Program-made: the position numbers and the translations under genes
The notes under the pieces: generated by a model
Seen by the model: the letters and a program-made list of their open reading frames with translations, nothing else
What the model was told of the DNA's origin: nothing
The model's database searches: none
In this document: in pieces, positions 1 through 26,172 of the stretch
Layout: every line of letters begins with the position of its first letter
Numbering within the stretch: position 1 is the stretch's first letter
DNA from: Xylographa opegraphella
Taxonomy: Eukaryota
Direction of reading: 5' to 3'
Length of the DNA: 26,172 nucleotides
Assembly: GCA_022813865.1 (NCBI GenBank)
Contig: JALDZX010000002.1
Location: 744,001-770,172, forward strand

Positions 1-1051
1 GTGGCTCCAGGTGTCCGCGTGTCAGGAGAGGATATCATCATTGGAAAAACCGCTCCCATTGCGCCAGACGCCGAAGAAATGGGACAGCGGACGAAGCTGC
101 ACATCAAACGGGATGCCTCGACCCCGTTAAGATCAACTGAAAGCGGAATCGTCGACAAAGTCCTACTGACCACCAACTCCGAGGGGCTGCGATTCGTCAA
201 AGTCCGTATGCGCACCACCAAAATCCCTCAGATTGGGGACAAGTTTGCCTCGCGTCATGGACAGAAAGGTACTATCGGCATTACATACCGCCAGGAGGAC
301 ATGCCTTTTAGTGCGGAAGGTATCGTTCCCGACCTTATCATCAACCCACACGCCATTCCTTCGCGCATGACGATTGCGCATTTGATTGAATGTCAGCTCA
401 GCAAAGTTTCGTCGCTTCGGGGGTTCGAGGGCGACGCAACCCCGTTCACGGAGGTCACTGTGGACTCGGTCTCCAGACTTCTCCGCGAACATGGCTACCA
501 CTCTCGGGGGTTCGAAGTCATGTACAACGGGCACACCGGACGTAAGCTAGTAGCGCAGGTCTTCCTAGGACCTACATATTATCAGCGTCTACGGCACATG
601 GTGGACGACAAAATACACGCTCGCGCTAGAGGTCCTGTGCAGATACTAACACGGCAACCGGTGGAGGGGCGAGCACGAGATGGTGGTCTACGATTCGGAG
701 AGATGGAGCGTGACTGCATGATCTCCCACGGTGCAAGCGCTTTCTTGAAGGAGAGACTGTTCGAGGTGTCGGACGCTTTCAGGGTGCACATCTGCGATAT
801 CTGCGGGCTGATGACCCCAGTGGCGTAAGTTCACCTCGCATGCCCCCCCCACCCCAACGGTCGATCTTGGGATGCTGATTGGTCACAGGAACCTCAAGAA
901 GGCCTCGTTCGAATGCCGGCCGTGCAAGAACAAAACCAAGATCTCGCAAGTGCACATCCCGTACGCGGCCAAGCTGCTCTTCCAGGAGCTGGCGTCCATG
1001 AACATCGCTGCCAGGATGTACACGAAGCGATCGGGCATCACGGTCCGATAG
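1..1051 (+). CDS. RPB2: RNA polymerase II second-largest subunit, 3' part (5'-truncated by window). Exons <1..824 and 889..1051
   Basis: Hallmark motifs [50 protein letters not shown] and Zn-binding CDIC...CRPC. Intron 825..888 has a GTAAGT donor, GCTGAT branch and CAG acceptor. Splicing restores [53 protein letters not shown], with TAG at 1049-1051. Confidence 0.98.
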
Positions 1052-2060
1052 GCTGAACGTGTCGAGCGTTGCACACGACGACTTCTTGGCGGGGCCAGCC
1101 TCGCGAAGCCGAGGGCATGTCGGCGGGGAAGCCCCTGCGGGACTATCTTTATTGCTGTGGCGCACAGTCGGAGTTCTGCCTTGTATTTTTCGCCATGGCG
1201 GACGTGGATATCCGGGGATGAGCATCTCGAAGGATCTGTAGCATTGCGGCGGCGCCAGTGGGTCGGGTGATAGGTCCTGCATAACGGACGGGAAAGTTGG
1301 CTGGTTAAGGTAGGGGATGCCAGAAGAGGCTGACCGTGGTCACCCTGCACGTGTAATAGTAAGTAAGTAGCAAACAAGAGAGGCGGGTTCAGGATACGGA
1401 TTAGTGTGATAGCAGCGAAGAAAGATGGTCAGAGACTTTGGAAGAACGATGCCGTAGCGTGAAGGACGGTGGCATGGCTCTATTATCAATAAGGTAATGA
1501 GGGTGTGTTGTGCCTGTGCTCCGGAGCCCGTAAGCGCCGAGCAGAATATTGGCTACAGCTACGTAGTAAACATCCGCATGCCTTGATTGGGACGAGGGTG
1601 GCAGGTATTACCGCGCTAAGGTAAGTTATCGATAACCAAGTGCCATTAAGCCGTCCTAGTCCCATCTAGTTAGATCTCTACTGTAGTAGTGCTCGGATCG
1701 AAAAGGTCGCTAGTCTCGTGATTGGCTCCTCCCCGCATCCTTTAGCGTTCTCGGTCTCTGTTAGCGCGCTTTTAACCGCCCATCACATCGTCCGCCCTCC
1801 ACCCTCTTCCTCCCCTTCCCTCATCGTCAATTCGCCAATTCGCCAATTCGCCATGATCTCCACCGTCACCGCATCCCGGCTGCCTGCTGGCAGCGACGAG
1901 GGTGAGCCAAACCGGGATCAATACGCGCCCACGGAATGCGGACTGGAGAGCACAAGCTGCAGAACATACATTGGTGTGCAGGCCACCACTGCACGGCCAG
2001 GCACTCTCGCTCGACTCATGGCCCTCGATTCCTTCGGCCAGCATAAGAAGCGCCCGACCG

Positions 2061-2535
2061 CTCCAGCTTCTCTTCCTCTCCTCAGCAAGCCTTCAATCTC
2101 ATTGAGCTATCCATAGTAATTCGTGTTTCGTCGTACTTTTTTTTTGTCTTCCTTGTTCAATACACGAGCTGTGCTCTGTATCCTTTCTAAGTACTTCTAA
2201 AAATTAATCCACCCTAATTACTTTACTGCACTCTGTTGTCGCCGGCCGACTTCGTTGCCCCATAGCTCAACTTGCTCGACTCGCTTCCACGACCGGCTAC
2301 TCTTTCTAGCACCGTGGGTTCGAGTCTACTATTTCCTCGAGAGAAGATTTGTTTGCCGTGGTCCGTTCCTCATACAACTTGCGAGCGCTCCGGTAGCCTC
2401 GTCGTCCACCAGCACTCCAGTCTTTCAGCTAGCTTCAATCAGCTCGAGTTCATTCTATTTCCTGATCCAACGTCGATATCATCGCTCGGACCACTTTTTT
2501 TTACTATATCATTACCTTAATACCACTACTACATA
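2061..2535 (+). promoter_or_regulatory. CT-rich initiator region and long ATG-free 5' leader of esdC
   Basis: Pyrimidine tract CTCCAGCTTCTCTTCCTCTCCTC at about 2061-2083. No ATG on the + strand from 2021 to 2535. Poly-T tracts near 2137 and 2495. The transcription start is inferred, not observed. Confidence 0.4.
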
Positions 2536-3405
2536 ATGGCTGCTGTTCAACTCGGTTTCACCCTCCGCACCTCCACCAACGTCAAGACTGTTCACCTTCT
2601 CGGATCATGGGATAACTACTCCGGTCAACTTCCGTTGTCGAAGGATACCTCCAAGTCCGGTGGATGGAAAGGTACCTTCCGCTTCCAAGGTGCTACCCTC
2701 AAGACCGGCCAGCGATACTGGTACTATGTACGTTCTATATCCTTCTCTTTCCTCATAGTATAGGTCTAACGTGATCATCAGTACATCATGGATGGGTACC
2801 ACGTCTCGCATGACCCCGCTCAACCCTTCACCAAGGAGCCCACCACTGGCCGTTCCCTTAACATTCTCGACGTTCCCGCCTCTCGCTCCACTGCCGATGC
2901 TCCCGTTTCCGCTTCTAAACGAAGCGTTCGTCAGTCCGCTGAGATTCCCAAAGGTCGCTCTCTCTCGCCCAGCAAGATCGCCCACCCAAAGCCCTCAAAG
3001 CCCTACGCTTCTCGCCGTGTCCGCGAGGCAGATTATAGCACCGCACCTGAGGTAGACGACCTCACATCTCAGCTCGAGCAAGCATCTCTTTATGGCTACA
3101 GCGCATCGCCGCCTTCTTCGGTTGGCTCCAGCCTTTCAAGCCGAAGCTCCGGTGGCTCGTCTCCCAGCTCGCTTTCCTCGCTCTCCGACCGCAGCGCCGG
3201 ATCTTGCCACTGCAATCGATATGGCATCACGCGCAAAGGTGACCGTGTCAAGCTTGACTGCGGTGGAAGCAAGTGCGGCTACAGCGAAGACAGCTCTTCG
3301 GGTTGCTCCAGCGACGAGTCGAGCGAGGATGAGGCTCCACAACGGCCTCAGGTTCGGGAAGTCCGACCACGAGCGCAAGCGAGTGCTGGTTCTCGTCGCC
3401 GATGA
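2536..3405 (+). CDS. esdC: EsdC (early sexual development C): AMPK-beta-like glycogen-binding domain with Ser-rich, Cys-motif C-terminus, 271 aa. Exons 2536..2727 and 2782..3405
   Basis: Spliced product MAAVQLGFTLRTSTNVKTVHLLGSWDNY...RYWYY|YIMDGYHVSHDP...EPTTGRSLNILDV matches the Aspergillus EsdC N-terminus as I recall it. Intron 2728..2781 (GTACGT...CTAAC...CAG) is in frame. Confidence 0.9.
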
Positions 3406-4589
3406 ATGAAAACTGATGATTTACGGGACCTTGACGAACACAAAAGGGGAGAACATTTCTTTACAGACAAGACTTGCACAGAGTGAAGCTGTTATTGCAC
3501 GCTCATTATTTCCTAATACTACACCAAGTCATCTTGGCTGGTCTGGGATGGACCTGTCTTACAGCTCCAACAGCACGCTTCCTCACCGAGGCGATCGGCT
3601 GCGGGGTTTACGAGGCCGGGAATTGGACCTGAATCGGAGATCTGGAATGAGCCACCCATCAGCTTATTCCGGCCTTTCTCTTTGACTCTGTCTGGATCTA
3701 TACAATCTGTGTATAGCCGTTCCGATCACAATTTGCACGAAGGATGGGAGGAGGTTGGATGGAGGAATGGAGGCAACGTGATGAAAATCGTTGAGGTGGC
3801 GGAGGAGATATAAATAGCATAATCAATCAATACCAACATTATGCTGATATTTTTCTCCTGATAAGCACACAAATGATAACTGCTTCCATGCTGAGTGACA
3901 ATCGCGGTTTGTGCAACAACGCGATGGTGAACCAGGCTGAGAAACCAGGCTGAGAGACCACGCTGGTAGCTTATATATTTGAGATGCAGCTGCCTAGATT
4001 CCTCCTGTTCCATGGTCACATATATTATTGTGGACCTCGGAGCCCGTCTTTCAGATCTTCTCTCACGAGTATTGTGTTGTCTGATGGTCGTAAGAAATCG
4101 CAGAGAAAATCCTTTACTTCATACAGAAGTCCTGTTCTTGTGTTGCCCCCTTACCCCTCCCAATACGTGGGCTAGAGGTGCAGCCGGGTAAAGGGTTTTC
4201 CGCCCCTGAATCCATCCAACGTTGGTCGGAACCTGATCACTGCGACGCAGCCCCCCGAAGGAAAGAAAACTCGAAATTCATTATTTCACTATTGCGTAAT
4301 GAACGTCTGAAACCAGATATTCTAAAAACGCATGAACAGCAGAACATATTGGTTGCGAAGCAGTATCGGAGAAAAAAAAGGCCGTCGAAATCCAGCACAA
4401 AACGAGAGACAACAACACGAGGAGCAACCCTGTGACAATGGAAAAATATCTAGGTACTTCAAAGAGAGAACTTGGTTGCAAAAACGCAGGTCTGACCGTT
4501 TGAATCCCTCTACTCTTCTCCACCTCCGTCTCTTTCACAGGTCGTTGTAAAAGCACTCTTGGCTCGTAGTTAACTGTTATCAGCCATCT

Positions 4590-5857
4590 TTACTTCTTGC
4601 TCGGGTCTTCTGTCGGGCGCTTTAGGGCCTGGAAATACTTCTCGGTGATAGTATCAACTACTTCCTGGCTAGGGTTCTCCGCATACTCCGCGAACATGGC
4701 CTCGTGCTGGAAAAAGATCCGGGCTTCCCGCTGGATGGCTAGGTACATCTCGTAGTCGATAGAACCATCGCTGATCCAGGCTTGTATCCCGGCTGTGTCG
4801 AGTTAGCATGCACGTTGTATACCATTTGACATCGCATCGAATGTGGCCGGCACTCACCAACAAGTCTGCGCGCCGATACAGAGAGTATTGGAGCGTTAGA
4901 GGCTTTCTCATGGGGATCTCTCGCCCACTCAATACCATTCTGATCTAGGTATGAGAGCTTCTCATCGACTGGCTGTTTCGTGCTCAGATTGGGCTTAAGG
5001 TACATCTCGAAGAAAACAGTGCCCCGCACTGCGAAAGTTAGCACTTGGTAGAGAGAGTAAGTGAGTTAGCATACTATCAAAATTGTACAGCTTGTATTCT
5101 ACATAGAAGTACTGAGACATCTTGGCCCATCCTAAAACGCATGCGATCTGAGAGGCGGTGCTTAGCTGAAAATTACCGCTTTTGGCGACTTGGATGAGGC
5201 TGTCCATGTAGACTTGAGCTGCTGGTGACGGCTGCATCTTCATATCCAGCTCGAATGCTGTTTTATCGCCTTGATAAAGACTGGTGATAATATTATTGTT
5301 CAAATCCTCCATGTAGGTATTAAATTTTGTTATAGCGGTATCACGCTCTTTCTCTTGCTCTGGCGTAAGATTCTTTTGGGTCTTGAAACGCTCGGCGACA
5401 ACCTGGCCCAGATTGCCGACATAAATGCTGTCGGCCTGGTTGAGTGCACGCGGTCAGAAAGAAGTCTTTTCTCGGAGATGCAATTGATCAGCTGGACGTA
5501 CACAAAGGTACGCTCTTGAGCTCTTTAAAAGTGACGCGTTCTCAGGAGCGTAAAACTTTTGAGGGTTAGGATTAGTTGCAAAGAATTTCGCCATCCCCTC
5601 CCAGTGCCTATTGAGCTTCTGCTTCTCCCAGCTGCTTCCGGTTAGAAGTGAGCTAACAATATTGCTGTGATCAGTTAGCAAGGCATGACTCGACGTCCAG
5701 GGATCGCGGATGTTTACCCGTTGACCACATTTGTGTCGACCATTTGCTGTTGGACACTCTTTGGAATGCCTGTCCCCAGTCTATACAGTGCCTGCTCGGC
5801 CTCGGCCTGGCCCTTGGCAGCGCGCCAAATGAAGTTGAACTTGCCCAACGAATTCAT
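4590..5857 (-). CDS. Divergent TenA/thiaminase II (heme-oxygenase-like helical fold) family protein, 345 aa. Exons 5857..5718, 5664..5502, 5435..5075, 5028..4858, 4792..4590
   Basis: Four introns (5717..5665 GTAAAC/GCTAAC/CAG; 5501..5436 GTACGT/CTGAC/CAG; 5074..5029 GTATGC/GCTAAC/CAG; 4857..4793 GTGAGT/GCTAAC/CAG) join the exons into one open 1038-nt frame. Segments HWEG...AYLCADSIY, PSPAAQVYMDSLIQVAKSGNFQLSTASQIACVLGW and HEAMFAEYA align by eye with B. subtilis TenA WWEG...YVLQDSYY, PSPTAYSYTSHMYRSVLSGNFAEILAALLPCYWLY and YEYQFWGMA. The gene model is high confidence and the family call is moderate. Confidence 0.75.
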
Positions 5858-5977
5858 GTTGAGGTATCAAACTTTGGATTCTAGCTGAATGAAAGAGCAG
5901 TCGGCTGTACGGTATATCTCGTTGGTCTGCAGTGCGCGCCGTTGTGGTTAAGCCATCCCAGCGAGGCCTGGCCGAGC

Positions 5978-5983
5978 TTTATA
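5978..5983 (-). promoter_or_regulatory. TATA box (TATAAA) of the TenA-like gene
   Basis: GTATAAAG on the minus strand about 120 nt upstream of the ATG at 5857, which has A at -3 (CAAC ATG). Confidence 0.5.
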
Positions 5984-6842
5984 CACGAGGAGAAGCCAGC
6001 AACAACAAGCCAACTGCATCATTTCTTCGAGAGCCATGTTTCCGCAAAGACGAGAAGCCCAATTGCTTCCTTGACCGACCGCCTGCCTGGCTGCACTCGC
6101 GCCACATCCAAACATTCTCATATCGAATAACAACGGATGGCACCGCACCACCACCAGCATTTCACACAGCGGTGAGACCGCTAACGAAGGGTGCCAAGTC
6201 CTCGGACCAATCGACCACTGATCCGAACGTATGGCCTCTACGTGTGTATGGGTTTCCATCCAAGAACTTCGTTTAGTTCAATTTCATGTACGAACAGCTT
6301 AGCGAGGTCTAACAATAGCACATATCGCGTAGCTTGCTGGAACGTTTCCAGCTGAGAGGTTCGCTATGTGCTTTTCGACTACCCTCTCCGTTCAAATCTG
6401 GGTCTGCGCTCGCGATCGTGGATGAAAGCTCATCTGCTGGCTAAGGTGAATGGGCGGTCGAGACTCTCGAGACACGAGCCCGTCCCTATCACGGTAATGT
6501 GCTTTCCGGCTAAAGGGTGTCATCTTCAAGATCTTCGAAACTCGAAACATTGACTGTGGCACTGTTTACCTTCGCAGAGGTATGAGTGTCTTTCTTGGTT
6601 GACTTTATCGCAGTAGGGATGCATGGCTGTGTTTAGTGAGCTTGGTCGGAGGATATTGTAGTAAACACATAAAGATTTCGACAATCTGCTTGCCTTCGAC
6701 TATGAAGTTGAAATACGGCTTCTGGCTTCGTACAGACGTGCAATGAGAATCAAAGAGCCACCGCCGCTGTATTACGACATCTAAACCCTAGAATATCAAT
6801 GTCTTAATTTCGACTGGTAACACTCACCGGCGCGCTCGTTGT

Positions 6843-6930
6843 TCAGCCAGCCACCAGTGCGATAAGTACTCAGCCAGCCACCAGTGCGATAAGTACTCAG
6901 CCAGCCACCAGCACGCTACTCAGCCAGTCA
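6843..6930. repeat. 27-bp tandem repeat TCAGCCAGCCACCAGTGCGATAAGTAC: two perfect copies plus two degenerate copies
   Basis: Units start at 6843, 6870, 6897 (diverged) and 6920 (partial). Confidence 0.9.
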
Positions 6931-7295
6931 TCGGTGAGCCCATCAGCTTGCCTCAGTACCGCCTGCGGAGCGGTTTGTACCTAGTATCTGGGCGATGGTG
7001 CGTTGGTGGTGGAGCTTGGGGTTGGGGCTTGCAGATGGTTTATGCGGTGTGCTGATTCGTTGGGTTGCTGTAAGCTGATGGGTCGCTAAGGGTTATGTGG
7101 GGTTGGGGTTAAACACGTGGGCAATGGCAATTACACCGTTACACGTCTGTCAAGGGCCAAACGGTCGCTTTTGGTGACGGGCGCCATTGGTATTGATTTT
7201 ATACTGTGGTTGTGGTCATACCAACTTTGCTAAGCTGCCCCTCTATCGCCTCTGCATCTATTATACAACGACCGACATGCTCACGCCCGCCACCC

Positions 7296-8501
7296 TCACT
7301 TCTTTTCCGCCTTGTCCTTTGCCTTCTTGGCCAAGTCCTCCGCTTGCTTCACCCGCTTCTGCACCACGGCCGTGATATCGTCGTACGTGGCCTTGACCAG
7401 ATCCTCGGCTTCCTTGCCGTGCTTCTCACCGATCTCTTGGAGCTGAGACAGCTTCGGCATTATCTTGTCGGCGCCCGGAATCATCTTGAAATACTGGTCG
7501 AGACCACCGCCCATCGACCCGGCCTGCGATTTCGCCTTGTCAGTGGCAGATTTGATGTACTGCTCGATGGAGTCTGTGTTGCCAGATTGGGCGGCGTCCT
7601 TAACCTTCTCCAATAGCTCGGTGAAGTTGCCCTGCTTGAGGGCGTCGGCATTCTTCTCGACGAGCTCTTTGAGCTTGGGGGATTTGTCCAGGTAGGGCTG
7701 AGCTTGCTCCATGCCTTTTTTCCACGCTTCGTCGCCCATCTTCTTCACCATCTCCATCTTCTCTTGCACGACCGAGCGGATCTTGTTCGCGGTGTCCATG
7801 CTCACGCCGCCCTTGATGATGTCCTGGATCTGGTCCCACGTCTGGTCCACCTGCTTCTTGGCCTCGGGACCATACTTGTCTCCCATCTCCTTGAGCTGGT
7901 CTAGGTTTCCCCCAACCTTGGCCTTGAGATCCGGGTGGTTGTTCAAGATGTCCTGGGCGGCATCGCCCGCCAACTCACCGATCTGCTTCAACCGCTTCTG
8001 TATGATTTCCCACACCTGGGTTGCAGTCTCAATGCTCATTCCCTTGTCCTTGGTGACATCCTTAATCTCGCCGTACGTTTCCCTGACGATGTCGTCCACC
8101 TTCCCGCCGTGTTTGGCGCGCACGGCATCCAGGTCATTGAAGGCCGTGTTGACGTAGCCGCTGGCACCTGGGATGAAGGCCGCATAGGTCGTCGCAGTCG
8201 ATCGCAACCACTTCAAAGCTTCGTTAGGCTCGGGCGCAGCTTTCGCGAGCCGGTCTTGAGCTTGCTCGAAGTAGGCTTTCGTCTGGTGAGCTGTGTTGAC
8301 GAGTGTTTTCGCCCCTGAGAAGTAGTAGTATGTGTAGCCGCCCGCGAAGGCAATTCCACCCCCGACCAGGCCACCGATGATGGCTTGCGAGTAATTGGGG
8401 CTGGCTTCTTGCCCGGCTGTTGCATACCGGCGAGTGGCGCGAGCTACGGGGAAGTTGCGGAGCTGGCGCACGGAGCGGAATGCTGCTCTGGAAGCCGACA
8501 T
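7296..8501 (-). CDS. Conserved fungal apolipoprotein/apolipophorin-like all-helical protein with predicted mitochondrial presequence and one TM segment, 401 aa, single exon
   Basis: Arg/Ala/Ser-rich, acid-free N-terminus ending RRYAT. Hydrophobic Gly-rich segment IIGGLVGGGIAFAGGYTYYYF. Long amphipathic K/E/D/Q/A helices. Strong GC3 codon bias. Confidence 0.85.
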   Translation of the reverse strand: MSASRAAFRSVRQLRNFPVARATRRYATAGQEASPNYSQAIIGGLVGGGIAFAGGYTYYYFSGAKTLVNTAHQTKAYFEQAQDRLAKAAPEPNEALKWLRSTATTYAAFIPGASGYVNTAFNDLDAVRAKHGGKVDDIVRETYGEIKDVTKDKGMSIETATQVWEIIQKRLKQIGELAGDAAQDILNNHPDLKAKVGGNLDQLKEMGDKYGPEAKKQVDQTWDQIQDIIKGGVSMDTANKIRSVVQEKMEMVKKMGDEAWKKGMEQAQPYLDKSPKLKELVEKNADALKQGNFTELLEKVKDAAQSGNTDSIEQYIKSATDKAKSQAGSMGGGLDQYFKMIPGADKIMPKLSQLQEIGEKHGKEAEDLVKATYDDITAVVQKRVKQAEDLAKKAKDKAEKK

Positions 8502-9773
8502 GACGATGAGGAGGAGATGGCAGCAGCGTCAATTGAAACGCGAGAGTTGCGTGAAATGTTCTGGCGGTTTGTAGGTTGGGAGGTGACAGGTCAATAATGT
8601 GTAGACGAGCTTTTCTCCCACCATGGTTGCCATGCGGGAAAAGTGACGATGCTGGGACACGCCCGCCCGCAACGGGGAACGCGGCGGCGATGACGATGCA
8701 CGGCCGCTGAGCTAAGCCCGGCTGGTGGAACGAAGTTCCGTCTTGAGCTAAGGTACGGAGGACCTTGTCTTGATTCTTCTCATCTTGTTCGGGACAGCTC
8801 CAACGCTGCCAGCTTCCTTCATTTCCACACTCGGCTTACTCATGTATCTGTACCGACCGAGAGCCCCCTCTTGTATTTGACTGCTGCGGATAGACTACTT
8901 GCACAGCCTATAGGACAACCTGAAAGCTCGAAGAAGCGTTGCGATGCGTCTCTTATCTACGTTGAACAATACATCAGACCCGGGTGCTCATTTTGTTATT
9001 TCCAACTCGTTTTCTCAAGCTGAATCGAGAGTCCTTCTTGATACCGTCGTTACTTTACTGCCAGTGAAGGATATACACCACCTAGGTTTCGATATATATG
9101 CTCCTCATGACCTTCCAAGCCCGGTGCGCTGGACTATCGTTTCCGCGTCCATTGCCTGTTTGGGATTGCGGAGGCGCTATGATACGTCGTTTCTGGCTAA
9201 TTTTTCGTGACAAGGCGACTGCTACAGTCTATCCCTTTGCTGTCCGTTGACCTAAGTGTGCCATGGCAGAGGTACTGACTGTTATCGATTATGCTTTCGT
9301 ATCTCCTGGTGTCTAAAGAATAGACTTGGATGAACCAGACGGATATACGGCGGTTACTTCTCATCATCCTTATTAACTTTGCTTGCACCTGAGGACTCTC
9401 TGAAGTCTATAGTTTATGAGTAGTCTAGTAAGTGATATTGAGTAGGCGCCGAGTTAAGAAGCACCAGAGGTGTATTATTACTTTCACCAATCTCCAGTAG
9501 CTGTAAATGTGCATACCAAATACTTTAAAAATTCCATGCGTAAGGTACCTACACTTCAACTCTTTAGGCAGTTTTCTAAGCTCTGGCTACGATGCAGAGT
9601 CGTGGCGGCGACCCGTGACAGCGTGAGAACCAAACACTAGCGTGTCCCAATCGGGGAGGCTTCAAGAACCGCTATGTCAACAAAGACTCGACAGACATCC
9701 GCAAGAAGAGGAGTGCTTTCCTTCAGTTCCAACACTGACGCCTTCCACTTTTTGTAGGAGCGCGTTGCGCAAA

Positions 9774-12766
9774 ATGGCTTCCTTAGAAGTCATTTTCTTG
9801 TCGTCCTCACCCTCGCGCTCCTTAATCACAACGACACCACCTCGGGATTTCGATCATTTTCTAATGTCATCTTCGCCTAGCTTCCCATCTCCTTCACGAA
9901 TACTTCTCAATTCGCGCAGACCGAGCCTCCAAAGTGGAAGTGGGGCGAACGCGATCCCAACGGGTATTACAACAGGCTTCACACGAGCGTCTTGCTTGCT
10001 TGATCCAGATACTATACTCGATACTACTGCCATACCATTCCGTACAGGAGCTCAATTGGGCCAATCAAAACCGTTGCGAAGTCTAAGCCCACATGCAAGT
10101 GAAAGCACTGTTGCAGAAGCCATTCATGCTGTCGTCCCACCTGTCAAGAAACCGAGAGCTCGAAAGAAATCTAAAGATGCTCATGAGGAGGGTAAAATAA
10201 CGGCTACCGAGGAAAATCATGTAGCAAATGGAGCCAAGAACCCAGCGAAGACACCCCGGGTACGGAAGAGCAAAGATGTGGGTGGAAATAAGGATGATAC
10301 GGTTCGAGGAGATCCGGCGCCTAAGAAACCCCGAATCCGAAAGAGCAAGGATGGCGTTACTATTACAGCACTTACAACCGATGCTGTCTCGACCAAGAAG
10401 CCGCGAGCAAGGAAAAGCAAGGATGGTAGCACAGAAGTTGTTGCAGTCCCAGGAGATTTACCAGTGAAGAAGTCCCGGGTAAGAAAGAGCAAGGACGAGG
10501 GCCAAACAACAATCGTGAAAACAAGGATTGTGAAGCCATCGGCTGCTCAAGGGATTGAGGATGGGGTAAAGAGTAACATGACTGGGGCGCAGAAAGAGCT
10601 ATCGGCTTTGACGGAATCTATCTCAACGGAGACTTCGAATCCCATCATTATCTCGAACGAGCCGCTTGGCCTCGATGTATATATGCCAAGGAAGAGGGAC
10701 TGGACACCCCTCAGAGATGATGAGGGCTTGAACGCAGGCAAAATGGCTGAATCAGACAATGTTTTGCCGCAAAATACTGGAAATACTCCCAGTAACATTC
10801 CGGAAGCCTACATCTTTGCAACGCTTCATGGTGATTTTAGCTATGTTCAGCCCGATAGTCTTGGCTCTGCCACTGATGCACAACGGATGGTCACTGGAGA
10901 GGCATTTACCAAGAGACAAAAACTAGAGGTATACAGCGGTTGTATTCTACATGTATTCATGTGCTGACGCTCAAATAGCTTGTTGATATACCAGGTGGTC
11001 CACCAATAATCGTAAGACCCCAAAAGGGCAGTAAAGTCCCCAAGAGGAAACCGCAGACTATAACTGCAAAAGCAACGGAAGATTTTAGACCATTAGAACC
11101 TACTGCAACTTGCTCTCCAATCCTTCAATATCTAGCTCAGTCGTCACCAGAATTCAGTATCGGCGTGCCAGTCGCGGCGAATCAGAGCGACGATATGGCT
11201 AAAAAGCGAGCACACAAGGTACCAGTGAGACTGAAGAAGTTGAAAGGCGTAGAGATCAGGGCCAAAAAGTCTGATCCTGTCCTTTTGAGCCCTGAAGAAG
11301 CCATGCAAGCAACTAGAAATCAGGACTTCCTTTTCGGGACATCTAGTCAACTTATGCGCGAGGACTCTCCTACATTCGTTCGGGAGCTGCAAGCCGCTAT
11401 TGTGGCATCTGAGTCATTCGAGAACATAATTGATTCTAACGAAGAAACCCCAAAGCCAAGATTGTCCGCATCGAGTGTGTCAGAATTAACCGCTTCAAGA
11501 AAGTTATGGTCAGAAGCCGCTCGTGATTCTCGAGGAGAATTGCTTGATGTGGAAATGATAGATCTGGCCAATACACCCAGCGCACAACAGCCGTTGAAGA
11601 ATATTATTAACACAAAATCGTCCCGGACGGAGAATCGGGAATTACCGCCACCAGTAGGCGATGGAACTTGGAAATCGATCAACGACTTTGCGACCCCTGT
11701 GACGATTCAGACGGAAACTTCTCAAGAGGTCGTCAAGATAACGGGAAATAACGTCCATGACATCGTGAAATCGATACCACGCTGTATTGCTGAGGCAGCT
11801 TTACGGCCTCGTCCAAAGAGCCGGTCTCCCGTCAAGAAATCCAAGTTATCGACCACGTCGAACGAGCCTACTAGCGAGATGCCTCGCTTTCAAGCCTATA
11901 CAAACAATGAACTCAAGAATGCGGTATCTAGCCACGGTTTCAAAGCAATAAAGAGCAGGGGTGCTATGATTGTCCTGCTGGAAAGATGCTGGGAAGGCAA
12001 AAACAGACTTGCTCTCCAGTCCTTGACCCCGAATGCAAATTTACCAAACTTAGCTCCTGTTATTGATACAGTGGTTGCAGATAAATCCAATAAGAAACCT
12101 ATCGCGAAGCGGAAAGGGCGACGCTCAAAGTTCGATGGTGTTCCCACAGTGGAAGAAGTCCTGGCACAAACTAGGGTCGAACCCAGCGTTTCTCCTGCAA
12201 AGCCTCGAGGTAGGCCACGGAAGAATGCGACGCTTCCCGCGGCAAAACAAAACGTCACTGTGGGAGTGGACAACCCAGGGACCGAGCCATTACCAAAACC
12301 AACGACGCCCACGAAAGCAAAGCAAAAAACCAAGAAGCGGCCCAAAGACGACATCGAAGACCCAAACCCTCCACCCACTCCCTCGCCACCCCGCCGCCGC
12401 ACGCCGCTCTCTCCGCCTCAAGCACTCCCTCTCACCAACACCGTTCTCGCAACACCTAAGAAAGCACCAGCGAGCACAACTTTCTCCTCCCAGACTCATC
12501 CCGACCTCTTCGCCAAGATCACCGAGGCCGTGACCACCTTCCCACCCACCCACGACCCCAAGAATCTGACCTGGTACGAAAAGATCCTGCTGTACGACCC
12601 GATCGTGCTCGAGGACCTGGCCACGTGGCTGAATATCGAGGGGTTGGGCAGAGTGGGGGTCGATGAGGAGGTGCATCCCACTGCCGTGAGGGCGTGGTGC
12701 GATGAGAAGAGCGTTTGTTGCTTGTGGAGGCAGAGTGTGAGGGGGGGGTCGAGGAAACGGTACTAG
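9774..12766 (+). CDS. SLX4: Structure-specific endonuclease subunit SLX4, about 980 aa. Exons 9774..10928 and 10979..12766
   Basis: C-terminal Slx4 domain TWYEKILLYDPIVLEDLATWLN..GLGRVG...VRAWCDEKSVCCLWR. SAP-like segment MPRFQAYTNNELKNAVSSHGFKAIKSRGAMIVLLERCWE. Motifs LLSPEEA...QDFLFGTSSQL and KRKPQTITAKAT. Intron 10929..10978 (GTATAC...GCTGAC...TAG) joins the two ORFs in frame. Start taken at AAA ATG 9774. Confidence 0.93.
10146..10496 (+). repeat. Intragenic coding repeat in SLX4: five copies of the K(K/T)(P/S)RxRKSKD motif (first copy has one extra K)
   Basis: KSKD cores at 10167, 10266, 10341, 10413 and 10485 (spacing 99, 75, 72, 72 nt), with a DNA-level AAGAGCAAGGAT-like core. Confidence 0.85.
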
Positions 12767-13554
12767 GGATCGGTACTGGGAGGATGGAGATGGCTGGAAT
12801 GAGCGATGGGGTGGGTTTTGGGGTGTGGATAATGGGGCGTTGTCTGCTTGCTTGTGTATACATTGTTTTGGAGCGCTTTGGTAGGATGGGGGCTCGGTTC
12901 CCAATACAGAAGGGCTGGATAGTCATAGGAATAAGGATTACCTATGAGTCTTAGTCGACTTTGAAAAGGATACGAGAGCATCTTTCTCCTCGGTTTCCAA
13001 GTCGGGAATGCTGTTTTCGTGATGGATTCATCAACGCGACTAGAACTGCCCTGGGGGTAGGGAAAGCAGCAGTAGGAGCGGCGGAGAGTAAAATAGTGGG
13101 TGGCGTAAAGTAAATTGGGGGAGGGGTGCGTTGGTCTGCTGGGTGCGGAAGTCGGGTTCTGATAGAGATGGATAGAGGCAGGCGGATCAAATTTTGGTGT
13201 AGAGGGCTTCGGTGTGGGAGATGGGACACTTGCTGGTATGATAGACACGATGTACGATGTGGTTTGGATGAAGTTGGTGCTCAAGTTTAGAGGTTGATGG
13301 TATTTTACTTTTGGATACGCGAGCGATATAATACATTAGGGATTAAGTGGATTAGGAGCCATGGCAAATAGACAGCAGCAGGTAGCGACATTCAAGCTTG
13401 ACAGATCGCGTCAAAATCTATAGTACATAAATCGGACATCTGCGAGATGAAGCCATGTGAGAGGCGACTGGTAGCCCATTGAGAAGGGGGCAATAGTAAT
13501 GCCTACATTCCCCGAAACCTCCCACGGCGTATGATGTGCCAAGTCAACAACCCC

Positions 13555-14954
13555 TCAGACAGTAATAATCTTCCCATCTCTCCACAGCCCTTCCACAAGC
13601 GGCTTTCTTCCCGGTTTCCCATCCCTCGGCAACTCATTCAAGAACGCCCATCGCGCTCTCTCCTTGTACCCCTTTCGCTTCCAGTCTCCAATCTCCGCCC
13701 GCGGCTCGTCATTGAGCAACGGCAGCACATCCAGCAAAACGCCATCGTGCGCGATGCACACGAGGACATTCGGATCGGCATCGAACTCCGTCATGGCGCT
13801 GATGCTCGCCTCCGCTAATGCAGCTTCCATGTAAGCACTCACAGGATGGCTGCTGACACCGTAGTATGGGCTCGTGCGCGCCATTTCCTGATCTGGAGCC
13901 GCGGGGTGGAAGGACGTGAGCATGGAACATGGGCAAGGAGTAGGGAAATAACTATCCAGACCCGCGTTGTGAGATATAGGATCTGGGAGCTCAACTTGAG
14001 CGGAGGGTCTGAACATGCCCGAAAAGTGGCAGATGTCACCACCAAGGAAGATGAATGTGTCAGGGGTGGTTCTCACAAGGCCGCACATATGACCTTTCGC
14101 ATGCTGCTGGCTATTAGTATTGTAGACAGATTGTGACAGAAACGTACGCCTGGTGCATCCAGAAGAAAGAAGCTACCATCACCGAAGAAATCATGGGCAG
14201 GAAATTTGCCAAGTTTGAATGTAGCATCAAAGCTGATCTCTTGGATCGTTCGGCCCCTGCAAGGCTGTGAACAAGATGTCAAAGGAACTCGCGGAAAGGT
14301 AGCCAGGACACAAGTAATCAAAACTGGTATAACAGAGAAATAATATACCTCGTCTCCGATTCCAGGATGGGACTGTTAGGATTTTCTGGGTAGCCGGGCA
14401 TGAAGTGGTCCTGAAAGCCTGGCCCAACGACCAGGTTCACCTTCTGTGGGAATTGTGCCGCATCGCCACGGTGATCCCAATGCCAGTGGCTAAGGATGGG
14501 CCATTAGTCACCTTGTGCAGTTCGATCAGCCGGCTCTACAAACCTCCAGATGATCGAATCTGTGAGCACAAGACATAAGACATCATTGCCTGTTACTTAG
14601 CAGGCGTGTAAACCTACCAAGTTTCTCAAGATCATACTCCGCTTCTTTTAGTATCTCGTCGACCCCCTTTGCTACTCGTAAACCGGGTATGATGTCTCGC
14701 AACATCTGCTTCACCACAGGTGGGAAATTCCAAAAGTCCTTCCGCGATCCGCAGTCGAACAAAACTGATCTTCCGAGGCTTTTGTTCTCGAGAAGGAAGC
14801 ATAAGGTGGGTAGATTGAGGTTCTCGTGGCCGGGAATGATAGGCGTCACAAAGCCTTCGGCAGAACAGAGCAGGTCGGCGGTAGTGTTGATAGCTTTGAT
14901 ATTGATTATTGACGTTGAGGGAGGAATGCTCTCCGTCGGGAGGGGGAAGCTCAT
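13555..14954 (-). CDS. Metallo-beta-lactamase-fold hydrolase (fungal AHL-lactonase/lactamase-like group), 383 aa. Exons 14954..14618, 14559..14544, 14489..14349, 14256..14148, 14103..13555
   Basis: Splicing via a 16-nt micro-exon builds SIIWSHWHWDHRGD (HxHxDH). Also LFDCGSRKD, VVGPGF...PGYP, [31 protein letters not shown] and IAHD. All four introns are GT-AG and frame-consistent. Confidence 0.9.
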
Positions 14955-15585
14955 GGCAGACTGCAAATTGTATCACGAGGAGCTTGCTAGAATTGTTGTG
15001 GCTTCCGTCTAATTTGTGAGATCAGTGGCTCGGGTTTGATGAGTGTTCAGTCTCGTACTCCGTAGTAGCATGACAAGCTTCAATCATCAGAATAACATGA
15101 GTAGCAAATTTCCCGGGACGTGATATTAATGCAATTCAAGATACCCAGCGATACAAGACCGATAGATGCAGCAACGATTACTGGCATTTCTGGGGCAGCC
15201 ATCATGGGGTCAACTGCCATGGCGCATGTGGGGTTGTTCTGGACGTGGGGAACAAGGCGTCGAAACTCCGCATTTTCGGGTGAATCACACTCACTCTACA
15301 TTACTAGCCATAACATATGGAAACTTCCAACGCAGACCCAATGCATTACCGTTGGGTAATATCAAGATGCGCCCACAAGCGTGCAATAATATAGGCTATT
15401 GTGTGACACGCTTGTGCAAAGGAAGTTTTGTATCCTGTTCAAATTGGCCAGTCAGCCTTTGGAAGCCAATGGAATATTATCTCATCCACCATGGCTACTT
15501 TGCGGCGAGGTTGGTCTAGATCTGATTTGCCAGATATTACAAGAGCTGGAGGCGGCCTCCGGGAAGAGAATTATATTTTCCATTG

Positions 15586-17640
15586 CTAAAGTGCGGCATC
15601 CTGGTTCTGAAGTACATATTCTATCGAGATGGCATCTTCGTGCCTACGGAAAATCAGTGAGTTCCCTTCGACAACCACCTCTTCGCCTTCTCTCATCCTA
15701 TCTATGTCCACAATCAATGGTAGCGGATCATCCTTTTGTTCATCCAATGGTAGAAGCTTGATGCCAATGCTGTAGCGCAACTTCGAGGTCTCAGGGCTGG
15801 CTGAGCTCAGAAGAAGGTTAATGTTGGAAGTTCCAGCATAGAAACTAGGCCCCAATGGAGATAATGTCGTATTCACTGGGTCGCCGCGTCGAAGTTCAGT
15901 AAAGTTTCGGTGATCATTGCTCCTGTTGCGATGGTGCGGTGCACTGAGCGACTTGCTGCTTGACGCTGGCGGCGTCATGTTGCACGAGGTCCGAGAATCA
16001 GTTGCAGGGGCTATAATTTTGACAGAATGTTGGTTTTGTGATGAGCTTGCTGTCCTTTTCGAGGAACTTATGGAGTTTTTATCTGCATTCTTCGATGGCA
16101 ATGTAATGTCTTCCTGTTTCGAGTGATTTTCAGCTGCGTTAGGCAACAACTCTCTTTCACTCATGTCACGGTCCCTTCTCTTCGACAACCTGCTTATGAT
16201 AGACCAGACAACGGATTCAAGGACGATGCTTTCGTTTGGATATTGATACAGTCTCGTTCTACCCGATTGAAGAGCTACGTCTGCTATTCTCGTCACTTCT
16301 GTCTCAAACTTGCATACGACGGATATAATGTGATACGCTTGAGCTGTATCGAGTTCATGAAAGACCTGGGGGAGTGCCCATTTTTCATATGCTCGTCCAT
16401 GCGAGTTTGCAATGAAGAATTTGCCGTGATATCCGAAGAAGAGGTTGCAAAGAAAGCATGCTTTCTTGCTAGATAAGATCACTCTTGGTGGCAATTTGCT
16501 GCGATGAAGTTCGTAATAAGCTAGAAGCTGTATTTCCGCATGAACGGGGTACTTCGAGCAATCCAAGCACCGTAATTGAGACTGCAAGGTCCTGTACTGT
16601 TTTATTTGGGCAAGAAGTTCCCGTGTTCCCGGGGCTCCATTGTTGAGTAGAGCTGTCTTATTATCAACCACTCTTTGGATTCTTGCCACCACACCATTAC
16701 TTTGAGAATCCTCGGTGGTCTTTATCGTTTTTGTGTCCGCCGCGTACTTGGTAACCTCCACTGTGATGGCTTTGAAGATGGTATACTTACGCGTTGCTTG
16801 AAGGAGCTCTTGAGGAATGGTATAGTAATAGCCTAGCTTAGAAATAGTTTTCAATATTACCGAAACGGTATCAGGGCCGATACCTGGGAGGCTGCTCAGG
16901 GCTTCGGCAAAGGGGAAATCCGCGGCAATGTGATGGGCAAATTCTGTTATCATCAGCAACGTATCGCTACCTTCTTGGGCCTCGGCTTGTGTCTGGGACA
17001 TGATTTCCAATTCCAGATTAACCCTAAGCTTTGATCCGAGTGTACAGATCTTGTCGTGTATTTAGTATGGTAGGCGAAGGTGTAAGCATCATCTGCTCGG
17101 CCAGCTTCATCATCCATGGTGCTAGTTTCCGTTTAGCTTCTTTCTTCTTCTTGATTCTGGCATGCCTCGATCTCAGCCGAGCAAGTATGCGGTTCTGGTT
17201 GAGGGCCACAATCTGTCTGCGTAGGGTTTTCAAATGTTGAGCCAGATGTACGTTGTCTGGCAATCTTCAGTCCCCATACCTCGTACTGATGAGTACTCAC
17301 TTAAAGCGACCGCATTTTCTAGGGTGGCTTTCATGACATTGAAGCCTGCTTGGACCTGATCGAGGTTACCGTGGTTAACTGCCAACCTGATGACCATGAC
17401 CTGCCCGTTCTTCTTTTCTTCTACGCAAAGTGCAATCACTTTACGGGGATCATCAGAAGAGGCAGCCCAGAAAGTCAAAATCTCAACAAGCCGCCTCTCG
17501 TGCACCAAAGATAATACTCTATTAGGACTGCAAGCATGACAAGCGGCATAGCGATCGATCGAGTTTTCTAAAGGTGGCACTGGCGTTTCATTGAGCGCTT
17601 GCAAGATAAAAATATTCTGTGCCAGGCGAAGCTGTTCCAT
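15586..17640 (-). CDS. OTT_1508-like nucleic-acid/nucleotide deaminase, about 670 aa, interrupted by one frameshift near 17024-17032 (possible pseudogene). Exons 17640..17301 and 17256..15586
   Basis: Catalytic VHAEIQLL (HAE 16542-16534) and SSKKACFLC (Cys 16458 and 16449), followed by SHGRAYEKWALP. Typical fungal N-terminal segments LSLVHERRLVEILTFWAASSDDPRKVIALCVEE...IRLAVN and RILARLRS. Intron 17300..17257 (GTGAGT...CAG). Exon 2 hits TAG at 17026-17024 and the protein continues in the +1 frame. Confidence 0.78.
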
Positions 17641-19030
17641 ATCTTACAAGGATCCGTGACGCCCAACGCACGAAGGTTCTTCGTAATGCTCTATGAACTA
17701 GACAGCATAGGCCACGTCGAGCTTGTACATGTCCGCGACGATCACGTAGAAAGTGAGATTGAAAGAAGCATAGCACACCGTTACCGAGGAGAGAAAATGT
17801 AGCGCCTCTTCGTGGGACTGTCTATCGAGAGTCTGTCTGTGAATGGAATGCACGCTAAAGGCAACTGCTGATGAAGAGACAGATACCTGGTTAGAACATG
17901 CTCGAACAAATCAACTGTGAACAGTCGTGATTAGACCATAGTTTCCTCCACTCCGTGGTTATGGCATTGCGGGACTAGCAACTGCTCAATGTGTAACATT
18001 GAGCTCTAGCCGAGTTGGGGCTCGGCATCATGATATGACAGCAACGAAATTCTAGTATCAAGCATCGAAAGCCTACCTTCGGATTTTGACCGCTGTGACT
18101 TAATGCCGGATTGGAATTTGTGGGATCCGTCAAAAGGGTACTCCTGCAATGATGCCAATATTTGCCACATCAAGCCCGCGAAATTCAGAACTGAGGAAAT
18201 CGAAGTGAAGCTGACGCAACCCCATTCGAGGTTCGCTCCTGCAGTTAATGTATACCGGCGGGCGTCTTCACGCAGTATCGGTACCTGCTTGAATCTGGCC
18301 TACTGAGATATACTGCTGATGTAGAACTTGAGTGGGAGTTTTAGGAGGGAAAGTCTCGTAAGCAAGTCACAACTTGATGAAGTCGCTCATACCTCCCCTT
18401 CTTGAAGCTGTGGCCCATAATATACGGGTGGCCATTGACCGCAAGGGGGAGATTGACTACGCAGCCGCGCCAGCGGACTTTGATCCTTGGACTTAGATCC
18501 TTGGACAGTTCCTCGATTCATCCAGTTGCTCCAAGTCACAATAATGACGTCTGTACCTTTGTCTTGTAAGTGTGAGGCCGGTCTTGTCCCAGTGTTGTGA
18601 ACATTCGCTCACTTTACATAGACGGATGATAGCTGGTCAGATTCCTACTATCCGTAAAGTGCTCATCTCCGTCCTTGGTGACGACAATGTGCGTGACATT
18701 CGAATGGACCGTACAGAGCTAGCTCCTAGCACTTACAGCGGTGTTTGCAGTGTTTGCATCGAGGTGGCTGAGAGCTAGGACTTAGGTCCTACTAGTGCCG
18801 AAGCGATACCCTCAGGTACCCAAAGCTGCAGCTGGATCGATAAGCCTGGTGTATTGTTACTCTTCAGATTTTGCACATACAGTACATATTATTCGATTTT
18901 GCTACATATCTTAGGCGCCGTTATGATATCGTTAGAGACAGTCGTATTGGTGGCATTTGGCGTCGCTCCATAGTACTTCAGGTTCAACAACTCCTTAGCC
19001 TGCAACGGTCGTTATTCATCCACCATAATC

Positions 19031-20554
19031 ATGGATGGTAAGCCACATGCTACGGTGGCGGCGCGCAATTGAGAGTATCTTGTGCTCAGAAGCTGAAAGA
19101 CTAATTTGGTTATTGGTGGCGTAGAAGAAACTCCTGCTCTGGTCATCGACAATGGGTAAGCTCGTCTTCCACTTGCATGAATGGAGGCAGGAATGTGAAG
19201 TAATTGGCTTGTCCAGCAATGCTACAGCAAGAAGTAAGCGAAGCTGACGTTTTGAAAGCTCCGGCATGTGTAAGGCTGGATTTGCTGGCGACGAAGCTCC
19301 AAAAGCTGTTTTCCGTATGTTCCCAATTTATACACCACCATCTAATGTTCTAAGAACGGCGCAGCTTCAATTGTTGGTCGGCCTCGCCATCATGGGTAGA
19401 TTTGCACAACTCCAGCTCAGACTGATGGCAACGCTAATCATGAGGTTAGTATTATGATCGGAATGGGCCAAAAGGATTCCTATGTCGGCGATGAAGCACA
19501 GATGAAACGCGGAATCTTGACCCTTAGGCATCCCATCGAGCATGGCATCGTAGTGAACTGGGACGACATGGAAAAGCTATGGCACCATACCTTCACCTAC
19601 GAGTTGCGTGTCAATCCGGAAGACCATTCTGTGCTGCTCAGCGAGTGTCCACTCAATCCGCGTGCCGACCGAGAAAAAATGACGCAAATCGTCTTCGAAT
19701 CGTTCAACGCGCCTGCATTTTATGTTGCGGTTCAAGCTGTGTTATCTCTTTATGCCTCAGGCCGGAGCACGGGCGTCGTGATCGATTCAGGGGACGGCGT
19801 CACGCATGTCGTTCCCGTGTATGAAGGCAATCCTGTATCCGAGGGGATCACTCGGATCAACATGGCCGGCCGAAATCTGACAGACTATCTCATGAAGATA
19901 TTAGCGGAACGTGGGTATCCCTTCTCGAACACAGCAGACTGGGAGATCGTGCGAGATATTAAAGAACGGCTGTGCTACGTGGCCCTCGATTATGAACAAG
20001 AGGTACAGACTGCGAACCAGAGCTCGTTGTTAGAGAAGTCGTACGAGTTACCTGATGGTCAAGTCATTACGATTGGGGCCGAGCGCTTTCGAGCACCAGA
20101 GGCTCTGTTTCAGCCGCACATGTTGGACGTCAAGAGCGATGGTGTGCATCTTTCCCTCTTCAATTCGATTCAGAAGTGTAAGCCCGCCATATGGAGAGAT
20201 GTGAGTAGATACTTGTTTATGAAGAATAGAACTCGCTAATGAATCAGATGTACAGTAATATTATCATGGTAAGCATATACACTGCATAGTAAAGACCAAT
20301 ACCGAACGCTTACACTGAAACAGTCGGGAGGCTCAACGATGTTTCAAAGCATCGAAACTAGGATGCAGAAGGAACTCATCGTCCTTGCGCCTTCATCCAT
20401 GAGGATCAAAGTCTTTGCTCCGCCAGAGCGGAAATACTCCGTCTGGATTGGAGGTTCGATTCTCGCTTCGCTCTCCACTTTCCAACAAATGTGGATAAGC
20501 AAGCAAGAGTACGATGAGGGAGGGCCCCAGGTCGTCCAGCGGAAGTGTGTTTGA
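19031..20554 (+). CDS. Divergent actin paralog, 375 aa. Exons 19031..19037, 19125..19155, 19259..19314, 19365..19395, 19450..20200, 20248..20268, 20324..20554
   Basis: Six GT-AG introns give 1128 nt, i.e. 375 aa plus stop, the exact actin length: [59 protein letters not shown]...[20 protein letters not shown]. About 86 substitutions versus canonical Pezizomycotina actin (hand count against a remembered sequence), so probably not the housekeeping act1. Confidence 0.93.
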
Positions 20555-21280
20555 CATGGTTTAGATAGGTTTGCCTCAGAGAAATTGCAGCCAACCCTGC
20601 AATCTTCATTATTGTGGAAAAGATGTCAGCAACGCCGTCCTGTGTTTGTGATGCTTCGTCCGTTGATAACGGTCTCGTGGTGTCGTTTTCGACGCAATGC
20701 GGTGTTGAATAAGTAGGGGAAGGGCACAGGGGAAATGTATCGATAATGCTCGAAATATAGTTCTTCGACATATATTAGTGGTCAAATAATTTTCTATCTA
20801 AAACTGGGGGGCCATCAGGAGCTACGTGTAACCAAGAAATTCGATCATGGCCTTTACGAAGTATCTAAGGTTGTAACCTGCCTATCGCATCGACACTCAT
20901 AAAACACTGCAATCGAATACTCCTGAAGCTCCTCATAGAAGCCTCCTTAAGCGCCCTTCTTCCCAGTATCCGTATCAGCCCTGAGATGATCGACTTCTGA
21001 TCACGGCCTTCGTTTCATGGTCCGACCTTATGGCCGAGTTCTTGGAGGTTGAGATAGATGGGTATCATTTTGTTTTGCCGGCGAGATTGTGATAGACTGG
21101 CAAAGATCGCTGCGGATTCACACTAAAATGAGAAAATAGAAGCGAGCAGCTCCGTGTGATGGCAACCTCGGCAAGGTATCCGGATCCGCACCACCCAAAG
21201 GAGCATTGGGAATTAATCTGTGATGCTTGAAGTTGTTTGTAGGACTGTGAGTCTGGATCGACCATGGAATTGTGATCTGA

Positions 21281-22795
21281 TTAGAACTTCCGTTTCTTTT
21301 TCGCCGGTACTTTGTTCTTCTCCTCAAGCTCTCGCTTAATCCTGGCTCTATTCCGATCCGCTCTTTCCATCGAAGTCTCCCTAGCAGGCGGTGGCGATGC
21401 AGATGTCTTCAAAGACTGGCGGCGACTGCGTCCATTATCCACGACTGAAGACGGGCCGTCACCTTTTATGTTGGCGGAAGAAAGCGGTCTCTGAGCGCCT
21501 GGTTCGGTTTCCGGCAGTTTTCCTTTTTTTTGTAGGCCTCCAATCATACCCAGCTTTGGGCGTGCTTTGTCTGCCGTAGCAAGTGGCGACATATTGTCCT
21601 CAAGCTGTCCTGCAATTCGCTTGGGGAACTCGCCTTCGCCTGCAATACTTGGGCTACGCGCAGTCTGTGGAGGTATTTGTGATGCTTGCTGTCTTTTCCC
21701 GCCAAGTATACCGAGTTTTTTCGGGGTGTTGGGCATCAAAACTGGCTTGGACTCGGTATCTTTATGTTCTTGGGTTACTGGCCCCTCCAAATCATCATCT
21801 GAGGTTTCGGAGCCCGAGACTGTTGAATCAGATACCGCACGCTGCCCGTGCTGCCTTGTAGATTCAGCGGCATTGCTTTCTCGAGTTTGACTGGTCTGTC
21901 TCTTCGTCTGGTCAACAATCGTTTCTTTCGCTCTCCGCGGACTACCAGCTTGGAATCCTTCTACGTCGTTTGTGAAGCCTCTCAAGGACAAGGACTCAAC
22001 TATATCCTTTTGGGGTTTTGTAGATGATTCAGTTTCCAGCTCATCTGATCTGACATTATCATGGGGTCTATTTGGCAAATCATGAACGGTCGATGATCCT
22101 GTCTCGAAGAGTTGACTACAAATACTCTCTATATCTGTATTTCCAGTAGCAATCTTGACTCCATTTCGCCAATTCTGGATGTTGAATTCGTTAAGACCTC
22201 GCACTGAGGCCATAACCAACTCACGTGCATTGGTCTTTGACCTCCTCGGGGGCGCTGCGCTTGGAAACACTACAGTCAATTCGATACCGGCAGATTCTAG
22301 CTTCTCGGTGAGTCTGTTGATGACATGATCTTTCTCTTTGAGGTGAGCAAGCAGGGAATCGACTTCGGATTTTGCGGACAATAGTTCATAAATGCAAGGC
22401 AGGAGAAAAGTTGAAGTCAGTATTTCTTGAGACGCACATGATAAGTGAAAGCACCATACCAAAAGTGGCAAGGGGCTGGGAAGTACGACAGTGGCCTCTA
22501 ATGTGATGCTTGTATGCGCAGCTATGGATTGAAGCTTCAAGCTGGTCTTAGGTTGGCCCTTCAAAGCTTTCTCGATCTCTTGCAGTAGTTTCATCAACTG
22601 GCCTGGACCTTCGCTAGGATCAATGCTGACGTTTTCATCGAAAGCTCTCCTGATTATTTGCCGTCGATCAAGCGACTCAATCCACAGATGTGTAAGGTCG
22701 GTGACCTGTATAGTATAGGCAGAAGTGGATATGTCACGCTTGACAAGAAGCGGCAAAGCGTGACTGACTGGCAGACGATTCCATTCGGAAGACAT
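21281..22795 (-). CDS. XLF/Cernunnos (Nej1-like) NHEJ factor, about 504 aa (possible in-frame 48-nt intron 21949..21902)
   Basis: N-terminal XLF head domain W..LPV...LPLLVK....AYTIQVTDLTHLWIESLDRRQIIRRA.....SIDPSE...QL..LL, coiled coil LLAHLKEKDHVINRLTEKLESAGIEL, and fungal C-terminal ...RELEEK..PAKKKRKF (Ku-binding/NLS-like). ATG at 22795; the ORF-track start at 22861 is a non-ATG codon. Confidence 0.88.
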   Translation of the reverse strand: MSSEWNRLPVSHALPLLVKRDISTSAYTIQVTDLTHLWIESLDRRQIIRRAFDENVSIDPSEGPGQLMKLLQEIEKALKGQPKTSLKLQSIAAHTSITLEATVVLPSPLPLLVWCFHLSCASQEILTSTFLLPCIYELLSAKSEVDSLLAHLKEKDHVINRLTEKLESAGIELTVVFPSAAPPRRSKTNARELVMASVRGLNEFNIQNWRNGVKIATGNTDIESICSQLFETGSSTVHDLPNRPHDNVRSDELETESSTKPQKDIVESLSLRGFTNDVEGFQAGSPRRAKETIVDQTKRQTSQTRESNAAESTRQHGQRAVSDSTVSGSETSDDDLEGPVTQEHKDTESKPVLMPNTPKKLGILGGKRQQASQIPPQTARSPSIAGEGEFPKRIAGQLEDNMSPLATADKARPKLGMIGGLQKKGKLPETEPGAQRPLSSANIKGDGPSSVVDNGRSRRQSLKTSASPPPARETSMERADRNRARIKRELEEKNKVPAKKKRKF

Positions 22796-23182
22796 TGTAA
22801 CATGTCTAATCACGAGAGCGATAAGCAACGCGAAATGCTGATGCAAAGGCACAGCGTGCAAAAGCCGACAATGTTTGTCACAAGCTTAAAGGAGGTAACA
22901 GTTTCGTTAATGAACCAGCAAAGCACAATAGCAACATTTGTGCAGCAAGACTTGCAAGAATTCCACAACAGTCTCCAGCCTATATGTGCATGGACTTCCT
23001 AGACAGATAGGAGGTGATAAGTATTCCCACGGTCGAGTTTGAGGACTAGATTAGTCTAGCGTACTTTTCAGCGCAAACAACCTAAATTTCTAGCCTCTTT
23101 TGCCCACCTCACTTAGTGCCAAAATTTTCATGTTTACTCCGGCCGCCTTTACCATCTAACACTCCTCGTAGCCAGACTGGGC

Positions 23183-24921
23183 ATGGAAGGCCGGATCAAG
23201 CAGGACCATGATCAAGCCGAGTATGTCTATCGTCCATCGGAAGGGTTCGAAGCGCTCGTGGCCAAGGTTGAAGAATTAGTTATCAAGAACTCAGATTTAG
23301 GCCGGCAGCTGAGCGACTTACAAGCACAGGTGAGAGATGCTTTACCCTATCATCTTCTGTATCCGTCATTCAATCATCATCATGAAGAAAATACATAGCT
23401 CTAGATCTGGAGCCGTTCAGCGGCGGTGACCGATAATTCAACCACAAAATCTGAATCTAAACACATATGGAACCTACTAATTGCATGCTTTGCTTTGAAC
23501 ATTATCGGCTTATAAAGCTGACCTGAACTAGTATAAGCGTACCAGACTCACAAACTTGAATGCAGTTGCCGAAAGACATTTAGAGATACAAATAGGGGCT
23601 GTCGATGTACAACCGGCTCATTCAACGAAGAGTAGTGACGGATACAGGCAACACGAGTCCGTCAGTAGCACAGAAGTGTATCCTACACAGATAACCTGTA
23701 CTGGGCACAATGATGAGAAGGTGCTTGCAGCCAAGGACGCGCTAAACAACTTGAGTGCAAGAAATAATGTTATTATGCCAACGGAGACACAAGTCTCCAG
23801 TGTCTCAGGTAAGAATAATTCTAGATCGATCATAGGAAGTCACACATATATATCGGTTGAGAAAATTCATTCTACATCGGGTCCTGGGAAAGTTCGAGAA
23901 AGCCCGCTGTTACCAAAAGCAGCTTATAAAGAATCCCAGACCCCGATCAATTCTAAATCGAATCGAGCCGATCCATGTCGCCCCGATTCTTTACCAACCC
24001 CACCAAATATAAGAGGCTCATTCTTGCAGGACCCTTTGACAGTTGATTACTTAGCTGTAGAACCCCGCCTCACCACCAACATCTGCGCAACGTGCTGCAT
24101 GCAAATGTCCCACCAGGTTCCTTGACCAAAATTAACCGGAAGAGATCGCACGCTACTTCCATTTTTATAAGCATGAGATTCCTCGTAGTCATGAGGACTG
24201 TGTTAAAAGATATCAAAGCAATGAAAAGAGCATTCGCCAATTGGATGCTAAGTATGGTAATCTAGTGAACATGATTCAAGATCTCGGATTGAAAGAACAA
24301 CCGATGCTAGTACCTATAGATCATGAGGAGGCTGCCTTGCAAGACCAAAGCTCTAAAGACAAGGTCGAAAGATGGGCTACAGTTTGTACTGAGAGTATGG
24401 AAGAAGGCGTCGAGCTGGACGAATCGTCAGATAATATCAGTCATCCCAGATCAGGCCACTTTGACAGACCGCTGAAGGATGTTTGAGTTGGGGAATCCCC
24501 CAGTCGTCCGTGGGGCATCCAAGTACAATGTACAAAACCCGCGGTAGTGAGTTCGATATCATATACAAGTGACAATCGGGCGACTATCATATCGCCAACG
24601 CAAAGCCAATTTAGTGCTCCTCCACGGTTATAACCGCTGGAAGTACTTCGGCAGCCTACCCAATGCCCCTTTGGTCAAGTGCTACCCTTGAAGGGTAGCA
24701 GGCCGGGCTCTCCCTATGCAAGTGTCAAGCTTGATGAACAGGATCCTCAATCCATGGACGGACAGGAAGCAACAGAGGCCAATATGCCCAGCGCGAAGTC
24801 GCCAGTGAACGGCACTCAAGGTTGCCCAATCTTTGTTTTCAACGGCCCAATCTTCATTGGCTATACAGCGGAACAAGCTGCAGCTCTCTTGGCGGCATAT
24901 AGCCAGCCAAAGGCGCATTGA
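23183..24921 (+). pseudogene. Pseudogene of a conserved Pezizomycotina hypothetical protein. Exons 23183..23329 and 23532..24921
   Basis: Intron 23330..23531 (GTGAGA...GCTGAC...TAG). Family-like blocks KCPTRFLDQN*PEEIARYF..KHEIPRSHEDCVKRYQSNEKSIRQLDAKYGNLVNMIQ, HFDRPLKDV*VGESPSRPWGI and VFNGPIFIGYTAEQA. Disrupted by a frameshift in the C-run near 24063-24066 and in-frame stops TAA 24133, TGA 24484 and TAA 24631. Confidence 0.8.
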
Positions 24922-25367
24922 CGACGACAACCTTCATCGATAGAAATCAGAAGAGATTGATGCGTATGGTGGGAGCCATGTCGCAGTTCAATGCACTTGA
25001 ATTGTCTCGGAGATAATGCTCCCGCTTACGGAACGAGTGCTCGATTAGCGTTGCCTACCTCGTTAGTTAGCATATTTATTGGTAGTTTAGCATGAATTAT
25101 CAAATTTTGAATGAAGCCCGATTGCAAGTGCCACCGTTGTGATTCTCGAAGGCTATAATTGTTGGAAATTCCTGCAGTGAGCTGTGCTCGTTACAGAGGC
25201 CTACTTTCTGGTTCCCCTAAATTCGTAGATTCTACGAAAGGCTCGGCGACAATTACAATCGTGCAACCGCCGCCTCAATCTTCCTCCCACTAAAAACCAT
25301 CAGCGCAGCCCTGGCCAGCGGAGTCCCCCAGTATGAAATGCGCCACGCCTCTTACCTCGCGGCGCAC

Positions 25368-26014
25368 TTACGGCAGGGCAATGCACTCGATCTCGACATC
25401 CACCCCCTTCGGCAACTGCTTCACAGCGACACAACTCCTCGCCGGCCGCGTGGTGAAATGCTTCTCATACTCGCCGTTCATCTCGGCGAAGTTCGCCATG
25501 TCGGTGATGAAGACGTTCACCTTCACCACCTTGTCCATCGACGAGCCCGCCGCGGCGAGGATGGCGCGGATGTTGGCAATGCACGCCGCTGTCTTCTCCG
25601 CGATGCTGGCGGACGCCGGTAGCACTTCTCCGCTGGCGGTTGCGGGGATCTGGCCTGATACGTAGACCGTGCTTGGGGTGACTATTGCTTGCGACTGTTT
25701 CGGCGGGTGTGGTGGTTAGAATAGTGGATGGCTGGAGCGCGAGCGTGGGTGGATTGGTATACGTACATAAGGACCGGCGACTATAGCGGAGCATATTAGC
25801 TACAGCTCGTTTCCTGTGAGTGGACAAGCTGGAGGCTCGTATACATACCAGGGCACGCATCCTTGGTATAGATCTTTTTGATGTCAGCCATTGGGTGCGG
25901 TGTAGTATGTAAGCGGGCGACTGGCGAGATAGGTCGGCGCGCTGGGGTTGCAATTGAGCGTAGAAGTCCAATCTGGCAATGTACGGAAGGTCTGGCTACG
26001 GTACGGAGGAGCAT
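25368..26014 (-). CDS. RidA/YjgF/YER057c/UK114 family 2-iminopropanoate deaminase (Mmf1/Hmf1-like), 168 aa with mitochondrial presequence. Exons 26014..25849, 25780..25767, 25694..25368
   Basis: Spliced ACPVAGPYSQAI...VYVSGQIP...VVKVNVFITDMANFAEMNGEYEKHF..RPARSCVAVKQLPKGVDVEIECIA, which includes the catalytic Arg in PARS. Introns 25848..25781 and 25766..25695 flank a 14-nt micro-exon. Confidence 0.93.
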
Positions 26015-26172
26015 AAGATGGTGAATTTGGGGTGCTGAGTACCTCGTGGGTGAACAATCGGGCGCGATAATCGATTAGGGCTTCCGAGCATAGTGGGGTT
26101 TTACGATTTGCAAAAGGCTTGCATTCTCTTGGCGCTCAAACTTTGCTCTCCCCCACCCAAAAATGCAACGAA

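What the first reader, a model, noticed from the sequence alone, without database searches (positions are those of the whole stretch)
19031..20554. Intact but highly divergent second actin gene in a filamentous ascomycete
Seen: seven exons splice to exactly 375 codons with no stops or indels. Nucleotide-binding and catalytic residues D11, S14, G15, K18, H73, Q137, D154, D157, H161 and G302 are all retained. About 86 residues differ from canonical Pezizomycotina actin (about 77% identity, hand count against a remembered sequence). Codon usage lacks the strong bias of housekeeping actin (TTA, CTA, ATA, AGA are used). Known: ascomycetes usually carry one extremely conserved actin. Inference: this is a duplicated, neofunctionalised actin still under purifying selection at the ATP site, with a canonical act1 elsewhere in the genome.
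Basis: partly seen in the sequence, partly recalled or inferred. Interest (0 to 1): 0.85.

Follow-up and report, generated by a model that had tools for sequence, protein, structure and literature searches.

The report
Divergent second actin of lichen fungi
This is an intact, fast-evolving second actin gene, kept alongside the normal actin in a small group of lichen-forming fungi (Xylographa, Lambiella, Trapelia); such divergent actins are known in other lineages, but searches found no paper describing this clade.

Summary
Seven exons (19031-20554, +) splice through six GT..AG introns to 375 codons. All ten named nucleotide-site residues are kept. Identity to a canonical fungal actin is 286 of 370 (77%), and there is no codon bias (Nc 59.5).

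The window matches Xylographa opegraphella: NCBI's truncated "actin" model equals residues 44-375 exactly. Orthologues occur in 8 named Xylographa species, Lambiella insularis and Trapelia coarctata. They form one clade (100/100 support, stem 0.14) inside fungal actins, not among Arps.

The only run that holds the gene (about 31 Mb of contigs) also carries one separate 10.65-kb contig with a canonical-type actin. So this is a second actin.

Four introns sit at the same codon and phase as in a canonical lichen-fungus-like actin gene, which points to DNA-level duplication. A fifth is an extra intron seen only in Xylographa.

The gene changes about 3-6 times more slowly than its fast-evolving neighbour XLF, but at least 10 times faster than canonical actin. 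That fits purifying selection on a remodelled protein.

Changes cluster in the W-loop, the hydrophobic plug, subdomain 3 and the C-terminus. Y69H is the same change as in latrunculin-resistant Chlamydomonas NAP1.

Expression and function are untested. Verdict: a new member of a known kind, of moderate interest.

The parts
19031..19037 (+). exon 1 (ATG plus 4 nt; codons 1-2 and first base of codon 3)
   Evidence: followed by GTAAGC
19038..19124 (+). intron 1 (87 nt, GT..AG)
19125..19155 (+). exon 2 (31 nt, to the second base of codon G13)
   Evidence: same length, end codon and phase as exon 2 of canonical locus L001
19156..19258 (+). intron 2 (103 nt), position shared with canonical actin
19259..19314 (+). 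exon 3 (56 nt; S14-G15-M-C-K18 phosphate loop)
19315..19364 (+). intron 3 (50 nt), position shared with canonical actin
19365..19395 (+). exon 4 (31 nt)
19396..19449 (+). intron 4 (54 nt), position shared with canonical actin
19450..20200 (+). exon 5 (751 nt; residues 42/43-292; D-loop, H73, Q137, D154-H161, W-loop, hydrophobic plug)
   Evidence: Pfam Actin 2.5e-75; 100% to NCBI 'actin [Xylographa opegraphella]'
20201..20247 (+). intron 5 (47 nt, phase 0 between D292 and M293); extra intron absent from canonical actin and from the Trapelia-group orthologues
20248..20268 (+). exon 6 (21 nt, residues 293-299)
   Evidence: agrees with the NCBI model
20269..20323 (+). intron 6 (55 nt), position shared with canonical actin
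20324..20554 (+). exon 7 (residues 300-375 plus TGA)
21284..22885 (-). neighbouring XLF (NHEJ factor) gene; lies on the same contig as the actin paralogue across Xylographaceae and served here as a rate yardstick. It is not part of the actin gene.
   Evidence: Pfam XLF 1.9e-25; matching contig lengths

Best explanation
The gene encodes a second actin that is kept by selection and evolves fast. I call it actin2 here. It is a true actin, not an Arp. It arose by DNA-level duplication of the ordinary actin gene in an ancestor of the lichen-forming families Xylographaceae and Trapeliaceae, and has been kept next to the canonical actin ever since. Shown here: the intact gene, the clade, the shared introns, the second canonical-type gene in the same run, and the uneven, constrained pattern of substitution. 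Inferred: the ATP-binding and hydrolysis core, the D-loop (residues 43-59 unchanged) and the 331-364 segment are untouched, so the protein most likely still binds and hydrolyses ATP and still assembles into filaments, alone or mixed with canonical actin. Its W-loop (165-179), hydrophobic plug and subdomain 3 surface (265-330), C-terminus (H371Q, F375V) and cleft mouth (Y69H, D184N, R206W) are rebuilt. Its filament stability, partner binding (for example profilin, through loss of D286 and D288) and small-molecule sensitivity should therefore differ from canonical actin. That would make it a specialised isoform, not a redundant copy.
For: Gene model and retained residues. Exons 5-7 equal NCBI's model.

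It is an actin. Pfam Actin scores 2.5e-75. All 60 best PDB matches shown, of 154 matched, are actins at 401-433 bits. It sits inside the fungal actin clade (100/100) in an IQ-TREE tree of 45 rows and in a FastTree tree of 97 rows.

It forms a clade. All 18 divergent rows (29 in the larger tree) are monophyletic at 100/100 with a stem of 0.14. Seventeen of 250 exon-5 sites are diagnostic. Named members are X. opegraphella, carneopallida, bjoerkii, vitiligo, soralifera, parallela, trunciseda and pallens, Lambiella insularis and Trapelia coarctata.

It is a second copy. Run X1 holds 100% of the gene's sampled words and totals 30.6 Mb of contigs. It has exactly one record matching the canonical locus L001:3346-4399: a 10,650-base contig at depth 159 with 191 other letters. 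Of the 34 X1 differences listed, 32 fall on third codon positions (with the frame). The window gene itself is only 68% identical to L001 in DNA, so it cannot be that record.

The duplication was at DNA level. Introns 2, 3, 4 and 6 lie at the same codon and phase as in L001.

There is constraint. Identity to X. opegraphella is 93-96% within Xylographa, 88% to Lambiella and 80% to Trapelia. For the adjacent XLF gene the figures are 58-70%, 42% and 41%. Substitutions are very uneven: 0 of 17 in residues 43-59 and 0 of 34 in 331-364, against 10 of 15 in 165-179 and 20 of 34 in 265-298.

The locus is stable.
Against: No expression evidence exists: no RNA run is listed as holding the gene. dN/dS was not computed because no orthologue DNA could be fetched, so constraint rests on protein-level comparison with one neighbouring gene.

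The canonical-type contig is assigned to the same organism only by the run's size and by its being the single match. Its depth was not compared with the depth of the window's contig.

Polymerisation is not tested. The plug is less hydrophobic (residues 266-272 read M-L-D-V-K-S-D). Residue 169 in the W-loop is N, I, F or S in different members. Both could mean weak polymerisation or none.

The rate stays high within the genus (up to 7% amino-acid difference between Xylographa species), which also fits partly relaxed constraint.
Confidence: 0.78

Rival explanations
1. Toxin-insensitive back-up actin, working like Chlamydomonas NAP1. The paralogue keeps filaments going when canonical actin is poisoned by a latrunculin-type or other cleft-binding metabolite from competitors or from the lichen community. 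This is a more specific version of the best explanation, not an alternative to its being a second actin.
For: Tyr69 is one of five residues reported to hydrogen-bond latrunculin (passages read in preprint 10.1101/2025.01.24.634782). It is replaced in every one of the 18 divergent rows: H in Xylographa, Q or N elsewhere. A review states that NAP1 carries Y to H at the equivalent site and forms latrunculin-resistant filaments (passages read in PMC12444908). D184, which is half of the yeast LAT-A-resistant allele act1-117 (R183A, D184A; PMC2139767), is N or S in the whole clade. R206W/F lies next to E207.
Against: There is no enrichment. Two of the 17 diagnostic sites fall among 11 latrunculin-linked positions out of 250; the hypergeometric P for two or more is 0.17. 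D157, T186, E207, R210, D211, K213 and E214 are all kept. I know of no latrunculin-like compound from lichens (from my own knowledge, not searched). No biosynthetic genes were seen among the ORFs scanned in the window.
Confidence: 0.15
2. An actin-fold protein that no longer polymerises and has a monomer-type role, for example in a nuclear or chromatin complex or as a regulator of actin-binding proteins.
For: Changes are heavy in the plug region (20 of 34 differences in residues 265-298), in the W-loop (10 of 15 in 165-179) and at the C-terminal residue (F375V). By my recollection of F-actin structures, these regions contribute to filament contacts.
Against: The D-loop (0 of 17 changes in residues 43-59) and residues 331-364 (0 of 34) are untouched. 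Their main known roles are in filament and partner contacts. Overall identity of 77% is far above any Arp.
Confidence: 0.1
3. It is the only actin of the organism, the result of lineage-wide acceleration.
For: No whole genome was held for the window, so the assembly itself could not be searched.
Against: Run X1 carries a separate canonical-type actin contig whose listed differences from another lichen-fungus-like actin are 32 of 34 at third codon positions.
Confidence: 0.03
4. A decaying or silent duplicate (incipient pseudogene).
For: There is no codon bias (Nc 59.5), the rate is high, and no RNA evidence is available.
Against: The frame is intact where a complete model could be read: the window's seven exons and Trapelia's full-length 385-residue model, which lie on opposite sides of the clade's deepest split. 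Substitutions are strongly non-uniform. Divergence is much lower than in the functional neighbour XLF.
Confidence: 0.04

Closest known systems
Canonical Pezizomycotina actin (act1/actA type; e.g. P0035, Orbilia oligospora actin; yeast Act1, PDB 1YAG)
   Same: 375 residues and collinear without indels. Same Pfam family. All nucleotide-site residues checked are identical. The D-loop and residues 331-364 are identical. Introns 2, 3, 4 and 6 lie at the same codon and phase as in a Lecanoromycete-like canonical gene.
   Different: 84 of 370 residues differ, where canonical fungal actins differ from each other by a few per cent at most. There is one extra intron and no codon bias. The branch is at least 10 times longer in the tree. 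The W-loop, plug, residues 283-330 and the C-terminus are rebuilt.
Chlamydomonas NAP1 (divergent, latrunculin-resistant second actin)
   Same: It is a second, divergent actin kept beside a conventional one. It carries the same Tyr-to-His change at the latrunculin-contacting tyrosine (review PMC12444908, passages read).
   Different: The origin is independent by inference: this clade arises inside fungal actins, though NAP1 itself was not in my trees. Drug resistance and inducible expression are demonstrated for NAP1 and untested here.
Divergent actins listed in other lineages, including 'Fusarium fungi (e.g., UPK93335)', a sponge and Chromodoris nudibranchs (review PMC12444908)
   Same: The same kind of object: an extra actin with substitutions near the nucleotide cleft. 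The Fusarium entry shows that a divergent actin in a filamentous ascomycete is already in print.
   Different: I could not fetch the Fusarium protein, so its relation to this clade is untested. No non-Lecanoromycete name appeared among the clade's clusters.
Arp1/centractin and other actin-related proteins
   Same: Actin fold and the same Pfam family.
   Different: All 60 best PDB matches shown are actins, and the gene is nested within crown fungal actins. Arps are much more distant and carry insertions, and this gene has none.

Membership tests
Actin sensu stricto (Pfam PF00022, conventional actin lineage) | Actin domain detected | tested here: met
   Pfam Actin E 2.5e-75 on the exon-5 ORF alone
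Actin sensu stricto (Pfam PF00022, conventional actin lineage) | Collinear with 375-residue actin, without the insertions typical of Arps | tested here: met
   375 codons; position-by-position comparison with P0035 needs no gap over residues 1-370
Actin sensu stricto (Pfam PF00022, conventional actin lineage) | Nucleotide-binding and hydrolysis residues (D11, S14, G15, K18, Q137, D154, G156, D157, G158, H161, G301-G302, K336) and H73 | tested here: met
   all present
Actin sensu stricto (Pfam PF00022, conventional actin lineage) | Groups with actins and not with an Arp clade | tested here: met
   all 60 PDB hits shown are actins; nested in the fungal actin clade at 100/100. No Arp sequence was placed in the trees.
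Actin sensu stricto (Pfam PF00022, conventional actin lineage) | Extreme sequence conservation of conventional actin (roughly 90% or more between fungi; figure recalled) | tested here: not met
   77.3% to P0035; hence 'divergent actin'
Actin sensu stricto (Pfam PF00022, conventional actin lineage) | Forms filaments | not testable with these tools
   needs protein biochemistry or imaging
NAP1-like toxin-insensitive divergent actins (a functional class, not a clade) | Substitution of the latrunculin-contacting Tyr69 | tested here: met
   H69 here; H, Q or N in all 18 divergent rows; NAP1 has His at this site according to the review
NAP1-like toxin-insensitive divergent actins (a functional class, not a clade) | Filaments resist latrunculin; the gene is induced when canonical F-actin is lost | not testable with these tools
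Self-resistance copy inside a biosynthetic gene cluster | Co-located with PKS, NRPS or tailoring genes | tested here: not met
   The 14 long ORFs scanned, from 19 kb upstream to 5.6 kb downstream, give RPB2, Slx4, an OTT_1508-like deaminase, XLF and L-PSP, and no biosynthetic family. Some of these ORFs had no Pfam match, and ORFs under 100 aa were not scanned.
Arp1/centractin | Closer to Arp1 than to actin | tested here: not met

The most novel reading that the evidence does not exclude
Lichen-forming Trapeliales/Baeomycetales keep a NAP1-like toxin-proof spare actin. Its rebuilt cleft mouth (Y69H/Q/N, D184N, R206W/F), W-loop and profilin face would let the fungus keep polarised growth when canonical actin is poisoned by actin-targeting metabolites made by competitors, by lichen-associated microbes or by the fungus itself. 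That would be a convergent fungal counterpart of the Chlamydomonas IDA5/NAP1 system, and a pointer to an unknown actin toxin in lichen communities.
Probability: 0.12. Interest if true: 0.8.

Novelty: new member of a known kind. Interest (0 to 1): 0.45.

Why it matters
Filamentous ascomycetes are usually treated as single-actin organisms (stated from my own knowledge), and their actin is used as a housekeeping marker. This work defines a clade of lichen fungi that has kept a 77%-identical second actin, apparently since before Xylographaceae and Trapeliaceae split.

The paralogue is a natural mutagenesis experiment. It shows which actin surfaces can change (W-loop, plug, profilin face, C-terminus, cleft mouth) while the ATPase core and D-loop stay fixed.

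It is also a candidate for isoform specialisation or drug insensitivity in fungi.

On the practical side, public gene models for it are truncated or mis-spliced (332, 338, 269 and 409 residues). It could also confound actin-based marker work in these taxa.

Tried and rejected
Whole-genome search: no genome is held for this window.

RNA evidence: no RNA holder is listed for the gene, so splicing and expression could not be checked. This says nothing about expression.

The best 80 kept were all canonical-type actins (77% identity or less), with none from the divergent clade. No orthologue DNA was obtained, so no dN/dS and no look at neighbours in distant relatives.

Profile search with the divergent clade: the top of the list was filled with tandem or fused animal and plant actin models. 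Only one further clade cluster (P0179) appeared.

Looking for a named canonical Xylographa actin through cluster look-ups: 10 clusters were examined, and 40 of 210 and 40 of 203 members were read in the two large ones. The only species name seen was a Xanthoria MAG. No Xylographa canonical actin was seen, which the sampling cannot exclude.

Self-resistance gene in a biosynthetic cluster: considered, but no biosynthetic gene was found among the ORFs scanned.

Latrunculin-site enrichment: tested and not significant (P = 0.17).

Profilin contact list from PMC2199984: the terms were not found in the held text. I used the ion-pair table of PMC3464195 instead.

Earlier scan notes: nothing on this genome or on fungal actin paralogues, only Asgard, viral and Naegleria actins.

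Literature searches for a description of this clade found none. In the Xylographa genome paper PMC9098629, the term 'actin' matched only 'acting' and 'active'.

Structure prediction, fold search and complex prediction were not run. At 77% identity to solved actins they would not change the reading, and the spliced full-length protein could not be handed to those tools as a single reference.

Full report
**1. What is in the sequence**

On the + strand, seven exons join to 1128 nt: 19031-19037, 19125-19155, 19259-19314, 19365-19395, 19450-20200, 20248-20268 and 20324-20554. That gives 375 codons plus TGA and no internal stop. The six introns are 87, 103, 50, 54, 47 and 55 nt, and each runs GT..AG.

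The large exon alone scores Pfam Actin at E 2.5e-75. So are G156, G158, G301, K336 and C374.

Against a canonical Pezizomycotina actin (P0035) the protein is identical at 286 of 370 comparable positions (77.3%), without any indel. P0035's last residues are a mis-modelled tail and were left out of the count.

The effective number of codons is 59.5. For the same exon it is 48-53 in three Lecanoromycete-like canonical actin loci and 28-40 in three other fungal ones.

**2. Whose gene it is, and who else has it**

Exon 5 is 100% identical to NCBI's 'actin [Xylographa opegraphella]' (P0001). That 332-residue model equals residues 44-375 of my model exactly. NCBI's splicing of exons 5-7 therefore agrees with mine, and NCBI's model simply lacks the four small 5' exons.

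The same 90% cluster holds proteins named for X. bjoerkii, X. vitiligo, X. soralifera, X. parallela, X. trunciseda and X. pallens. Separate clusters hold X. carneopallida (96% identity), Lambiella insularis (88%) and Trapelia coarctata. The Trapelia protein is a full-length 385-residue model, 302 of 375 residues (80.5%) identical to the window protein. Five further clusters of the clade are unnamed or carry only a generic 'actin' label.

Every other hit in two database searches was a canonical-type actin at 76-77% identity or less, or a fused-model artefact. Each search scored only the 8000 candidates sharing the most words and listed 120.

**3. Actin, not Arp, and one clade**

All 60 best PDB matches shown (of 154 matched) are actins, at 401-433 bits.

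In a FastTree tree of 97 rows, the 29 divergent rows are one side of a branch at 100. In an IQ-TREE tree (LG+C20) of 45 rows, which I chose from 143 unique sequences, the 18 divergent rows are monophyletic at 100/100 on a stem of 0.14 substitutions per site. They sit inside a 100/100 clade of fungal actins.

The clade's exact sister is not resolved, because canonical sequences differ by only about 0.003-0.01. In the FastTree tree it falls with canonical actins that carry the GYPFS variant (local support 92). The only species name seen in that group's clusters is a Xanthoria MAG.

The path from the fungal-actin node to the window protein is about 0.36 substitutions per site. For canonical tips it is about 0.01-0.03. 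Two deep subclades exist: Xylographa with Lambiella, and Trapelia with unnamed records.

**4. Is it a second actin?**

No genome is held for the window. I therefore looked for runs holding the gene.

One run, X1, holds 100% of the sampled words. It is flagged as a possible source of the window's DNA, so it is not independent of the assembly. It consists of 30.6 Mb of contigs, about one ascomycete genome.

A metagenome scan gave canonical actin loci. L001-L003 carry the Lecanoromycete-like variant. Laying X1 on L001:2700-4800 at 80% likeness returned exactly one record. It is a 10,650-base contig at depth 159 that covers L001:3346-4399 with 191 other letters, plus a short upstream exon across an intron of different length.

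Of the 34 X1 differences that the tool listed, 32 are at third codon positions and 2 are first-position C>T (269 more places, counted over all three runs, were not shown). This is the pattern of a conserved canonical protein.

The window gene is only 68% identical to L001 in DNA, so it cannot be that record. The window contains no other actin ORF.

The window's organism therefore very probably has a canonical actin elsewhere. The caveat is that assignment to the same organism rests on the run's size and on the single match. I could not compare depths.

**5. How it arose**

Introns 2, 3, 4 and 6 interrupt the same codons in the same phase as in the canonical locus L001. These are G13 in phase 2, P32 in phase 1, G42 in phase 2, and after M299 in phase 0. 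That indicates duplication of genomic DNA and not retroposition. I could not place L001's first intron with confidence.

Intron 5 (20201-20247, between D292 and M293) has no counterpart in L001. It is read into by all 4 unspliced Xylographa ORF calls I inspected (P0185, P0188, P0189, P0190). It is absent from all 10 Trapelia-group ORF calls inspected, which run straight through to intron 6. It thus looks like an intron gained in the Xylographa lineage. Its state in Lambiella is unclear from its model.

**6. Constraint**

Orthologue DNA could not be obtained, so dN/dS was not computed. I used three indirect lines.

- *Intactness.* Complete frames could be read for the window gene (seven exons) and for Trapelia (a full-length 385-residue model). 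These two lie on opposite sides of the clade's deepest split.
- *Uneven substitution.* Residues 43-59 show 0 changes of 17 and residues 331-364 show 0 of 34. Residues 165-179 show 10 of 15, residues 265-298 show 20 of 34, and residues 299-330 show 13 of 32. Across 18 divergent and 22 canonical rows, 141 of 250 exon-5 sites are identical everywhere.
- *A yardstick.* The adjacent XLF gene is 58-70% identical between X. opegraphella and five other Xylographa species, 42% to Lambiella and 41% to Trapelia. The paralogue is 93-96% (three species compared), 88% and 80% identical.

A neutral sequence should diverge at least as fast as XLF, so the paralogue is under clear purifying selection. It still evolves at least 10 times faster than canonical actin.

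**7. Stable locus**

Some of those contigs are only 11.7 and 20.6 kb long. In Trapelia the two genes are on different contigs.

The window's other scanned ORFs encode an RPB2 C-terminus, Slx4, an OTT_1508-like deaminase and an L-PSP protein. No biosynthetic gene was seen.

**8. What changed, and the likely mechanism**

Seventeen exon-5 sites separate all divergent rows from all canonical rows. They are 60, 69, 85, 110, 115, 172, 174, 184, 206, 223, 266, 270, 272, 276, 278, 288 and 291.

Outside exon 5, the members with data share further changes: G295S (not in Lambiella), Y306F, A310E/D311T, T318I/A319V, I330F, S368Q, H371Q and F375L/V.

The following region assignments come from my own knowledge of actin structure.

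- The changes concentrate in the W-loop, in the hydrophobic plug with the neighbouring subdomain 4 loop, on the subdomain 3 surface and at the C-terminus.
- The phosphate loops, the D-loop and the 331-364 segment are untouched.

Two points have support in papers I read.

- *Profilin face.* D286 and D288 are among the acidic actin partners of profilin ion pairs (PMC3464195, Table 2 passage read). D288 is lost in the whole clade, and D286 is K in Xylographa.
- *Latrunculin pocket.* Tyr69 is one of the residues reported to hydrogen-bond latrunculin (preprint 10.1101/2025.01.24.634782, passages read). D184 is part of the LAT-A-resistant yeast allele act1-117 (PMC2139767, passages read). Both are replaced in the whole clade. 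The Xylographa state, His69, is the change that a review attributes to latrunculin-resistant NAP1 (PMC12444908, passages read).

The latrunculin-linked positions are not enriched among the diagnostic sites, however: 2 of 17 against 11 of 250, P = 0.17. D157, T186, E207 and R210 are kept.

My reading is an ATP-binding actin isoform that probably forms filaments, with altered filament contacts, partner binding and drug pocket. Its function is specialised but still unknown. The NAP1-like toxin-proof reading is the boldest one the data allow, and I give it about 12-15%.

**9. Novelty**

The sequence is public and labelled 'actin', but its models are truncated or mis-spliced. Four literature searches and a term look-up in the Xylographa genome paper found no description of a second actin in Lecanoromycetes.

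Divergent second actins as a kind are well known: NAP1, Plasmodium actin II, and sponge and nudibranch actins. The 2025 review also lists a Fusarium example, so a filamentous ascomycete with a divergent actin is not unprecedented.

I rate it a new member of a known kind, with interest 0.45.

Noticed in passing
window 20201-20247: A 47-nt phase-0 intron between codons 292 and 293. It is absent from the canonical actin locus L001 and from all 10 Trapelia-group ORF calls inspected, and present in all 4 unspliced Xylographa ORF calls inspected. It looks like a lineage-specific intron gain in an actin gene.
   Followed up: partly
window 19031-19449: Public gene models of this paralogue miss or mis-splice the four tiny 5' exons: X. 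opegraphella 332 aa, X. vitiligo 409 aa with a retained intron, X. carneopallida 338 aa frame-shifted at the 3' end, Lambiella 269 aa. The family is mis-annotated throughout.
   Followed up: partly
window 15589-17061 (-): A 491-codon ORF with an OTT_1508-like deaminase domain (Pfam PF14441, E 4.9e-20) about 2 kb upstream of the actin gene. An unannotated 137-codon ORF lies between them at 17233-17643 (-).
   Followed up: no
window 9627-12763 (+): Two adjacent long ORFs (446 and 595 codons). The second ends in an Slx4 endonuclease-scaffold domain (E 6.9e-20). They are probably one Slx4 gene split by an intron or a frame change.
   Followed up: no
window 1-825 (+), 21284-22885 (-), 25371-25715 (-): Housekeeping and DNA-repair neighbours: the RPB2 C-terminus (domains 6 and 7), the XLF NHEJ factor and an L-PSP/RidA-type protein. 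XLF evolves very fast in this group, at 58-70% identity within the genus Xylographa.
   Followed up: partly
clusters of P0018/P0192 and P0063: The Trapelia-side subclade has two well-separated sublineages (95/92 and 99/96 support). Some of their members come from the same sources, and some share contig lengths. This may be a further duplication of the paralogue or just several related species.
   Followed up: no
L001:3339-4399, run X2: Run X2 laid 24 records on the canonical actin locus, at two depth classes (about 350 and about 3-5). It evidently holds several fungi, unlike X1, which laid one record.
   Followed up: no
residue 75 of the protein (window exon 5): Position 75 is Ile in Xylographa, where canonical Pezizomycotina actins in my set have Val. 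A review (PMC12444908) reports that Val75 blocks phalloidin staining in many ascomycetes and that reverting it to Ile restores staining. The paralogue might therefore bind phalloidin where the canonical actin does not. Lambiella keeps Val, and the Trapelia group has T, I or Y.
   Followed up: no

What the first reader, a model, noticed from the sequence alone, without database searches (positions are those of the whole stretch)
19817..20200. Asymmetric remodelling of the actin paralog: natural DVD-to-KPA change suggests a non-polymerising, barbed-end-capping actin
Seen: the pointed-end face is conserved (D-loop 38-52 identical, R62, E241-L-P243-D-G245). The barbed-end and lateral faces are rewritten: W-loop FALPHA 169-174 to NPVSEG (19829-19846), hydrophobic plug SVLGLESG 265-272 to HMLDVKSD, D286-V287-D288-V-R290 to K-P-A-I-W (20180-20194), and terminal F375V. 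Known: D286/V287/D288 form the longitudinal filament contact, and the D286A/V287A/D288A triple mutant is used as a barbed-end-blocked, non-polymerisable actin. Inference: the protein could dock on a filament barbed end via its intact D-loop and then stop elongation. Alternatively it acts as an obligate monomer (cofactor, decoy or nuclear actin) or forms a different polymer.
Basis: partly seen in the sequence, partly recalled or inferred. Interest (0 to 1): 0.8.

Follow-up and report, generated by a model that had tools for sequence, protein, structure and literature searches.

The report
Fast-evolving actin paralog of lichen fungi
A lichen fungus carries an extra, fast-evolving actin gene whose filament-growing face has been rewritten while the opposite face is kept, so it probably ends or avoids filaments rather than building them.

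Summary
Window 19031-20554 (+) is an intact 7-exon, 375-residue actin gene. It matches the NCBI protein "actin [Xylographa opegraphella]" at 100% and is about 77% identical to canonical fungal actin.

The changes are not random. Two runs of 6 consecutive substitutions give permutation P=0.00055. Residues that receive the next filament subunit are changed in 15 of 23 cases, against 67 of 330 elsewhere (p=1e-5). Residues the protein would offer to an existing barbed end are changed in only 3 of 22.

The gene belongs to a monophyletic paralog clade (100/100 support) found in 8 Xylographa species, Lambiella and Trapelia. The same asymmetry appears in every member scored. ATP-site residues are kept and codon bias is nil.

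The natural K-P-A at 286-288 parallels the engineered DVD-to-AAA actin, which adds to barbed ends and blocks growth.

The capping idea is therefore plausible but unproven. T202N, E205D and R206W show the pointed face is not untouched, and W290 is specific to this species. Expression, polymerisation and a canonical actin in the same genome could not be tested.

The parts
19031..20554 (+). Whole divergent actin gene: 7 exons, 6 GT-AG introns, 375 codons plus stop
   Evidence: Exon 5 product is 100% identical to P0001, 'actin [Xylographa opegraphella]'. Pfam PF00022 scores 252.9 bits on exon 5.
19031..19037 (+). Exon 1 (Met-Asp plus the first base of codon 3)
   Evidence: The start 'MD' agrees with the annotated relatives P0131, P0122 and P0002.
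19125..19155 (+). Exon 2
19259..19314 (+). Exon 3
19365..19395 (+). Exon 4. It holds P38, R39 and the start of the D-loop, identical to canonical actin.
19450..20200 (+). Exon 5 (residues 43-292 in frame from 19451). It holds almost all of the remodelled patches.
19450..19480 (+). Rest of the D-loop region (to S52), identical to canonical fungal actin
   Evidence: Unchanged in 20 of the 22 paralog sequences in hand; P0016 and its near-duplicate P0130 are altered here.
19817..19846 (+). W-loop and following residues 165-174: I165V, then FALPHA changed to NPVSEG
   Evidence: W-loop role. P172, H173 and A174 are changed in every family member.
19928..19942 (+). Subdomain-4 patch 202-206: T202N, E205D, R206W. 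This is a change on the pointed-end side.
   Evidence: T202, E205 and D286 are named as the polymerisation-cation site. R206 is F or W in all family members.
20117..20140 (+). Hydrophobic plug 265-272: SVLGLESG changed to HMLDVKSD (includes G268D and E270K)
   Evidence: E270-R39/T203 and G268-H173 lateral contacts.
20180..20197 (+). Subdomain-3 loop 286-291: DVDVRK changed to KPAIWR
   Evidence: R39-D286, R62-D288 and D244-R290 contacts. DVD mutant data.
20201..20247 (+). Intron 5 (47 nt). It is seen only in Xylographa-type genes.
   Evidence: Read-through tails in P0124, P0127 and P0129 start here, whereas Lambiella and the Trapelia-type read on through 293-299.
20248..20268 (+). Exon 6, a 21-nt micro-exon (residues 293-299)
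   Evidence: The spliced sequence agrees with annotated P0001.
20324..20554 (+). Exon 7 with stop. The C-terminal residues S365G, S368Q, I369V, H371Q and F375V (codon 375 at 20549-20551) are changed.

Best explanation
Shown. This is a functional, lineage-restricted paralog of conventional actin. It arose by one DNA-level duplication before the Xylographa/Lambiella and Trapelia-type lineages split. Since then it has evolved roughly 40 times faster than canonical actin.

Shown. It keeps the ATP-binding and catalytic residues. It also keeps the residues that an incoming subunit offers to a filament's barbed end: the D-loop, P38, R39, K61, R62, I64, E195 and D244.

Shown. It has lost, and keeps changing, the polar residues by which a filament subunit receives the next one. 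These are D286, D288, R290, the W-loop tip 169-172, H173, E270 and F375.

Inferred. The protein cannot propagate a canonical filament from its own barbed face. It therefore most likely acts at low abundance on canonical actin. It would add to a barbed end through its intact pointed face and then slow or stop further elongation, as a natural analogue of the engineered DVD(286-288)AAA actin. If docking is too weak, it would persist as a non-elongating monomer with reduced profilin binding.
For: - Intact 7-exon gene with canonical splice sites.
- Relatives with open frames in 10 named species and further unnamed assemblies, falling in 8 clusters.
- Paralogs are monophyletic with 100/100 support. 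The stem is 0.14 and the root-to-tip distance about 0.36, against 0-0.008 for canonical-type terminal branches.
- All 22 nucleotide-site residues checked are kept, apart from conservative T303S, Y306F and V159I.
- Receiving face 15/23 changed against 67/330 in the rest (p=1e-5). Incoming face 3/22 (p=0.00066 against the receiving face).
- The same pattern holds in all 11 paralogs scored: receiving 10-15 of 22-23, incoming 2-3 of 13-22.
- The receiving face is also the most variable part within the family: 2.73 against 1.62 states per site, p=3e-5. Its partner residues do not change, so there is no compensation.
- Non-conservative changes are enriched there: 8/23 against 29/330, p=0.001.
- Contact pairs are taken from passages of bioRxiv 10.1101/309534.
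- DVD-to-AAA actin is non-polymerisable in fly and yeast actin. It is incorporated at barbed ends and then blocks addition. Yeast D286A,D288A is lethal and partially dominant; R290A,K291A,E292A is lethal.
- No codon bias (ENC 59.5, against 43.6 for a biased neighbour). This fits low abundance, though the inference is weak.
Against: - There is no experimental or expression evidence of any kind.
- The incoming face is not more conserved than the protein average (p=0.59). T202N, E205D, R206W and G268D lie on it or next to it.
- The M44 pocket (L142, Y143, T148S, I165V) and E167 on the barbed face are kept or conservatively changed. A D-loop could therefore still bind there.
- In Trapelia-type members D286 is kept and E270 becomes D, so the block is less drastic in half of the family.
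- Plasmodium actin 1 also has K270 and divergent subdomain-3 residues, yet forms short filaments.
- The contact sets were compiled by me from one preprint after I had seen the substitutions, so the test was not blind.
- A canonical actin in the same genome was not demonstrated.
Confidence: 0.4

Rival explanations
1. A polymerisation-competent divergent isoform. It would form its own short or dynamic filaments, or co-polymerise and alter filament dynamics. The subdomain-3 and plug changes would set compatibility and stability rather than block growth, as in Plasmodium actin 1.
For: - The hydrophobic residues of the plug (M266, L267, V269) and of the M44 pocket are kept.
- Surfaces used only in filaments, such as the acidic N-terminus, are largely kept.
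- Plasmodium actin 1 carries K270 and divergent subdomain-3 residues. Subdomain 3 decides incorporation into foreign filaments (passages of PMC6055528).
- From recall, most known actins at about 77% identity polymerise.
Against: - R39, R62 and D244 stay canonical while their partners 286, 288 and 290 vary (D/E/K/Q; A/H/I/N/S/Y; R/Q/W). There is no compensating change.
- In Xylographa both acidic partners of R39 (D286 and E270) are lysines, which predicts repulsion in a homopolymer.
- The DVD triple mutant alone abolishes polymerisation of yeast actin.
Confidence: 0.25
2. An obligate monomer with a role outside filaments. It could be a subunit or cofactor of a complex, for example a nuclear remodeller, or a G-actin pool that escapes profilin and formin. 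The barbed-face rim would then drift simply because it is unused.
For: - D286 and D288 are profilin ion-pair partners and are lost. K113 is changed. E167, E361, E364 and R372 are kept (PMC3464195 Table 2).
- The receiving face is hypervariable, as expected for an unused surface.
- The ATP site and the hydrophobic target-binding cleft are kept.
- The closest solved chain is a fungal actin (8a5d_V). From recall it comes from a chromatin-remodeller module, which shows that monomeric roles exist.
Against: - The D-loop is unchanged in 20 of the 22 paralog sequences in hand; P0016 and its near-duplicate P0130 are the exceptions. P38, R39, K61, R62 and D244 are also unchanged in the sequences that cover them. 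From recall, these are disordered or unused in free G-actin.
- No partner was identified.
- The neighbouring genes give no hint.
Confidence: 0.2
3. A toxin-insensitive back-up actin. Its drug-binding pockets would be altered so that the fungus tolerates an actin-targeting metabolite, its own or a competitor's. These pockets are the latrunculin-type site at the cleft mouth and the cytochalasin-type site at the barbed cleft. The analogue is Chlamydomonas NAP1.
For: - Y69 and D184 are changed in every family member and R206 is F or W in all.
- Y69 is a latrunculin contact. R183A/D184A gives resistance in yeast and HeLa cells (passages of bioRxiv 10.1101/2025.01.24.634782).
- W-loop and F375 changes border the barbed cleft; cytochalasin binding there is recalled, not checked.
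- A conventional plus a divergent actin coexist in Chlamydomonas (PMC6789165, search listing only). NAP1's drug insensitivity is recalled.
Against: - Only 2 of 7 latrunculin-site residues differ in the window protein. D157, R183, T186, E207 and R210 are kept. By my hand binomial this is no more than chance (about 0.09 for the family-wide set).
- There is no biosynthetic cluster in the 26 kb. The neighbours are RPB2, Slx4, a deaminase-domain gene and XLF.
- A back-up actin must polymerise, which the 286-290 changes argue against.
Confidence: 0.08
4. A decaying duplicate with no function, whose pattern reflects neutral drift.
For: - Fast evolution.
- No codon bias.
- No RNA data were available.
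Against: - Open frames and splice sites are kept across two subclades that are only about 78% identical to each other.
- All nucleotide-site residues are kept.
- About 77-80% identity to canonical actin is retained everywhere, with changes concentrated on one face.
Confidence: 0.03

Closest known systems
Engineered DVD actin (D286A/V287A/D288A) of Drosophila 5C, beta-actin and yeast Act1
   Same: All three residues 286-288 are replaced (K-P-A here) while the D-loop is intact. The mutant is non-polymerisable, adds to barbed ends and then blocks further addition (passages of PMC9010300, PMC11130202 and PMC11643313).
   Different: This one is natural and conserved in a clade. It carries 82 further substitutions, including the W-loop, the plug, F375 and 202-206. 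D286K reverses the charge rather than neutralising it. Its behaviour is untested.
Yeast alanine-scan alleles act1-107 (D286A,D288A) and act1-106 (R290A,K291A,E292A)
   Same: The same residues are altered. The alleles are lethal, and act1-107 is partially dominant, which fits interference with wild-type filaments (Table 1 passage of PMC4132179).
   Different: Those are laboratory alleles of the only actin gene. Here the changes sit in an extra copy that selection has kept.
Plasmodium actin 1 (divergent, short dynamic filaments)
   Same: It has K270 in the plug and divergent residues at 308 and 315 of subdomain 3. Subdomain 3 decides whether it incorporates into canonical filaments (passages of PMC6055528).
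   Different: Plasmodium actin 1 is the main actin of its organism and does polymerise. Whether it keeps D286 and D288 was not checked here.
Actin-related proteins with one filament face conserved (the Arp2/3 paradigm)
   Same: The logic is the same: one face is kept to bind actin and the other has diverged, so the protein sits at a filament end (abstract of PMC2199984).
   Different: The polarity is opposite, with the pointed face kept here. From recall, Arps are ancient families below about 50% identity with insertions. This protein is 77% identical to actin, has no indel and branches inside the fungal actins.
Chlamydomonas NAP1, a divergent second actin beside a conventional one
   Same: It is a divergent actin paralog coexisting with a conventional actin (PMC6789165, search listing only).
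   Different: From recall, NAP1 polymerises and substitutes for the conventional actin under latrunculin. No such evidence exists here.

Membership tests
Conventional actin (Pfam PF00022, actin proper rather than Arp) | Significant match to the actin profile | tested here: met
   PF00022 scores 252.9 bits against a cut-off of 27 for the exon-5 product alone.
Conventional actin (Pfam PF00022, actin proper rather than Arp) | 375 residues without insertions, high identity to actins, and branching within the actins of its phylum | tested here: met
   375 aa, no indel, 77.3% identity to the fungal consensus. The clade nests among canonical Pezizomycotina-type actins when rooted with protist actins.
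Conventional actin (Pfam PF00022, actin proper rather than Arp) | Nucleotide-binding and catalytic residues (list recalled: D11, S14-M16, K18, Q137, D154, G156-V159, H161, G182, R210, K213, E214, G301-T303, M305, Y306, K336) | tested here: met
   All are kept across the family except the conservative T303S, Y306F and V159I.
Conventional actin (Pfam PF00022, actin proper rather than Arp) | Conserved longitudinal and lateral filament contacts on the barbed/receiving side (D286, D288, R290, W-loop, H173, E270, F375) | tested here: not met
   15 of 23 listed residues are changed, including D286K, D288A, R290W, F169N, H173E, E270K and F375V.
Conventional actin (Pfam PF00022, actin proper rather than Arp) | Polymerises into F-actin | not testable with these tools
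   This needs biochemistry.
Barbed-end-blocking (DVD-type) actin, asked as 'does it work like one' | Residues 286-288 no longer D-V-D | tested here: met
   K-P-A at 20180-20188. D288 is replaced in all family members. D286 and V287 are replaced in some only.
Barbed-end-blocking (DVD-type) actin, asked as 'does it work like one' | Pointed-end docking residues intact | tested here: inconclusive
   19 of 22 are intact, including the D-loop, R39, K61, R62 and D244. T202N, E205D and G268D are changed, and R206W lies next to them.
Barbed-end-blocking (DVD-type) actin, asked as 'does it work like one' | Adds to barbed ends and stops elongation | not testable with these tools
   No assay was possible.
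Self-resistance copy of a drug target inside a biosynthetic gene cluster | Location in or beside a biosynthetic cluster | tested here: not met
   No PKS, NRPS or terpene-type ORF was seen among the window's large ORFs. The neighbours are RPB2, Slx4, an OTT_1508-like deaminase and XLF.
Actin-related proteins (Arp1-Arp11) | Ancient orthologous families with low identity to actin and family-specific insertions (recalled) | tested here: not met
   77% identity, no insertion, and a young clade inside the fungal actins.

The most novel reading that the evidence does not exclude
A natural chain-terminating actin. It would be a conventional-actin duplicate kept for a long time in one lineage of lichen-forming fungi. 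Its pointed face would still dock on canonical barbed ends while its rewritten barbed face refuses the next subunit. Actin itself would then have been recruited as a barbed-end capper, the mirror image of the Arp logic, with the blocked face free to drift.
Probability: 0.3. Interest if true: 0.85.

Novelty: new variant of a known kind. Interest (0 to 1): 0.55.

Why it matters
Conventional actin is among the most conserved eukaryotic proteins. From recall, filamentous ascomycetes are generally treated as having a single actin gene.

This clade shows what happens when a duplicate escapes that constraint. One filament face decays and keeps changing, while the ATP site and the opposite face stay fixed. 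It is a natural counterpart of the DVD mutant that laboratories engineer to obtain non-polymerising or end-blocking actin.

If the protein caps or poisons barbed ends, it would be a new kind of filament-end regulator derived from actin itself. If it is monomeric, it would be a naturally non-polymerising actin useful for structural work.

Either way it gives a direct, testable case for how actin-actin and actin-profilin interfaces evolve. I found no paper on it in three full-text searches. The proteins are deposited only as automatically named "actin", and the copy from this genome is truncated to 332 residues.

Tried and rejected
- Whole genome: none is held for this window. A canonical actin in the same genome could not be searched for.
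- Sequencing runs: no RNA holder is listed.
- Read laying at 80% likeness: run X1 gave only the source contig across the gene. X2 and X3 gave only short pieces below 90% likeness. Nothing could be learned about a second actin gene, splicing or expression.
- Metagenome scan with a degenerate motif pattern: it returned 32 loci. All are other eukaryotic actins or Arps, 42-62% identical to the paralog. None is a family member, so no orthologue DNA was obtained. dN/dS and synteny were not computed.
- Cluster look-ups for named canonical actins of these lichens: none of the 16 canonical-type clusters looked up carried an organism name.
- First tree: the outgroup rows were one residue out of register. 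It was discarded and redone with alignment.
- Self-resistance in a gene cluster: rejected for this locus.
- Latrunculin-site reading: overlap of 2 of 7 residues, not beyond chance by hand calculation.
- Earlier findings of the scan: nothing for this genome, and only unrelated Asgard, viral or protist actins by sequence.
- Kelleher et al. 1995 (PMC2199984): only the abstract is held, so its contact lists were not available.
- Structure and complex prediction were not run. The full-length protein exists only as a spliced product, which these tools do not accept. Every canonical-type actin fetched was truncated or carried intron read-through.
- The third protein search, the representative search and the atlas were left unused because they would not separate the rival explanations.
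Full report
WHAT IS THERE

The finding lies in exon 5 of an intact actin gene on the + strand, at 19031-20554. I located seven exons joined by six GT...AG introns of 47-103 nt. They give a 375-codon frame with no indel against fungal actin, so standard actin numbering applies directly.

The exon-5 product (window 19451-20200, residues 43-292) is 100% identical to the NCBI protein named "actin [Xylographa opegraphella]" (P0001). That record is annotated as a truncated 332-residue protein starting at M44. Pfam gives PF00022 at 252.9 bits. No other actin-like frame is in the window.

CHECK OF THE OBSERVATION

It differs at 85 of 375 positions, which is 77.3% identity.
- FALPHA to NPVSEG (169-174, 19829-19846).
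- SVLGLESG to HMLDVKSD (265-272, 20117-20140).
- DVDVR to KPAIW (286-290, 20180-20194; the run continues to K291R).
- F375V (20549-20551, in exon 7, outside the stated range).
- Residues 38-52, R62 and E241-G245 are unchanged.

The clustering is beyond chance. Two runs of at least six consecutive substitutions occurred in 0.055% of 20,000 permutations.

Two corrections are needed. First, the pointed-end side also carries T202N, E205D and R206W (19928-19942). Second, W290 and V375 are states of this species alone; the other ten Xylographa-type sequences have R290 and L375.

IS THE REMODELLING ASYMMETRIC?

I took the inter-subunit contacts named in passages of Chou and Pollard (bioRxiv 10.1101/309534) and split them into two sets.

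The "incoming" set holds residues that a subunit offers to the filament end it lands on:
- P38, R39 and the D-loop 40-50.
- K61, R62 and I64.
- E195, T202, T203, E205 and D244.
- G268.

This set has 22 residues.

The "receiving" set holds residues that meet the next subunit:
- The F375 pocket: P109, 110, I136, V139 and I175.
- K113.
- The M44 pocket: L142, Y143 and T148.
- The W-loop 165-172 and H173.
- E270, D286, D288, R290 and F375.

This set has 23 residues.

In the window protein 3 of 22 incoming residues are changed and 15 of 23 receiving residues are changed. Elsewhere 67 of 330 are changed. Fisher tests give p=1e-5 for receiving against the rest and p=0.00066 for incoming against receiving. 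Incoming against the rest gives p=0.59. Non-conservative changes follow the same pattern: 8/23 against 29/330, p=0.001.

The asymmetry is therefore real. It comes from accelerated change of the receiving face, not from special conservation of the pointed face.

One caveat applies. I compiled the sets from one preprint after I had seen the substitutions.

THE GENE IS ONE OF A FAMILY

Close relatives occur in seven further Xylographa species (bjoerkii, vitiligo, soralifera, parallela, trunciseda, pallens and carneopallida). They also occur in Lambiella insularis (88% identity over exon 5) and Trapelia coarctata (P0131, full length, about 78%). Several unnamed ENA, JGI and Logan assemblies hold relatives too. 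Together these form eight 90%-identity clusters.

I built a maximum-likelihood tree of 37 rows over 250 columns. It held 18 paralogs, 14 canonical-type actins and 5 protist actins as outgroup. Four near-duplicate paralog rows (P0127, P0128, P0130, P0134) were left out. The tree puts all paralogs on one side of a branch with 100/100 support. They split into a Xylographa+Lambiella subclade and a Trapelia-type subclade, nested among canonical-type fungal actins. An earlier tree was out of register and is discarded.

The paralog stem is 0.14 and the path to the window sequence is about 0.36 changes per site. Canonical-type terminal branches are 0-0.008.

Canonical-type introns after F31, G42 and M299 are visible as read-through in fetched proteins, and the paralog shares them. 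The duplication was therefore at the DNA level. Intron 5 is present only in Xylographa-type genes and creates a 21-nt micro-exon.

WHAT THE FAMILY PATTERN SAYS

The receiving-against-incoming asymmetry is seen in all 11 paralogs scored. The receiving set has 10-15 of 22-23 residues changed and the incoming set 2-3 of 13-22.

Within positions 43-299, nineteen sites differ from canonical in every member:
- Same new residue in all: I85L, N115D, A174G, F223Y, V266M, V276L.
- Different new residues: S60, Y69, I110, P172, H173, V178, D184, R206 (F or W), E270, G272, T278, D288, K291.

The receiving face is also the most variable part within the family, at 2.73 against 1.62 states per site (p=3e-5). 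Examples are 286 D/E/K/Q, 288 A/H/I/N/S/Y and 173 D/E/K/Q. Meanwhile the partner residues R39, K61, R62, D244 and M44 do not change. That is the signature of a face released from its canonical contacts, not of a co-evolving self-interface.

All nucleotide-site residues I checked (a recalled list of 22) are kept, apart from conservative T303S, Y306F and V159I. The open frames persist across subclades that are only about 78% identical to each other. The protein is therefore under purifying selection as an ATP-binding actin fold.

Its codon usage is unbiased: ENC 59.5, like Slx4 at 60.7 and XLF at 57.0 and unlike a neighbour at 43.6. This weakly suggests low abundance.

LINK TO KNOWN BIOCHEMISTRY

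According to the passages read, the contacts are as follows:
- R39 pairs with D286, R62 with D288 and D244 with R290.
- T202, E205 and D286 form the polymerisation-cation site.
- Y169 (F169 in yeast) contacts P38 and I64.
- F375 packs against A170, P172 and the neighbour's V43.
- E270 of the plug meets R39 and T203.
- G268 meets H173.

In the window protein the receiving partners are K286, A288, W290, N169, P170, S172, V375, K270 and E173.

The engineered D286A/V287A/D288A actin is non-polymerisable in Drosophila 5C and in yeast Act1 (passages of PMC9010300 and PMC11130202). It is stated to be incorporated at barbed ends and then to block further addition (PMC11643313).

Yeast act1-107 (D286A,D288A) is lethal and partially dominant. 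Yeast act1-106 (R290A,K291A,E292A) is lethal (PMC4132179 Table 1).

WHAT TEMPERS THE CAPPING IDEA

- All three cation-site residues are changed, and two of them lie on the docking side.
- G268D is in the protein's own plug.
- The M44 pocket and E167 are kept or conservatively changed.
- Trapelia-type members keep D286 and an acidic residue at 270.
- Plasmodium actin 1 has K270 and divergent subdomain-3 residues and still makes short filaments. There, subdomain 3 decides compatibility with foreign filaments (PMC6055528).
- D286 and D288 are also profilin ion-pair partners (PMC3464195 Table 2). Loss of profilin binding in a monomeric pool explains the same residues.
- A toxin-escape reading has only weak support. 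Y69 and D184 are changed family-wide and are relevant to latrunculin. However, only 2 of 7 site residues differ and no biosynthetic cluster lies nearby.

VERDICT

This is a new, lineage-restricted variant of conventional actin. It is conserved, fast-evolving and selectively remodelled on the face that receives the next filament subunit.

I rate [quoted passage not shown] at 0.4. The rival explanations rate as follows: own or altered polymer 0.25, monomeric role 0.2, toxin-insensitive back-up 0.08, decay 0.03.

Several things were not shown here: expression (no RNA holder listed), any biochemical property, dN/dS (no orthologue DNA), and a canonical actin in the same genome.

Three literature searches found no paper on this paralog. 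No supplementary files were consulted.

Noticed in passing
window 15586-17061 (-) and probably 17230-17643 (-): The gene transcribed divergently from the actin paralog, about 1.4 kb upstream, carries an OTT_1508-like deaminase domain (PF14441, 71.7 bits). Whether the two genes share regulation is unknown.
   Followed up: no
window 20201-20268: A 47-nt intron specific to Xylographa-type genes splits off a 21-nt micro-exon (residues 293-299). Lambiella and Trapelia-type relatives read straight through this point.
   Followed up: partly
P0131 (Trapelia coarctata) and P0212 (unnamed): Trapelia-type paralogs run on for 10-16 residues past position 375 (L375 followed by an extension). Xylographa-type genes stop right after residue 375. 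The actin C-terminus lies in the barbed-face groove, so an extension there could matter. An unrecognised intron was not excluded.
   Followed up: no
P0001 against window 19031-19449: The public annotation of this gene is N-terminally truncated: 332 aa starting at M44, with exons 1-4 missing. Several orthologue models contain intron read-through.
   Followed up: partly
P0016 and P0130 (unnamed JGI): One divergent family member has a three-residue insertion and loses M47 within the D-loop. It is the only member in which the D-loop itself is altered.
   Followed up: no
P0019, P0020, P0041, P0214 (unnamed canonical-type actins): Some canonical-type actins share P199 and N231 with the paralogs. They may be the canonical actins of related lichen fungi and mark the lineage in which the duplication happened.
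   Followed up: no
window 7296-8528 (-): A 410-residue lysine- and alanine-rich ORF has strong codon bias (ENC 43.6, GC3 0.77). Its only Pfam match is a sub-threshold apolipoprotein-like hit. It is probably a highly expressed helical-repeat protein.
   Followed up: no
window 1-828, 10979-12766, 21281-22885: Housekeeping neighbours: the RPB2 C-terminus, an Slx4-domain gene and an XLF-domain gene on the - strand. The paralog sits in ordinary chromosomal context.
   Followed up: partly
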